Sequence record: DRR723986_4811
Length of the DNA: 64,000 nt
Direction: 5' to 3' (one strand)
The notes under the pieces are model-generated. The model was not told where the DNA came from. It was given only the letters and a program-made list of their open reading frames with translations, and searched no databases. Both the position numbers and the translations under genes were made by a program. Below are positions 1 through 64,000 of the stretch, piece after piece (the stretch's first letter is position 1; every line of letters starts with the position of its first letter).

Positions 1-29
1 CGGAGGTTCGAATCCTCTCATTCCGACCA
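1..29 (+). tRNA. tRNA 3' end (T-arm, acceptor stem, CCA), probably tRNA-Pro; truncated by the window start
   Basis: GGAGGTTCGAATCCTCT T-arm followed by CATTCCG-A-CCA; the ...CCGACCA end is typical of tRNA-Pro; the anticodon lies outside the window. Confidence 0.8.
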
Positions 30-36
30 AAAATCT

Positions 37-68
37 AAAAGGCCCAAGGTTTTAACTTGGGCCTTTTG
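37..68. terminator. Bidirectional intrinsic terminator between the tRNA and the convergent VIT1 gene
   Basis: AAAAGGCCCAAG-GTTTTAA-CTTGGGCCTTTT inverted repeat with A and T tails. Confidence 0.8.
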
Positions 69-100
69 TCTTTTTGGGTAGTTTTTCTGATCGATTGTCG

Positions 101-790
101 CTAAGCCGTCACCCCGAATAATGCACCTACTCCTGCTGTCAGGCCCATGGCCAATGCGCCCCAAAAGGTGACGCGTACCGCAGCGATTCCCATGGAGGAG
201 CCACCCGCTTGAGCGGCGAGTGCGCCCAACCCCGCAAGAAATACAAGAGAGCCGCCAGCGACACCCCACATCAAGCTTGTTGAGGGCAGCAAGAAGGCAA
301 CCAGCAATGGCAGGAGGGCGCCAGCAGCAAAAGTAGCTGCGGAAGCCAAGGCGGCTTGCACAGGCTTTGCTGCCAGTGCGTCTGACAAACCAAGCTCATC
401 GCGCGCGTGGGCTCCCAATGCGTCGTGTTCCATCAATTGGCTTGCAACCTGTTTGGCAAGATTTTCATCAAGCCCCCGCTCAACATAAATCGATGTCAAT
501 TCCGCATGCTCATGGTCGGGTTGATTGGCCAGTTCCGCGCGCTCACGTGCGAGGTCTGCTTTTTCTGTATCAGCTTGCGAACTCACTGATACATATTCCC
601 CTGCGGCCATCGACATGGCGCCAGCCACCAGGCCAGCCATACCTGCGACTAAAATCGCTTGTGAACCTGCACCAGTCGCCGCCACACCCAACACCAGACT
701 AGCGGTGGACACAATGCCATCATTGGCACCGAGTACTGCTGCGCGTAGCCAACCGGTGCGGTGACCTTTGTGTTTTTCAAGATGTCTCAT
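101..790 (-). CDS. VIT1/CCC1 family Fe/Mn transporter (nodulin-21-like)
   Basis: WLRAAVLGANDGIVS and AGAMSMAAGEYVSVSSQ signature motifs. Confidence 0.92.
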   Translation of the reverse strand: MRHLEKHKGHRTGWLRAAVLGANDGIVSTASLVLGVAATGAGSQAILVAGMAGLVAGAMSMAAGEYVSVSSQADTEKADLARERAELANQPDHEHAELTSIYVERGLDENLAKQVASQLMEHDALGAHARDELGLSDALAAKPVQAALASAATFAAGALLPLLVAFLLPSTSLMWGVAGGSLVFLAGLGALAAQAGGSSMGIAAVRVTFWGALAMGLTAGVGALFGVTA

Positions 791-791
791 T

Positions 792-1394
792 TCAAACCAG
801 CCTTACAATCACCCACATTAAAAACCCTACCACGCCAATGCCTGCAAGCCCGGTAACCATTCCCGCAATAATCGCCAGGCCGTCTCGCGCCATCAGCCCA
901 AGACCGATCAATATGAGGGCAACAGCGGGTGTGCCGTTGCCCCCGGGTATCGGCAGAAAAATGATGAAACCCATTGTGGCAATGAAGGGTACCAGCCAGC
1001 CTCGGTGCGTGGGACTACTCAGTGATTCCAGTCGAGGCGTGCAAATGCGGTCGGCTTTGGTGTATATCCAGTTCAAGATTTTGATCAATCTCGTGGCTGA
1101 TTCTTTGGACAGCTCTACGCGGCAAACCCGGTCGGGCAGGCCATGGCCACTGTTGTTGGTCCACATCATTCGGGCTACGGCCCATATGCCAAATGAAAAC
1201 AAAAAACCCGAGAACGGGATGGGTAGCAATGTGAGCACGGCGAGGAAAAGCAACAGTGCGCCGTGGGCAGACTCGCCATGCATGTCTGCGAGAAAACGCA
1301 CGGACACTTTGTCTTCATGTGGGTGTTCAACAGCCAGTTTGAGGCGTAGCAAAAGATCGTTCATGCAGGGCAGTATACCGATGCCATATGACAT
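792..1394 (-). CDS. ExoD-family membrane protein
   Basis: About 200 aa hydrophobic protein with LLPIP, PRL and LPIPGGN..P...LI...L..RDG motifs. Confidence 0.8.
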   Translation of the reverse strand: MSYGIGILPCMNDLLLRLKLAVEHPHEDKVSVRFLADMHGESAHGALLLFLAVLTLLPIPFSGFLFSFGIWAVARMMWTNNSGHGLPDRVCRVELSKESATRLIKILNWIYTKADRICTPRLESLSSPTHRGWLVPFIATMGFIIFLPIPGGNGTPAVALILIGLGLMARDGLAIIAGMVTGLAGIGVVGFLMWVIVRLV

Positions 1395-1397
1395 GGC

Positions 1398-2171
1398 TTA
1401 GCGATAGCCACCATCTGCCATTACCACCTGGCCCATCAAATAAGGCATCGTGAGCAAGTGCAAGGCGCATCGCGCCATTTCATCGGGTTCAGCCCAGCGT
1501 TTCATCCAGATTTTTGCAGATTCTTTTTCGCGCACATCGGGGGGCAGGGTGGCGTTCAGGTCGGTGTTGATCCAGCCTGGGGCCAGGCCGTTGATACAAA
1601 TTTGGTCTTCCGATAATTTTTCCGCGGCCACGCGCACAAACAGATTGTTGGCGGCCTTGGAAGCGTCATAGTGGGCCGAGACTGGGTCCCAGCTGTTGAT
1701 GCCATTGGTAGAGGTGACCAGTAGGATGCGCCCGCGAAAATCTCCATGTACGGGATTATTTTTCATCTGGAGTGCAGCGTACTTGGTAACCAAAAAGCTG
1801 CCAGTGGCATTGGTGTTTTGTACCTGGTCCCATTCGGTCTGGGTTTGGTCAAAAAATTCAGTATTTGGGGATATGCCTGCACTGTGAATCACATGGTCAA
1901 CAGCAATCCCTTCTTGTCCAATTGCATGGAAAAAAGCGGCGACAGAGGCCTCTTGCCCCACTTCGCACGGGAAGGCTTTGGCTTTCACATTTGGGTTGAT
2001 TAACTGGATTTGATGCAGCGCCGTCTGGGTTTTTTCTGGTTTGCGGCTGGCAGATACGATGACGTTTCCGCCTGATTTTGCTACTTCGAGTGCACAGGTG
2101 AGGCCAATACCGCTGGCGCCGCCGGTGATCACTGTCCAGGTATTGGAAAAATCAAAATGCGCTGCAGCCAT
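1398..2171 (-). CDS. SDR family oxidoreductase
   Basis: TGGASGIG Rossmann motif, YDASK catalytic motif, C-terminal ADGG. Confidence 0.9.
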   Translation of the reverse strand: MAAAHFDFSNTWTVITGGASGIGLTCALEVAKSGGNVIVSASRKPEKTQTALHQIQLINPNVKAKAFPCEVGQEASVAAFFHAIGQEGIAVDHVIHSAGISPNTEFFDQTQTEWDQVQNTNATGSFLVTKYAALQMKNNPVHGDFRGRILLVTSTNGINSWDPVSAHYDASKAANNLFVRVAAEKLSEDQICINGLAPGWINTDLNATLPPDVREKESAKIWMKRWAEPDEMARCALHLLTMPYLMGQVVMADGGYR

Positions 2172-2260
2172 GGTGTGCCCCCAGATGTTGTTGGTCTTTT
2201 AGTGTGGCACAGCGCTTCATTTTTGATGAGATCTAATTGAGGGTAAGTTTAGGTCTAGTT

Positions 2261-2956
2261 CTACACGTAACCTTTGACGCCCAGTTCGCGGCCCATTCCA
2301 CCAAACACACGCTCTGTGCCGTCTACCAATTCCTTCATGGGTTGTTTGAAGTCTGTGGCAATCCAGCTTTGACACAAATGAATAATCACACCCACTGCAC
2401 TTTTAGCCATTACCCTCAGTTCCTTGTCGGGAACCGTGGGACCGCTCAAAAACGGACGGGTAAATTGAAGCATGAGGTCAACAAAGTCGTCGTAGCGCTC
2501 CCCATACATATCACCCAGTTGCCCGCGGACGGTCATGGCTTCGATCAGAATCAAACGTGCTTTAACTGGGTTGCGTTTCACAAAGCCGAAACTTTCTTCA
2601 AGCCCGGCGCGCACCAGTTTGCGGGCGTCGCTTAGGTAGGGTGCTACTGCCGCCAGAATGGATTGCAGGTACTCCTGCGTAGCTGATTCATAGGAAGCAG
2701 TTAGCAGAACCTCTCGGCTGGAAAAGGCTTCATAAAAGTAGCGCTTGGTCAGTCCGGCTTGCGCACATATTGCGTCGATACTCACGGCGGCAAAACCTTG
2801 TTCGCCAAACAACTGGACGGCAGCATCCACAAGTGCCTTTTTGCGAGCTGCTTGGCGCTCTTCACCCGATTTGCCGCCGTAACTGCGCGGTGTTGCTTGA
2901 GGTGGAAGGGTGTTTTTTTGAGTACTCAAAGGCTTTTCTAAAGTATTTGACACCAA
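2261..2956 (-). CDS. TetR/AcrR family transcriptional regulator (start uncertain)
   Basis: AAVQLFGEQGFAAVSIDAICAQAGLTKRYFYEAF helix-turn-helix. Confidence 0.92.
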   Translation of the reverse strand: MVSNTLEKPLSTQKNTLPPQATPRSYGGKSGEERQAARKKALVDAAVQLFGEQGFAAVSIDAICAQAGLTKRYFYEAFSSREVLLTASYESATQEYLQSILAAVAPYLSDARKLVRAGLEESFGFVKRNPVKARLILIEAMTVRGQLGDMYGERYDDFVDLMLQFTRPFLSGPTVPDKELRVMAKSAVGVIIHLCQSWIATDFKQPMKELVDGTERVFGGMGRELGVKGYV

Positions 2957-2965
2957 ATCGTATCA
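2948..2965. promoter_or_regulatory. Putative TetR operator 1 (TGACAC-N6-GTATCA)
   Basis: Imperfect palindrome TGACACCAAATCGTATCA, nearly the reverse complement of the site at 2989-3006, between divergent genes. Confidence 0.65.
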
Positions 2966-2988
2966 CATTTATTCTGGTATTGAAATTC

Positions 2989-3006
2989 TGATACTGATTG
3001 GTGTCA
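2989..3006. promoter_or_regulatory. Putative TetR operator 2 (TGATAC-N6-GTGTCA)
   Basis: Imperfect palindrome TGATACTGATTGGTGTCA. Confidence 0.65.
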
Positions 3007-3066
3007 CTTTAAAAGCTTGCTCAATTTACCCAATCAATTCGCCCAATCAATTTTTGGCTGTTCGCA

Positions 3067-4431
3067 ATGAAATTTTCTTTTTTGAATGGCTTTACTTTGG
3101 CTAATACGCTGTTATTGGCGGCCTGCGGTGGGGAGTCTTCGAACAGCCCAGGCAGTGCGACAAGGTCTATTCAGGCAAGTAGCGCGGAATTTTGTACGGC
3201 CGTACAAGGCAAGACACGAATGGGGCGGGTGGTAACCTCTTGGAAAACAGCGCCAACCGATGCCTTGATTACTCACCCGATTAGCGGGCTGACGGTGCGG
3301 CAATCATTTGCGCCGCATTGGGCGGGCAATGTGGTACGGCTGCGTTTGAGTAACCGCTATTCAAGCTTGCCGGTTACATTCACCAACGTTCATTTGGCAG
3401 AGGAATCTTCACCTGGTAGCGCAAACATGGTGCCCAACACAGCATGCAGGCTTGCATTCAACGGCCAGCCCAGCGTGACTTTGCAGGCTGGTGAAACGGT
3501 GGTGAGTGACTGGATGGCTTACCCGGTCGATGCTTTCAAACGAGTAGGGGTTAGCTTTTATGCGCCAGGCCTAACGCCGCAAGTAACCCGCCATTTGAAT
3601 GCGAACGAGGTGCTTTATCTCAGCCTGCCCGGTGATTATTCGGCCAGTGCAAGTGGCAGCATGTTTGTGCCTGCGCCTGAAGGTTACACCGCCAACTTTT
3701 TGGTCATCGAAGCCTTGGAGGTGTTGGCCCCAAACAATGTACTCGCTGTGGTGGCAGTGGGCGATTCAATCACCGATGGGTCTGATTCAACCACGGCTTT
3801 TTTAAGCGGCAAGGGCTCGCCTTTGGTGGCCACCGATCAGCGATACCCCAACCATTTGCAGCGCAGGTTTCTTCAGGCCGGTATGCCTTTCACGGTGGCC
3901 AATGCGGGTATTGGTGGCAACGAATTGCTGCGCGACGGTTGGCTACCGCAGTTTGGAAAAGCGCTTTTGACGCGTTTTGATGCGGATGTCCTTCAAACCG
4001 AAGGGGTAAGTCATGTGTTGGTGTTGATAGGCACCAACGACTTCGGGAACCCCAAGCCGGGGCAAGCGCCTACATCTGAAGCACTGATTGCGGGGTACAA
4101 AGAATTGATTGCCAAGGCCAAGAATGCGGGTCTGAAAGTGATTCTGGGCACCATTCCGCCCGCCGAAGGAACCGTAACAGAACTGATTCCCGTGTTGCAT
4201 GGCACCGCTGCTGCAAGGGTTGCGCGTGATGAAGCCAACGCCTGGATAAGAAGCCAGACCATGAGTGACGGTGTGGTGGACTTTGAAGAATGTCTGGAGG
4301 ATAAGAACCGCAAAGGCTTCTTGGCACCGGAATACAACAGCGGTGACAACCTGCACCCCAATCCTGCAGGTTATGCCGCGATGGCCGAGTGCGTGAATTT
4401 GAATCTGTTCAAGAATGAATCTGAGAGATAA
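3067..4431 (+). CDS. SGNH/GDSL hydrolase lipoprotein
   Basis: Lipobox LLAAC; GDSITDG, NAGIGGN, GTND and DNLHPN blocks. Confidence 0.9.
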   Translation: MKFSFLNGFTLANTLLLAACGGESSNSPGSATRSIQASSAEFCTAVQGKTRMGRVVTSWKTAPTDALITHPISGLTVRQSFAPHWAGNVVRLRLSNRYSSLPVTFTNVHLAEESSPGSANMVPNTACRLAFNGQPSVTLQAGETVVSDWMAYPVDAFKRVGVSFYAPGLTPQVTRHLNANEVLYLSLPGDYSASASGSMFVPAPEGYTANFLVIEALEVLAPNNVLAVVAVGDSITDGSDSTTAFLSGKGSPLVATDQRYPNHLQRRFLQAGMPFTVANAGIGGNELLRDGWLPQFGKALLTRFDADVLQTEGVSHVLVLIGTNDFGNPKPGQAPTSEALIAGYKELIAKAKNAGLKVILGTIPPAEGTVTELIPVLHGTAAARVARDEANAWIRSQTMSDGVVDFEECLEDKNRKGFLAPEYNSGDNLHPNPAGYAAMAECVNLNLFKNESER

Positions 4432-4433
4432 GC

Positions 4434-6752
4434 ATGAGCACCTTGTTTGAAAGCAGTATTCGTTTTGTCAGGTTTGTGGCAATCGCGGGCTTGATATCGG
4501 GTCTTTTGGCTGGCTGCCTGGGCAGCGATCACAGCACAGCCACGAGCAACGCTACAGCCGTCTCCGACAGTTCGGTACAGCCTGCTGAAGTGGACCTGGG
4601 CGAGCAAACGATTGCCATGCGCAATTCCAACGGCCGTGTGGAGGTTTTAAGAAACCCGTTGAGGATTCGGTTTTTTAACGCGGCTGGCGAGTTGGTGCTT
4701 GAGCAAGTGACCGGCAACGGTGGACCCCTTTCCCTGGGTGCATCAATTGATGAACCACTGGGTAGCGACTACGTGCCGCGCATGTTGCTGAATGCACCTT
4801 TCAGCTACATGGTGGGGGCTGAATTGGCTCCCCAGCTGCGGGCTACACCTTGGGTGGGCAATTACCTGACCCAGGCTTTGGTGGGTATCCAATACCACGG
4901 CACTGAAGTGCTCGAGGCCAAGGAAACATCCACAGGCGTTGAACTGACGATTGCCACCAACGACCCGACGGGGCGAGTAATCGATTTGGAAATAAAGCCA
5001 ACGGACAACAACAGCTTTGAATTACGCATGGCGGTGAACCCAGCCCAAGGGGTGGTCATGGTGGCCGACAGTTTTGTGCTGAAACAAGAAGAGTCGTTTT
5101 ATGGTTTTGGTGGTCGCCACAATGCAGTGAACCAGCGCGGCAATTTGCTGACCAATTTTATTCAGGCACAGAACATCGGCGCTGGCCCCTTGGCACTTGT
5201 GGCCAATACTGCGTCGGGACAAGGTGAGGGATACATGTTCCCCTCCGGCCCGGATGCGGCCTATTACATTTCAACCGCCTTTGCTTCATCGGGTGGCTAT
5301 GGCTTCATGCTCGACAGTACGCGGCCCTCGCGCTATGACTTGGGCGCCTCTAACCCGCAAGCCTGGCAGGTGAATGTATCAGGCACAGAAATGAGCTATT
5401 TGGTCGCGCCCGGTGGCGAGAAACAGGCGCTACAGAGTTTGTCGGGTTTGCAGGGTCGACACCGTGTGCCCTTGCAGGCTGACCTTGGCCCCACCTTGTC
5501 GCGTGCGGTGCGGGTGTTGTCGGCACAAGCGGATGACACTGCCAGTTACGAGGCAAAAATTTGGGACGACATTGCGCAAATGGACGCGTTCAAACTGCCT
5601 GTAAAAGGTTACGTGTTTGAGGGTTGGGAAATTTTGCCGCGCGAAACTAGTAAAACAATTATTGAAGCTTTGCACAATCGCAATATTCGTGCTTATTTGT
5701 ACATTCGAAATTATGTGGGTATCGATGTGGCCAACACCGAACGGCCCGAAACCTTTACCGAGGCTTTGCAAGAAGGATATGTGGTCAAAGACGCTGCAGG
5801 CTTGCCTTACCTGTTTGGTACACCATTTGGCGGCTTGGGTGCTGCAATCGATTTTACAAACCCCGAGGCGATTGCGTGGTGGGAAGGTCGCATTCGGGAG
5901 ATGATTGAGGAGCTGGGTGCAGACGGATTCATGCAGGACTTTGGCGAACATATCGCGCTGGACATGTATTTTTTCGATGGCAGTACTGGCGAGACCATGC
6001 ACAACCATTACCCCACAGTGTTTCACCAAACCACGCGGAAAATCATTGACGACATTGAGCGTGTAACCGGGCGTCACATATTCTTCTGGACGCGTGCGGG
6101 CTATTCCGGGCGTCAAGGTAGTTCGGGTTTCGAGTCGTCCAATTTTCCTGGGGATGAAACCAGCGATTGGTCGCGTGCATCGGGCATTGCCTCCTTAACC
6201 ACCGATATGCTTAGCCGTGGTGCAACGGGTTCCTACGGCTACAACACGGACATTGGCGGCTACTTCGATTTTCACACAGGCCCGGCCGATGCCGAGCTGT
6301 ATACGCGCTGGTCGTTCTGGGCAGCCTTGTCGCCAGTATTTCGCGTGCACAATTCTTCAAGCAATGGCGTACGCATGCCTTGGTTTTATGGTGAAGAAAC
6401 ATTGGCACACTGGCGCAAGGCGGCGGAGTTGCATTTGAAAGCAGCACCATTGATTATCAAATTGTGGGACGAGGCGCAATCGACGGGCGTTCCACCCGTG
6501 CGGGCCTTGTGGGTGGAATACCCCAAAGATGAACGCGCCAGGCAGGAAGACCAGCAATGGATGTTGGGTCGAGATGTGTTGGTGGCTCCGGTGGTGGTGC
6601 AGGGGGCCACCACACGCGATGTTTATCTGCCGCAAGGTTGCTGGAAGCATGTTGACACCGGCACGCAGTTTGAAGGGCCACGAGATATTACGGTGCCTGC
6701 GCCGATTGATTCACTGCCTTACTTTTTCAAATGCGGAACAAACCCTTTCTGA
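4434..6752 (+). CDS. Glycoside hydrolase family 31 lipoprotein
   Basis: Lipobox LLAGC; GFMQDFGE nucleophile motif, GDE..DWS acid/base region, DIGGY, ELYTRW, FRVH, LVAPV. Confidence 0.88.
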   Translation: MSTLFESSIRFVRFVAIAGLISGLLAGCLGSDHSTATSNATAVSDSSVQPAEVDLGEQTIAMRNSNGRVEVLRNPLRIRFFNAAGELVLEQVTGNGGPLSLGASIDEPLGSDYVPRMLLNAPFSYMVGAELAPQLRATPWVGNYLTQALVGIQYHGTEVLEAKETSTGVELTIATNDPTGRVIDLEIKPTDNNSFELRMAVNPAQGVVMVADSFVLKQEESFYGFGGRHNAVNQRGNLLTNFIQAQNIGAGPLALVANTASGQGEGYMFPSGPDAAYYISTAFASSGGYGFMLDSTRPSRYDLGASNPQAWQVNVSGTEMSYLVAPGGEKQALQSLSGLQGRHRVPLQADLGPTLSRAVRVLSAQADDTASYEAKIWDDIAQMDAFKLPVKGYVFEGWEILPRETSKTIIEALHNRNIRAYLYIRNYVGIDVANTERPETFTEALQEGYVVKDAAGLPYLFGTPFGGLGAAIDFTNPEAIAWWEGRIREMIEELGADGFMQDFGEHIALDMYFFDGSTGETMHNHYPTVFHQTTRKIIDDIERVTGRHIFFWTRAGYSGRQGSSGFESSNFPGDETSDWSRASGIASLTTDMLSRGATGSYGYNTDIGGYFDFHTGPADAELYTRWSFWAALSPVFRVHNSSSNGVRMPWFYGEETLAHWRKAAELHLKAAPLIIKLWDEAQSTGVPPVRALWVEYPKDERARQEDQQWMLGRDVLVAPVVVQGATTRDVYLPQGCWKHVDTGTQFEGPRDITVPAPIDSLPYFFKCGTNPF

Positions 6753-6852
6753 GAAGAATTCGCTAATTCAATTGCAGCAACGATTAGAATCGGGTGATGA
6801 TTGTGACCTGCCGTTAAGCAAAGGCATTGCTTCCATTGGATGAATTGAATTC

Positions 6853-8304
6853 ATGAAACCGACCGTGTTGTTGACAGGGGTGATGGGTTTTACTTTGTGG
6901 GCCGCCCTGATGTTGGTGCTGGCTTATCCGCATGACTGGGTCTCGCTTGCCAACGCGCCAGTGTTACTTATTCTGGTCTCATCGATATACTCCTTGTTGT
7001 TGCCCTTGTCACTTTCACTTGCACTCAGTGCGCTTGCAGTGCTCATGTTCAACTACCAAATGGTGCCACCTGTGCACACGTTGCATGTTGACCTTCACGA
7101 GCATGGTATTTTGCTGATCACCATGATGGGCGTGTCGTGGCTGATTACCTATTTGTTACGTCGGCAAAAGCAGATTGCAGCGCTTGAACGGCAGCAGGCG
7201 CAACGCACTTTGCAGTTGATGCAGTGGAGCGAAAAACTGCGCGAGGTTGATAACCCGCAACATCTACTTACAGATTTACACCAATTGTTGCTCGGTCTGG
7301 CCGAGGGCGCTACCCGAGTATTGATTGGGTTTACTTCCCATGAGCTTGAATTGCTGAACCCTACGCAAATGAAAGCGTTTGATGCCTGCCTGCAAGAGAA
7401 CAAGGCGCTTGGCCGTAGTACCGGGCGATATGACAATCTGGAAGATCTGTATTTGCCCATGCGTGGAAAATCGAAAGCGTATGGGGTATGCGTGTGCATG
7501 GGCACTGATATTGATTTTAACGAGGCCGTGTGGGTTCGCGATGCTCAGGCCCTGCTTGATCAAATGGGCCTGGCCTGCGATCGACGAGACAATGCGTTGC
7601 GTGCCCAAAGTGCGCGAGAATCGGCACAAACACAGAAAACCCGCAGTCTTTTCTTAACTTCAATTGCACATGATCAGCGAACGCCGCTGGCCAGCATCAT
7701 GACCTCCGCGTCGGCGATTCTTGACCAGACCGATCGCTTGAGCCAAGACGAGATTCGGCATTACGCCGAATTGATTCAAGAGGAAACCCAGCAGGTTGCA
7801 CGCCTGACCGACAACACACTGACCTTGGCACGGTTAAGTGGTGAACAGGTGCAGGTACCCATGCAACTTGAATCGGTTGAGGACATGGTGGCAGCTGTGC
7901 TGCAACGCCTGAGAAAACGAAAAGCCATGTATTTACCCACTGTGAAAGTTGCTTCGGGCTTGCCGCTGCTGAATTGCAACATGGTGTTGGTGGAGCAGGT
8001 GCTGGACAATTTGATTGACAATGCAATCAAACATTCGGGTGCACCTGGTTCAGTTGAACTAAATGTTTTGCAACAGCAAGGTGAGGTGGTGTTTCGTGTC
8101 GCCGATCGTGGGCAAGGTATGCAGAGCCAACTCAAATCGCAGGGTGATGAATCCAGGGGCTTGGGTATTGGTTTGCAGTTGTGTAAGGCGGTAGCGCAAG
8201 TTCATTGCGGGCGTCTGGAGTTTTCATCAGACGCAAAGACAGGTCAGGGTGTCATTGCTTCTTTCGCTTTGCCAATGAATACTTCGCAGGAATATGGTAC
8301 ATGA
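6853..8304 (+). CDS. KdpD-like sensor histidine kinase lacking the N-terminal KdpD/Usp domains
   Basis: N-terminal DUF4118-like 4-TM region (FNYQMVPPVHTL), GAF-like segment, H-box HDQRTPL, NLIDNAIKH, DRGQG, GLGIGL. Confidence 0.82.
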   Translation: MKPTVLLTGVMGFTLWAALMLVLAYPHDWVSLANAPVLLILVSSIYSLLLPLSLSLALSALAVLMFNYQMVPPVHTLHVDLHEHGILLITMMGVSWLITYLLRRQKQIAALERQQAQRTLQLMQWSEKLREVDNPQHLLTDLHQLLLGLAEGATRVLIGFTSHELELLNPTQMKAFDACLQENKALGRSTGRYDNLEDLYLPMRGKSKAYGVCVCMGTDIDFNEAVWVRDAQALLDQMGLACDRRDNALRAQSARESAQTQKTRSLFLTSIAHDQRTPLASIMTSASAILDQTDRLSQDEIRHYAELIQEETQQVARLTDNTLTLARLSGEQVQVPMQLESVEDMVAAVLQRLRKRKAMYLPTVKVASGLPLLNCNMVLVEQVLDNLIDNAIKHSGAPGSVELNVLQQQGEVVFRVADRGQGMQSQLKSQGDESRGLGIGLQLCKAVAQVHCGRLEFSSDAKTGQGVIASFALPMNTSQEYGT

Positions 8305-9002
8305 GCATCCGTATTTTGTTGATTGAAGACGACCGGGAATTGGGTAAAGCCCTGCGCAACAGTTTGAGCACAGAAGGGCATTCAGTGGTCACAGCGGCCA
8401 GCTTGTCAGAAGCCAAGGCCTTGTTGGCGAATCAGCCTTCGGGCCAGGCGTTTGATTTGTATTTGCTCGATTTGGGTTTGCCCGATGGTGATGGAAAAAG
8501 TTTTCTGGAGTTGGCCCGAAGGGAAGGTAATGCGCCCGTGATTGTGATTTCGGCGCGCCCGAATGAGGGCAGCAAAATTGAGTTGCTTGACGCTGGTGCT
8601 GATGATTACTTGGTGAAGCCATTCAGCGTGGGGGAGCTCCTGGCGCGGATCCGGGTGGCCTTGCGCCACCGAGGTAATTTGGCGCAGCCAGCCACTTTGT
8701 TGTATCAGCGTGATGGCTTGAACATTGATTTGCTCAAGCGTGAAATCACATTGAATGGTGTTGAGGTTAAATTGACTCCCACCGAGTATGAACTGCTGGC
8801 GCGTCTGGTGCGAAGTGCTGGTCAGGCGGTGAGTCATCGTCAATTGCTCGCAGATGTATGGGGTCCTGAGTATTTGGAGCACACACAATACACCCGCCTG
8901 TATGTGGGCCAGCTGCGCGCAAAAATCGAGAAAAATCCGGCAGATCCCCATTTTATTTTGACGGAAACCGGTGTGGGTTACCGCATGTTGGCGGGCATCT
9001 AG
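8301..9002 (+). CDS. kdpE: KdpE-like OmpR family response regulator
   Basis: LLDLGLPDGDG, GADDYLVKPF, YTRLYVGQLRAKIE..P..P..ILTETGVGYR; its ATG overlaps the kinase stop (ATGA). Confidence 0.85.
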   Translation: MSIRILLIEDDRELGKALRNSLSTEGHSVVTAASLSEAKALLANQPSGQAFDLYLLDLGLPDGDGKSFLELARREGNAPVIVISARPNEGSKIELLDAGADDYLVKPFSVGELLARIRVALRHRGNLAQPATLLYQRDGLNIDLLKREITLNGVEVKLTPTEYELLARLVRSAGQAVSHRQLLADVWGPEYLEHTQYTRLYVGQLRAKIEKNPADPHFILTETGVGYRMLAGI

Positions 9003-9019
9003 ATTGCCACTCAGGTTTA

Positions 9020-9036
9020 CTTATAACATCCTTACA
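9020..9036 (+). promoter_or_regulatory. Putative KdpE-type binding site upstream of kup
   Basis: CTTATA-ACATC-CTTACA, the same 6-5-6 direct-repeat layout as the E. coli KdpE site TTTATA-N5-TTTACA. Confidence 0.5.
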
Positions 9037-9078
9037 TGTTGCAGCGCATGATGCAGTCTGTTTATACAGTGCAAGTGC

Positions 9079-10977
9079 GTGACAACCATGAACAAACCAG
9101 AATTGACACAAAAAACCAAGGCCGGCCTGGCTGCACTCACCTTGGGTGCGATTGGTGTGGTGTATGGCGACATCGGTACAAGCCCTCTTTACACAGTCAA
9201 AGAGGTGTTCGGTGAAAACAGTGGAGTACCCCTGAATCCGGAAAACCTGACCGGTGCTATTTCCGTGATTTTCTGGGCATTGATGTTGGTGGTCACTTTG
9301 AAGTATGTGATCCTGATCTTGAAAGCGGACAACAACGGCGAGGGGGGTGGTCTGGCGCTGACCGCATTGGCCTCGGAAGCAGTTCGAAAAAACCCGAAAC
9401 TGAAAACCGTGTTGCTCTTGATCGGCGTATTTGGTGCGACTTTGTTTTATGGCGACAGCGTCATTACCCCAGCCATTTCGGTGTTGGGTGCCATGGAAGG
9501 GCTAACGCTGATTACACCCACTTTAACGCCTTACATTATTCCGCTCAGTGTGTTGATCCTGATTGGCCTTTTTGCTGTGCAGCGTTATGGAACCTCTGTG
9601 GTGGGTCGTTTCTTTGGGCCGATTATTGTGCTGTGGTTTGCCACCTTGGGCGCAGTGGGTGTGATTAATATTGCGAATGCACCGGAAATTCTGCATGCCC
9701 TGAACCCTGTACATGGTATTCAATTCATTCTGGATCGCGGTTGGGGTTTGTTTGCCGCGTTTGGCGCAATTGTGCTGGCTTTGACTGGTGCAGAGGCGCT
9801 GTATGCTGACATGGGCCACTTTGGTAAAAAACCGATTCGCCTGGCCTGGACGTTTTTGGTGTTTCCGTGTTTGGCCTTAAATTACTTGGGGCAGGGCGCG
9901 TTGCTGATTGCCGACCCGGCCGCCATTGAAAATCCGTTCTACCGTTCTTTCCCCGATGCCTGGGTAATCCCCGTGCTTTGCCTGGCCACCATGGCTGCAA
10001 TTATTGCATCACAGGCTGTTATCTCTGGTGCTTATTCCATGAGCAAGCAGGCCATTCAACTGGGCTTTTTGCCGCGCATGAAAATTCAATACACTTCGGC
10101 GAAAGAGTCGGGCCAAATTTACATGCCTGCTGTGAACTGGCTGTTGCTGACAGGTGTGTTAATGGCGGTGCTGATGTTTCAGAACTCATCTAACCTGGCC
10201 GGCGCCTATGGCATTGCAGTGACGCTGACCATGCTGATTACCACCACGCTGACTTATTTTGTGATTCGCCACAGCTGGGGTTTGCCAGCGTGGTTGTCGG
10301 TGGGCGCAACCATTTTCTTTATTCTGATCGACATGCTGCTCGTGATCAGTTGCGCATTCAAGTTGTTCGATGGAGGCTGGTTTCCAATCGTATTAGGCTT
10401 GGCGCTGTTTGTTGTTATGTCCACCTGGTGGCGAGGCCGAAAACTGCTGATGAAAAGCATTCAGAAAGACGGCATTGATTTGAACGATTTTTTGCCCACG
10501 CTGAATGTGGATCAGATTAACCGCGCCTATCGCACCGCAGTGTATCCAGTGGCCGACCCTGACAAAGTACCCATGGCTCTTCTGCACAACTTGAAACACA
10601 ACCAAGTGTTGCATGCATCGAATGTGATTTTGACGGTGGTGTTTGAGAGTGTGCCGTGGGTTAGCAATTTGAACCGGGTTGAAGTGAAATCGCTAAGCCG
10701 TGGTTTCTGGCAGGTGACTGTGCGTTACGGTTTCATGAATACGCCCGACATTCCCAAGGCGCTGGAGTTGACCGATGAGGTTGGGCTTAAGATTTCCCTG
10801 TTCGAAACCACCTATTTTTTAAGCCGGGAAACTGTAGTGCCAACCGCGGGCTCAGGCATGGCGAAATGGCGCGAGCAACTGTTTGCAACCATGAGTCGTA
10901 ATGCCGGTGGTGTGGTGGATTACTTCCGGTTGCCTTCAAATGCTGTAGTGGAGTTGGGTACACGGGTACAGATTTGA
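9079..10977 (+). CDS. kup: KUP/HAK/KT potassium transporter (start could be ATG 9088)
   Basis: [41 protein letters not shown] motifs. Confidence 0.96.
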
Positions 10978-11035
10978 TCCGTGCCCTATAATTGGGCCTT
11001 CGTGTTTCCACTCATTCTTGTTGCCGCTTACTGTG

Positions 11036-12289
11036 ATGAAATTGAATAATTCGAGCAAGACTGTGGCAGTGGTGGGTGGCGGTCCTGCAGGCCTGATGGC
11101 CGCAGAGGTGCTTAGCGATGCGGGCGTGCAAGTGGATGTGTTTGATGCAATGCCATCGTTTGGCCGCAAGTTTTTGCTGGCCGGCATTGGTGGTTTGAAC
11201 ATTACTCACAGTGAGGACTATTCAAAATTCTGCAGCCGCTATGCCGACAAACAACCTCATCTACAAACTACGCTTGATCTTTTCACCCCCGAGCAGTTGT
11301 GCGCGTGGGTACATGGCCTGGGTATTGAAACCTTTGTTGGCACTTCAGGCCGGGTATTTCCGAAAGAAATGAAAGCCGCTCCCATGTTGCGTGCCTGGCT
11401 GCACCGCCTGAGAGGCAAGGGCGTGCGCATGCACGTGCGTCACAGGTGGCAAGGTTGGGGGGTGCAAGGGCAGTTGCAGTTTAAGACACCGGGCGGCCTC
11501 ATTGAACATTTGCCCACGGCTACAGTGCTCGCGCTGGGTGGGGCCAGTTGGCCGAAGTTGGGATCTGACGGAGCCTGGGTGCCTTGGCTGCGCGGCGCAG
11601 GGGTGGAAGTTGCCGATCTTGAAAGCGCGAATTGCGGCTTTGAAGTGAATTGGAGCGATTACCTGCGCGAGAAGTTTGCCGGTGCACCACTGAAATCGGT
11701 CGCCTTGAAATTCACCAGCGTACAGGGCCATGTAGTTGAGCGACAGGGTGAAATGGTTATTGGCCGGCATGGTGTGGAAGGCAGCCTTGTGTATGCATTC
11801 TCACGTGAAATTCGTCAGTGTTTGAATGCACAGGGTAGCGCCACTTTCTTGCTTGACTTGTTGCCCGGGCGTAGCGCGGATCGCGTTCGATCCGAAGTGG
11901 CAGGGTGGGCACGAAGCAGTCAATCCATGTCCAGTTATTTCAAAAGCAAGCTGGGCATTGCAGGCGTGAAATTGGCATTGTTGCATGAGGTCTTGGGTAA
12001 AGATGATTTCAGAAATATCGATCAGGTTGTCGCAACGATCAAGGAACTACCCATCACTGTTCACGCTACGCGGCCTATTGATGAAGCCATCAGCACGGCG
12101 GGTGGCGTGCGCTTTGAAGGCATGGACAGCAATTACATGTTGAGCAACAAGCCCGGCACTTTTGCCGCAGGTGAAATGCTGGACTGGGAGGCACCTACAG
12201 GTGGTTATTTGCTCACTGCCTGTTTTGCAACAGGAATGGCTGCCGGGCAAGGTGTGTTGCGCTGGTTGAATGATTCATCTACGGATTGA
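11036..12289 (+). CDS. BaiN/HI0933-family NAD(P)/FAD-dependent flavoprotein
   Basis: GGGPAGL, GRKFLLAG.GGLN.TH, GRVFP, AISTAGGV, GEMLDWEAPTGGYLL. Confidence 0.9.
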   Translation: MKLNNSSKTVAVVGGGPAGLMAAEVLSDAGVQVDVFDAMPSFGRKFLLAGIGGLNITHSEDYSKFCSRYADKQPHLQTTLDLFTPEQLCAWVHGLGIETFVGTSGRVFPKEMKAAPMLRAWLHRLRGKGVRMHVRHRWQGWGVQGQLQFKTPGGLIEHLPTATVLALGGASWPKLGSDGAWVPWLRGAGVEVADLESANCGFEVNWSDYLREKFAGAPLKSVALKFTSVQGHVVERQGEMVIGRHGVEGSLVYAFSREIRQCLNAQGSATFLLDLLPGRSADRVRSEVAGWARSSQSMSSYFKSKLGIAGVKLALLHEVLGKDDFRNIDQVVATIKELPITVHATRPIDEAISTAGGVRFEGMDSNYMLSNKPGTFAAGEMLDWEAPTGGYLLTACFATGMAAGQGVLRWLNDSSTD

Positions 12290-12995
12290 TGAAAGTAATC
12301 ATGTTCTGCCAACTCAGGCTTTTTGCTTTTTCATATTTCAGCCCCAGGTCTTCGGCTTCTTTCTGAACCTGTGCAACGCTCATGGTATGAAGCGCTTTGA
12401 TCGGTACATCGGGATCAAAGGCACGGTATTCCACAAATACAATTTTTCCGCCCCTTTTTACCGCTCTCATCAATGATTGAAGCGTCTCGCGTGGGTATTC
12501 AAGCTCGTGGTACACATCTACCATGATTGCTACATCCAATATTCGGTCGGGCAGGTTCAGGTTCTTCTCGCTGGACTGCCGAATTTGCAGTCGGCCTTTG
12601 GGCAAACTCTCTGCCTTCTTTTGTAGCATCTTGATCATTTGCGGTTGAATATCGACCGCCCAAACAACTCCATCGGGCGCAATTCTTTCAGTCATCATGG
12701 TCGAAATATGCCCGGTGCCAGCGCCGATGTCACCCACCACCATGCCGGGTTTTAAATTCAATTTTTGGATCAGTAAATCAGTGCGCTCTTCTTGAAGACG
12801 CTGTGGCCGCTCAAGCCAGGATGCGCCTTGCCAGCCCATGACCTTCGAAATATGGCGATCACAATAAGATTTGCCGATGCCATCAGGGTGGGGATTGGGT
12901 ATGGGGGCGTAGTTACAGGCAGCCCAGCTTGGCGGACCAAGCAGCAAGCCGATGAGGAGAATAAATACCCGAAGACTGGAGGTGGTGTGTTTCAT
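12279..12995 (-). CDS. Class I SAM-dependent methyltransferase with a predicted signal peptide
   Basis: DIGAGTG motif I, VDIQ, DVYHEL; hydrophobic N-terminus ending in SWAA. Confidence 0.85.
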   Translation of the reverse strand: MKHTTSSLRVFILLIGLLLGPPSWAACNYAPIPNPHPDGIGKSYCDRHISKVMGWQGASWLERPQRLQEERTDLLIQKLNLKPGMVVGDIGAGTGHISTMMTERIAPDGVVWAVDIQPQMIKMLQKKAESLPKGRLQIRQSSEKNLNLPDRILDVAIMVDVYHELEYPRETLQSLMRAVKRGGKIVFVEYRAFDPDVPIKALHTMSVAQVQKEAEDLGLKYEKAKSLSWQNMITFINP

Positions 12996-13111
12996 TCTCA
13001 AATTCCAACATGATTTTCTGTTCTTGAAAAGAGATCGTCGTATCGGTGCCATCTAACGGCCAGACTTGGGCAATAATCGAAAGGTCTATTACTGCTGCAG
13101 CCAAGTGCACC

Positions 13112-14023
13112 ATGATTGTTCGACCCCGCCCCCGTGCGTATCAGCTCCTATTCATCCTTCGTGGTTCCGTGGTTCGTCACATTGCCTGGAAAGTGTTGGC
13201 AGTTGCAGTGTTGTCATGCCTTGTGGTGTGGTGGTCCCATGGAGAACCCATAGAATTCCTGAACGCCGGCCTGGGTACCTTTTCCATTTTGGGTTTGGCG
13301 TTATCAGTATTTTTAGGTTTCAGAAACAATGCCTGCTACGATCGTTGGTGGGAGGCACGCAAGCATTGGGGCGATTTGATCGTGCATTCCCGTAATTTGG
13401 CCCGGGAGCTTGCAGCACTGTTTCCAAATGTGGCCCAGCGCGAAGTTTTGGTCAGTTTGTTGATTGGGTTTTCTCATGCTTTGGCCGCCCGTCTTCGTGA
13501 TCAAGATGAAGCACAGGCGGTTTCGAAATGGCTGAATGAATCTGAGAAAACATCGATAAAGAAGTCCCGCAATGTGCCCAATGCGGTTCTGCAGTCATTT
13601 GATGCACGCTTGGCGGACTTTTACCGTCAAGGTTTGATTTCTGACATCGTGTATCAAATTCTGAGCCAGAAGGTGAGTGCGCTGGCCGCTGTGCAGGGGG
13701 CATGCGAACGCATAAAAACTACGCCAACACCCTTTGCATATTCCCTGTTGTTAAGGCGTACCGCATGGTTGTTCTGTTTACTGCTTCCTTTTTCACTGGC
13801 ACCCAGCCTAAATTTTTTGACCCCCTTGATTGTGGCTACCATTGCATACACCTTTTTTGGTCTTGATTACCTGGGCGATGAATTGGAGGAACCGTTTGGA
13901 CTGCTCGACAACGACTTGCCTTTGAATGCACTGGTTCGTGTCATTGAAGTGGACTTGCTGGAAAGCCTGAACAAAGAAGATTTGCCTCCCAATTTAACTC
14001 CGGTGAATTATCTGCTGCAGTAA
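13112..14023 (+). CDS. Bestrophin family (YneE-like) channel
   Basis: MIVRP start, FRNNACYDRWWEARKHWG, CERIKTTPTPFAY, ELEEPFG...NDLPL. Confidence 0.92.
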   Translation: MIVRPRPRAYQLLFILRGSVVRHIAWKVLAVAVLSCLVVWWSHGEPIEFLNAGLGTFSILGLALSVFLGFRNNACYDRWWEARKHWGDLIVHSRNLARELAALFPNVAQREVLVSLLIGFSHALAARLRDQDEAQAVSKWLNESEKTSIKKSRNVPNAVLQSFDARLADFYRQGLISDIVYQILSQKVSALAAVQGACERIKTTPTPFAYSLLLRRTAWLFCLLLPFSLAPSLNFLTPLIVATIAYTFFGLDYLGDELEEPFGLLDNDLPLNALVRVIEVDLLESLNKEDLPPNLTPVNYLLQ

Positions 14024-14084
14024 CGGTGTGGATCGCTTGGCAGGTCTATGATTAAAACGACAAGCAATTTGGAGACAACAAACG

Positions 14085-14924
14085 ATGAACAACTTCAGCG
14101 GTAAAACCGCCGTCATTACCGGGGCGGCTAGCGGCATTGGCTTGGCGTTGACCAGGCATGCTGCAGCGCAGGGTATGAAGGTTGTGTTGGCCGATATTGA
14201 TGAACCAGCACTTTTGGCAGCAACTGAACAACTGAACTTGCCCGCAGACCGCATGTTGGCTGTGCGTACCGATGTACGTCACGCAGCAGAAATCAAGGCA
14301 CTGGCTGATGCGGCGTATGACCGGTTCAATGGTGTGCACCTGTTGTTCAACAACGCAGGTGTCGCTTTAGCGCGCACCACTTGTGAACACACAGTGGCCG
14401 ATTGGGAATGGATTCTGCAAGTGAATTTGTGGAGTGTGGTGCACGGCATATCGGAGTTCCTGCCGCGCATGCAGGCGCAAGGTGGCCCTGCGCACATCGT
14501 CAACACCGCGTCAGTCGCGGGCCTGGTGTCCAACCCCGGTATGGCGGCCTACAACGTCAGCAAACATGGCGTGGTTACGCTGAGCGAGACCTTGAGCCTT
14601 GAATTGCAAATGACCCAATCGCCGATTGGTGTTTCTTTGTTATGCCCGGCTTGGGTGCCCACCGGTATTGGAAATTCCGAGCGCAACCGGCCCAGTGATG
14701 TGGCACAAACCAAGCCGATTGAAGGTTTGACGGCGCAGTTGAACAAACGCATTGGGAAAGCCATTGCCAGCGGGCAATTGACTGCGGATGACATGGCAGT
14801 AGAAACGTTCAATGCAATTGCTGAAAAGCGTTTCTACGTGATTCCGCACAACTACATGTTCCCGGTGATTGAAACCCGGATGCAAGAAATTCTGAGTCAG
14901 CAAAACCCGACGCTGCCCAAATAA
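14085..14924 (+). CDS. SDR family oxidoreductase
   Basis: TGAASGIG, NNAG, YNVSK. Confidence 0.92.
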   Translation: MNNFSGKTAVITGAASGIGLALTRHAAAQGMKVVLADIDEPALLAATEQLNLPADRMLAVRTDVRHAAEIKALADAAYDRFNGVHLLFNNAGVALARTTCEHTVADWEWILQVNLWSVVHGISEFLPRMQAQGGPAHIVNTASVAGLVSNPGMAAYNVSKHGVVTLSETLSLELQMTQSPIGVSLLCPAWVPTGIGNSERNRPSDVAQTKPIEGLTAQLNKRIGKAIASGQLTADDMAVETFNAIAEKRFYVIPHNYMFPVIETRMQEILSQQNPTLPK

Positions 14925-14947
14925 AAAAGTAAAGAGGAGAAAAAACG

Positions 14948-15928
14948 ATGAAAGCATTGATGTGCAACAGCCTGGGTTTGCCCAACACCTTGGTGTTCCA
15001 GGAAACAGCCGACCCGCAGCCGGGGCCTGGCCAAGTGGTGGTGGACATGAAAGCAGCCGGTGTCAATTTTCCGGATGCGCTGATTATTCAGGGCAAATAC
15101 CAGTTCAAACCTGCGTTGCCGTTTGCGCCAGGCGCTGAATTGGCAGGTGTGGTGGCTGCGCTCGGTGAGGGCGTAAAGAATGTGAAAGTGGGTGATCGTG
15201 TGATTGCCATGTGCACCCATGGTGCCTTCGCCGAGAAGGTGCTGGTGCAGGCCAAGCAGATCATTCCCATGCCGCCCGTAATCAGTTTCGAAACGGCTGC
15301 ATCCTTCATTCTGGCCTATGGTACTTCCTACCATGCACTGAAGGGCCGTGCCCAATTGAAAGAAGGTGAGACCCTGTTGGTGTTGGGTGCTGCGGGTGGT
15401 GTAGGCCTGGCTGCGATTCAAATTGCTAAAGCCTTGGGTGCCAAAGTGATTGCTGCGGCATCCAGTGCTGAAAAACTGGCCATTTGCAAAGAAAACGGTG
15501 CTGATGAGCTGATCAATTACAGCACCGAAGATTTGCGCGACCGTGTGAAAGAACTCACCGCCGGGAAAGGTCCGAATGTCATTTTTGATCCTGTGGGTGG
15601 CAAGTTTGCCGAGCCTGCGTTCCGAAGCATAGGCTGGAACGGACGCTATCTGGTGATCGGTTTTGCAGACGGTGACATTCCCAGTATTCCGTTGAACCTG
15701 CCCCTATTGAAAGGCGCATCAATTGTGGGTGTATTTTGGGGTGAGTTTGTGAATCGTCAGTTGTTTGACTTCATCAGAGACCTGGGCGAAATGTTTGCCT
15801 TGATCGAAGAGGGCAAACTGAAACCCTTGGTGTCCAAGGTATATTCACTCGCGCAGGGCGCTCAGGCCCTGCAGGATTTGCTCGACCGGAAAGTGGTGGG
15901 CAAGGTGGTGATTACTGCCAATGGCTGA
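14948..15928 (+). CDS. NADPH:quinone oxidoreductase (MDR/zeta-crystallin family)
   Basis: GVNFPD..IIQGKYQ.KP.LPFAPG, GAAGGVG. Confidence 0.92.
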   Translation: MKALMCNSLGLPNTLVFQETADPQPGPGQVVVDMKAAGVNFPDALIIQGKYQFKPALPFAPGAELAGVVAALGEGVKNVKVGDRVIAMCTHGAFAEKVLVQAKQIIPMPPVISFETAASFILAYGTSYHALKGRAQLKEGETLLVLGAAGGVGLAAIQIAKALGAKVIAAASSAEKLAICKENGADELINYSTEDLRDRVKELTAGKGPNVIFDPVGGKFAEPAFRSIGWNGRYLVIGFADGDIPSIPLNLPLLKGASIVGVFWGEFVNRQLFDFIRDLGEMFALIEEGKLKPLVSKVYSLAQGAQALQDLLDRKVVGKVVITANG

Positions 15929-15933
15929 TTTTC

Positions 15934-16332
15934 TTAAGTGGTGTAGTCACCACTGGCCTCGGGCTGAAACAATATTTCCTTTACCATGGCGAAATGTTGT
16001 TCCCCGTTGGGGGTTGCCCATTGGGCCAATGTGCCTGCCTTGCGCCCTAGCAGACTGGCACCTGCAGGTGACAACACCGAAATAAAGCCCTTCGCGGGTT
16101 CAGCATCGCTTGGGTAACACAACATCAGTTTGTTACTCGAGCCACTTTCTGTTTCGACAATCGTAAACAGGCTGTTCATGGTAATGACATCAGCAGGCAT
16201 TTCCTGCGGTTTGATCACTTCTGCATCATCAATGGCCTCCCGTAACTCGGGCGGAAACGGTGCATTCAATTTGTTGATGCGAGCCAGGTCCAGCTCATTC
16301 ATCCATCTTTCGGACATGTGTAATTTGTTCAT
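15934..16332 (-). CDS. rnk: Rnk / GreA-GreB C-terminal family protein (regulator of nucleoside diphosphate kinase)
   Basis: DVITMNS, L.YP..A......ISVLSPAGASLLG, ILFQPEASG. Confidence 0.85.
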   Translation of the reverse strand: MNKLHMSERWMNELDLARINKLNAPFPPELREAIDDAEVIKPQEMPADVITMNSLFTIVETESGSSNKLMLCYPSDAEPAKGFISVLSPAGASLLGRKAGTLAQWATPNGEQHFAMVKEILFQPEASGDYTT

Positions 16333-16394
16333 GGTTCAACGCTCAGGCTGTTGCGCTTGAGGTGTGCCCGGCGATGCGAATTTTGTGCGCGTAA

Positions 16395-16523
16395 TCAGAG
16401 GGAGGTGGGTGATCGCCGGGCTGAGGAATCTGCGGCCGGCGGACAGACATGCACGCGGCCGCACGCCTTGCTGTTCAGCAAAGTATGCAGTGAGGCTGCG
16501 GTGAGTCGGTTATGTGTAATCAT
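16395..16523 (-). CDS. Putative 42-aa leader peptide (uORF) upstream of rnk
   Basis: Read manually as MITHNRLTAASLHTLLNSKACGRVHVCPPAADSSARRSPTSL*; its 3' end overlaps one arm of a 10-bp inverted repeat. Confidence 0.3.
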   Translation of the reverse strand: MITHNRLTAASLHTLLNSKACGRVHVCPPAADSSARRSPTSL

Positions 16524-16554
16524 GGCCGAATGTTAGGCTGCTTTGTAGATTCGG

Positions 16555-17184
16555 TCAACTCTTCAATAAACCCTGTGCCGCAAGGGTGTCATCAATCAAC
16601 TCAAGGCGTAGCAAAGGGTTGTCCAAAGCCAGCAATTGCAGCTTGGTGGGTTTGTCCAAGGGCAACAGTTCGCACCAGCGGTTGGCCACCCAGCCACAAT
16701 CCATCAACTTGTACGGTTTGCGAAATGGCAGCTGTTCCTCAGCAATTTCATTTTCATCGATCGAGTTGATCAACCGTGCCAGGGCATTTGCACTGCCTTG
16801 GAGGTAGTCTGGAATTTCAACCACCGGGTCGGCTGGCAAGGTTTGAATTTCGCCCATCCACAAACCGTTCTTCTCTTGCATGGCATTCAATAACTTGAAT
16901 CGCTGGCTGCCCACTGTTGAAATTTCTATCAGCGTGGGAGTCACAAACTCGTGTTTTTCAATGTTGACCAGTGTACCTATCTTGGCCAGTTGAATTTTCT
17001 CGTCGGGGCGGCGCACCTCGTTGCCGTCCAGCAGGCTGACCACACCAAATGGTGTGTTGTCGCGCAGGCATTTTTTCATCAAGTCGAGATACCGAACCTC
17101 AAAAATTTGAAGATTTAAAACACCTTGTGGGAACAACACTGTGGCGAGCGGAAACAGTGGCATGGCCGCTTTTGACATGATCAA
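16555..17184 (-). CDS. Lon N-terminal substrate-binding domain protein
   Basis: MPLFPLATVLFP.G.L.LQIFEVRYLD..K.C, WVANRWCELLPL. Confidence 0.9.
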   Translation of the reverse strand: MIMSKAAMPLFPLATVLFPQGVLNLQIFEVRYLDLMKKCLRDNTPFGVVSLLDGNEVRRPDEKIQLAKIGTLVNIEKHEFVTPTLIEISTVGSQRFKLLNAMQEKNGLWMGEIQTLPADPVVEIPDYLQGSANALARLINSIDENEIAEEQLPFRKPYKLMDCGWVANRWCELLPLDKPTKLQLLALDNPLLRLELIDDTLAAQGLLKS

Positions 17185-17220
17185 ATTCCTTGGTAATACC
17201 TCTACAACAGACCAAGCATA

Positions 17221-17856
17221 TCAACCCATGGCTTGGATTGCCATCTCTGCACTCAATGCAAGCAAAGTAATTCCCATCAGCAGGCGCTGTGCCAAGAGCC
17301 ATGCGGGTTTTCGGGCCAGGAAATTGGCCATGCTGCCAGAGAATATCGCCATGCAAGCATTCACGCCTGCAAACATCGCGATGAGCAAGCCGCCGTAAAA
17401 AAGCGACTGTTCCAATACCCGGCCTTGTGTTTCGTCAATAAACTGGGGCAGCAAGGTAAGGAAAATCAGCGCCAGTTTCGGGTTAAGCAGGCTGGTTGTT
17501 GCCCCCATGGCAAACAATTTGCCCGAATGCTCTTGAGGTAGCTGTTCACGAATTTCAAGCGGGGAGCGTCCCCCAGGGCGAATCGCATTCCAGCCCAGCC
17601 AGCCCATGTATACCGCACCACATGCACTTAGAATTTGTGCGGCATGGGGCTGTGTTTTAAAAAAGGCGGTAATACCGAAGGCTGCGCCAAACATGTAAAA
17701 AAGATAACCAACTACCACGCCGCCCAGCGAAGTCAACCCGGCGCGTCGCCCTTGCGTAATGGAGCGGGAGATCACATAGATCATGTTGGGGCCAGGCGTG
17801 ATGGACAACAACCCTCCCACCACCAGAAAGGCATACAGAGAACTCAGGTCTTTCAC
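17221..17856 (-). CDS. LysE/RhtB family exporter
   Basis: ITPGPNMIYVISRSITQGRRAG, LLNPK, LPQF. Confidence 0.92.
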   Translation of the reverse strand: MKDLSSLYAFLVVGGLLSITPGPNMIYVISRSITQGRRAGLTSLGGVVVGYLFYMFGAAFGITAFFKTQPHAAQILSACGAVYMGWLGWNAIRPGGRSPLEIREQLPQEHSGKLFAMGATTSLLNPKLALIFLTLLPQFIDETQGRVLEQSLFYGGLLIAMFAGVNACMAIFSGSMANFLARKPAWLLAQRLLMGITLLALSAEMAIQAMG

Positions 17857-17959
17857 TTCAATTGTCCTTGTTGGGTGAATCGCGAAGTGGATTATTCAAC
17901 ACTGGATAAATTTCGTAAAACGAATTAAATTAAATTGATTAATCAGAAAAGCTGATGAA

Positions 17960-18811
17960 ATGAAGAAACTGGATTTGGATGCATTGAGCATGCTGGTGGC
18001 GGTGGCAGATTCCGGCAGTTTCGCGGCAGGCGCAGCATGGGTGCACCGTTCGCCCTCGGCGGTCAGCATGCAAATCAAGGGGCTTGAGGGCCTGCTGGGC
18101 AAGGCCTTGTTTTTGCGCGACACGCGCAACCTGGAGCTGACCGCAGAGGGACACACCTTGCTTGGCTATGCCCGACAAATGCTCGCTTTGCGCGATGAAG
18201 CCTTTGCAGAATTAACCCGGCCAGCTGTGACTGGGCGTGTGAGTATCGGGGTGCCTGATGATTATGCGTCATCTCTGCTGCCGCCTGTGCTACGCAAGTT
18301 TTCTGCTACCTATCCCCGAGTGGAAATACAAGTGATAGGTCGCCCAAGCCATCACATTGCACAAATGGTCAAAGACAATGAAGTGGATCTGGCTGTAATT
18401 ACACGCACCAAGGGTTGTCCGGGCGTGCTGTTGCGCATGGAGCCTTTGGTTTGGGCTGGATCGGCCAGCAACAAAAGTATCTGGAAAGAGCGCCCCTTGC
18501 CCCTTGCCTTGTTTGGTGAGGGCAGTACCGCGCGTGCCCATGCACTGAAAGCTTTGCAGCAGGCAAAAATTCCCTATCGCATGTCGTATGAAAGCCCAGC
18601 CGTGCAAGGACTGGTCAGCATGGTCGATGCGGGCCTCGCGATTGCGCCACTTGCGCAATGCGGCGTGCCCGAGCACTTGGTCCGATTGGGTACAGTTGAA
18701 GGTTTGCCACCTTTGCAGCCTGTGGAGGTGGTGCTGTCCAGAAGCCTGAAATCAAAACGCCCGCCTTGTGACTATTTTGCTGAATTGTTGGTTCAACAGA
18801 TCAGCAACTGA
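17960..18811 (+). CDS. LysR family transcriptional regulator, divergent from the LysE gene
   Basis: GSFAAGA..VHRSPSAVSMQIKGLE..LG..LF.R helix-turn-helix. Confidence 0.93.
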   Translation: MKKLDLDALSMLVAVADSGSFAAGAAWVHRSPSAVSMQIKGLEGLLGKALFLRDTRNLELTAEGHTLLGYARQMLALRDEAFAELTRPAVTGRVSIGVPDDYASSLLPPVLRKFSATYPRVEIQVIGRPSHHIAQMVKDNEVDLAVITRTKGCPGVLLRMEPLVWAGSASNKSIWKERPLPLALFGEGSTARAHALKALQQAKIPYRMSYESPAVQGLVSMVDAGLAIAPLAQCGVPEHLVRLGTVEGLPPLQPVEVVLSRSLKSKRPPCDYFAELLVQQISN

Positions 18812-18892
18812 GTGGGCAAATCAGAACTTGCGTGCATTATTCATGTGTTGCAACTTAAACTGAACTTACTCTAACTACACGGAACCTTGCTC

Positions 18893-19708
18893 ATGAAAAT
18901 TCACCACCTGAATTGCGGCACCATGTGTCCGGTTTGCAAGCGATTGATCAATGGCAGCGGTGGATTTTTCGAGCGGGCTAAAATGGTGTGTCATTGCCTG
19001 ATGGTTGAAAGCGAAGAAGGCCTGATCCTCGTAGATACTGGTTTGGGTACAGGCGATGTATTGGAGCCCAACAGGCGCTTGGGTGCTGGCTTTGTGGCTA
19101 TGCTGGCTCCTCAGCTGCGCCTTGAAGAAACAGCGATTGAGCAGATCAGGGCTTTGGGTTTGAAGCCCGGCGATGTCAAGCACATCGTGCCTACTCACCT
19201 TGATCTGGATCATGCTGGAGGCTTGAGTGATTTTCCCTACGCGCAAGTGCATGTGTTCGAGCCCGAGCATCGCCACGCTATAAACCCAAGCCTGCGCGAT
19301 TCATTGCGATTCAGAAAAGCGCAGTTTGAACACAAGCCCAAATGGAACATTCACGAGAAACCCAACGAAACCTGGTTTGGCTTTCAGGCCATTCGACCGA
19401 TTGCCGGTGTGGAATTGCTGATGGTGCCGTTGATTGGACACACTCGAGGGCATGTGGGTGTGGCGGTGAAGAACGGCAACAAGTGGCTTTTGCATTGTGG
19501 CGACGCATACTTTCACCGAAGTGAGGTGGCCTTGAAGCACGAGGACCCCATGCCGGCTGGCGTGGCTTTCTTTGAAAAGCTTGTGCAAACACTGCCTGCC
19601 GAACGTGTGGCGACCCAGGCACGTTTGCGTGAGTTGATGAAAAGTAGCGGCGATGAAGTTGAGCTGTTTTGCGCGCACGACCCTGTAGAGTTCGCGCGCT
19701 ACAGTTGA
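18893..19708 (+). CDS. Metallo-beta-lactamase fold hydrolase
   Basis: HHLNCGT, THLDLDHAGG (HxxxDH variant), GHTRGH, GDAY, CAHD. Confidence 0.9.
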   Translation: MKIHHLNCGTMCPVCKRLINGSGGFFERAKMVCHCLMVESEEGLILVDTGLGTGDVLEPNRRLGAGFVAMLAPQLRLEETAIEQIRALGLKPGDVKHIVPTHLDLDHAGGLSDFPYAQVHVFEPEHRHAINPSLRDSLRFRKAQFEHKPKWNIHEKPNETWFGFQAIRPIAGVELLMVPLIGHTRGHVGVAVKNGNKWLLHCGDAYFHRSEVALKHEDPMPAGVAFFEKLVQTLPAERVATQARLRELMKSSGDEVELFCAHDPVEFARYS

Positions 19709-19714
19709 ACGGGT

Positions 19715-20488
19715 TTAACTTTTTGCTTTTCGTGCTGCAGCCAATTGCGCCTGCAGCGCGTCAATGCGTTGGTGATTGTCTTCTGAACCGATGTAACTTC
19801 TGAACAACCATTCCTGCGTGCGCATGGACATGTCCAAATCCTGATTCAGCACTACATTGGAAAGCCGTTTTGTTTCAGCCAGACAGGCGCGGTCGTACTG
19901 CGCCATGTCACGCGCAATTTGCGCAACGGAACTGAGCAATTCGCCTTCTGGAAACACCTTGCTGACATAGCCCATGCGCTCGGCTTCTGCGGCGTCGTAA
20001 ATACGACCTGTTAGTGCCACTTCCTTGGCGCGGCCCATGCCGATGATGCGCCACAGCGGGTCCATGATGGGCGTGAGTGACAGCACAATTTCGCGTTGTC
20101 CAAACTTGGCCCGAGTGGAGGCATACCGAATGTCGCACATCATGGTCAAATCAAAACCGCCCGCAATTGCCGCACCACCCACGGCGCATATTACGGGCTG
20201 CTCACAAAACAGGATGGCGCGGTAGGCGCGATGAAACAAAGCGGTGTAAGCCTCGTTGCTCACCTTCTCCAGCTTGCGAATTTCGTTCAAGTCGAAGCCG
20301 GCTGAAAAATAGCGCTCACCCCCGGTGAACACGATCACATTCACATCCTGGCGCATACCCAGCGCATTGAACATGTGGGTCACTTCCTCCAGTACGTCGG
20401 GGGCCAGTGCATTGCCCTTGTCTGGGCGGTTGATGGTGACGGTGGCCACACGTTCGGCCACCTCCAGATTAAGGTATTGAAAGTTCAT
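19715..20488 (-). CDS. Enoyl-CoA hydratase/isomerase family protein (start uncertain, ORF open to 20518)
   Basis: TINRPDKGNAL, FSAGFDL, AIAGGFDL...CDIR. Confidence 0.9.
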   Translation of the reverse strand: MNFQYLNLEVAERVATVTINRPDKGNALAPDVLEEVTHMFNALGMRQDVNVIVFTGGERYFSAGFDLNEIRKLEKVSNEAYTALFHRAYRAILFCEQPVICAVGGAAIAGGFDLTMMCDIRYASTRAKFGQREIVLSLTPIMDPLWRIIGMGRAKEVALTGRIYDAAEAERMGYVSKVFPEGELLSSVAQIARDMAQYDRACLAETKRLSNVVLNQDLDMSMRTQEWLFRSYIGSEDNHQRIDALQAQLAAARKAKS

Positions 20489-20508
20489 TGGCGCCATTTC
20501 CGTTTGAA

Positions 20509-21978
20509 TTATTTCCATGCGTTGTTAGTTACTTTGACCACATAAAAGCCCTGATAGCCATCGGTGTACCAAATTTCCTTGCGCTCGGGTACAAAAGCCG
20601 GGCTGGACATGGCCCAGTTGCTGGCAGGTGCGGGCAACGTTAACACACGCGGTTTCACTGGCGCATTGAAGTAAGCCACTTCAACAGGGTTGGCTGGGTC
20701 GCGAATATCAAAAATCCGTAAGCCCGACAAAATCATGCTGCACGCCACAATGGTTGGGTTGATTCGCGTAGGAATGTTGCAGTAATGCCCGGCGTACCCG
20801 CCAGTGGGGTTCTGCGCACCGGGGTCACTTGCAATTTCTTCGCGGTTGGCGATGTTGTGCACATCGAGCCGCAAGTTCGAAATCACTTTGGGTTTTGTTT
20901 CATCCGAAATGTCGATAATGCGTGCAGCACCTACATTGGGGCCATGAATGCCGACAGGAATAGGGCCGCCATTGCCGCCTGAATACTCATCCACCTCCAT
21001 CACATATTGCTTGCCGTTCCGAGTAAACGGGATGGCGTTTTGTGGAATGGTTACTGTATCCCAGGTGAGTCGGGAAACCTCACGTACTTGCGGATTGGGT
21101 TTGCGGGCCTGAATTTCTGAAATATCAAGGATCAGCATACCAGCGGGGTCAGCAATACTGGCCACGTAGGCGCGGTTGCCATCAGGGCTGATCGACAGGC
21201 CATGTGATGAATATTGCCCGGCCCACAATGGGCGCGGCAGGCTGGGATTGGAAATGTCGAGCGCCACCAGTGTGGAGGTGGAGGGTGAACCCGAGAAGAA
21301 GGTTTTTCCATCGGGTGAAATGCCGCTTTCATGGCCAAACAAACCCAGAGGTGTGGACGATTTCAACACGGGGTTGCGACAGTCTTCTGACACATCGTAA
21401 ATATCCACAATGCCTGGGCCAAATGCGGGGTTACCCAACACGGCTGCCAACACACCACCTTCCTGGCTGACCACCAGCGATTCATGCGGCGACAGCATGG
21501 CAGGCGTAACAAGGCGGGCAGTACGCACAGGCCTGGTGGGGTCGCTCATGTCGAACACATTCACGCCCAGTTCCATGTCCAGAATATTGGTGGGGAACAG
21601 CAAGGTGCTGTCGGCAAATGCACAGTCGCGGCCTGCTTTGTCACGGTAGCGTTCCACCTTGAAGCCGCCCACAGTACCTATCACTCGTTCGGGCGCGAAC
21701 GAGCCTACCATTTGTGTGTTGCATGAAAAACCGGCAGCAGCCAGACCGGCATCGTGATCAGCTTGTGAAACGCGACCCTGCATGCCTGTTTCAGGCTTTG
21801 CGCCCGGACCACATTGACCTTGAGGGGTGGCAGTTACATTCAAACCATCTACCACTTGGTTTGGGTTTGTTCGCCCGCTGCTTGTTGAACTGCTGCTGTC
21901 TGAACCACCCAGACAACCTGCTACCATTGTAGGTAACAACAAGGCCGCCAGTACCACTTGTGTCGGTTTTTTCAACAT
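20509..21978 (-). CDS. LVIVD-repeat beta-propeller lipoprotein
   Basis: Lipobox VAGC, Ser-rich linker, repeated xxxDxSxPxxP units (VFDMSDP, ALDISNP, IIDISDE, IFDIRDP). Confidence 0.75.
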   Translation of the reverse strand: MLKKPTQVVLAALLLPTMVAGCLGGSDSSSSTSSGRTNPNQVVDGLNVTATPQGQCGPGAKPETGMQGRVSQADHDAGLAAAGFSCNTQMVGSFAPERVIGTVGGFKVERYRDKAGRDCAFADSTLLFPTNILDMELGVNVFDMSDPTRPVRTARLVTPAMLSPHESLVVSQEGGVLAAVLGNPAFGPGIVDIYDVSEDCRNPVLKSSTPLGLFGHESGISPDGKTFFSGSPSTSTLVALDISNPSLPRPLWAGQYSSHGLSISPDGNRAYVASIADPAGMLILDISEIQARKPNPQVREVSRLTWDTVTIPQNAIPFTRNGKQYVMEVDEYSGGNGGPIPVGIHGPNVGAARIIDISDETKPKVISNLRLDVHNIANREEIASDPGAQNPTGGYAGHYCNIPTRINPTIVACSMILSGLRIFDIRDPANPVEVAYFNAPVKPRVLTLPAPASNWAMSSPAFVPERKEIWYTDGYQGFYVVKVTNNAWK

Positions 21979-21997
21979 GATGGGGAATGTCTCCAGT

Positions 21998-22651
21998 TCA
22001 GGATTTTTTGAGTTGTTGTAATTTCAATTGGATCCAGCCAATTTCCATGCCTTGGTCGCGGATCATGGCGCTGGCCAGCGCTTTGACCAGACTTGTTTGA
22101 GCATTTCGGTTTGCAAACCAGGCCATGGGGATCGCGGCGCGGTGGTGGGCCAGCATCAGTTCTAGAAACAGAATCTCTTTTTCAATGCCACTGGCGTTTT
22201 TGAGTTGGTCAAGTTGCTCGGGTGTAGCCACGCCTGCCATGGCACCACCATCGGCCTTGCATTGGGCTTGATAAAGCTGATCGTCCAAGTGACGCACATT
22301 GGTGGCATTTTCAACCCAGGCCATGGGGGGGCCTTCCACCATCAAGGGTTCATTCCACGCGGTCAGCCAACCTTCCATCACACCCATTTCACGGGTTTGT
22401 TTCATGATGATGGATTGCGCCAAAGCCTGAATTTCAGGTGAAGCGGTACCGCGCATCATCATCGACATTTGAATGGCCTGCGCGTGGTGCAGCAGCATGC
22501 TTCTTGCGAATCCCGAGTCGATCGGGTTGACTGTCGTGGCCGATTTTTCCGAGAGTTTGTAAACGTAAAAGCCCAAAGCTGCCAGCACAATTGCAGCGCA
22601 CAATACAATCAGGGCGCGTCTGCGCCTCGGGGCTTGAAATAGGTGGGACAT
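21998..22651 (-). CDS. DUF305 (ferritin-like, CopM-related) protein
   Basis: D.GF...M..HH.QA..M and FL.LM..HH..A..MA repeated helical motifs, N-terminal TM helix. Confidence 0.85.
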   Translation of the reverse strand: MSHLFQAPRRRRALIVLCAAIVLAALGFYVYKLSEKSATTVNPIDSGFARSMLLHHAQAIQMSMMMRGTASPEIQALAQSIIMKQTREMGVMEGWLTAWNEPLMVEGPPMAWVENATNVRHLDDQLYQAQCKADGGAMAGVATPEQLDQLKNASGIEKEILFLELMLAHHRAAIPMAWFANRNAQTSLVKALASAMIRDQGMEIGWIQLKLQQLKKS

Positions 22652-22718
22652 GTCTCGTGGGTTTTTATTGGATGTATATGGCCTTTATACTTCCAAAATA
22701 CCCTTTTGGATGCAGGAC

Positions 22719-23765
22719 TTAGCCTGTGGCACCCAGCCCTAAAAACCCCTGCGCGAGCTCGTGTGTAATTGTCGCAGCGCTCGCGTTCTTGCATGCACTG
22801 GCGTTTTGACCAGCCCACAAAGGCGAAAAATCACCAGACCCCATGCTTTCTGCCTTGGCCCGAAGCGGTGCGATACCAGGTGTGGCCAGTGGGAATTCCG
22901 GTGGAAATTCGGACAGTGCACCCAGTTCACGCATCACCCGGTTCACAATGCCGCGTGCTGGCCTGCCACTGAACAGGTTGGTCAGTGCGGTGTGGCGTGC
23001 AGCCTCACTTTGCAGTGCTTTTCTGTGAATGGCGCTGGTGCTGCATTCCGGTGCCAGCAGGTAAGCAGTACCCACTTGAACAGCACTTGCGCCCAGAGCC
23101 ATGGCTGCGGTTACGCCCTTTGAATCCGCGATTCCTCCAGCCGCTATCACGGGCACATCCACTGATTTGACGATTTGGGGTAGCAAGGCAAAAGTGCCCA
23201 TTTGCAGGTTCAAATCATGGTTCAGAAAGTGCCCGCGGTGTCCGCCAGCCTCCAAACCTTGGGCGATGATGAAGTCGCAACCTCGGGCTTGAAGCCAAAG
23301 TGCCTCGTCCACCGTCGTCGCGGACGAAATAACTTGTGCACCCATGGCCTTCACGCGCTTCAGCAATTCAGGTTTGGGCAAACCAAAATGGAAGCTGACG
23401 TAGGGCGGTTTGAATTCTTCAAGCAATTCCGCAGATTCATCATTGAACGGTGTTCTGCCTTGGCCACTTGGGAATTCGTCGATATTCAAACCCAATTCAC
23501 TGTAATAGGGTGTTAGCGCGTGTTTCCATTTCAAGTTGCGCGCTGCGTCCATTTCCGGTGGCGTGTGGGCAAAAAAATTGACGTTGTAGGGCTTGTGTGT
23601 GCCTTCTCGAATGGCCAGTAATTCGGTCCGAAGTTGGCTGGCAGTGAGCATGGCGCAGGGCAGGGAGCCCAAGCCGCCGGCATTGCTGACCGCAATGCAC
23701 AGCGCACTGGTTTGCACACCCGCCATGGGTGCCTGCACAAGCGGGTATTGCGTGTTGAAAATCAT
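22719..23765 (-). CDS. Nitronate monooxygenase family flavoprotein
   Basis: QAPMAG, AQGLEAGGHRG, IAAGGIAD, FSGRPARG. Confidence 0.92.
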   Translation of the reverse strand: MIFNTQYPLVQAPMAGVQTSALCIAVSNAGGLGSLPCAMLTASQLRTELLAIREGTHKPYNVNFFAHTPPEMDAARNLKWKHALTPYYSELGLNIDEFPSGQGRTPFNDESAELLEEFKPPYVSFHFGLPKPELLKRVKAMGAQVISSATTVDEALWLQARGCDFIIAQGLEAGGHRGHFLNHDLNLQMGTFALLPQIVKSVDVPVIAAGGIADSKGVTAAMALGASAVQVGTAYLLAPECSTSAIHRKALQSEAARHTALTNLFSGRPARGIVNRVMRELGALSEFPPEFPLATPGIAPLRAKAESMGSGDFSPLWAGQNASACKNASAATITHELAQGFLGLGATG

Positions 23766-23777
23766 GGCTGCTTTTGT

Positions 23778-25097
23778 TTAATCCTTCAGTTCGAGCGCTC
23801 GGTTCAAACTGAGCGCTGCCAATGAGCCCACAGCACCGGAGAGCAGGTACAGGCTGACGTATTCCAAACCAAAATGTGCGGCCAGTCCCAAGGCCACCAG
23901 TGGCGCGAAACCTGCGCCCACCAGCCAGGCCAGATCAGAAGTAAGCGCTGCGCCCATATAACGGTACTTGGCTTTGAAGTTTGCTGTTACAGCACCAGCA
24001 GCCTGACCATAAGACAAGCCCAACAAGACAAAACCGATCAAAATGAACGCGGTTTGCCCGTGGTCGCCGCCATCCATCATGTGTGGCACAAAGAAGCTGA
24101 ACAAAGCAATCAAAATGGCCAGGAAGCCCAGAGTGTTTCTGCGGCCCAGTTTGTCGGCGATCACGCCGCTGAGTACCACAGCACCGGCAGCCAACACCGC
24201 GCCTGCAATTTGAATGACCAGGAATTCAGAAATGGAGCGCTCGGAGTGCAGGGCAATCCAGGACAGCGGGAACACGGTAACCACATGGAACAGCGCGTAA
24301 CTGGCCAATGCAGCCAAAGCACCTACCAAAATGTTGTGGCCTTGCGAACCCACAATTTCAGTGACCTTCACGGGTTGTAGTTCGCGCTCTTCGAGCAAGC
24401 GTGCGTACTCACTGGTGGCCACCAAACGCAGGCGTGCAAACAGGGCTACCACGTTGATGGCAAATGCCACGTAGAACGGATAACGCCAGCCCCAGTCCAG
24501 GAAGTCAGCTGTCGATAACGCAAACAATAGATAGGCAAACAAACCAGCCGCGATGATGAAGCCGATGGGGGCTCCCAGTTGGCCCAACATGGCGTACCAG
24601 CCACGCTTGTTTTCAGGGGCGTTCAAGGCCAGAAGCGAAGGCAACCCGTCCCAGGAGCCGCCAAACGCGAGACCTTGACCAATTCGAAGCACGGCCAGCA
24701 GCACAATGGCAGCAGCGCCCAGCGAAGCATAGCTGGGCAAGAAAGCAATACCCGCCGTGGAGATACCCAGCATGAACAGGGCAACGGTCAATTTGGTTTC
24801 CCGGCCGAATTTTTGTTGCACCTTCATCAAAGCCACAGTGCCCAAGGGGCGGGCGATGAAAGCAAATGAAAAAATCAGGAAAGAGTAGAGGGTGCCGGTG
24901 AGCGGATCTTCAAACGGGAAAAACACCGCCGGAAACACCAACACCGAAGCAATTGCGTACACAAAAAAATCAAAATATTCAGAAGCCCGACCGATCACCA
25001 CTCCAATGGCAATTTCTCCAGGCGTAACGTTGCTGTTGCTGCCATGGTGGCCCGGTGTGACGCCCTGTTCTGCGTGAATTGTACTTGTGCCGGACAT
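23778..25097 (-). CDS. MFS transporter (MHS-like), divergent from cyoA
   Basis: EYFDFFVY, ARPLG, WGWRYPF; AGGAG RBS before ATG 25097. Confidence 0.9.
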   Translation of the reverse strand: MSGTSTIHAEQGVTPGHHGSNSNVTPGEIAIGVVIGRASEYFDFFVYAIASVLVFPAVFFPFEDPLTGTLYSFLIFSFAFIARPLGTVALMKVQQKFGRETKLTVALFMLGISTAGIAFLPSYASLGAAAIVLLAVLRIGQGLAFGGSWDGLPSLLALNAPENKRGWYAMLGQLGAPIGFIIAAGLFAYLLFALSTADFLDWGWRYPFYVAFAINVVALFARLRLVATSEYARLLEERELQPVKVTEIVGSQGHNILVGALAALASYALFHVVTVFPLSWIALHSERSISEFLVIQIAGAVLAAGAVVLSGVIADKLGRRNTLGFLAILIALFSFFVPHMMDGGDHGQTAFILIGFVLLGLSYGQAAGAVTANFKAKYRYMGAALTSDLAWLVGAGFAPLVALGLAAHFGLEYVSLYLLSGAVGSLAALSLNRALELKD

Positions 25098-25175
25098 TTG
25101 AAGTTCTCCTCGAATCTTTGCTTGCGACAATATTATTTTTATTTTCAATGGGTTGAAAGTGAAATTTGCCAACTG

Positions 25176-25188
25176 GGACAATATGTCC
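25176..25188. promoter_or_regulatory. Palindrome in the MFS/cyoA intergenic region, possible RegA-type site
   Basis: GGACA-ATA-TGTCC inverted repeat. Confidence 0.3.
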
Positions 25189-25241
25189 AATGCCCAGCGC
25201 CACCCCATGTCAGTAAATTAGCATGAAATCATTTCCTAACT

Positions 25242-26294
25242 GTGCTGGGTATTATGTTCAAGCCACTGAAACGTAGTCTTTTGTTGCTGGTGCCGCTTTT
25301 CCTGCTTGCAGGTTGTAACACCATTGTGATGAATCCCAAGGGAGACATTGCATCGCAACAGGCCGATTTGATCGTACTGTCCACAGTGTTGATGTTGATC
25401 ATCATTGTGCCGGTCATTTTTCTCACCTGTTTTTTTGCCTGGAAGTATCGCAAAGCCAACTCACAAGCCGAGTACGATCCTGAATGGGACCACTCTACCA
25501 AGCTGGAGCTGGTGATTTGGGGCGCGCCCTTGCTGATCATTATCATCCTGGGTTTGGTCACTTGGGTAAGTACCCACAAACTCGACCCCTATCGCCCATT
25601 GGATCGGATTGACGCGAGCACACCGCTGCCAGCCGACCACAAGCCACTGGTTGTGCAGGTTACATCGCTGGACTGGAAGTGGTTGTTCATTTACCCAGAG
25701 CAAGGAATTGCCACCGTGAATGAGCTGGTAACCCCCGTGAATGTGCCCGTGCGCTTCAAGATTACTTCCAGCACCGTCATGAATTCGTTCTACATTCCTG
25801 CGCTGGCCGGTCAAATTTATTCCATGCCCGGCATGGAAACTACGTTGAATGCCGTGATTAACGAGCCGGGCGAGTGGGAAGGTTTCTCGGCCAACTACAG
25901 CGGCGCGGGTTTTTCACACATGCGCTTCAAATATCGCGGTGTCAGTGAGCGTGACTTTGATCAATGGGTCGCTGAGGTCAAGTCTGCTGGCCAAACCTTG
26001 GACCGTGCAGAGTATATCGATCTTGAAAAGCCCACCACCAAGCACCCAGTGGAGTACTTTGGCAACGTGGAGCAAAACCTGTTTCACGCCATTGTGAACC
26101 GTTGCGTAGTCGAAGGCACGGTGTGCATGGATACCCAAATGATGGCGGATGCAATGCGCAATCGCACCAATTTGTCAGCCGACGAACTGGCAATCCTGAT
26201 CAACGAAGCCATGTGCACCATTGCACCCAACGCGGACGCGCTTCCACTCATTACTTCATCCGAGAAGAACGGCTATGACTCAGTATCCAATTGA
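25242..26294 (+). CDS. cyoA: Cytochrome o ubiquinol oxidase subunit II (start may be 25254)
   Basis: Lipobox [40 protein letters not shown]; no CuA ligands. Confidence 0.95.
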
Positions 26295-28278
26295 AACAAG
26301 CCCGATATTCGGGCGGCTAACGCTTAACGCGATTCCATATTACGACCCCATCATCATGGGTACGTTGGCTGTGACCATTCTGATCGGTATCAGTCTGGTG
26401 GCCCTGATTCACAAGAATCGTTTGTGGGGTACGCTGTGGAATGACTGGTTCACCAGTATCGACCACAAAAAAATCGGCATCATGTACATGATCCTGGGCT
26501 TGGTGATGATGATGCGTGGCTTTGCAGACGCCATCATGATGCGTGCCCAACAAGCCATTGCGTTTAACGGCAATGAAGGCTTCCTGCCGCCGCATCACTA
26601 CGATCAAATTTTCACGGCCCACGGCGTGATCATGATCTTCTTTGTGGCCATGCCTTTGATCACGGGTCTGATGAACTACCTGATCCCGTTGCAGATTGGT
26701 GCACGCGATGTGGCGTTCCCATTCCTGAACAACTTCAGCTTCTGGATGACCGCCATGGGTGCGGCGCTGATCATGGCATCCCTGTTCGTGGGCGAGTTTG
26801 CCATGACCGGCTGGTTGGCCTACCCACCTTTGTCTGGAATTTTTCAGAGTCCGTATGTGGGGGTCGACTATTACATCTGGGCCTTACAAATCGCGGGGGT
26901 TGGTACCTTGCTGTCGGGTGTTAACCTGATCGTGACCATCGTGAAAATGCGTGCCCCTGGCATGAGCCTGATGAAAATGCCGATTTTCACGTGGACATCG
27001 CTGTGTGCCAACGTGTTGATTGTTGCTGCCTTCCCGGTATTGACTGCTGTATTGGGCATGTTGACCATGGACCGCTATTTGGGTACCAACTTCTTCACGA
27101 ACGATCTGGGTGGCAACTCCATGATGTACGTGAATTTGATCTGGATTTGGGGGCACCCCGAGGTTTACATCCTGATTCTGCCGCTGTTTGGCGTGTTCTC
27201 TGAAGTGGTGTCCACGTTCAGCCGCAAGCGCCTGTTTGGATACAGCTCCATGGTGTACGCCACGGTCGTAATTACCATTCTTTCCTACCTGGTCTGGTTG
27301 CACCACTTCTTTACCATGGGTAGCGGTGCGAGCGTCAATGCATTCTTCGGCATTACCACGATGATTATTTCCATCCCCACGGGTGCGAAAATATTCAACT
27401 GGCTGTTCACCATGTACAAAGGCAAAATCAGTTTCGAGTTGCCGATGATGTGGACCATCGCATTCATGATTACCTTCGTAATCGGTGGCATGACAGGTGT
27501 GTTGCTGGCGGTACCCCCCGCTGATTTTGTGTTGCACAACAGCCTGTTCCTGATCGCTCACTTCCACAACGTGATTATCGGTGGCGTGTTGTTTGGCCTG
27601 TTCGCAGCCATCAACTTCTGGGCACCCAAAGCGCTGGGTGTGAAGCTCAATGAATTTTGGGGCAAGGTGTCTTTCTGGTTCTGGGTGATCGGTTTCTACT
27701 TCGCCTTCATGCCGCTGTACGTGTTGGGCCTCATGGGTGTTACACGTCGCATGAGCCAGTTTGACGATCCATCCCTGCAGATCTGGTTCCAGATTGCAGC
27801 CCTGGGTGCAGCCATGATTGCAGTGGGTATTGCCGCCATGATCATGCAGTTCTATGCCACATACCGTGATCGCGCCAAGTTGCGCGATACCACCGGTGAC
27901 CCCTGGGGTGGTCGTACGCTGGAATGGGCTACCTCAAGCCCACCCGCAGAGTACAACTTTGCATTCACTCCCGTGGTGTACGACACGGACGCGTGGGCTG
28001 ACATGAAGAAAAACGGTTACAAGCGACCAACCAGTGGCTTTGTCGATATTCACATGCCCAAGAACACCGCTGCAGGCTTCATTATTTCGGCAATCAGCGC
28101 TGTGATCGGTTTTGCCTTGGTGTGGCACATTTGGTGGTTGGCTGCAGGTGCTTCAGTGGCCTTGTTGGTGGCCGTGATTGCACACACATTCAATTACAAA
28201 CGCGACTTCTACATCAAGGCCGATGAAGTGGCCCGCACCGAAGACGCGCGTACGAAACTGGAGCAAGCCCATGTCTGA
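26275..28278 (+). CDS. cyoB: Cytochrome o ubiquinol oxidase subunit I
   Basis: DHKKIG, GHPEVY, WLHHF, HFHN heme-copper ligands; RGFAD quinol site. Confidence 0.97.
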
Positions 28279-28918
28279 TTTAGTGATGAATTCAGCGATG
28301 AATGCAGCCGGGACTGCATCGGCTGATCCAAGTTCACGTTATTACGTGAAAGACCACCATCCGAAAAAAGGTTCCTCGCTGGGTTTCTGGATTTACCTGA
28401 TGAGCGACTGTTTGATCTTCGCCTGCCTGTTTGCGACCTATGCAGTGATTGGTCGCAACTATGCCGGTGGCCCGACGGGCGCGGAAATTTTCGACCTGAA
28501 TCTGGTGGCCCTGAACACAGCATTCCTGTTGCTCAGTTCAATCACCTATGGCGTGGCTATGGTAGGCATGCAAAACCGCAACCTGAAGAAAACCATTCAG
28601 TGGCTTGCCATCACCGGCGTGCTTGGTCTGGCGTTTCTGGCTGTTGAAATCTACGAATTTTGGCATTTCATCAGCATTGGTGCCACACCGCAAACCAGTG
28701 GTTTCCTGACCGCCTTCTTTGCACTGGTGGGTACCCATGGTTTGCACGTGTTCTTCGGCATCATCTGGCTGGTGGTGTTGTTGTTCCAATTGAACAAGCA
28801 CGGTCTTATTGTTGAAAACCGCCGCCGCGTCATGTGCCTTTCCATGTTCTGGCACTTCCTGGACGTGATCTGGATCGGTGTATTTACCTTCGTTTATTTG
28901 ATGGGAGTATTGCCATGA
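28271..28918 (+). CDS. cyoC: Cytochrome o ubiquinol oxidase subunit III
   Basis: [26 protein letters not shown]. Confidence 0.95.
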
Positions 28919-29316
28919 GCGCACATCCACACGACGTCAACGACCATCACGATCATCACGATGATGAAGATGAAGTGCATGTCAGCATGCGCGATTACAC
29001 CATCGGCTTCGTGCTTGCTGTCATTTTGACGGTGATTCCGTTCGCCTTGGTGATGGGCGGCGTGTTTGAAAGTTCGACCACCACGGCTTTGGTGATTCTG
29101 GCGCTGGGTGCTGTTCAAATGGTGGTGCACATGGTTTACTTCCTGCACATGAACAGCAAATCCGAAGGTGGCTGGACCATGCTGGCCTTGATGTTCACCC
29201 TGATTATTGTGGTGATCACGCTGGTGGGTTCAATTTGGGTGATGTACCACTTGAACACCAACATGATGCCGGGCATGAATCATGAGGCCATTGAGTCGAT
29301 TCAACAGTTGAAGTGA
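28915..29316 (+). CDS. cyoD: Cytochrome o ubiquinol oxidase subunit IV
   Basis: Y.IGF.LAVILT.IPF, Q..VH..YFLHM, GSIWVM..LN.NM. Confidence 0.95.
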   Translation: MSAHPHDVNDHHDHHDDEDEVHVSMRDYTIGFVLAVILTVIPFALVMGGVFESSTTTALVILALGAVQMVVHMVYFLHMNSKSEGGWTMLALMFTLIIVVITLVGSIWVMYHLNTNMMPGMNHEAIESIQQLK

Positions 29317-29320
29317 AGGA

Positions 29321-30088
29321 GTGTGGTGCAGGATGAATGATGTGTCAAAGCCCCATTCAGTGCATGCATCCAGTTCAATGAAAAGGCTGCTGGGCTTTGC
29401 CCTGGCGGCCTTTTTTTTCACCGTATTCCTTTCGCTCGGTACTTGGCAGGTTTTCAGGCTTGACTACAAGATCGACCTCATTGAGCGGGTTGAAAACCGG
29501 GTGCATGCTCCACCTGTTGATGCACCGATGGCAGCCGAATGGCCAGCTGTCAGTCGTGATACCCATGAATATCTGAACGTGAAACTGCAAGGTGCCTTGC
29601 TGCCTCAGTACACCACGCGTGTGCAAGCCACCACGGTATTGGGGGCCGGGCATTGGTTGCTCACGCCCCTGCGCCAGGCCAACGGCGAGATTGTATGGAT
29701 TAACCGGGGGTACATTCCGGTGAATGAAGCCGACCCGATGACTGTTGAAAACACCGATGGCCAGTTTGAGGTGCGTGGCTTGCTAAGACTCAGCGAAACG
29801 GGTGGCGCATTTTTGCGAGAGAACGACCCGGCGGGCAATCGCTGGTACTCACGTGACATTGAAGCGCTTTCAAAGCATCACAATTTGAAGTCTGTTGCCC
29901 CATACTTTATTGATGCGGGCACGCCACGCAACCTTGGAGAAGAAATTACGGGATTTACCCCCAAAACTTATCCAGTGGATGGATTAACCGTCATCAAGTT
30001 TCACAACAGCCACTTGGTGTACGCGTTCACTTGGTATGCTTTGGCCTTGATGGTGGCGGGTATCACTGTTTGGCTGAATCGCAAATAA
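29321..30088 (+). CDS. SURF1 family protein
   Basis: LGTWQV.RL..K, INRGY, HL.YA.TWY. Confidence 0.92.
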   Translation: MWCRMNDVSKPHSVHASSSMKRLLGFALAAFFFTVFLSLGTWQVFRLDYKIDLIERVENRVHAPPVDAPMAAEWPAVSRDTHEYLNVKLQGALLPQYTTRVQATTVLGAGHWLLTPLRQANGEIVWINRGYIPVNEADPMTVENTDGQFEVRGLLRLSETGGAFLRENDPAGNRWYSRDIEALSKHHNLKSVAPYFIDAGTPRNLGEEITGFTPKTYPVDGLTVIKFHNSHLVYAFTWYALALMVAGITVWLNRK

Positions 30089-30142
30089 ATCGCCAAAGTC
30101 AGTTCCCGCTTTTTCAGGTTTCCCAGCAGGATTCGCATTTCA

Positions 30143-31480
30143 ATGGCCATAAATTCCGACATTGTTTCCATTCGGCAAGGTGCCAGTGCGTTTGATGAAA
30201 CAAACGTGTTGAATGAAACCGGCCACAAAAACATGTTGCATTTGATTCACCTGCGCTGGCTGGCGGTGGGTGGTCAGATTGCCACAATTCTCGTCGCTAC
30301 CTGGGGATTCGGCATACAGTTGCCAATGTTCAATATGCTGGCGGTGATGGTGTGCCTGATCGCTTTTAACATTGGCAGTCACCTTCGCTGGCACGAAGAA
30401 CGCGTGGTCAGCAATCGCGAATTGTTTCTAGCCATGTTGGTGGATATTGCAAGCCTGACTGCTCAGCTCTACTTCACAGGCGGTATTAACAATCCTTTTG
30501 TGTTTCTGTTTCTGTTGCAGGTCATTTTAAGCGCGGTGCTGTTGCGCGCTGAGTCGACCTGGCTGGTCGTGGCCATTACCACGGTGTGTCTGGCTTTCTT
30601 GTCGATTGTTAACAAGCCACTGGTGTGGCCGTTGAACAGCACCTACAAGCTTGCTGACCTGTATGCGACAGGCCTGGTGATTTGTTTTGTACTGAATGCA
30701 GCGCTTCTGGTGATCTTCATTACCCGAATCGGACGTAATCTGCGCGCGGGAGATGCGGCGCTGGCCAGTCTGCGCCAACGCGCTGCAGAGGAAGAGCACA
30801 TTGTGCGAATGGGTCTGTTGGCCAGTGGCGCCGCGCATGAACTGGGTACACCTTTGGCCACCATGTCTGTGGTGTTGGGCGACTGGAAACGGATGCCTCA
30901 ATTTTCAAACGACCCAGCCATGCTGGAAGAAATCGAGGAAATTGAAGGGCAGTTGATGCGCTGTAAAAGCATTGTCAGTGGCATTTTATTGTCGGCAGGC
31001 GAAACGCGTGGGGAGTCTTCCTCTAAAACCAGCCTGAATGAATTCTTTGAAAATTTGGTCGAGGAATGGGAGAGCAGCCGCCCGGCCCAACACTTTGAAT
31101 ACACCAACAGCATTGAGGAGGAATTCACCGTTGCGTTTGATTCGACTGTGAAGCAAATGGTGTTCAATGTGCTGGACAACGCACTGGAAGTGTCACCGAA
31201 CTGGTTGCGATTTGAAGTGTCCAAAAATCGTGAACAATTGTTTTTAACTGTCGCCGATCAAGGTCCGGGTTTCAGGGCTGATATTCTTGAACAGGTGGGT
31301 ACGCCCTACAATTCGAGCAAGGGTCGCCCGGGTGGCGGTCTTGGTTTGTTTCTGGTCATGAATGTGGCGCGAACACTGGGCGGCACTTTGACCGTGACCA
31401 ATCGACAAGAGGGTGGGGCGGAAGTGGTGATAGCCCTGCCGCTAAACGCCATGATTTTGCAGGAGAACAAATCGCCATGA
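30143..31480 (+). CDS. regB: RegB/PrrB-like sensor histidine kinase
   Basis: LRWLAV.GQ, GGINNPF quinone-binding motif, AAHELGTPL. Confidence 0.88.
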   Translation: MAINSDIVSIRQGASAFDETNVLNETGHKNMLHLIHLRWLAVGGQIATILVATWGFGIQLPMFNMLAVMVCLIAFNIGSHLRWHEERVVSNRELFLAMLVDIASLTAQLYFTGGINNPFVFLFLLQVILSAVLLRAESTWLVVAITTVCLAFLSIVNKPLVWPLNSTYKLADLYATGLVICFVLNAALLVIFITRIGRNLRAGDAALASLRQRAAEEEHIVRMGLLASGAAHELGTPLATMSVVLGDWKRMPQFSNDPAMLEEIEEIEGQLMRCKSIVSGILLSAGETRGESSSKTSLNEFFENLVEEWESSRPAQHFEYTNSIEEEFTVAFDSTVKQMVFNVLDNALEVSPNWLRFEVSKNREQLFLTVADQGPGFRADILEQVGTPYNSSKGRPGGGLGLFLVMNVARTLGGTLTVTNRQEGGAEVVIALPLNAMILQENKSP

Positions 31481-32025
31481 GCCAAAGTAGCAGTACGGAA
31501 AGGCTTTTGTTGCTGGTTGAAGACGACGAGGCGTTTGCACGTGTTTTAAAACGATCATTTGAGCGACGTGATTACAAGGTGCTTCACGCCAGCAGCCAGG
31601 AAGAAATGCAGAGCCTCCTCTTGAAGCAAACTCCAACCCATGCAGTGGTGGACTTGAAGCTCAGTGGGAACTCCTCTGGACTGAATTGCGTTCAGGCCCT
31701 GCATGCACACAACCCGTCCATGCTGATCGTGGTGTTAACGGGATTTGCAAGCATCAACACGGCTGTTGAGGCCATTAAACTGGGGGCCTGCCAGTATTTG
31801 GCCAAACCCTCGAACACAGACGACATCGAAGCAGCTTTCGGCCATGTGGCAGGCAGTGAACCTGTTGAATTGACGAACAGGACTACGTCGATCAAAAACC
31901 TGGAATGGGAGCGAATCCACGAGGTACTTGTGGAAACTGATTTCAATATTTCGGAAACAGCACGCCGTCTGGGCATGCACCGTCGCACGCTGGCTCGCAA
32001 GCTTGAGAAAAGGCGCGTCAAATAA
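31477..32025 (+). CDS. regA: RegA/PrrA-like response regulator
   Basis: Receiver domain plus EWERI..VL....NISETARRLGMHRRTL.RKL.KR. Confidence 0.9.
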   Translation: MSQSSSTERLLLLVEDDEAFARVLKRSFERRDYKVLHASSQEEMQSLLLKQTPTHAVVDLKLSGNSSGLNCVQALHAHNPSMLIVVLTGFASINTAVEAIKLGACQYLAKPSNTDDIEAAFGHVAGSEPVELTNRTTSIKNLEWERIHEVLVETDFNISETARRLGMHRRTLARKLEKRRVK

Positions 32026-32047
32026 GCGGCATCAATGGCCGCTGAGT

Positions 32048-32530
32048 TCAGTTCAATTCTTCTTCGCTAGGTAGTACAGGCAAGGCGATTACTTCAATGC
32101 CCTCATCGCGCAACTCTTCAAATTCCTCGGGACTGGCCTGCCCTCGAATCGCACGAACTGGGGCCTCTTCATAATGAATTTTCCGGGCCTCTTCTGCAAA
32201 GCGGTCACCCACATCTTCTGAGTGATTAATCAAGGCCTGAATGGCCTGACGGGCCATGACGAAGGCTGTGGCCACATCCACTGAATTTGGCTTTTGTACT
32301 GCGGGTGCCGCTGGTGAATCAGAGCTTCTCGCGTCGCCCTTCTTGTGCTCCAGCGGGGCCTTGCCGCCGATGTTGATTTTGGACGGTACTTTGCGAATTG
32401 CCGAGGTGCCGCACTCGGGGCAGGTCAGCAGTTTTTGTTCACGTTGGTCGTCAAAATCCTCGTTGGATCGAAACCAGCCTTCGAAGCGGTGGGAGTATTC
32501 ACACTCCAGGTCGTAAATGATGATTGCCAC
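32048..32530 (-). CDS. DUF1178 family protein
   Basis: YDL.C...H.FEGWF, CP.CG, VGDRFAEEARKIHY, IRGQA. Confidence 0.9.
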   Translation of the reverse strand: MAIIIYDLECEYSHRFEGWFRSNEDFDDQREQKLLTCPECGTSAIRKVPSKINIGGKAPLEHKKGDARSSDSPAAPAVQKPNSVDVATAFVMARQAIQALINHSEDVGDRFAEEARKIHYEEAPVRAIRGQASPEEFEELRDEGIEVIALPVLPSEEELN

Positions 32531-32646
32531 AATGTTTGAATCTGTCTCTGAATTTCGGTATTTTACAGTGGAATGGTTTGCCTACCGCTGAATTCGAATC
32601 TCTTCTAGAATTCGATCAACAACAATCAAGGCCCAAAGAGGTTTGT

Positions 32647-33024
32647 ATGTCCCGTAAAAAGTCACTTGAACCGCATTTGCGCGGCATCGTTGACTTGGTA
32701 TCCGCCACGCTCGACCAAGGTACGCGTCAGGTTGAGGGCGTGCATCGTCGAATTGCAGACATCCCGTTTTCAGTGTTGAAAAAGATTCGCCCGATTGCAC
32801 CAATTTCATCGGCTGTGCACATGGTCGAGAAAAAAATTACCCACTCAGCCTACGATACGGTGCGCCTTGTGGCCAAGGTGGGAGCCCAGGCAGTTCACAA
32901 TGTGCTGCCCACTGACCCTACAAGCCAGGGCATTTCAAAACCCGACTACAAAATCGACCACGACAGCCTGAGAAAGCGGAAAACTGAGCAAAAGGCCGAG
33001 CAGAAGACTAAGAGGAAACCCTAG
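32647..33024 (+). CDS. Hypothetical helical protein
   Basis: GAGG RBS before ATG 32647; LRG..DLV.......VEGVH..I motif. Confidence 0.6.
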   Translation: MSRKKSLEPHLRGIVDLVSATLDQGTRQVEGVHRRIADIPFSVLKKIRPIAPISSAVHMVEKKITHSAYDTVRLVAKVGAQAVHNVLPTDPTSQGISKPDYKIDHDSLRKRKTEQKAEQKTKRKP

Positions 33025-33068
33025 GCACAAACTCCTTGCGCCACTGAAACTTAGAGCGTAAATTCTAG

Positions 33069-33088
33069 ATATGAGCATATGCGCATAT
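33069..33088. promoter_or_regulatory. Palindromic operator candidate upstream of soxC
   Basis: ATATGAGCATATGCGCATAT, containing the perfect palindrome ATATGCGCATAT (33077-33088). Confidence 0.5.
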
Positions 33089-33143
33089 AAATATTAAGCA
33101 CAAGGCGCAATGTGGCAACAATAATCATATCCAGGAGACATTT

Positions 33144-34520
33144 GTGTCGTTTGACATTCCTTCAGGCACTCCGTTGGGCCAAATTCGACGAGCCCCGGAA
33201 AATTTTGTCAGTCGCAGTGACATCGCTTTCATTAACCGTGCCAGCGACACAGACCGCCGTGGTTTCTTCAAGAAAGCATTCGCCACAGCCGTGGTAAGCA
33301 GTGCAGCGGGTGCCGTGTTGGCCACGCCCCGATTTGGCATGGCGGCGCAGGGCGACCCGGCCATTCTGAATTTGCCTGAACACAGCAAAGGACTTGGACA
33401 ACCCGTGGCCACCATGCCATATGGCATGCCTTCGCAGTATGAGAAAAACCTTCAACGCCGTGAGTCTCCGGGCCTGACCCGTGTGGGTGGCTCCTCTGTT
33501 TCATTTTGCCCTTTGCAAGGCCTGTTCGGAATCATTACGCCTTCCGGACTTCATTTTGAGCGTCACCATCAGGGTTGGTGGGACATAGACCCCACTCAGC
33601 ACCGCTTGATGATCAACGGCTTGGTGAAAAGGCAAATGGTTTTCACCGTGGATGAACTCATGCGTATGGAATCGGTTTCCCGGGTTCATTTCATTGAGTG
33701 CGGCGCCAATTCGGGTATGGAGTGGGCCAATGTTGCAGTGCCTACCGTTCAATATACCCACGGCATGTTGAGTTGCTCCGAATTCACAGGTGTGCCGCTG
33801 ATCAAGGTGCTGGAATATTGTGGTGTTGATCTGAAGAAGGGACGCTTCATTTTGGCTGAAGGAGCCGATGGTTCCTCCATGACCCGCACTGTTCCGATGG
33901 AGTTGGTCGAAAGTGGTGAAGTGCTGCTTGCATATGGCCAAAACGGCGAAATGCTGCGCCCAGAAAACGGCTACCCCCTGCGTTTGGTTGTTCCAGGTGT
34001 GCAAGGTGTGAGCTGGGTCAAGTACTTACGCCGAATCGAAGTGGGTGACAAACCCTACGGGACTAAAGACGAGGCCATTCACTATGTTGACTTGATGCCT
34101 GATGGTACTCATCGACAGTACACATCGATTCAGGAATGCAAATCGGTGATCACCACACCTTCCGGTGGTCAACAGTTACTTGGCCCCGGTTTTTACAACA
34201 TCACCGGGTTGGCCTGGAGCGGCAGAGGGAAAATTACAGCGGTTGATGTTTCAACTGACGGTGGGAAAAGCTGGAAAACCGCCAAATTGCAAGGCCCAGT
34301 TCATGACAAATCGCTGACCCGTTTCAACCTGCCTTGGGTTTGGGATGGTAAAGGTGAGGCCTTATTGCAAAGCAGGGCCGTGGACAGCACCGGTTACGTG
34401 CAGCCCAGCTACCGAACACTTCGTGAAAAGCGTGACGACAAAAGCATTTATCACAACAATGCAATTCAAAGTTGGCGTGTGGATGCCGCTGGTGAAGTGC
34501 ACAACGTGCACGTGGGGTGA
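33144..34520 (+). CDS. soxC: Sulfane dehydrogenase molybdoenzyme subunit
   Basis: Tat motif DRRGFFK, GIITPSGLHFERHH, FIECGAN, ENGYPLRL, YHNNAIQ. Confidence 0.95.
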   Translation: MSFDIPSGTPLGQIRRAPENFVSRSDIAFINRASDTDRRGFFKKAFATAVVSSAAGAVLATPRFGMAAQGDPAILNLPEHSKGLGQPVATMPYGMPSQYEKNLQRRESPGLTRVGGSSVSFCPLQGLFGIITPSGLHFERHHQGWWDIDPTQHRLMINGLVKRQMVFTVDELMRMESVSRVHFIECGANSGMEWANVAVPTVQYTHGMLSCSEFTGVPLIKVLEYCGVDLKKGRFILAEGADGSSMTRTVPMELVESGEVLLAYGQNGEMLRPENGYPLRLVVPGVQGVSWVKYLRRIEVGDKPYGTKDEAIHYVDLMPDGTHRQYTSIQECKSVITTPSGGQQLLGPGFYNITGLAWSGRGKITAVDVSTDGGKSWKTAKLQGPVHDKSLTRFNLPWVWDGKGEALLQSRAVDSTGYVQPSYRTLREKRDDKSIYHNNAIQSWRVDAAGEVHNVHVG

Positions 34521-35581
34521 ACATGAGCCAGATGGAAAACAGAATCAAATTGCTTGGCTTGCTCAGCCATGCTGTGTTGGCTTTGCTGTTGTGTTCGCTG
34601 CTTTGGAAAACGGGAGCTGCCCAGGCGTTTGACGGTTTGGGGCGTGTGGCCACTTCAGATGAGGTCAAAGCATGGGACATTGATGTTCGCCCCGATTTTG
34701 TCGGATTGCCCAAAGGCAGCGGCAGTGTAGCCAAGGGCATGGAAGTGTGGGATGCGCAATGCGCCTCTTGCCACGGCGTGTTTGGCGAAAGCAATGAAAT
34801 CTTTACACCAATTGTGGGTGGTACCACAGCGGAAGATATTAAAAAGGGTCGTGTGCAATCATTGAAAGATGGTTCGGCCCCACAGCGAACTACCTTGATG
34901 AAAGTCCCAACCTTGTCCACCTTGTGGGATTACATCAATCGCGCGATGCCATGGACTGCACCGAAAAGCCTGAGCACCGAAGAAGTGTATGCGGTGACAG
35001 CCTACATTTTGAATATGGGTGGTGTGGTGGGCGATGACTTTGTGTTGAGCGACCAGAACATGGCGCAAACCCAAGCCAAATTGCCAAATCGAAATGGCAT
35101 GCAAACCAACCATGGCATGTGGTTGCCCTCGGGTAAACCCGATGTGAAAGAGCCGCGTTGCATGTCAAACTGCAAACCTGACGCAAAGGTCATTTCTTTT
35201 TTGCCTGATTACGCACGTGATGCACATGGCAATTTAAAAGATCAGAACAGATTGGTTGGTCCGGTGCGTGGTGTGGTTACTGTGGCGCAAACCAGTGGCA
35301 CTGCAGCCGCACCCAAAATCAGCACGCACTCTGGGGAAGCCTTGTTCAATGCCAACGGATGCGTGGCCTGTCACGGTGTAGACAACAAAAAACTGGGTCC
35401 CTCTGTGGCGGCGGTGGCCAGTAAGTATGCCGACCAGGCCGATGCAAAAGCCTATCTTGCAGGTAAAATCAGAGCGGGTGGCAGCGGTGTGTGGGGCGAG
35501 ATGCCCATGCCGGCACAGTCGCATTTGTCGGAAGAAGATTTGAATGCACTATCTGATTGGTTTTTGTCCAAGAAGAAGTGA
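34517..35581 (+). CDS. soxD: SoxD diheme cytochrome c
   Basis: WDIDVRPD, CASCH, DYINRAMP, second CVACH domain. Confidence 0.93.
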   Translation: MNMSQMENRIKLLGLLSHAVLALLLCSLLWKTGAAQAFDGLGRVATSDEVKAWDIDVRPDFVGLPKGSGSVAKGMEVWDAQCASCHGVFGESNEIFTPIVGGTTAEDIKKGRVQSLKDGSAPQRTTLMKVPTLSTLWDYINRAMPWTAPKSLSTEEVYAVTAYILNMGGVVGDDFVLSDQNMAQTQAKLPNRNGMQTNHGMWLPSGKPDVKEPRCMSNCKPDAKVISFLPDYARDAHGNLKDQNRLVGPVRGVVTVAQTSGTAAAPKISTHSGEALFNANGCVACHGVDNKKLGPSVAAVASKYADQADAKAYLAGKIRAGGSGVWGEMPMPAQSHLSEEDLNALSDWFLSKKK

Positions 35582-35610
35582 TTGATGGAATTTTTAGGAG
35601 GAGTTAGTCA

Positions 35611-36084
35611 ATGAACCAAAACAGACGCACCATGCTGAAGGCTTCTTCAGGCCTGACAGTATTGGGCTTGGCAGTTGCTGCCGGATTGATCAAACCCAAT
35701 GAGGTATTTGCTGCTGCTGGTTATCCCGAGAAAGCTTTCGGTGCCAAGTCGCTGGACGAGTTGATGAAGGCACTGGGTGCAGGCATGCCCACGGAAAGCA
35801 AAGACATCACTGTCATTGCTCCCGATATTGCTGAAAACGGTGCGGTTGTGCCAGTGGGTGCGGACAGCAAGCTGAAAAACACCACTGAAGTGGCTTTGCT
35901 GGTGGCCAACAATCCCTCCATGTTGTCTGCCCAGTTCATGATTCCTGCCGGCACGGATGCAAAGGTGAACACACGCGTCAAAATGGGCAAGTCAAGCGAT
36001 GTTTATGCCCTGGTGAAAGCCGATGGCAAATACTACTTTGCCAAGAAAGAGGTCAAGGTGACCCTCGGCGGTTGCGGCGGTTAA
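35611..36084 (+). CDS. soxY: Sulfur carrier SoxY
   Basis: Tat signal NRRT.L, IAENGAVVP, C-terminal VKVTLGGCGG. Confidence 0.97.
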   Translation: MNQNRRTMLKASSGLTVLGLAVAAGLIKPNEVFAAAGYPEKAFGAKSLDELMKALGAGMPTESKDITVIAPDIAENGAVVPVGADSKLKNTTEVALLVANNPSMLSAQFMIPAGTDAKVNTRVKMGKSSDVYALVKADGKYYFAKKEVKVTLGGCGG

Positions 36085-36106
36085 TTAAAAAATTCAGGAG
36101 AAAAAA

Positions 36107-36418
36107 ATGGGTGATCCAATGAAAATTCGCGCCAAAGCCAGTGGCGACGAAGTGGAAGTGAAAGTGTTGATGGCGCATGAAATGGAAACAGGCCAGCGCA
36201 AGGCCTCTGATGGCAGCCTGGTGCCTGCATGGTTTATTCAAAACGTCACGGCCAAGTGCAATGACAAAGTGGTTTTGATGGCCAATTGGGGCCCAGCGGT
36301 GTCGAAGAATCCCTTCCTGTCCTTTTCTTTCAAAGGCGGCAAAGTGGGTGATACAGTCGAAATCACATGGACTGACAACAAGGGTGATTCCCGGACTGAC
36401 AAAACGAAAGTAGCGTAA
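36107..36418 (+). CDS. soxZ: SoxZ
   Basis: HEMETGQRK, SKNPF..F, W.DNKG. Confidence 0.97.
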   Translation: MGDPMKIRAKASGDEVEVKVLMAHEMETGQRKASDGSLVPAWFIQNVTAKCNDKVVLMANWGPAVSKNPFLSFSFKGGKVGDTVEITWTDNKGDSRTDKTKVA

Positions 36419-36455
36419 TCTCCAATTAATTCATAACCATAAGAAGGGGTGTGAG

Positions 36456-37292
36456 ATGAGGCAAACAGCAAGAACAGTGGCCAAGCTGGCCGCTGTGGCC
36501 TTTGTGGGCGCCGGCGCTATGGCGTCTTTCACAATGAGTGCGCACGCTCAGAAAACAACAGAGCAAGGCATTCAGGAATATCGGGACATGCTGGCCGATG
36601 GAAACCCGGCCGAGTTGGTTGAGCTGCGGGGTGAAGAGCTGTGGAGCAAGCCGCAAGGTCCTAAGAATGCATCGCTTGAACAATGCGATATGGGTGCAGG
36701 GCCAGGCAAGCTAGAAGGTGTTGCCGCTGCAATGCCGCGTTTCTTTGGCGATGCGGGCAAAGTGATGGATGTCGAAACTCGCCTGGTGCATTGCATGGTG
36801 ACATTGCAAGGTCGGGATATTGCCGAGGTCACCAAGAAGCCATACTCAGGCGCAGGTGAAAAACCAACCGAAATGGAATCGCTGGTGGCGTATGTTTACG
36901 CACAATCTCGTGGCGCTCAGATCAAGGTTCCTCAAGGCCATCCCGAGGAGAAAGCCTCCCGTGCTCGTGGCGAGAAAATTTTCTTCTACCGTGCCGGCCC
37001 TTACGATTTTTCCTGTGCAAGTTGTCATGCAAGCGATGATCAGCGCATTCGCCTGCAAGGCTTGCCAAACCTGACCAAACCCGAACCTGCACAAGCCGCA
37101 TTCGCCGCTTGGCCGGCCTACCGGGTGTCGCAGGGCGCGGTTCGTTCCATGCAATGGCGCATGTACGATTGTTTCCGTCAGCAACGTTTCCCCGAGTTGA
37201 AGTATGGCTCGCAAGCGTCGATCGACCTGATTACTTTCCTTGGCGTGAAAGCCGAGGGCGGTACCATGCAGGCCACCTCGCTTAAGCGCTAA
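36456..37292 (+). CDS. soxA: SoxA monoheme cytochrome
   Basis: CASCH, WPAYRVSQG, CFRQQRFP. Confidence 0.95.
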   Translation: MRQTARTVAKLAAVAFVGAGAMASFTMSAHAQKTTEQGIQEYRDMLADGNPAELVELRGEELWSKPQGPKNASLEQCDMGAGPGKLEGVAAAMPRFFGDAGKVMDVETRLVHCMVTLQGRDIAEVTKKPYSGAGEKPTEMESLVAYVYAQSRGAQIKVPQGHPEEKASRARGEKIFFYRAGPYDFSCASCHASDDQRIRLQGLPNLTKPEPAQAAFAAWPAYRVSQGAVRSMQWRMYDCFRQQRFPELKYGSQASIDLITFLGVKAEGGTMQATSLKR

Positions 37293-37309
37293 CAACAAGG
37301 AGAACAAAC

Positions 37310-37951
37310 ATGCTTCGTACAATCAAATATTCAACTGGGCTGTTGCTGGTCGCTGTGTTGGCAGCCTGCGCAAACACAGACAGCCAATCTGTCGTGGCAG
37401 AGCCAAGCAATGAAGAGATTCATCAGCTTATGTTGTCCTCGTTCAAGGAGAAGGGCATCGCCAAACTTGAACGCGTGAACCAAACCGAGCTGCAGAAGGC
37501 CTGCTCATTGGCTGAGACAGCACCTGGCGGTTTGCCTGATGCGAAACGCACCGAGCTGCAAAATGCGGCCTTGGCCGCGGTGAAGTATCCCGCTGATGGC
37601 AAATATCTGGGCGACTGGAAAGCAGGCGAAAAAATTGCTCAAACGGGTGTGGGTTTCCAGTTTTCGGACAAGGAAGGCACTGCTGCGGGTGGCAACTGTT
37701 ACGCCTGTCACCAACTGGCACCGCAAGAATTGTCGTATGGCAACATTGGTCCTTCCCTGTACCAGTACGGCAAACTGCGCGGCAATTCTGAAGAAATCAT
37801 GAAGTACACTTGGGCCAAAATCTGGAACTCGCATGCCTACAACGCATGTTCCAACATGCCACGTTTTGGGGCTGAGGGCATTTTGACTGAAACCCAGTTG
37901 AAAGATGTGATGGCCTTGTTGATGGCACCAGATTCGCCAGTTAACAAGTAA
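37310..37951 (+). CDS. soxX: SoxX cytochrome c
   Basis: GGNCYACH, GNIGPSL, MPRFG, SPVNK. Confidence 0.95.
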   Translation: MLRTIKYSTGLLLVAVLAACANTDSQSVVAEPSNEEIHQLMLSSFKEKGIAKLERVNQTELQKACSLAETAPGGLPDAKRTELQNAALAAVKYPADGKYLGDWKAGEKIAQTGVGFQFSDKEGTAAGGNCYACHQLAPQELSYGNIGPSLYQYGKLRGNSEEIMKYTWAKIWNSHAYNACSNMPRFGAEGILTETQLKDVMALLMAPDSPVNK

Positions 37952-38018
37952 CACCAAACGCTTAAATTACCTGTGCCTGAACGGGCACAGGGCAACCCTC
38001 TGAAAAGCGAACTATCCA

Positions 38019-39746
38019 ATGCAGATGAATCGACGCGAATTCATGGGCATGTTGGCGGCTGCCTCGGCTGCTGGCATGACGATCAACTCACCCCATGTGC
38101 TGGCTGGTGGTCATGGTGAAAAACTGTACGACCTGAAACCTTTTGGCAATGCCAGCCTGCTTCACATGACCGATTGCCATGCCCAGCTGGTGCCGATTTA
38201 TTTTCGAGAGCCCAATGTGAATTTGGGTGTGGCCGGTGCACTGGGTAAAGCACCGCATTTGGTGGGCGAGTCTTTGCTGAAAGCCTTCAACATCAAACCC
38301 GGTTCAGCACAGGCACATGCATTCACCTATCTGAATTTTGAGGAAGCGGCCAGGCACTACGGCAAGGTGGGCGGGTTCGCGCATTTGTCAACTTTGGTCA
38401 AGATGATGAAGGCCAGCAGGCCAGGTGCGTTGCTGCTGGATGGCGGCGACACCTGGCAAGGCTCGGCCACCAGCTTGTGGACCAATGCGCAAGACATGGT
38501 CGATGCTGCAAAAATGTTGGGCGTGGATGTGATGACTTTGCACTGGGAATGCACTTACGGTTCAGATCGAATTCTTGAAGTGGCTGAAAAGGATTTCAAA
38601 GGCAAAATCGACATCATTGCGCAGAACATCAAAACCGCCGATTTTGGCGACCCCGTGTTTCCCAGCCATGTCATGAAAACAATCAATGGGTGCAAGGTTG
38701 CCATTATTGGGCAGGCTTTCCCTTACAGCCCAATTGCCAATCCGCGTTACTTTGTAAAGGATTGGTCGTATGGCATCCAGGAAGAAAGCATGCAGGAGGT
38801 TGTGAACGAAGTACGTGCGAAAGGCGCGCAGGCCGTGGTTCTTCTTTCGCACAACGGCATGGACGTTGACCTGAAAATGGCCAGCCGAGTGACTGGTATT
38901 GATTTCATTTTGGGCGGCCATACTCACGATGGTGTGCCCAATGCCATTCCTGTGAAAAATTCAACTGGTACCACCTATGTAACCAATGCGGGCAGCAACA
39001 GTAAATTCCTCGGTGTGCTCGACATGGACATTCAAGGCGGCAAGTTGCGGGATTTCAAGTACCGGTTGTTGCCCGTGTTTTCGAACATGCTGCCAGCCGA
39101 TCCTGACATGGATGCCTTTGTGCGCAATGTGCGCAAACCCTACATTGAAAAGCTCAGCGAGCCTTTGGCCGTGAGTGAGGGTTTGCTGTACCGCCGCGGC
39201 AACTTCAATGGCAGTTGGGATCAACTGATTGTCGATGCCTTGATGGAGGTGAAGGGCGCCGAGATCGCATTTTCTCCGGGGTTCCGCTGGGGCACTTCCT
39301 TGCTGCCAGGTCAAACCATCACGCGTGAGCACCTGATGGATCAAACTGCGATTACTTATCCCAACACCACCCTGACAGACATGAAGGGGGAGTTCATCAA
39401 AACCGTACTCGAGGATGTGTGTGACAACCTCTTCAATCCTGATCCTTACTATCAGCAGGGTGGTGATATGGTGCGTGTCGGTGGTTTGACTTACACCTGT
39501 AACCCCAATGGTGAGGCTGGACAGCGTATTTCCGACATGCGCCTGAATGGCAAACCCATTGAGGCTTCCAAAACCTACAAAGTCGCAGGTTGGGCCCCGG
39601 TGGCCGAAGAAGCCCGTAACAACGGTGAACCGCCCATTTGGGATGTAGTGGAAACCTACCTCAAAGACAAGAAAACAGTGGCCACAAAAGTGCCTTACAC
39701 ACCCAAGCTGATCGGAATGAACGACAACCCGGGGTTTGTGGTCTAA
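38019..39746 (+). CDS. soxB: Thiosulfohydrolase SoxB
   Basis: Tat signal NRREF, TDCHAQL.P.YFREP, DGGDTWQG, GGHTHD, YQQGGDMVR. Confidence 0.97.
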   Translation: MQMNRREFMGMLAAASAAGMTINSPHVLAGGHGEKLYDLKPFGNASLLHMTDCHAQLVPIYFREPNVNLGVAGALGKAPHLVGESLLKAFNIKPGSAQAHAFTYLNFEEAARHYGKVGGFAHLSTLVKMMKASRPGALLLDGGDTWQGSATSLWTNAQDMVDAAKMLGVDVMTLHWECTYGSDRILEVAEKDFKGKIDIIAQNIKTADFGDPVFPSHVMKTINGCKVAIIGQAFPYSPIANPRYFVKDWSYGIQEESMQEVVNEVRAKGAQAVVLLSHNGMDVDLKMASRVTGIDFILGGHTHDGVPNAIPVKNSTGTTYVTNAGSNSKFLGVLDMDIQGGKLRDFKYRLLPVFSNMLPADPDMDAFVRNVRKPYIEKLSEPLAVSEGLLYRRGNFNGSWDQLIVDALMEVKGAEIAFSPGFRWGTSLLPGQTITREHLMDQTAITYPNTTLTDMKGEFIKTVLEDVCDNLFNPDPYYQQGGDMVRVGGLTYTCNPNGEAGQRISDMRLNGKPIEASKTYKVAGWAPVAEEARNNGEPPIWDVVETYLKDKKTVATKVPYTPKLIGMNDNPGFVV

Positions 39747-39751
39747 GTTGC

Positions 39752-40195
39752 ATGAAAGCATTAGGGTTGTTTTTATTGTTTGCGTGGTTCTCGCCCGCGT
39801 TTGGCGCGGGTGGAGGCTCCCTTTCTTTTCCGTCGAATCTTCAGCACAGGCAGGCGCCCGCAGTCGTAGTTTTGTTTTCTTTGCCCGATTGTGCCTACTG
39901 CGAGAAAGTCAGACAACAATCGCTTCGCCACATTCACACCGATCCCGTCTACAAGGGCAGGGTGTTTGTTTACGAAATTGATTTTTCCGACAGCAAACGC
40001 AGTTTTATCTGGTTTGACGGCAACAAATACACTGGCAAGTCCTTGGCTGGACCGTTGAATGTGAAGTTTTCACCTACGGTGATGGTGTTCAATGCCAAGG
40101 GTGTGGTGGCAGGCAAGCCTTTGTTGGGTGCCAGTTTGCCCGAGTTTTATGGTGCTTATCTGGATGAATTGATCAAGGCCGCTTGGGCGTTGTAG
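39752..40195 (+). CDS. Periplasmic thioredoxin-fold protein (SoxW/SoxS-like)
   Basis: Signal peptide, CAYC, FSPT cis-Pro motif; directly after soxB. Confidence 0.8.
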   Translation: MKALGLFLLFAWFSPAFGAGGGSLSFPSNLQHRQAPAVVVLFSLPDCAYCEKVRQQSLRHIHTDPVYKGRVFVYEIDFSDSKRSFIWFDGNKYTGKSLAGPLNVKFSPTVMVFNAKGVVAGKPLLGASLPEFYGAYLDELIKAAWAL

Positions 40196-40236
40196 CACGC
40201 TGATCAAAAATCCTGACCGAACTTCTTCACCATGGT

Positions 40237-41667
40237 TTAATCGCTGGCGGTGCCTTGATTGCCTTTGAAATCCGATATTGCTGCCCGAATTCTGTCCAGC
40301 ATCGCCTTGGAGGGTTTGTGTTTGGTAATTTGACTGGCCAGTTCATACCCTTTGGTGTCCATGTTTACCGCAAAACACAATTCCAGCAAGCTGGTCAAAG
40401 TCTCAGGTTCCAGCGTGGGAAGGACGTCCGAGTTATTCTCGAAAAATGTGACCAGTTTGTCGCTGGCTTTCACACCGCGCCCATCAGCAATGTCTTTTTG
40501 AATGGCCATCATGGCACGTGCCAGGTCGAGCTCGGTTGAGTTCACAGTGCTGCGCATTTTGGCAGTCAGCTTTTCCGCCTCTTCATGGCGGCCCTCTTTC
40601 ACATAAATTTTGGACAGCTGAAGGTAATCATGGATCTGTGAAAGTGAAGTGTTTCTTGAGCGATCGATGACTTTCGTCAGGTAGTTTTTGGAGCGGGTGT
40701 TGTCACCAATCCGAACGGCCAGGTCCGCCAGTTTTCGCAAGCGGGTGGTTGATGCCAAGGCTTTTGCACCCATTTTTTCAAGGATATCCAAAGCATCTGC
40801 AGGGCGGTTTTGTTCCCAAAGTACATCGGCAAACAGGTCACTCGCCGCCAGGTATTCCGGGTTGGTTTTCACCACTTCACTGAGCAGTTCATTGGCCTCT
40901 TCAAACTGTTTTTTTTCAAGATTAACTTTGGCCAGCAACAGCTGCATCCAGGGTTTGGGCGCTTTTTCAAGTTTGGCAAGCAATTCCTGTTCGGTTTTTT
41001 CGTACTGGGCAGACCTGTAAAACGACTCGACGCGCATGCGTTCAAGTTCATTCAGATACTGGGGAAATTTGGACTCCAGGTCTTCGCAAATGTCAGGCAC
41101 TTCTTGAAAGCGCTCTTCAAACATCGAACGGTAAGCTTCTGCCAGGCGAATTTTTCTGTTGAATATTCGAACCACGCGATCTGACAGAGTGGATGCAGTA
41201 AACGGTTTAATCAGGTAGTCATCAGGCTCAAACTCAGCAACTGCAACAACGTTGCCGTAACTTCTCTCGCCAGTCACCATCATGAATGCGGTAGACCACG
41301 CCAGCTTCTTGTTCACCCGCAGGTCTTCCAACAATTGTTGACCGTTGCGGTCCCCCTCCAGTTGGTATTCGCACACAATCAAGGCGAATTCCCGTGAACC
41401 CAAATGCTGTTCAACCTCGGATACTGAGCTGGCGAAAATAACTGACTTCGCCCCCAATTGGGAAAGTTGGTCCTGAAGGGCACGGCGAGTGGCCAGCGCA
41501 GAATCGACAACCAAGGCGGTTTTGCCCTTCAGTGGCGTCATGTCCTTCACGGCTTGCTTCATCCGGTCGGGTTTGCTTGAGTGTTCATTGGCCGCCGTGT
41601 CGGGGTTGTCTGCCGGTAGGTCAATCTGCATCATGAATTTCAAGAGGGCAACATGGAGATTCTTCAT
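40237..41667 (-). CDS. Response regulator with receiver and TPR repeats (start uncertain)
   Basis: ALVVD...CEY...MVTGE...PDDYLIKPF followed by helical TPR-like repeats. Confidence 0.8.
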   Translation of the reverse strand: MKNLHVALLKFMMQIDLPADNPDTAANEHSSKPDRMKQAVKDMTPLKGKTALVVDSALATRRALQDQLSQLGAKSVIFASSVSEVEQHLGSREFALIVCEYQLEGDRNGQQLLEDLRVNKKLAWSTAFMMVTGERSYGNVVAVAEFEPDDYLIKPFTASTLSDRVVRIFNRKIRLAEAYRSMFEERFQEVPDICEDLESKFPQYLNELERMRVESFYRSAQYEKTEQELLAKLEKAPKPWMQLLLAKVNLEKKQFEEANELLSEVVKTNPEYLAASDLFADVLWEQNRPADALDILEKMGAKALASTTRLRKLADLAVRIGDNTRSKNYLTKVIDRSRNTSLSQIHDYLQLSKIYVKEGRHEEAEKLTAKMRSTVNSTELDLARAMMAIQKDIADGRGVKASDKLVTFFENNSDVLPTLEPETLTSLLELCFAVNMDTKGYELASQITKHKPSKAMLDRIRAAISDFKGNQGTASD

Positions 41668-41893
41668 TCTCCGCGCTTTTTAACAATTTATTGCTTTCAA
41701 TTACGGGGTGTTTTGGCATCATTCTTCGGGTTTGGTGGGGCAAATAGAATGACGCTTCTATTAACAACTGTTTACTTTCCCTTGGATGGGTGAATTTTTC
41801 ATGGTTTAATATCGTGCGCAAACCTTGTTACTCAAAGGTCAAATCCAAATATTGACCAGACAAGGTATAAAAGAAAAATCAACGGAGACATCA

Positions 41894-42922
41894 ATGATCA
41901 AAGCTGGCGTATGGCGTGTACTGGCCATTTCGGGAGTGGTGGTATTTGCGGCAGGATGCGCAAGCATAGAGAGAGGCGCTACAAACCTTGCAATCAACCT
42001 GATTGAGCGCCGAATTATTCCCCCCCAGCTTGAAATCGACGACGTCGACATGGCCTGTCGTTTCGCTACAGGCAACTTTCCTCTGATCTCCGGTGGTACC
42101 CGTGCATTTGGCGGAGACCCTCAACTGCTCGAGTCCCTATTGCTGGTGTCTTCCGCAGCCTGTTCCGAACAGCGCGCGGTTGAGGAAGAACTACGTTATC
42201 TGCGTGCTTCCAAGCAAAACAACATTGAAGAAGCCCAGGACGCCCGTATTGGTCAAAAGCGTTTGCTTGAGATTACGGCTCGCCGACAGTTGCGTGCTTT
42301 TGAAGCCATGCGCAACAAGCTTGAGGACAAGTACAACTTTGAATATGGCGAGGGCTGCCCTGAGTTCGAGCGTGATTTTGACGAACTGACTTATCTGTTG
42401 GGTACAGTCGCCGGCTTGCAAGCCGTTGTGAATGACATCGCGTCTCAGCAAATGGTAGGCGTGCCGACCGACATTGCGCCAAAATCCGAACGTGCGCTCA
42501 CCTGTATTTCAAATGCCAAGTGGTGGGGCGCTCCTAACGCTGCCCGTGCGGTGGTTTGGAGCATTTTGCCAGGTGCCTCTGAGGGCAAAGACGTGTGGGG
42601 CACATTCCGCCTGTCCATGTTGATCGGTGAACGTCAAGGCGTTCGCTTGTCCCATGTGATGTACGGCTTGTCCGCATTGGCCGTGGGCGATACAACCCGT
42701 TTCCGCGACGCCACCAAGCGGTTTGCAAACGTAAAGGATTTCAAGCCAAGCGAACAATATGCCTTGGTTGAAGGAATTGCCGGTGCGGTCATGCTGAATC
42801 TTTCTGATCGCTACTGGTCGGAAAACGTAGGCACACGAACCCCAGTGGGCAGCATGGGTAAATATTGGGATGAAGAAGCCGCGATGCCAGCAGGCATGAA
42901 CGTGGACGACTTGTTGAACTAA
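41894..42922 (+). CDS. Lipoprotein associated with the TRAP transporter (TatT-like candidate)
   Basis: GGAG RBS, lipobox FAAGC, all-helical sequence, first gene of the transporter operon. Confidence 0.55.
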   Translation: MIKAGVWRVLAISGVVVFAAGCASIERGATNLAINLIERRIIPPQLEIDDVDMACRFATGNFPLISGGTRAFGGDPQLLESLLLVSSAACSEQRAVEEELRYLRASKQNNIEEAQDARIGQKRLLEITARRQLRAFEAMRNKLEDKYNFEYGEGCPEFERDFDELTYLLGTVAGLQAVVNDIASQQMVGVPTDIAPKSERALTCISNAKWWGAPNAARAVVWSILPGASEGKDVWGTFRLSMLIGERQGVRLSHVMYGLSALAVGDTTRFRDATKRFANVKDFKPSEQYALVEGIAGAVMLNLSDRYWSENVGTRTPVGSMGKYWDEEAAMPAGMNVDDLLN

Positions 42923-43001
42923 GTTTTTGCTCACAGCAAGCCTTGACCAGTCTCTAGCAATTGGTGCAGGGCGCAGAAACACAATTTTGGGAGACCAGAC
43001 A

Positions 43002-44042
43002 ATGACATTGAAAATGAAAGCAATCACCGCCGGCTTTGGCTTGGCTTTGATGGCATCTGCATCACCGGCCTTGGCCAAACAGAAAGTTTGTGTGTTCGAC
43101 ATTCTCGGCGCTGGCGGAGATGTATTCAACCTGAGCAAAGATTACGTTCTTGCAGCCAAGGGTTTTGGTGCTGACCTGCACCTGGAAGCGTTCACAGATG
43201 AAAAAATTGCCTCTGAAAACTTCAAGACTGGTCAGTGCGACATGCTGGTGGCTACCTCGTTCCGTACACGTGCCTACAACTCAGTCGCTGGTTCAATCGA
43301 TGCGCTTGGCGCGGCCTCTGTAGTGAAGGATGGCAAAGTGGACATGCCTCTGAGCTATGAAGTGGTCAAACGCACCATTCAGCTGTTCGCCAGTGACAAG
43401 GCCGATGCCTTGATGACACAGGGTAACTACCAAGTGGCTGGCATTATTCCATTTGGTGCTGCTTACCTGTATGTGAAAAGCCGGGACATCAACTCGGTGG
43501 AAAAACTGGCTGGCAAGAAAATCGCGTCATTTGACTACGACTCGGCCCAAAAGGAAATGATTTCGAAAGTAGGCGCTTCACCCGTGTCTGCTGACATTTC
43601 CAATTTTGGTGCCAAGTTCAACAACGGGTCCGTTGACATCATCGCTGCACCTGCCGCGGCTTACAAACCGCTGGAGTTGTACAAAGGTTTGGGTAGTGCT
43701 GGTGCGATTGTTCGTTTCCCGGTTGCCGTGTTGACCTATCAGGTGATCGTCAATAAGTCCAAGTTCCCGGAAGGTTTTGCCCAGAAGTCTCGCGAATATT
43801 GGTTCAAGAAGTTCTCGGCTGGCATGCAAATCATCACCAACGCAGAGAAGGGTATTCCGAATAGCGCTTGGATGGATATTCCAGCAGCTGACTCTGTGAA
43901 ATACACGATCCTGCTGCGTGAGTCACGTGTTTCTCTGGCCAAGGGTGGTTCTTATGATCCCAAGGCATTGAACATCATGAAGCAGATTCGCTGCAGCGTA
44001 AACCGTGCAGATTCTGAGTGCGCAACAAAAACTGAGCTGTAA
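43002..44042 (+). CDS. TRAP/DctP-like periplasmic solute-binding protein (AdeT/DUF6091-like)
   Basis: Signal peptide, CVFD..GA.GD, F..GQCD, LAGKKIA, KFNNG.VD...AP...Y.PLELYKG. Confidence 0.75.
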   Translation: MTLKMKAITAGFGLALMASASPALAKQKVCVFDILGAGGDVFNLSKDYVLAAKGFGADLHLEAFTDEKIASENFKTGQCDMLVATSFRTRAYNSVAGSIDALGAASVVKDGKVDMPLSYEVVKRTIQLFASDKADALMTQGNYQVAGIIPFGAAYLYVKSRDINSVEKLAGKKIASFDYDSAQKEMISKVGASPVSADISNFGAKFNNGSVDIIAAPAAAYKPLELYKGLGSAGAIVRFPVAVLTYQVIVNKSKFPEGFAQKSREYWFKKFSAGMQIITNAEKGIPNSAWMDIPAADSVKYTILLRESRVSLAKGGSYDPKALNIMKQIRCSVNRADSECATKTEL

Positions 44043-44047
44043 TCATG

Positions 44048-44072
44048 AAGGTGGGCCCTATTTGCCCACCTT
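44048..44072. other. Stem-loop after the binding-protein gene
   Basis: AAGGTGGGC-N7-GCCCACCTT. Confidence 0.5.
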
Positions 44073-44085
44073 TGCCTTAGGCTGT

Positions 44086-44112
44086 AAAGGGGCTTGCCGT
44101 TGCCCCTTTTTT
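44086..44112 (+). terminator. Intrinsic terminator or attenuator between the binding protein and the permease
   Basis: AAAGGGGC-N8-GCCCCTTTTTT. Confidence 0.65.
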
Positions 44113-44173
44113 ATTATCTTAAATAGCTAATTAGATCAGTCAATCAATCGATTGACGCTGATAAGGATCCGTT

Positions 44174-46876
44174 ATGCAGAGTTCCGCCGGCAAAAAATGG
44201 TTCGGTCGCACGCCATCTGAATGGCTGTCCAGCCTCCCGATTTTCTCACTGTTGTTGCTTACCCTGATTATTGGTACCGGCGAGATGGTGCACGGCCAGC
44301 TTTTGCGGCTGGGTGAGCGCATGTTCGGTGATCCCGAAAACCAGGTGCAGTATTTCCTGTTACGTGCCGATCCCTCTGCACCCACTTGTGAAGCCAACCC
44401 TGATATTGATGCACTGGTGGCCAAACAGGTCGCCGATGCGGAAAGCGCACCCAAATCGGATCTTGATTTGTTGTTCGGTGATGTAGCGATTGATCCCAAT
44501 GAAATTCGTGCTTCGCTGGAAGCTGCTCGAGATCAGTGTCGGGAGCGGTTCGCTGTTTACGAGCGGGTGAGCAAAGCGATTACCCCCGAAGTGGAAGTAT
44601 TCCGTGAGATTGAAACTGGCTTTTTTGGCATTTTCAAGTTTGGTACGGAAAACCGCCCATTAATTCTGTTGATCATGGTTGCAATTGCGGCCATCTCGAC
44701 CACCAAGCATTTTCACCACATTAGCCTGCGTCCACCGCGCACCAAGAAAGACTTTCAGGTCTATTCATTGGCGATGTTGGGTGCCAACTTGCTAATGACG
44801 ATTTCGGCCAGTTACTACCTGAAACTTCAATACGATTCGGGTGTGGCGGTTGAAAATCCGCTGATCAGCATTATTGCGATTGCCCTGTTCGCAGCACTGT
44901 CCTTCATCAGTTTGAAAGACGTGCTGAAGATCCCGGCGCAGGCCGAGGAGGGCGGAAGTTACGGCATGGGTCTGTTGAGTATCCCGTTGTATGCGTTCAT
45001 GGCCTTGAATGCCGGTATCAACTTCTTCATGGACGATTACGTCGCAGGTTTGGCAATTTATTTTGGTCAAATCACCGAATTGTCGAGCATTTTCCTGAAC
45101 CTGGCGTTGTACTTGTGGGCTGGTATGTTGCTCAAGCAAACCCGCGTAGTTTCCCTGTTCATGGACATTCTGCGTCCGTGGAAGTTACCGCCAGAAGTCT
45201 TCACCTACATTGTGTTGCTGGCTGCTGCGGTACCCACCGCCTACACGGGTGCTTCAGGTGTGTTCGTGATTGCCGCCGGTGCCATTGTGTACCGTGAGGT
45301 GTTGGCCGTAGGCGCCCGTCGCCACTTTGCCTTAGCAGCTACGGCCATGTCAGGTTCACTGGGTGTGGTACTTCGCCCTTGTTTGCTGATTGTGGTGATT
45401 GCAGCCCTGAACAAAGAAGTTACAACGAGCGAACTGTATGGCTGGGGTCTGTTTGTATTCATCCTGACCTCGACCATTTTCATGATCATCGCGCTGCTGA
45501 AGGCTGAAGGGCGTGTGACTGAACGTGCAAAAGCCAAAGAGGCCTTGCCACAGTCGCTGCGTGCTTTGGTACCCGTGTCGCCTTACATTCTGATCATGTT
45601 GTTGGTGGTGTATGGTTATGAGTACCTGCTGGACACCAAGCTTGACGAATTTACCGCCCCGGTGATGTTGCCTGTGATCATGTTGTTCGTGATTATTTTT
45701 GACAAGCTGCGTGGTGGTCCTACCAAAGTGGGTGGCGACACTCCGGCGGAGAAGAAAAAGAATCAGGGTCTGGAAATGGCGGTGCGTAGCGCCACCACTG
45801 AAACGATTGGTCACATCGGTGCGCTGATCATGTTGATGGCCTTGTCCATCAGCGTGGGTGGCATGATCGAACGCTCTGGCTTGATGAGCGTTGTGCCCGC
45901 CGAGATGGGCAGCATCTGGATGGCGCTGACTATCTTCATGTTCATGATGGTGTTTATCGGCATGGTGATGGACCCGTTCGGTGCGGTGATTCTTGTGTCG
46001 GCCACTGTGGCGCCAATTGCTTACAGCAATGGTATTCACCCGGTTCACTTCTGGATGATCGTGATCACTGCGTTCGAATTGGGTTACCTATCACCCCCAG
46101 TTGCGTTGAACCAGTTGCTCGCCAGGCAGGTCGTGGGTGAAGCAGAAATGGATAAGGCTGCGGAGGACACCAAACACAAACCGTTCTACTACCGATATGA
46201 ACGTTGGTTACTGCCGGTTTACACCTTGTTCATCGGTCTGTTGATCGTCACTTATGGTGGTCAAGCCTTGATCAACAACGCTGATAATCTGAAACCAGTC
46301 AGTCACTTCCTCGGTCTGGATCAACTTCGCCCGGCGGTGCTTGATCAATCTCCGACACCTGCCGTGGAGCCTCCACCCGCTGAGGTACCTGCGGCCGCAG
46401 ATCCTGCAGCAGCCATGGACCCAGCAGCAGATACCATGCTTGATCCGGCTGCGCCCGCCGCAGATGACTTGCTGGGGGGGGAAACAGCTGCTGCACCCGC
46501 AGCACCTGTTGCAGCACCGGCAGGCCCAAGCCCTGCCCAGCTTCAGGTTGAGGTAACCGAGGTGGTCAGCAATTGGGCCGCAGCCTGGAGTGCACGCGAT
46601 GTGGAGGGCTACCTCAGCTTCTACTCGGCCAACTTCGAGTTGCCTGGTGCGCAAAGCCGGGCACAATGGGAAAGCCAGCGCCGTGCCCGAATTGCAAGCA
46701 AGGCAAGTATTGAGGTCGATATCAGCAACCTGAATGTTCAGGTCAACGGTGAAGAAGCCACTGCCGAGTTTGACCAGGCCTACAAAGCCGACAAGTACTC
46801 GGACAATGTTCGCAAAACATTGCGTTTGAAGAAAGAAGACGGTCGCTGGAAAATTGTGACCGAGCAAGCCAGCTGA
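44174..46876 (+). CDS. TRAP transporter fused large permease with a Pro/Ala linker and a C-terminal NTF2-like domain
   Basis: DctM motifs TGASG, SGSLG...P, GMVMDP, GIHPVHF, GYLSPPVALN; C-terminal W..AW..RD...Y...Y..F...F.Q.Y....Y.D...K.L.......WKIV.E. Confidence 0.85.
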   Translation: MQSSAGKKWFGRTPSEWLSSLPIFSLLLLTLIIGTGEMVHGQLLRLGERMFGDPENQVQYFLLRADPSAPTCEANPDIDALVAKQVADAESAPKSDLDLLFGDVAIDPNEIRASLEAARDQCRERFAVYERVSKAITPEVEVFREIETGFFGIFKFGTENRPLILLIMVAIAAISTTKHFHHISLRPPRTKKDFQVYSLAMLGANLLMTISASYYLKLQYDSGVAVENPLISIIAIALFAALSFISLKDVLKIPAQAEEGGSYGMGLLSIPLYAFMALNAGINFFMDDYVAGLAIYFGQITELSSIFLNLALYLWAGMLLKQTRVVSLFMDILRPWKLPPEVFTYIVLLAAAVPTAYTGASGVFVIAAGAIVYREVLAVGARRHFALAATAMSGSLGVVLRPCLLIVVIAALNKEVTTSELYGWGLFVFILTSTIFMIIALLKAEGRVTERAKAKEALPQSLRALVPVSPYILIMLLVVYGYEYLLDTKLDEFTAPVMLPVIMLFVIIFDKLRGGPTKVGGDTPAEKKKNQGLEMAVRSATTETIGHIGALIMLMALSISVGGMIERSGLMSVVPAEMGSIWMALTIFMFMMVFIGMVMDPFGAVILVSATVAPIAYSNGIHPVHFWMIVITAFELGYLSPPVALNQLLARQVVGEAEMDKAAEDTKHKPFYYRYERWLLPVYTLFIGLLIVTYGGQALINNADNLKPVSHFLGLDQLRPAVLDQSPTPAVEPPPAEVPAAADPAAAMDPAADTMLDPAAPAADDLLGGETAAAPAAPVAAPAGPSPAQLQVEVTEVVSNWAAAWSARDVEGYLSFYSANFELPGAQSRAQWESQRRARIASKASIEVDISNLNVQVNGEEATAEFDQAYKADKYSDNVRKTLRLKKEDGRWKIVTEQAS

Positions 46877-46895
46877 ACAAGCCAGCACGCCAATG

Positions 46896-46926
46896 AAAAA
46901 GCCCCTGACAAGTCAGGGGCTTTTTT
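46896..46926. terminator. Bidirectional intrinsic terminator
   Basis: AAAAAGCCCCTGAC-AA-GTCAGGGGCTTTTTT. Confidence 0.9.
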
Positions 46927-46931
46927 ATGCC

Positions 46932-47006
46932 TGGTCTCGCGGACAGGAATCGAACCTGTATCTAAGCCTTAGGAGGGCCTCGTACTATCCATTGTACTAC
47001 CGCGAG
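46932..47006 (-). tRNA. tRNA-Arg (anticodon CCT)
   Basis: Reverse complement CTCGCGGTAGTACAATGGATAGTACGAGGCCCTCCTAAGGCTTAGATACAGGTTCGATTCCTGTCCGCGAGACCA folds as a cloverleaf with CCA. Confidence 0.95.
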
Positions 47007-47143
47007 ATGAGCGCATTTTACACCGCAACTGGAGTCAGCCTGTACTCAAGCCTGTGCTGATTTAGAGATTTTGCTTCGCCCAGCCTTCCAAATTTAGAAA
47101 AAATCCAACACGAGTTGGGAGTTAATCAATAAATACGCCATGA

Positions 47144-47156
47144 AATCAACCGTTTG
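47144..47156 (+). promoter_or_regulatory. IHF binding site
   Basis: AATCAACCGTTTG is an exact match to WATCAANNNNTTR, 15 bp upstream of the sigma-54 promoter. Confidence 0.7.
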
Positions 47157-47171
47157 AAATTTGCATGGTCC

Positions 47172-47187
47172 TGGCATGCACACTGCA
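47172..47187 (+). promoter_or_regulatory. Sigma-54 (-24/-12) promoter of the first ECF sigma gene
   Basis: TGGCATGCACACTGCA: GG(47173-4), 10 nt, GC(47185-6); 39 nt upstream of ATG 47227. Confidence 0.75.
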
Positions 47188-47226
47188 CAACGCTTGTTAC
47201 CACACACAAGCAAACAGAGGCAGGTC

Positions 47227-47832
47227 ATGGAACACACCGCAAACGTTCAGCAGTTCGAAATCACCGTTTCAGGTATTGACGAAAACACACCAACACCGCT
47301 GACAGCTGCACAACTTTGCACGCTTGAGGACTTGTTGAAGTCGCAGCAATCGCGTTTAACCCACTTTGTGCGCAAACACCTGCGCCGTGAGGATTATGTG
47401 GATGACCTTATTCAGCAAACCCACCTGGCTGCATTTCGCAACTGGGCGAGTTTTCGTGGAGAGTCCAAACCAGAAACCTGGTTGTTTGGCATTGCACTGA
47501 ATCTGGTGAAAAACTTTCGCTACCGCGATACCAGTTTTCGCTTTCAAGCCGATGATTTTGATGAGCAGGTCAGCCTGATTCCTGCCGATTCCATGTGCGA
47601 GCCTGAAGAATCCCTGATGCGCCAGGAGCGCATGGAAACCCTGAAGTCCGCAATTGATCAGCTTCCTTGCAAAATGCAAACAGTGGTTCAGCTAGTTTTG
47701 CTTGAGGGATTGACCTATCAGGATGCTGCACTTGAACTGGATTTGCCGATCGGTACAGTGCGCTCCCGCCTTTCACGTGCAAGGGATATGCTGCGGGTGG
47801 AGGTAATGGGCTACTCCGAATCACAGCATTGA
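47227..47832 (+). CDS. ECF RNA polymerase sigma factor, HrpL/BtrS-like
   Basis: GAGG RBS; DDLIQQT, FRGESKPETWLFGIALNLVKN, YQDAALELDLPIGTVRSRLSRAR. Confidence 0.88.
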   Translation: MEHTANVQQFEITVSGIDENTPTPLTAAQLCTLEDLLKSQQSRLTHFVRKHLRREDYVDDLIQQTHLAAFRNWASFRGESKPETWLFGIALNLVKNFRYRDTSFRFQADDFDEQVSLIPADSMCEPEESLMRQERMETLKSAIDQLPCKMQTVVQLVLLEGLTYQDAALELDLPIGTVRSRLSRARDMLRVEVMGYSESQH

Positions 47833-47911
47833 CTAATCCCAAGGGGTGATTCAATGCGGGCACGCAGCATTCACAATGGGTTTTATTCATTTGATTGTGC
47901 AAACTCAAAGA

Positions 47912-49243
47912 ATGACCGAGTTAACCCTTTGTATCGAATCCCCCGAACTCAAAAGCAGGTTGCGAGCCGCTGCCTTGCTGATGCAGGCCAGTGTTCATGA
48001 ACTGTCTCTGATTGACCTGTTGGGTAAACGGAGTTTGCCGGCGCATTGGTTGCTGGTTGATCAAGGCCTGGAGCAGTTGGGCGATTTAATTGAGCACTTC
48101 AAAGCCCAGGGCAGAAAGCCTGAAACACAGATCATTCGTTTTATCGAGAAACCCTGGCAAGAGTACGTTTACCACGACATTCCCATATTTGCATCAATCG
48201 TACATCCGACCAGTCCTTTGGCTGCGGTTCAGGTACTCGAGAAGCTGATACGAACCAAACCGTTTCGTTTTGGCAAAAAGCCATTGCCCAACAGCAATCT
48301 GGGGCCTTACGGCGACGAGTTTGTCCGTTCGCAAGCCATGCGCGATGCGGTATCCCAATTGCAGCGTCTGAAGCAGCTGCCGGTCGACACCGTTTTGCTT
48401 GGACCCACCGGTGCTGGTAAAGACACAGCCGCACGTTGGCTGCACGCGAATTCTGGTGCAAAAGGGGAGTTTGTACATGTGAACTGTGCTGCACTGCCCG
48501 AGCAGCTTTTTGAATCCGAGGTATTTGGGGTCACGGCAGGTGCCTTCACTGGTGCACAAAAAGACAGGCCAGGAAAGCTGGAGCTTGCGCACAATGGAAC
48601 CTTGTACCTGGATGAAATAGACAGCTTGCCATTGTCCTGTCAAGCCAAGTTACTGAATGCCCTTCAATATCGCGGCGCAATTCGCTTGGGCGGACATGTC
48701 TTCTACAACTCGGCTTTTCGCGTGATAGCTTCGACAAAAACCAGACTTGAAACCCTGGTCGAACAGTACAAATTCCGTGAAGACCTTCACTTCAGGCTCA
48801 GTGTGTCGCAGGTTCGAATTCCTGCTTTGGCTGAGCGACTTGAGGACATTGTTCCGATGTATCGGCATTTCCTGATCGATGTCGCAGCCCAGTTCAAGCT
48901 GCAGGTGCCGCACCTTGAACTTGAGGACATTGACGAGTTGCTGAGCCGGCCATGGCCCGGCAATGTACGCGAGTTGCATGCAGTCGCGCAGCGGCATGTC
49001 ATCGGGTTGGACACACCATGTGTGGCAACGCACAGCAAGGTCAATTTGGGCCTGAAACAACGTTTGCTGGCTTTTGAGAAGGCAGTGTTGATTCAAACGC
49101 TGCATACACATCACGGGTGCGCACGCCTGGCCAGTGAAAGCCTGGGTATTCCCTTGCATTCACTGTATTACCGCATGAAACGTTTCGATCTGCTTGATAA
49201 AACCGGGAACCAATCTGAAGACAAAGCCACTCAATTGTCATGA
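47912..49243 (+). CDS. Sigma-54-dependent enhancer-binding protein (HrpR/S-like position)
   Basis: Walker A GPTGAGKD, VNCAAL, GAFTGA, Walker B LYLDEID, FREDL.FRL, WPGNVREL, C-terminal Fis-type HTH. Confidence 0.92.
   Translation: MTELTLCIESPELKSRLRAAALLMQASVHELSLIDLLGKRSLPAHWLLVDQGLEQLGDLIEHFKAQGRKPETQIIRFIEKPWQEYVYHDIPIFASIVHPTSPLAAVQVLEKLIRTKPFRFGKKPLPNSNLGPYGDEFVRSQAMRDAVSQLQRLKQLPVDTVLLGPTGAGKDTAARWLHANSGAKGEFVHVNCAALPEQLFESEVFGVTAGAFTGAQKDRPGKLELAHNGTLYLDEIDSLPLSCQAKLLNALQYRGAIRLGGHVFYNSAFRVIASTKTRLETLVEQYKFREDLHFRLSVSQVRIPALAERLEDIVPMYRHFLIDVAAQFKLQVPHLELEDIDELLSRPWPGNVRELHAVAQRHVIGLDTPCVATHSKVNLGLKQRLLAFEKAVLIQTLHTHHGCARLASESLGIPLHSLYYRMKRFDLLDKTGNQSEDKATQLS
49206..49233 (+). promoter_or_regulatory. 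hrp box (HrpL-type ECF promoter)
   Basis: GGAACC-N15-CCACTCA, an exact match to GGAACC-N15/16-CCACNNA, 48 nt upstream of ATG 49282. Confidence 0.75.
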
Positions 49244-49281
49244 AACGACGTCTATCGGCAATGCGCCTGTAACCATAAGCG

Positions 49282-49854
49282 ATGATCAATCCAAACACTC
49301 CGCCAATACAGTCTGTAGCTACTCAAGCGGGCAGTGCAGCCAACCCGTCAATTTCTGCTGCGCGTACCACATTCAAGGCCATTCTCTCCGAACTCAAAGC
49401 TCGCCCCATGAAGCCACTCTCTTTGCAGCGCTTCCCGGGTCTTTCCACACCCCGTACCCTCGCGCAACAAATCAACAGCGACACCGCCGGTGTGGTTTAG
49501 TCCCTCGCGAATTCCATGCTACAAAACTCTCCCGAAAAGTGGTTTTTGATTAACGATCAACTTGTTGAAGGTTTGGGGCATACCGAATTGTCGCAGTCAT
49601 GGGCCTGTCCTTCCGAGTTTCAGGCCACCCTGGTGTTAAACAACTATGAAAGTAACTGTCTACGGGATTGGTTGTCGCAGCGTTGGCTAGCAAAGTCTCT
49701 CGAGCAAACCTGTATTTTCGAACTTGAATATTCCAAGCTTCTTGTTTCCAGACGCATGTCGGCTAACAATGTGCTGGACGCAAAAGAGAAGTGTGAGTTG
49801 TGGATTCAGGCTGTTCTAGCCGACCGGGTCAAGGTTGCACAAAGCCAAGGCTGA
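49282..49854 (+). pseudogene. Putative secreted negative regulator (HrpV/BtrA-like) interrupted by an in-frame TAG at 49498-49500; alternatively two genes, 49282-49500 and 49516-49854
   Basis: Both ORFs share one frame (GTG GTT TAG TCC CTC GCG AAT TCC ATG); the N-terminus is Pro/Ser/Thr/Gln/Asn-rich; no clear RBS before 49516. Confidence 0.5.
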
Positions 49855-49859
49855 TTGCC

Positions 49860-50291
49860 CTAGGTCATGCCTTTGTGTTGAAAGTAGGTTTGTTTGTAGG
49901 CAAATGCCACATGAACAAAGTCTTGAAATTGAGACATGATGATGTCCTTGTTCTCGCTCACAATTTCAACACACAGGCGCAAGCAGTTGTCGTGGTTTGA
50001 AATCGCAGTTGATACACCATCGGGCATGTCATTTTTCAATTCACTAAACAGGGCCAAGGCCAGTTTAATTTGGTTTTCCTGAACCTGTAACGACTTCCCC
50101 AAGCTGAAAATTCTTGCGCTTACCCTGCAATCTGCGCCGCCAAGGTGTTGCAATTCAACTGTGAAGTTCTTTTCAAAATCAATTCGATAACCACCTTCGC
50201 CCGCACATTGCTCAGTGTCGCTGAGAGTCATTCCCAGTGATTCCAGAATCTTGTTGAGTGCCCCATATCGGGTTGCCAAATTTGCGTTCAT
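49860..50291 (-). CDS. CesT/HrpG-like type III secretion chaperone candidate
   Basis: 143 aa; helix, beta strands, helix, beta strands and an amphipathic C-terminal helix (FQDFVHVAFAYKQ), as in class I T3SS chaperones; translationally coupled to the ECF gene. Confidence 0.55.
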   Translation of the reverse strand: MNANLATRYGALNKILESLGMTLSDTEQCAGEGGYRIDFEKNFTVELQHLGGADCRVSARIFSLGKSLQVQENQIKLALALFSELKNDMPDGVSTAISNHDNCLRLCVEIVSENKDIIMSQFQDFVHVAFAYKQTYFQHKGMT

Positions 50292-50866
50292 CAGTCCATG
50301 TACAGGTCGTAGATTGATTTCAATTGGGCGCGTGACCGTGAAATTCGGGAACGTACTGTGCCAATTGGAATACCCAGAATATCTGCCGCTTCCTGGTAAG
50401 AATTACCGTGTTGAACCACCAAAACCAGGGTTTCACGCAGATCGTTGGGCAAATTACCAATCGCTGATTCGAGTTTGATGCTGAACTCGTTTTTCATGCA
50501 GTGTTGCATCGGGTCTGATCCCTCTGCTTGTTCCAGTTCAAGATCCTCATCGGAGGTGAAATGAAATTTGTACTGTGGAGAGCGGCGCGCGGTGTTCCGA
50601 ATAATATTCAGTGCAATGCCAAACAGCCAGGTCGCTCTTTTTGCATCACCTCGAAAGCTGTCCCAGCAGCAGTAAGCCTCGATCAAGGTTTGCTGGAATA
50701 CATCCTCGACCGCGTTTTCATCACGAAAATGTTTGATGATGAAGTTGCGCAACCGCTTTTCCTGCTTGGCAACCAACAATTCAAACTCCGAGCGAGTTGT
50801 TTCCAGATTCGCCCTTGAGCACCTTTGAATCGCGGTGATCTTTAACTTTGGGGCAATCGGTTTCAT
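50291..50866 (-). CDS. Second ECF sigma factor, HrpL/BtrS-like (ORF open to 50902)
   Basis: GAGAGG RBS before ATG 50866; EDVFQQT, FRGDAKRATWLFGIALNIIRN, YQEAADILGIPIGTVRSRISRSR. Confidence 0.88.
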   Translation of the reverse strand: MKPIAPKLKITAIQRCSRANLETTRSEFELLVAKQEKRLRNFIIKHFRDENAVEDVFQQTLIEAYCCWDSFRGDAKRATWLFGIALNIIRNTARRSPQYKFHFTSDEDLELEQAEGSDPMQHCMKNEFSIKLESAIGNLPNDLRETLVLVVQHGNSYQEAADILGIPIGTVRSRISRSRAQLKSIYDLYMD

Positions 50867-51060
50867 GTCGAGCCTCTCTACTTGAAACGGTAGTGGAATC
50901 ATGGTCGGCCTTGGCGAATGGTTTCAATAACGCCACAGCGTATCAAGGCTGCAAAAAGTCTGAAGAAGGTGTCACCTTGGATAGGGTGTGGGGTGACACG
51001 CTGCTTTATCAGCCTCTGAATGTGTGCTAACCACGCTTTACGAATTTCCTATCTTGGTCA

Positions 51061-51089
51061 TGAGTGCTGGCATAGCTGCCGATGGTTCC
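51061..51089 (-). promoter_or_regulatory. hrp-box-like promoter upstream of the second ECF gene
   Basis: Minus strand GGAACC-N16-GCACTCA, one mismatch to the hrp box and sharing CACTCA with the box at 49206. Confidence 0.55.
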
Positions 51090-51154
51090 AGTGCCGCCGG
51101 AAATAAACACAAATTATTGGTATCATCAAGCGGTCATTGAACTTTCAGGTTGTC

Positions 51155-53116
51155 ATGAGCCAGTATCAAGAATCGTCCATCCGCGTCCTCAAAGGGCTAG
51201 AACCGGTCAAGCAGCGGCCGGGCATGTACACCCGCACGGACTGCCCCTTGCACATTATTCAAGAGGTGATCGACAACGCAGCCGATGAGGCTTTGGGTGG
51301 TTTTGGTTCGCGAATTACGGTGACTATTCATACCGATGGCAGTGTGTCGGTACAGGATGAGGGTCGCGGCATTCCAATTGGTTTGCACCCTGAAGAGAAG
51401 GTACCCGTCATTGAACTCGTATTCACCCGTTTGCATGCGGGTGGCAAGTTCAACAAAGCCGATGGTGGTGCTTATCGTTTTTCGGGCGGTCTGCATGGTG
51501 TAGGTGTTTCGGTGACCAATGCCCTCTCTACCAGGCTTGAAGTGAGTGCGGTGCGCGACAAGCAGGTGGGCACACTGGTGTTTAGTGGTGGCGATGTAAT
51601 AGAACCTTTGAAGGTTCGCCCTCAAACCAGCAGTGATCCTAAAAAAGGCACCACCGTACGCGTGTGGCCAGATCCCCAGTATTTCGATTCAGCCGTCTTG
51701 CCACTCAATGAGATGGACCGCCTGTTGCGCAGCAAGGCAGTGCTGCTCAAGGGGGTCGAAGTGGTCTTGGTGTCGGAGAAAACCGGTGAAGCAAAGCGCT
51801 GGAAATTCGATGATGGTCTCAGCGGTTTTTTACGCGAAGAATTGTTGGACCGTGAACTGGTGGCCCCGATGTTCAGCGGTGATCTCAGTGTTGATGTACT
51901 CCGCGATGAAGGCTTTGCAGAAGGCGAGGGCGCGGCATGGGCGTTGGCATTTGTGGCTGAAGGCGCACCTGTTCGCGAAAGTTATGTGAACTTGATTCCC
52001 ACCTCCGCAGGTGGTACGCATGAGTCCGGCCTGCGCGAGGCGGTTTTTCAGGCCATCAAGGCTTTCTGTGAAATGCATTCGTTGATGCCAAAGGGGATCA
52101 AGTTGATGCCCGATGACATCTTTTCCAAGGCGAATTTTGTGCTGTCTGCCAAGGTTCTGGACCCTCAGTTTCAGGGGCAAATCAAGGAGCGTTTGAATAG
52201 CCGTGATGCAGTGCGTCTGGTGTCGTCACTGGTCAAGCCTGCGTTCGAGTTGTGGTTGAATCAGCATGTGGAAGACGGCAAAAAGATTGCAGAGCTCGCA
52301 ATCAAGCAAGCTCAGGCTCGATCCAGAGCGGCACAAAAAGTAGAGAAGAAAAAAAGTTCATCGGTGGCGATTTTGCCGGGCAAGCTGACTGACTGCGAAA
52401 GCACTGATATCACCTTGAACGAGGTTTTTCTGGTTGAGGGTGATTCTGCTGGCGGCTCAGCCAAGATGGGCCGTGACAAGGAGTTTCAGGCGGTATTGCC
52501 ACTGCGTGGCAAAGTGCTTAATGCTTGGGAAACCGACAAAGACCGATTGTTTGCCAACCAGGAAATTCACGACATTGCAGTGGCCATCGGTGTAGACCCC
52601 CACGGTGTGAATGACAATCCCGATTTAAGCGGTTTGCGTTACGGCAAAATCTGTATTCTTTCCGACGCGGATGTCGATGGTTCACACATTCAAGTGCTGC
52701 TACTCACCTTGTTTTACAAACATTTCCCAGCGTTGATTCGCAGCAAGAATTTGTATGTAGCGCGCCCGCCCTTGTTCAGGGTTGATGTACCAGCACAAGG
52801 AAAGAAACCTGCGCGCAAGCTGTATTGTCTGGATGAAGCAGAGCTGTATGCCGTGCAAGACAAGCTGGGCAAGGAAGGCGTGAAAGAGGCGAATATCAAG
52901 ATTTCCCGTTTCAAGGGTTTGGGCGAGATGAATGCTGAACAACTCTGGGAAACTACTTTGAATCCAGATACACGCCGTTTGCTGCCTGTTACATTGGGCA
53001 GTCTTGATGTTGATGAAACCAATGCCATGATGCACATGCTGATGGGCCGTACTGAAAGTGGTGCTCGCCGCACCTGGCTGGAAGACAAGGGCAACTTGGT
53101 GGAAGTGGATATCTGA
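51155..53116 (+). CDS. parE: DNA topoisomerase IV subunit B
   Basis: VLKGLEPVKQRPGMYT, SGGLHGVG, VEGDSAGGSAK, DADVDG, RFKGLGEMN; no GyrB insertion; PQFQGQIKERL. Confidence 0.93.
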   Translation: MSQYQESSIRVLKGLEPVKQRPGMYTRTDCPLHIIQEVIDNAADEALGGFGSRITVTIHTDGSVSVQDEGRGIPIGLHPEEKVPVIELVFTRLHAGGKFNKADGGAYRFSGGLHGVGVSVTNALSTRLEVSAVRDKQVGTLVFSGGDVIEPLKVRPQTSSDPKKGTTVRVWPDPQYFDSAVLPLNEMDRLLRSKAVLLKGVEVVLVSEKTGEAKRWKFDDGLSGFLREELLDRELVAPMFSGDLSVDVLRDEGFAEGEGAAWALAFVAEGAPVRESYVNLIPTSAGGTHESGLREAVFQAIKAFCEMHSLMPKGIKLMPDDIFSKANFVLSAKVLDPQFQGQIKERLNSRDAVRLVSSLVKPAFELWLNQHVEDGKKIAELAIKQAQARSRAAQKVEKKKSSSVAILPGKLTDCESTDITLNEVFLVEGDSAGGSAKMGRDKEFQAVLPLRGKVLNAWETDKDRLFANQEIHDIAVAIGVDPHGVNDNPDLSGLRYGKICILSDADVDGSHIQVLLLTLFYKHFPALIRSKNLYVARPPLFRVDVPAQGKKPARKLYCLDEAELYAVQDKLGKEGVKEANIKISRFKGLGEMNAEQLWETTLNPDTRRLLPVTLGSLDVDETNAMMHMLMGRTESGARRTWLEDKGNLVEVDI

Positions 53117-53125
53117 TTTTCCGGT

Positions 53126-56100
53126 CTACTTGAAATCCCGTGATGGTGTTTGTAATTGCGACAGCAGGTGGGTGTAATCCACCAGCCTGCGCGCCACCAG
53201 GTTGCACACTTCACCTTCACGTTGCCAAATGCCAAACACGCCCATAATTTGTGCGTTGCGCAGCACTTGTCGCTGCTCTTCGGCCAGTCTGTTCCAGACA
53301 ATCACATTGACATTGCCCGTTTCATCTTCAAGATTCAAAAATACGGTGCCATGCGCGGTGGCTGGGCGTTGTCGATGCGTCACAATGCCACAGGCTCGCG
53401 CCAATCTGCCATTTGGGTAAGTCTGCAATTCTTTGACTTGCCTTATCTTATAGGGTGTCAATTGCTTGCGTAGAAATGAAATAGGGTGGTGAACTAGGCT
53501 TGCTCCTGTGGCGCGGTAATCGGCCAGCATGTCTTCCAGTTCAGTGGCCTTGGGCAACTCAAGTGGCGTTTCCCTGGTGCGTGTATTGGCCAGTAAATCA
53601 GTGTGTCTTGCAGTGTTACGAATACCGCCTGTTTCAGTTGCAGCTGTTTGCCACACGGCTTGGCGACGATGCCCTGCCAGTTGTGCCAGTGCGTTTGCAT
53701 CGGCCAGCGCAAGCAGATCGCTGCGATCAAGCTGGGCACGTTTGGTTAAATCTTCCACGCTTTCAAACAGCCCTTGCTCCCGGGTTTGAACAATGCGCAA
53801 AGCAGAATTGTGTTTCAGCCCGTTCACCCGGTTTAGGCCCAAACGAACCGGGTGCAATGTGCGGTTGCCTCGCGCTGGCTCGTGTTGCAACAAGTCCTGG
53901 TTGTTTTCCAGCCTGGTTTCAAAGGCACTGCACTGCACATCCACGGGCTTTACTGTCACGCCATGTCGCTGTGCATCTTGAATCAGCTGCGAAGGCGCAT
54001 AGAAACCCATGGGCTGCGCATTGAGCAAACCGCACAAAAATGCATCGGGGTGGTGACATTTCAACCACGCCGATGCATACACCAGCATCGCGAAACTGGC
54101 GGCATGGCTCTCCGGAAAACCGTATTCACCAAAGCCTTCCATTTGTTTGAAAATGCTTTCAGCAAATTCGCGCGTATAACCGCGCTTTAGCATGCCACTT
54201 ACCACGCGTTCGTAAAAATGGTGCAAGCCTCCTTTGCGTTTCCAGGCAGCCATTCCGCGGCGCAATGCATCTGCTTCACCTGGTGTAAAACCGGCTGCCA
54301 GAATCGCGATTTGCATCACTTGTTCTTGAAAAATTGGAACACCTTTGGTGCGACCCAGCGCCTCTTTCAAAGCCTCCGATGGGTAGTTCACTGCTTCCAG
54401 GCCCTGTCTGCGTTTCAAGAACGGGTGTACCATACCGCCTTGAATGGGGCCTGGCCTGACGATCGCCACCTGAATCACCAGGTCGTAGTACTCTCGGGGT
54501 TGTAGGCGGGGAAGCATACCCATCTGCGCACGACTTTCTATCTGAAACACACCTACAGTATCGGCCTTGCACATCATGTCGTAAGTGGCGCTGTCCTCCG
54601 GTGGTATGTCTTGCAGGGTACGGGGAGCATTGGATTTCCTGTTCAACTCGTCCAGTGTCATTCGAATCGCGCTCAGCATGCCAAGTGCAAGAACGTCTAC
54701 CTTCATCAAGCCCATGGCGTCCAGGTCGTCCTTGTCCCACTGAATGACACTGCGGTCGGGCATTGAGGCGTTTTCTACCGGTACCAATTCAGTCAGGCTG
54801 TCGCGTGCAATCACAAAGCCACCTGTGTGTTGTGACAAGTGCCGTGGAAAACCCAACAGTTCATCGGCCAAGTGAACACAATGCTGCACAGTGCTTTGAC
54901 GAACATCAATGCCCGCCTGCACCATGTGGTCCACGCTCATGCTTCGGCTGTAGCCACCATCTTGCGACTTGGCCAATCTTTCAACCAAACCGGTGTCCAA
55001 ACCCAGGGCCTTGCCCACATCACGCAGCGCCGAGCGGGGCCTGTACACCACGACACTGGCTGCCAACGCAGCTCGGTCCCGACCATATTTTTTGTAAATG
55101 TATTGAATCACTTCTTCGCGGCGCGTGTGTTCAAAGTCCACATCAATGTCCGGTGGTTCGTTACGCTCGCGGCTAATAAACCGCTCGAACAGCACAGCCA
55201 TTTTGTCGGGGTTGACTTCGGTAATGTGCAGGCAATAACACACCACGGAATTGGCGGCAGACCCGCGGCCCTGACACAAAATATTGCAGGAACGCGCAAA
55301 GCGGACAATGTCGTAAACCGTTAAAAAGTAGGCTTCAAATTTCAGTTCTTCAATCAGCAGCAGTTCATGTTCAATCTGTTTTCGAACTTTGGCAGGCACT
55401 TGATCGCTGTAGCGTTGGGCCGCGCCTTTTTCTACGAGTTGGCGCAGGTACTGCGTAGGTTCAATGCCTTCAGGGCTGATCTCACGGGGGTACTGGTAAC
55501 GCAATTCATCCAGCGAAAACACACACTGTGCTGCCAGCGTTGTTGTTTGCATCAGTAAACTGTGCGGGTAAGTTTGAGCAAGTACCTGCAGGGGTTGAAG
55601 GCAACGTTGTGCATTCGTCTCAAGAAATGGTTTGGCCTCGTTCAAATTGCAGTTCAGCCGAATGGCGGTTAGCACGTCATGCAGGTTTTTCCGTTCACTT
55701 GAATGCATCACGGGTAAGTTGCTGGCCAGTAGTTCAATTTGGTGCAGGTGGGCTAGTGCTTGCAAGTACAGTAGCCATGCCTTGTCAAACCCACAGCCCT
55801 GTAAATTACATACCAGATGCATGCGGCCGGTGAAGCGTTTGGCACACCAGCTTAATAGGGCAGGAAAATTTTCTTTATTGCGCTCGTCGGGAATCAGCAG
55901 CAATTGCAGTCCGGGTGGAATATCAGCCAGGTCGTCACGAGTAAACAGGTAGTCGCCTTTGGCTGCACGGTTACGGGCTTGTGTAATCAGTCTGCACAAG
56001 TGGGTGTAACCAGTTTTGTTTTTCACAATCAGGGCGATACGCTGGCCAGCGAACAGGCTGCTGTGTGCAAATACAAACTGGGCGCCTACCAACAATTGAA

Positions 56101-56299
56101 TGCCACATTCTTTGGCAGCCTGGTGTGCACGAACAATACCCGCCAGCGAGCATTCATCTGCGATGCCAATGGCGCGATAACCCAACAGTTTGGCTTGCTG
56201 TACCAGCTCTTCTGCATGCGATGCTCCCTTCAAAAAACTGAAGTTGCTCAACGCCAGGGCTTCAGCAAAAGGTGGCAAGGTCTGCAAGGGCGAATCCAT
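53126..56299 (-). CDS. dnaE2: Error-prone DNA polymerase DnaE2 (ImuC)
   Basis: SNFSFLKGAS, GRGSAANS, PPDIDVDF, YGFPESHAASF, C-terminal SRDF. Confidence 0.96.
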   Translation of the reverse strand: MDSPLQTLPPFAEALALSNFSFLKGASHAEELVQQAKLLGYRAIGIADECSLAGIVRAHQAAKECGIQLLVGAQFVFAHSSLFAGQRIALIVKNKTGYTHLCRLITQARNRAAKGDYLFTRDDLADIPPGLQLLLIPDERNKENFPALLSWCAKRFTGRMHLVCNLQGCGFDKAWLLYLQALAHLHQIELLASNLPVMHSSERKNLHDVLTAIRLNCNLNEAKPFLETNAQRCLQPLQVLAQTYPHSLLMQTTTLAAQCVFSLDELRYQYPREISPEGIEPTQYLRQLVEKGAAQRYSDQVPAKVRKQIEHELLLIEELKFEAYFLTVYDIVRFARSCNILCQGRGSAANSVVCYCLHITEVNPDKMAVLFERFISRERNEPPDIDVDFEHTRREEVIQYIYKKYGRDRAALAASVVVYRPRSALRDVGKALGLDTGLVERLAKSQDGGYSRSMSVDHMVQAGIDVRQSTVQHCVHLADELLGFPRHLSQHTGGFVIARDSLTELVPVENASMPDRSVIQWDKDDLDAMGLMKVDVLALGMLSAIRMTLDELNRKSNAPRTLQDIPPEDSATYDMMCKADTVGVFQIESRAQMGMLPRLQPREYYDLVIQVAIVRPGPIQGGMVHPFLKRRQGLEAVNYPSEALKEALGRTKGVPIFQEQVMQIAILAAGFTPGEADALRRGMAAWKRKGGLHHFYERVVSGMLKRGYTREFAESIFKQMEGFGEYGFPESHAASFAMLVYASAWLKCHHPDAFLCGLLNAQPMGFYAPSQLIQDAQRHGVTVKPVDVQCSAFETRLENNQDLLQHEPARGNRTLHPVRLGLNRVNGLKHNSALRIVQTREQGLFESVEDLTKRAQLDRSDLLALADANALAQLAGHRRQAVWQTAATETGGIRNTARHTDLLANTRTRETPLELPKATELEDMLADYRATGASLVHHPISFLRKQLTPYKIRQVKELQTYPNGRLARACGIVTHRQRPATAHGTVFLNLEDETGNVNVIVWNRLAEEQRQVLRNAQIMGVFGIWQREGEVCNLVARRLVDYTHLLSQLQTPSRDFK

Positions 56300-56311
56300 G
56301 CTCAGATTGCC

Positions 56312-57673
56312 TTATGCAAAGTAACCATGCAAAAACCAGCGTGGCTTGTCTTCCAGAAGGTCTTGATACAGCCACACCAAGCTGGAATTGCTGTCGCGTG
56401 CGCAGTAGTAATCACGTTTGCAGGGTTTTGCGTCCCACCAGCCAAACTCAACTCGTTCAGGACCGCTGAGCAATTGCCATGGACCACCCGTTTGCCACTG
56501 TGGGGATTTGCCTTGCAATGGTTTGGGCGTTGGTAACAGCCACAACGGGCGCGGCGTGCTGACTGGCAATGCTGCGCGATTCAATTCAGGTGTGGATTGG
56601 TTTGCCACTTTTTTGAAGGCGGTGTTTGCAGGTTTTTGCGTTGGGGTATGCTGTAACACTATGCTGCACTCCGGTCTGGGGTCACTTTCCGTGGCGGCAA
56701 ATAACACGGTTTGCTCACCAAGCCGTGCGCGAAGAACATCGCAGGTGTTGTTCCAGTTACGCGTGCCTTCTGCCGGATCAGGTAGAAAACTGTGATTCAG
56801 ATTGGGCAGCAGTTCACTGTATGTGCATTGCACTCGAAGGTGACGTACGTCGTCGTTGAATTGCATTCTCCCCAGTTGATGGTGTAGCAGACGCTTCCAT
56901 GTTTCAACACAGTCAGTGGCTTGCGCACTTCTCAGGCGCAAAACTTCCTCTCCATGTGCATGAATAAAAGTCCAGTGCAACTCGCGCGTACCGTGTTTTT
57001 GCTGCTTTAACCAGTTGCAGACTGCTTCAAGCAGTGCTTGTGCATGGTGTTCAATCAGGTCCAGCCTGTCGCTGTGGAAAGGCAATTCTTTTTCTTTCTC
57101 AAATGTATTGGCGGCTTGGTGTGCAACGGTAGTGGGGGCCAGCTTGTTTTGTATGCCAAAACCTGAATCAAGTTCAGCCAAGGCTTGTGCGCCAAACCGT
57201 TTTAAAAATCCGTCGCGGGGCAAGCGCCATAAATCGCCAAGGCGCGCAAAACCGCATTGTCGCCAGGTGTTTTGCAGGTTTGTATTGCAATCCAGCGCAG
57301 AGACAGGCAAAGCCAGCAGACTGTTTTCATTAAAATTCAGCATGGCCAGAAAATCATCCAGGCTGCGGGCCGGGGCGCACTTACCAAGCCACCATGCGCC
57401 GGTTGCGGTGTGGTGGTTGGCCAGTTGTAATTCGCCAGAAAATTCCTCGGTGCTTTCCCAGAATTGCGAAAGTAAAGCCTGTGCGCCACCAAACAACCTG
57501 AAGCTGCTCTGCACTTCAACCAGCCAACCCACATATTCATCGTGTTGATCTTGTCGCCAGCACACCACCGGGCTGTAATGTGCTGCCAATTCAAACAAGG
57601 AATTGGCATCAAATTGTGATTTGACTTCGCGTGGGTTGCGGGATTGTTTGTAACTCAGGGCGATCCAGCGCAC
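56312..57673 (-). CDS. imuB: ImuB, inactive Y-family polymerase-like protein
   Basis: AGGAG RBS before GTG 57673; RLFGG, RFG, RPLWLL, GPERVEFGWW....RDYY, WFLHG.FA. Confidence 0.88.
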   Translation of the reverse strand: MRWIALSYKQSRNPREVKSQFDANSLFELAAHYSPVVCWRQDQHDEYVGWLVEVQSSFRLFGGAQALLSQFWESTEEFSGELQLANHHTATGAWWLGKCAPARSLDDFLAMLNFNENSLLALPVSALDCNTNLQNTWRQCGFARLGDLWRLPRDGFLKRFGAQALAELDSGFGIQNKLAPTTVAHQAANTFEKEKELPFHSDRLDLIEHHAQALLEAVCNWLKQQKHGTRELHWTFIHAHGEEVLRLRSAQATDCVETWKRLLHHQLGRMQFNDDVRHLRVQCTYSELLPNLNHSFLPDPAEGTRNWNNTCDVLRARLGEQTVLFAATESDPRPECSIVLQHTPTQKPANTAFKKVANQSTPELNRAALPVSTPRPLWLLPTPKPLQGKSPQWQTGGPWQLLSGPERVEFGWWDAKPCKRDYYCARDSNSSLVWLYQDLLEDKPRWFLHGYFA

Positions 57674-58346
57674 GAACAAGCTCCTGTGAGTGCGGGGTGT
57701 CGGGTAAAGCACCTTGCGGTCTAGGTAAATCGATCAGTATTGCTTGCTCAAGTACAGGTCCTCTGCGTTTGATCAAGTGCACTCGCAGGCTATTGCTACT
57801 TTGGGCTGTCAGGCACAAGCGCAGTGATGCCGGCGAGGGTTGCATTTGTGCCCGAATGGGACGAAATACAAAACTTAAACCCTGTGAACGAGTGGCCTGG
57901 TATTGCAAGCGGCGCAATACGGTGGGGTTGCACAGTGTTTTTTCTTCAGGCAGCCACATGAAAAGTGCGCCGAAGGAATCACTTTGCAGCACTTGTTCGA
58001 TCGCCCAAAGGCGATCCTGGGGTTTGTTGGTTTGAACCAGATGTACTTGATCCAAGGCCACCCCAAACTGCTCAAACACCGGCGTGAGTGGTAGCAGCGG
58101 TGCGCCAATCAGCACGAGCTTTTTTTTCTCCAGCGACAGCTTGCGCAACACCGGCATTAGGAAGCGAAGCTCGCCAATCCCGTGATGTTTCAACAGCAGT
58201 TCAATCAAGTTGCGTGTGGGCCAGCCACCCCCGGGCAGTTGTTGATCAAGGGCTGAAAAACCGCTGGGTATGCGTGCGCTGCTGTCGCTGGCTAGCTGGT
58301 GGGCACGCCACACCCCCGGGTGAATGTTGGAAAGATCAGACGACAC
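57609..58346 (-). CDS. imuA: ImuA translesion synthesis accessory protein
   Basis: HPGVWRA, SGF.ALD.QLPGGGWP, GIGELR, LWAIEQ.L, KRRGP. Confidence 0.92.
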   Translation of the reverse strand: MSSDLSNIHPGVWRAHQLASDSSARIPSGFSALDQQLPGGGWPTRNLIELLLKHHGIGELRFLMPVLRKLSLEKKKLVLIGAPLLPLTPVFEQFGVALDQVHLVQTNKPQDRLWAIEQVLQSDSFGALFMWLPEEKTLCNPTVLRRLQYQATRSQGLSFVFRPIRAQMQPSPASLRLCLTAQSSNSLRVHLIKRRGPVLEQAILIDLPRPQGALPDTPHSQELVRALDRPELQTIPQPTRSQITI

Positions 58347-58389
58347 AACACAACTCCCCGATATTGCTTTTTAATGCAATTACTGGTTT

Positions 58390-59052
58390 TTAATGCAACT
58401 GACCTTGGCGAATCAAACCAACAGCTAAACCTTCAATTGCGAAGGTTTCAGTTCGCAGGTCGACTTCAATGGGGGAGAAATCGCTGTTCTCGGCTTGTAA
58501 TTCAACTACATGACCTTTCTGGAAAAAACGTTTCACAGTGACATCATCGTTCACGCGTGCAACCACCACCTGGCCCGCTCTGGCGGTGCTGGCTTTTTTT
58601 ACGGCCAGCAAATCGCCATCCATAATGCCGATGTCTTTCATCGACATGCCGCGTACTTTCAGCAAGTAATCGGGCTTGTCTGGAAACAGTGAGGGATCAA
58701 CGGGAATTTGTTTTTCCACATGTTCTTGGGCAAGAATCGGGCTGCCTGCAGCGACACGACCAATGAGTGGCAGTTGCATGAATTGCTCCATTGCACGTTC
58801 GGCGGCCTTGCTGACAGTTTCTTCCAAACCTTCTGCATACTCCCCCAGCAAGCGAATGCCGCGTGACGTGCTGGCATCTAGCGCAATGACATTTTTTTTG
58901 GCCAAGGCCTGCAAGTGGTCTTCCGCGGCATTGGCTGAACGAAATCCCAGTTGCCGCGCAATTTCAGCGCGGGTAGGTGGCCTGCCAAATTGGGCAATTT
59001 GGTCCCGGATTAAATCAAGAATTTCTTGTTGACGAGCAGTTAAACCTTTCAT
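58390..59052 (-). CDS. lexA: LexA repressor
   Basis: [23 protein letters not shown] cleavage site, GMSM (Ser), VTVK (Lys). Confidence 0.96.
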
Positions 59053-59075
59053 GGCACCAATCTCGAATGGACATG

Positions 59076-59091
59076 CTGTGATTATATACAG
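59076..59091. promoter_or_regulatory. SOS box (LexA operator)
   Basis: CTGTGATTATATACAG = CTGT-N8-ACAG, 23 nt upstream of the lexA ATG. Confidence 0.88.
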
Positions 59092-59346
59092 TAAATCAAA
59101 ACTTGCAAATACATTTACCTGAATCCAATTCGCACTTATGACAGGTAATACGTTCATCTTCGGGAGAGACAGTCTGGGAGACACGGCCAGAAGCGGAGCG
59201 ACAAAGTCGCATCCGCGGCCAACCTCGCTGATCAAGGGGCTGTCATGCCTTGCCTTGGGTATTTTTTCCCGACTTCACACCACCCTGTACCCGAATCACC
59301 TGCCAGATCCTGCGATAATAAACGCGTAGTAACAACCAGGTGATTC

Positions 59347-60123
59347 ATGTCCATGCTTGTAGTTCTTTCTCCCGCAAAGTCGCTCGATTACGAAACACCC
59401 TTGTCCGTTTCAACCAGTACGCAACCGCAGTTTGTTGAGCAGGCCGCGGAGTTGGTGAATATTCTTCGCCCGATGAGCCCGGCGGACATTTCCGAACTCA
59501 TGTCGGTTTCTGACAAATTGGGTGTACTCAACGCAACGCGCTACAGCGAGTGGTCAACCAAGTTCACCAAAAAGAATTCACGCCCTGCATTGCTGGCATT
59601 CAATGGTGATGTCTACGACGGTTTCGACGCCAAAACCCTGGACGAAGACGGTTTGGCTTTTGCGCAGAAGCATGTTCGCATTCTGTCGGGCCTCTATGGC
59701 ATTTTGCGTCCACTTGATTTGATGCAACCCTATCGTCTTGAAATGGGTACCAAGCTGCCCAACCCTGCGGGCAAGGATTTGTATGCCTATTGGAAGCAAA
59801 CCGTGGCGCCAGCCCTGAACAAAGAACTTGGCAATAAAGACCCGGTATTGGTGAACCTGGCGTCTGACGAGTATTTCAAATCGGTGGATACCAAAGCCTT
59901 GAACGCACGTGTGGTTCAACCGGTGTTTCAGGATTACAAAAACGGTCAGTACAAAATCATCAGTTTCTTCGCCAAGAAAGCACGCGGTTTAATGGCCCGC
60001 TACATTGTTGATCAACGCATCACCGATGTAGAGCAACTGAAAAAGTTCAAGGTGGCAGGTTATGCATTTGCACCCAAGGAATCGACCGAGAACACTTGGG
60101 TTTTTCGTCGCAAGGAAGCTTGA
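59347..60123 (+). CDS. yaaA: Peroxide stress protein YaaA
   Basis: [46 protein letters not shown]. Confidence 0.95.
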
Positions 60124-60125
60124 TC

Positions 60126-60887
60126 TTGACCATTCCACACATTCTGATCAGCAACGACGATGGTTACAGTGCCCCTGGCATTCTGGCTTTGCATGGTGCT
60201 TTGCTTGAGCGTTTCGGCAATACGGTTCACCTGGAAGTGATGGCGCCTGAGCAAGACCGATCCGGGGTTTCAAACGCGCTCACCCTGGACCGCCCGCTGA
60301 CCGTACGAAAAGCTGCCAATGGATTTCGCTATGTGAATGGAACCCCCACCGATTGCGTGCACGTTGCGGTGACTGGATTACTGGAAAGGCGACCGGATCT
60401 CGTGGTGTCTGGCATCAACAACGGCGCCAATATGGGTGACGACACTATCTACTCTGGCACTGTGGCCGCTGCGATGGAAGGATTCCAGTGCGGATTGCCT
60501 GCCATTGCCTTTTCGTTGGCTGGCAAAGGTTATGCACACCTCGATAGTGCGGCTCGCGTAGCGGCAGAAATTGTGGAGCGTTTCCTGAATAACAAGTTGG
60601 GTTTGGAACACTGTTTGTTGAATGTGAATATTCCCCCGATTCCTTACGATGAGATGCAGGGTTATGAATGCACCCGTTTGGGCAAGCGCCACCATGCCGA
60701 ACCAGTGATTCCAACCCAAAATCCCAAAGACGAAACCGTGTACTGGATTGGTCCTCCCGGTGGAGCGAAAGATGCTGGCCCTGGTACTGATTTTTATGCG
60801 GTCAAGCAGGGTAAAATCTCGATTAGTCCCTTAAAGGCTGATTTAACGCACACCGAGCAAATGAAGACCCTGGCCGACTGGCTGTAA
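60126..60887 (+). CDS. surE: 5'/3'-nucleotidase SurE (TTG start)
   Basis: [36 protein letters not shown]. Confidence 0.95.
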
Positions 60888-60896
60888 AACAACAAC

Positions 60897-61637
60897 ATGG
60901 ATCAAAAGCCTCGCTTCAAGCCAGCTCCTGCGCTGATCACACAGTCTGCGCGTAAACTGGACCGCATTCCGGAACGCATCGGTGGTTCAAGCCTGACCTC
61001 CGATCGTGCACGTGGGCATTTGGTTCAGAAACTTAAAACCCTGGGCATTGCGAATCAGCGTGTTCTTGACGTGATCGGTGCCGTGCCGAGGCATTTGTTT
61101 GTGGACGAAGCCTTTGCATCGCGAGCCTACGAAGATGCGGCATTGCCGATTGGGCATCAGCAAACCATTTCAAGGCCTTTCACTGTGGCTCGTTTTGCGG
61201 AGTATGCACTGGATGGCCGTGCTGAGCTGGACAATGTGCTGGAAGTGGGGGCTGGTTGTGGTTATCAGGCTGCAGTGTTTGCCAACATTGCAAAGCGGGT
61301 GGTCAGTATAGAACGCATTGAAGCACTTTATGACAAGGCCCAACGAAACTTAAAACTTGCAGGCTTTCAGAAAGTCAAAGTAATTCATGGTGATGGTTTG
61401 GTGGGTTTGCCTGCACAAGCGCCATTTGATGTCATCATTGTGGCCGCTGCGGGTTTGGAAATACCCCAAGCCTTGTTGAAGCAATTAAAAATTGGCGGGC
61501 GCCTGATTGTGCCCGTGGCTGACCAGAATCAGCAGAATCTGGTTATTGTTGATCGCTTGACGGTCGACAAATGGCACCGAGAGAAAAAAGACTTGGTAAA
61601 ATTCGTACCCCTGTTACAAGGAACTCGCATCGTATGA
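60897..61637 (+). CDS. pcm: Protein-L-isoaspartate O-methyltransferase
   Basis: VPRHLFV, AYED.ALPIG..QTIS.P, LEVGAGCGYQ, FVPL. Confidence 0.95.
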   Translation: MDQKPRFKPAPALITQSARKLDRIPERIGGSSLTSDRARGHLVQKLKTLGIANQRVLDVIGAVPRHLFVDEAFASRAYEDAALPIGHQQTISRPFTVARFAEYALDGRAELDNVLEVGAGCGYQAAVFANIAKRVVSIERIEALYDKAQRNLKLAGFQKVKVIHGDGLVGLPAQAPFDVIIVAAAGLEIPQALLKQLKIGGRLIVPVADQNQQNLVIVDRLTVDKWHREKKDLVKFVPLLQGTRIV

Positions 61638-62455
61638 AACGTGGCGTATTAACTAGAACCCGATTGCTGGGTCACACACGTGCATTGGCAGTTGGATTTG
61701 CAACACTGACCTTCCTGGCCGCGTGTACAACAACGGGTAACCAGGCTCCTGTGGTTGATCGTTTGCCCTCCCGTACTACTGACACCGCGGTGGCCACCGA
61801 TGGTATTTACACTGTGAAGGCCGGTGATACGTTGTACAGCATCGCCCTGGATTTTGGTTTGGATTGGCGTGAGCTGGCGCGGTCCAACAATTTGAGCGAT
61901 CCCAGTAAACTCAGCATTGGTCAAAAGCTGCGCGTGGCGGGCGCACCTGCCGCTGTTGCCGGCGGTGCATCGGGATCGACCATGGAGGATACCGGTGTTG
62001 AAGTAACTCCGATTACTCCCGCTGGTGGCGCAAAGCCAGTGGAGGCGACTCCTGCACCTGAGATCAAGCCGCCAGCACCCGTTGCTGTTACTTTGGGTTT
62101 TATTTGGCCGCATCCAGGTGAAATTATTCAAGGCTACAAAGCGGGCGTCAACAAGGGCATTGACCTTGCTGCCAAGGTAGGTGACCCCGTGGTGGCCTCT
62201 CAGGCGGGGCGTGTTGTGTATTCAGGCAACGCGCTGCGCGGTTACGGTAATTTGATCATTCTGAAACATGACAATAATTTGTTGACCGCCTATGCGCACA
62301 ATAAAACCTTGTTGGTAAAAGAGGGTGAGCCCGTGACCAAGGGTCAGAAAATTGCGGAAGCAGGGCAGTCTGATACGGATCGCCCCAAGCTGCATTTTGA
62401 AGTGCGCAAGCAGGGTAAACCTGTTGACCCGATGGATTACCTCCCGGCCCGTTAA
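61634..62455 (+). CDS. nlpD: NlpD lipoprotein (LysM plus M23)
   Basis: Lipobox LAAC, YTVKAGDTLYSIA LysM, NKGID, YAHN, LHFEVR. Confidence 0.92.
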   Translation: MKRGVLTRTRLLGHTRALAVGFATLTFLAACTTTGNQAPVVDRLPSRTTDTAVATDGIYTVKAGDTLYSIALDFGLDWRELARSNNLSDPSKLSIGQKLRVAGAPAAVAGGASGSTMEDTGVEVTPITPAGGAKPVEATPAPEIKPPAPVAVTLGFIWPHPGEIIQGYKAGVNKGIDLAAKVGDPVVASQAGRVVYSGNALRGYGNLIILKHDNNLLTAYAHNKTLLVKEGEPVTKGQKIAEAGQSDTDRPKLHFEVRKQGKPVDPMDYLPAR

Positions 62456-62473
62456 TTATTATTGAATGTAGCC

Positions 62474-63847
62474 ATGGGCCGCAAAAAGAAAAAAGAACGA
62501 ACGCCTGTGGTGTTTCCACAGGTGCAAGTTGCCATTGAATCAATCGACCTGGATGCCAATGGCATTGGCCATGTGGATGGCAAAGTGCACTTCATCGATG
62601 GTGCAATCACTGGTGAAACCGTAGTTGCCGAAATTACGCGAGTAAAGCCAAGCTATTCGAAAGGCAGAACTCTGCAGGTGCTCAACACGGTATCGACTCG
62701 TACCACGCCCAAGTGTCCGCATTATGGCGTGTGTGGCGGGTGCGCCATGCAACACATTGAGCCCAACGCCCAGGTGGCCATTAAAAACCGTGCACTTGAA
62801 GACCTTTTGCAGCGAATTGGTCGCCAAACTCCCGAGCAGATGATGCCCCCCATCTATGGCTCATTTTGGGGTTATCGACACCGCGCCCGCCTAAGCACCC
62901 GCTTTGTGATCAAGAAGGAGCGATTCTTTGTAGGATTTCACGAGAAAGCGTCTTCTTATGTGGCAGACATGCAGGAGTGTCACGTGCTGCCCAAGCATGT
63001 GTCCGACATGATTGTGCCTCTGGGTAATATGCTGGTTACGTTGAGCATTTTCATGCGTGTTCCTCAAATTGAACTGGCTGTGGGCGACGGAGTGACTGCG
63101 ATGGTGCTACGCCACCTGGAGCCCCTGAGTGAATCAGACCTGGATACGATTCGATCCTTTGGCCGAGAGTGGGGTGTTGACTGGTGGCTGCAACCCGGTG
63201 GCCCCGCCACTGCTCATCGTCTTGAGGCTGACAAGCCAGTAGACCTCACTTATCGCATCCCCAGTTTCGGTATCCGCATGCGATTCCGGCCCACTGATTT
63301 CACGCAGGTGAATCACATGATCAACGACGCCATGATTAGCCGTGCGGTGTCATTGCTCGATTTAAAGCCCGAAGACCGCGTGCTTGACTTGTTTTGCGGT
63401 TTGGGCAACTTCTCCTTGCCTTTGGCCACGAAAAGCAGCTATGTGAAGGGTTTTGAAGGTTCGCAAGACCTGGTGGACCGGGCTGGTGAAAATGCCGAAT
63501 TCAACGGCCTGGCCGACAAAACCGAATTTCATGTACGCAATCTGTTCGAGGTGGAAACACCGGAATGGGAAAGTTGGGGGCAATACGACAAAGTTTTGGT
63601 CGATCCTCCGCGTGACGGAGCCTTGGAAATTTGTAAGGCCATTGTTGGTGCGCGTGCCGAGTTTCAGCCCAAGCGGATTGTTTATGTCAGTTGTAATCCG
63701 GGGACCCTGGCCCGAGATACGGCAGTGCTTTGCAATGTGGGCTCTTACAAGTTGATGAAGGCGGGGGTAGTCAATATGTTCCCGCACACGTCGCATGTTG
63801 AGTCGATTGCCGTGTTTGAAAGAGTGGCGTATAGCGACTATTCCTGA
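62474..63847 (+). CDS. rlmD: 23S rRNA (uracil1939-C5) methyltransferase
   Basis: TRAM domain, CPHYGVCGGC, FTQVN, DLFCGLGNF, DPPRDG, YVSCNP.TLARD, MFPHTSHVES. Confidence 0.95.
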   Translation: MGRKKKKERTPVVFPQVQVAIESIDLDANGIGHVDGKVHFIDGAITGETVVAEITRVKPSYSKGRTLQVLNTVSTRTTPKCPHYGVCGGCAMQHIEPNAQVAIKNRALEDLLQRIGRQTPEQMMPPIYGSFWGYRHRARLSTRFVIKKERFFVGFHEKASSYVADMQECHVLPKHVSDMIVPLGNMLVTLSIFMRVPQIELAVGDGVTAMVLRHLEPLSESDLDTIRSFGREWGVDWWLQPGGPATAHRLEADKPVDLTYRIPSFGIRMRFRPTDFTQVNHMINDAMISRAVSLLDLKPEDRVLDLFCGLGNFSLPLATKSSYVKGFEGSQDLVDRAGENAEFNGLADKTEFHVRNLFEVETPEWESWGQYDKVLVDPPRDGALEICKAIVGARAEFQPKRIVYVSCNPGTLARDTAVLCNVGSYKLMKAGVVNMFPHTSHVESIAVFERVAYSDYS

Positions 63848-63880
63848 CCATGGCGTACATAATTCAACTGCGCAAATAAC

Positions 63881-63906
63881 AAACGGGGCCGTTGCGGCCC
63901 CGTTTT
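63881..63906. terminator. Intrinsic terminator after rlmD
   Basis: AAACGGGGCCG-TTG-CGGCCCCGTTTT. Confidence 0.8.
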
Positions 63907-64000
63907 CGTTGGTGCGTTTGCCTCACCAACTCGGCGGTCAGTATAGATACCGACCCACTGAAACTTTATATTGCGCTTCTGGAATTTACTTTGCAACAAC

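Follow-up and report, generated by a model that had tools for sequence, protein, structure and literature searches.

Six regulatory genes of the water bacterium Limnobacter, clustered within 4 kb and resembling a rewired version of the HrpS/sigma-54/HrpL switch of plant pathogens, form, with a probability of approximately 0.65, a genus-wide master switch of an Hrp-type regulon, located apart from the secretion genes, in which a sigma-54/activator trigger would act through two HrpL-type sigma factors on a secretion and lifestyle regulon. The elements of this cassette are conserved genus-wide in Limnobacter. Of the interpretation offered in an earlier note on this DNA, the Hrp-like layout, the unlinked regulon and the chaperone fold hold; the nearest genome has no working injectisome and no genome-wide enrichment of promoter boxes.

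Organization and conservation of the cassette

The analysed stretch of DNA, referred to as the window, is 64 kb long. All elements described in the earlier note were found in it, in place or a few bases off.

46932–47006, minus strand: tRNA-Arg(CCT), left border of the cassette (ARAGORN; Rfam tRNA, 65.9 bits)
47118–47136, plus strand: conserved upstream block GAGTTAATCAATAAATA, candidate activator- or IHF-binding region, mostly kept in a 6-genome alignment
47144–47156, plus strand: IHF-like site AATCAACCGTTTG, whose centre lies about 23 nt before the GG of the -24 element
47172–47187, plus strand: sigma-54 type -24/-12 promoter TGGCATGCACACTGCA (TGGCAT-N5-CTGCA) of the ECF1-activator operon, a motif call
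47227–47832, plus strand: ECF1, HrpL-like ECF sigma factor, 201 aa (Pfam Sigma70_r2 and r4)
47912–49243, plus strand: sigma-54 enhancer-binding protein (activator), 443 aa (Pfam Sigma54_activat, 5.8e-52; AAA lid; HTH_8)
49206–49233, plus strand: box 1, HrpL-type promoter GGAACC-N15-CCACTCA(AT) for s72-s112, within the 3' end of the activator gene
49282–49500, plus strand: s72, small basic protein, N-terminus of low complexity, candidate exported regulator
49516–49854, plus strand: s112, acidic folded protein (AF2 pLDDT 87)
49860–50291, minus strand: c143, 143 aa, predicted class-I type III secretion system (T3SS) chaperone fold (AF2 pLDDT 85)
50291–50902, minus strand: ECF2, second HrpL-like ECF sigma factor, 203 aa (Pfam)
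51061–51089, minus strand: box 2, HrpL-type promoter GGAACC-N16-GCACTCA for ECF2-c143, leader of about 150 nt
51137–53116, plus strand: parE (topoisomerase IV subunit B), right border (Pfam GyrB/Toprim domains)

Both flanks proposed previously, tRNA-Arg and parE, were thus recovered by ARAGORN and Pfam, and parE adjoins the cassette in all 25 loci compared. The synteny comparison suggested in the earlier note revealed an identical gene order in 24 of 25 Limnobacter loci. G116 carries ECF2, c143 and the small genes and lacks both ECF1 and the activator; at least one lineage can therefore do without the sigma-54 arm. All six cassette ORFs are intact in the window, and their dN/dS values (0–0.18, window against G193) indicate purifying selection. 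G001 is the genome nearest to the window, the two cassettes being 99% identical.

ECF1 and ECF2 are 40% identical to each other and 35% and 37% identical, respectively, to Pantoea stewartii HrpL (ECF1 scores 101 bits against HrpL and 85 bits against the RpoE-like sigma of the genome itself). When HrpL was compared with the sigma-family ORFs from the 13 above-cut-off TIGR02937 loci of G193, ECF1 and ECF2 were its two best matches. Trees do not separate the two proteins and HrpL from RpoE-like sigma. ECF1 has a dN/dS of 0.07–0.08. ECF2, which has a conserved extension of about 40 aa at its N-terminus, is 100% identical to its G193 counterpart and 99.5% identical to that of G145 (dS 0.28–0.76, dN/dS ≤0.003). 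Among 401 genomes sampled from the order, relatives of ECF2 at E ≤ 1e-28 occur in 5 genomes outside Limnobacter, and five of their six loci lie amid sctC/V/N/J/U genes.

The activator, placed after ECF1 in the earlier note and found there, begins with an atypical domain of about 150 aa, continues with an AAA+ domain carrying GAFTGA at residue 210 and ends in a C-terminal HTH. Over 281 aa it shares 44% identity with P. stewartii HrpS. The start of the longest ORF was rejected in favour of position 47912 (MTELTLC...), which is kept in 6/6 orthologues. Pfam gave no match for the N-terminal domain up to E = 5; atlas leads point to VpsR- or FleQ-type receiver-like domains (0.85–0.89), known members of which sense c-di-GMP.

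Promoters and the proposed circuit

Promoters are motif calls throughout. Applied to the P. stewartii hrp regulatory region as a control, the regular expressions used here recover the known hrpL sigma-54 promoter and the hrp boxes. The IHF site and -24/-12 promoter noted earlier before ECF1 are both present (47144–47187). The strict IHF pattern WATCAANNNNTTR occurs at the same position in four of the six genomes with the region fetched, with near-matches there in the other two. The GG-N10-GC core of the sigma-54 promoter is kept in all six, its spacer differing in the two most distant genomes, G083 and G042. Since the sigma-54 pattern by itself is not rare (3 matches in the window versus 0.94 expected), support for the promoter comes from its conservation. 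The rpoN gene was found in both G001 and G193.

The strict pattern GGAACC-N15/16-(C/G)CACTCA occurs twice in the window, versus a mean of 0.00 in 100 dinucleotide-preserving shuffles. Box 1, described earlier as a perfect hrp box preceding the small ORF pair, matches exactly the published consensus GGAACC-N15-CCACTCAAT, as given in the available part of PMC3487950, and is followed by s72 and s112. The opposite-strand promoter described before ECF2 and the chaperone-sized ORF corresponds to box 2. Each box recurs, with spacers that diverge, in 24 of 25 genus genomes; box 1 has a TGAAC variant in 6 of these, and box 2 lies 132–259 nt upstream of ECF2. Box 1 always features N15 with CCAC, and box 2 mostly N16 with GCAC. 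Genome-wide enrichment was not borne out in G001, where the pattern gave 6 matches versus 24 for the reversed control; five of the six lie directly upstream of genes.

We infer the pairing of sigma factors with boxes, the order of the cascade, the protein-protein contacts and the input signal as follows. Together with sigma-54, and probably with IHF, the enhancer-binding protein would fire the -24/-12 promoter, and ECF1 would be transcribed together with the gene of the activator itself, which would create a positive loop. ECF1 and/or ECF2 would read (G/T)GAAC(C/T)-N15/16-NCAC(T)(C)A promoters and thereby drive s72-s112 and ECF2-c143, so that ECF1, ECF2 itself or both would turn on ECF2. Boxes elsewhere in the genome would serve a diguanylate cyclase gene, a second gene of chaperone-like type, species-specific orphan genes and, in genomes with an injectisome, the sctV operon.

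This layout parallels the hrp regulatory region of P. stewartii, in agreement with the Hrp-like reading proposed earlier. In both, a sigma-54 promoter lies about 40–65 nt before a sigma gene and GGAACC-N15-CCACNNA boxes occur. According to the available part of PMC8999054, HrpRS and sigma-54 control hrpL transcription. The HrpS/HrpR-sigma-54-HrpL cascade of Pantoea, Erwinia and P. syringae (Hrp group I, ECF32) shares with the cassette a GAFTGA activator with a C-terminal HTH and GGAACC-N15/16-CCACNNA target boxes. As with hrpA in Pantoea, a small box-driven gene directly follows the activator gene, and no sequence similarity was found between s72 or s112 and HrpA or HrpB. In contrast to that cascade, the Limnobacter circuit is unlinked from a T3SS cluster, its sigma factor is duplicated with one copy box-driven, ECF1 is apparently co-transcribed with the activator, and HrpX/HrpY two-component genes are not adjacent. 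Moreover, the extra N-terminal domain distinguishes the activator from P. stewartii HrpS, which has 323 aa.

In Herbaspirillum (Burkholderiales), the available text of PMC3487950 describes consensus boxes before hrp operons and a single-copy hrpL within the T3SS cluster, with no sigma-54 promoter in that account, whereas the Limnobacter sigma factors are unlinked and duplicated and ECF1 appears sigma-54 driven. An ECF sigma on Vibrio nigripulchritudo plasmid pA is 34–36% identical to ECF1 and ECF2. A sigma-54 promoter motif, TGGCACAGTTCATGCT, precedes the start of this gene by 45 nt, and a short sigma-54 activator 3 kb away is 45% identical over the AAA+ domain. This system has a single sigma and an activator devoid of the N-terminal domain; T3SS genes were not found within 7 kb on either side, nor were relatives of c143, s112 and s72 with the cassette queries.

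Small proteins

The ORF pair after box 1 had been described as S/T/P/Q-rich, which fits s72 but not s112. Within the first 30 residues of s72, 80% are S/T/P/Q/N/A/G, and its first 36 aa include no acidic residue (pI 11.6; dN/dS 0.13). The motifs TF(K/R)..L and RPL are common to its orthologues. No Pfam match, FlgM included, was obtained for s72 up to E = 5. By comparison, s112 is acidic and folded (dN/dS 0.18), with a predicted strand-strand-strand-helix-strand-strand-helix order. With VIA Z scores of 7.5 to STM2138, 6.7 to YscB and 6.0 to ExsC, but 8.4 to a START domain, a chaperone-like fold without the first helix is one possible assignment.

For the chaperone-sized ORF noted previously, c143 (pI 5.5), the predicted fold is that of a class-I type III chaperone. 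The best Foldseek match is ExsC (3kxy; E 1e-5, TM 0.62–0.67), and SicP, VecA and SigE are also among the top matches. The protein occurs in 25 of 26 genus genomes and in none of the 194 others in the family sample.

Most likely, s72, basic and disordered-looking, would form with the acidic s112 and c143 a partner-switching layer tuning the activity of a sigma factor or of the activator, possibly coupled to export of s72. The antagonist role suggested in the earlier note for the small ORFs is, as the other roles of the small proteins, one that we infer. One parallel is the ExsA-ExsD-ExsC-ExsE switch of Pseudomonas aeruginosa, as c143 best matches, in structure, ExsC of the ExsC-ExsE complex. 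ExsE, a secreted regulator, is small (about 80 aa); s72 is small as well (72 aa), besides being basic and of low complexity, and is encoded nearby. However, in place of an AraC-type activator the output regulator in Limnobacter would be an ECF sigma or an enhancer-binding protein, binding and secretion are putative, and the cassette has no ExsD-like protein. In P. syringae and Erwinia, HrpS is modulated by HrpV, an anti-activator, and HrpG, which is chaperone-like; both genes lie within the T3SS cluster. Here too, an HrpS-type activator and an HrpL-type sigma are found together with a small protein and a chaperone-like protein, apparently of similar size. Secreted anti-sigma factors, such as FlgM for sigma28 in flagella and BtrA for BtrS in Bordetella, resemble the scheme in idea only, in that export of a disordered small protein would free a sigma factor; the N-terminal composition of s72 fits.

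Secretion genes and competing explanations

As anticipated, the cassette is separate from T3SS structural genes; an injectisome, unlinked to it, is present in 18 of 26 Limnobacter genomes. The unlinked regulon proposed in the earlier note gains support from box-like promoters 40–180 nt upstream of sctV in 13 of these 18, with four near-misses; the region upstream of sctV in G202 has no motif. G193 carries a full injectisome cluster, in which the strict box pattern was not found. Its sctV motifs are weaker variants (TGAACT ... TCACACA), and box-like motifs precede the first genes of two convergent T3SS operons by 40 nt and 28 nt. Within the 60-kb T3SS region of this genome, 4 box-like matches were found versus 1.06 expected. 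Distant T3SS genes are most likely under cassette control. Outside the T3SS, boxes lie upstream of a GGDEF (diguanylate cyclase) gene and of a gene for a 153-aa chaperone-like protein, with CesT/YbjN leads in the atlas, each in 16 of 22 orthologous loci.

The T3SS state of the genome of the window is taken from G001, in which the working injectisome is missing: a 6-kb remnant comprises sctU, sctT and a truncated sctN, sctV was not found and no secretin scored above the model cut-off. Two box-like motifs are kept in the remnant. The cassette is equally conserved in five genomes without a full-length injectisome-type FHIPEP (G001, G083, G211, G212 and G213), and T3SS control therefore cannot be its sole role.

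It is possible, if doubtful, that ECF1 and ECF2 are parallel paralogues of the same promoter specificity responding to different inputs rather than steps of a cascade. Firing by the activator and sigma-54 would be required for any synthesis of ECF1, and ECF2 would be autoregulated from box 2 and restrained post-translationally by c143, its co-translated partner, acting as an anti-sigma with a chaperone fold. Box 1 and box 2 are nearly the same as each other and as the target boxes, the ECF2 and c143 genes overlap by one base and co-occur in 25/25 loci, ECF2 alone runs G116, and its N-terminal extension is conserved, all of which would fit. However, binding of c143 to ECF2 is conjectural, and the N15/CCAC and N16/GCAC forms of the two boxes could reflect different specificities.

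The same conservation in injectisome-free genomes, together with the diguanylate cyclase box, the lack of strict boxes in the G193 T3SS cluster and the VpsR/FleQ-type leads, would also suit a general lifestyle switch governing c-di-GMP or surface behaviour and not truly connected with type III secretion. The sctV motifs would then be weak look-alikes or be read by another ECF sigma. This is unlikely, as these motifs cluster within about 55 nt although their spacers differ greatly, a motif also precedes the second T3SS operon of G193, the closest relatives of the sigma factors outside the genus sit within T3SS clusters, and two or three regulon proteins have predicted or possible T3SS chaperone folds. 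That the cassette has been decaying idly in the lineage of the window since injectisome loss, as the remnant in G001 might suggest, is highly improbable given the six intact ORFs with their low dN/dS and an ECF2 unchanged at dS 0.28. The cassette stays intact in strains that lost most of the secretion machine, and the boxes of non-T3SS targets kept in G001 likewise speak against such a relic.

Organization and conservation of the cassette

The cassette comprises two ECF sigma factors (ECF1 and ECF2), a sigma-54 enhancer-binding protein (the activator) and three small proteins named by their length in residues (s72, s112 and c143). Two HrpL-type promoter motifs, boxes 1 and 2, precede the s72-s112 and the ECF2-c143 pairs, respectively.

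Features of the cassette and of its borders, in window coordinates
46932-47006, minus strand, tRNA-Arg(CCT) gene, left neighbour of the cassette
47144-47156, IHF-like site
47172-47187, sigma-54 motif TGGCAT-N5-CTGCA, 40 nt ahead of the ECF1 start
47227-47832, plus strand, ECF1
47912-49243, plus strand, activator (GAFTGA at residue 210)
49206-49233, box 1, GGAACC-N15-CCACTCAAT
49282-49500, plus strand, s72
49516-49854, plus strand, s112
50291-49860, minus strand, c143, with a one-base overlap with ECF2
50902-50291, minus strand, ECF2
51089-51061, minus strand, box 2, GGAACC-N16-GCACTCA
parE, bordering the cassette on the side opposite the tRNA-Arg gene

Within the window, the strict box pattern matched at two sites, with 0.00 matches expected. 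A relaxed match, TGAACC-N16-CACACCCA, is found at 662-690 (plus strand). Genome-level statements are based on G001, used as a proxy for the genome of the window (72% of sampled 31-mers in common, cassette 99% identical), and on other Limnobacter genomes. The best protein matches of ECF1 are from Limnobacter, with 97% identity to Limnobacter sp. SAORIC-690. GC content, which ranges from 0.48 to 0.53 in the cassette and from 0.49 to 0.55 in the flanks, revealed no genomic-island signature. Sigma-70 promoters were not in excess (3 vs 3.7 in shuffled sequences); terminators were also scanned, and the tRNA was the sole match in the Rfam search. The ECF2 leader (about 150 nt) features an inverted repeat (GGTGTCACC ... 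GGTGACAC, 50968-51003), and folding of the whole leader gave z = -1.8 at best.

Relatives of c143 were identified in 25 of the 26 Limnobacter genomes, the exception being a 72%-complete genome, and in none of 194 genomes from 50 other genera of the family sample. The gene order activator-s72-s112-c143-ECF2-parE is kept in 24/25 loci, and the tRNA-Arg gene and parE flank the cassette in 24/25. Genome G116 carries zwf in place of ECF1 and the activator. Box 2 is present in 24/25 genomes, and box 1 is found as a GGAAC form in 18/25 and as a TGAAC form in 6 more; the spacers of both boxes are widely divergent. The -24/-12 element is conserved in all of the 6 genomes for which that side of the locus was fetched.

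Selection on the cassette genes was estimated from dN/dS ratios between the window and genome G193. Values are 0.00 for ECF2, 0.08 for both ECF1 and the activator, 0.075 for c143, 0.13 for s72 and 0.18 for s112, all low, so the small ORFs are real genes. ParE scored 0.009, and the constraint on ECF2 is that of a housekeeping enzyme. Five comparisons of the activator gave identities of 90, 82, 76, 63 and 57%.

A 61-bp stretch of ECF1 (47443-47503) and one of ECF2 (50607-50667) share 79% DNA identity in inverted orientation, a likeness that fits an old duplication; the two proteins are 40% identical. Upstream of the cassette, a 900-aa ORF (44174-46876, plus strand) encodes an unusual fusion, in which a TRAP-transporter DctM-type permease (residues 344-661) is connected by an Ala/Pro-rich linker to a C-terminal Cds6_C/NTF2-like domain.

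Sigma factors, activator and small proteins

Both sigma factors contain Sigma70_r2 and Sigma70_r4_2, and are hence two-domain ECF sigmas; among NCBIfam models they pass TIGR02937, which places them at the superfamily level only. HrpL of Pantoea stewartii was recognised from its annotated neighbours (sctW, sctV, a PAS kinase, a response regulator, a sigma-54 regulator and HrpA). Among the sigma-family ORFs from the 13 above-cut-off TIGR02937 loci of G193, its best matches were ECF1 (35% identity, 101 bits) and ECF2 (37%, 93 bits), with an RpoE-like sigma close behind (86 bits); ECF1 and ECF2 themselves score 85-87 bits against the RpoE-like sigma. These pairwise scores lean towards HrpL over the RpoE-like sigma. 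In maximum-likelihood trees, one of 25 rows and one of 23, ECF1, ECF2, Pantoea HrpL, T3SS-linked sigmas of betaproteobacteria and the RpoE-like sigma fall in one fork. Because the trees leave these groups unseparated, membership of ECF1 and ECF2 in the HrpL-type group ECF32 is graded no higher than likely.

Relatives of ECF2 (E <= 1e-28) were found in 8 of 401 genomes sampled from the order, 3 from Limnobacter and 5 from other genera, and in 5 of the 6 non-Limnobacter loci the sigma gene is found among sctC, sctV, sctN, sctJ, sctU or sctR. In five further genomes of Burkholderiales, the 10 kb around the T3SS-linked sigma genes revealed no relatives of c143, s112, s72 or the activator with the queries used. 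Unlike hrpL, which is embedded in or next to a secretion cluster, the ECF genes of the cassette have no adjacent T3SS cluster, and the HrpL target sequence, GGAACC-N15/16-CCACNNA ahead of T3SS genes, is matched at the motif level only. Passages of PMC7826278 describe ECF32 members as not auto-regulated. ECF1, which has the -24/-12 promoter in 6/6 genomes and no upstream box, fits this sigma-54-driven pattern, while ECF2, preceded by a box, does not. Plasmid pAB510a of Azospirillum sp. B510 (L098, 604165-620635) also encodes an ECF sigma, so far unannotated, that shares 45% identity with ECF2; there, box-like motifs occur at the 3' end of the sigma gene (position 8484) and at 13959.

The activator consists of an AAA+ sigma-54 interaction domain carrying the GAFTGA motif and a C-terminal HTH, as expected of HrpS and HrpR, and shares 44% identity with HrpS of P. 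stewartii, a level also common among unrelated sigma-54 activators. HrpS/HrpR-type proteins are short (about 300-325 aa) and have no N-terminal regulatory domain, whereas the activator features a conserved domain of about 150 residues ahead of the AAA+ module. These residues match no Pfam family, and the atlas provided leads only, to VpsR/FleQ-type receiver-like domains.

The model predicted for c143 (pLDDT 85) has a helix-strand-strand-strand-helix-strand-strand-helix topology, that of class-I T3SS chaperones. Among solved structures, it comes closest to ExsC of the ExsC-ExsE complex, and SicP, VecA and SigE rank next; 15 PDB entries matched at E <= 0.001, and among the matches listed all are T3SS chaperones except the uncharacterised 3cxj. 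Although no Pfam CesT match was obtained, the predicted structure of this acidic protein (pI 5.5) is that of a CesT/SycE/ExsC-like chaperone. The s112 model is also confident (pLDDT 87) and lacks the first helix of the chaperone fold. Foldseek returned no match for s112 at E <= 0.001, and VIA gave middling, mixed matches, with Z scores of 5.2-7.5 for chaperones vs 8.4 for a START domain. The s72 protein is strongly basic (pI 11.6); S, T, P, Q, N, A and G account for 80% of its first 30 residues, and acidic residues are absent from the first 36. Such a composition is typical of type III export signals. Searches with s72 revealed no FlgM match and no Pfam family up to E = 5. The missing FlgM match lowers the likelihood that s72 belongs to that family, but not that of the idea that it may work like FlgM.

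Type III secretion genes and box-preceded genes in Limnobacter

In G001, the single FHIPEP gene scores 886 bits with the FlhA model (above cut-off) and 602 bits with the hrcV model (below cut-off), and is by these scores flagellar; no secretin of this genome exceeds the SctC cut-off. Of the 26 Limnobacter genomes surveyed, 18 carry an extra FHIPEP gene (594-691 bits); a fragmented copy is present in G206 and a truncated one in G042, and G001, G083, G211, G212, G213 and G214 have none. The extra gene of G193 is part of a complete injectisome cluster, including sctV, D, N, Q, R, T, U, C and J and a gene encoding an SseC-like translocator. By extension from G193, the extra FHIPEP genes that score in this range elsewhere in the genus are presumably injectisome genes. 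An export gene of injectisome type is hence present in most of the genomes sampled from Limnobacter, the full cluster being confirmed in G193. Possible T3SS homologues of Limnobacter isolates were left as possibly mis-annotated flagellar genes in the relevant portion of PMC4557100. A second FHIPEP gene of 870-878 bits, near the score of the flagellar copy, is found in G203, G212, G213, G215, G216, G218 and G219, and suggests a second flagellar-type system in these genomes.

The G193 cluster lies about 1.28 Mb from the cassette. This distance, together with the near-constant tRNA-Arg and parE flanks, bears out the earlier proposal that the cassette is set apart from T3SS structural genes. At the corresponding site, G001 has a decayed remnant of about 6 kb, in which sctU, sctT and a truncated sctN are left and both sctV and sctC are missing. 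The remnant (L069, C27:28500-36000), flanked by metH and by a gene for an acyl-CoA dehydrogenase, also includes a GNAT gene along with three orphan ORFs. Identity of its proteins to the G193 cluster is only 30-50%, against 91% for the flanks. Two box-like motifs are retained, ahead of the GNAT gene and of a 394-aa orphan ORF. In G193, about 148 bp directly upstream of metH (L059:376-523) look like a dispersed short repeat, present in at least 15 copies in G001 (75-92% identity).

Among the 18 genomes with an injectisome sctV, 13 have the sequence (G/T)GAAC(C/T)-N14-17-NCACNNA upstream of this gene, and its positions in all 13 fall in a span of about 55 nt. Near-misses were recognized by eye in four more (G217, G208, G205 and G145), and no motif was found upstream of sctV in G202. 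In the 60-kb region surrounding the G193 cluster, a slightly looser pattern matched 4 times vs 1.06 expected, and two of the matches are close to the starts of the two convergent T3SS operons, at 40 nt and 28 nt from the respective first genes, on the upstream side. The placement of the motif at sctV and at both operon starts of G193 agrees with the unlinked secretion regulon suggested earlier. When applied to the Pantoea clusters as a positive control, these regular expressions recovered hrp boxes as well as the sigma-54 promoter ahead of hrpL.

Genome-wide, hrp boxes are not enriched in G001, in which GGAACC-N15/16-(C/G)CACNNA has 6 matches vs 24 for the reversed control. Five of the 6 lie no more than 60 nt ahead of the start of a gene. 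Of these five, two belong to the cassette, and the others precede a gene encoding a 153-aa protein, a GGDEF (diguanylate cyclase) gene and a small gene. The boxes before the GGDEF and the 153-aa genes are each kept in at least 16 of 22 orthologous loci, these counts being lower bounds since flanks are cut in some loci. The atlas gave CesT/YbjN leads for the 153-aa protein, which has no sequence similarity to c143. In five other genomes, further box matches precede genes for orphan proteins with low-complexity N termini and no Pfam family. In G193, GGAACC-N16-GCACCCA (L037, C1:221733) is found ahead of a 325-aa gene. Another ECF paralogue (L079, C1:223469-223930) lies 1.7 kb away, and this box and gene may belong instead to its regulon.

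A putative switch and its relation to HrpL cascades

In the circuit that we propose, the activator and sigma-54 would transcribe ECF1 along with the activator's own gene, forming a positive loop. ECF1, ECF2 or both would read the boxes, ECF2 would be turned on by ECF1, by itself or by both, and s72, s112 and c143 would modulate the switch. Genome G116 has an injectisome-type FHIPEP gene and a box-like sctV motif but ECF2 alone, which argues that ECF2 probably reads boxes alone; the sigma-54 arm is probably an added trigger. Genomes that have no injectisome still keep the cassette and its putative targets outside the T3SS, and the regulon would therefore be wider than secretion.

A more specific reading, to which we assign a probability of about 0.2 and which is thus unlikely as a whole, takes the cassette for a bistable switch coupled to secretion, of an undescribed kind. 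The basic, disordered s72 would be exported through the injectisome or, where this has been lost, through the flagellar apparatus. Export would re-sort the two acidic proteins s112 and c143, both of chaperone fold on this view, freeing the almost invariant HrpL-type ECF2. The loop would be set off by ECF1, the sigma-54-triggered HrpL paralogue, and the switch would also govern c-di-GMP levels, through the diguanylate cyclase of the regulon. If true, this reading would explain why the switch outlived the loss of the T3SS, and c143 would be the first protein of chaperone fold to act on an ECF sigma as an anti-sigma (or anti-anti-sigma) factor.

HrpL-type control is textbook knowledge for plant pathogens, in which the sigma gene is located within the secretion cluster. 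Here, a HrpL-type promoter logic is found in free-living, water-dwelling betaproteobacteria as a separate, genus-conserved module with two sigmas and accessory proteins of predicted chaperone fold, under strong selection even where the injectisome is gone. The cassette may thus serve as a natural system for studying the rewiring of a virulence-type master switch to other outputs, such as c-di-GMP and orphan proteins, and for asking whether chaperone-fold proteins gate ECF sigmas.

The logic of the cassette is that of the HrpS/sigma-54/HrpL cascade as outlined in sections of PMC8999054 and PMC7826278, and the sequence of box 1 is the same as the HrpL consensus given in part of PMC3487950. The cassette differs from this cascade in being unlinked from the T3SS cluster, in having a duplicated sigma, one copy of which is box-driven, in the apparent co-transcription of ECF1 with the activator, in the N-terminal domain of the activator, and in having chaperone-fold accessory proteins of its own. 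In Herbaspirillum, also a member of Burkholderiales, a single hrpL with no sigma-54 promoter is found inside the cluster, according to the portion of PMC3487950 dealing with it. Among the listed titles and abstract openings of the literature on Limnobacter T3SS and sigma factors, no description of the cassette was found. A similar stand-alone module, combining a sigma-54 promoter, an ECF sigma and an activator, is present on plasmid pA of Vibrio nigripulchritudo. The pA module (L071, 187790-202317) adjoins an integrase gene and has no T3SS genes within 7 kb. Its sigma-54 motif is located 45 nt before the ECF sigma gene, the product of which is 34-36% identical to ECF1 and ECF2, and a short sigma-54 activator is encoded 3 kb away.
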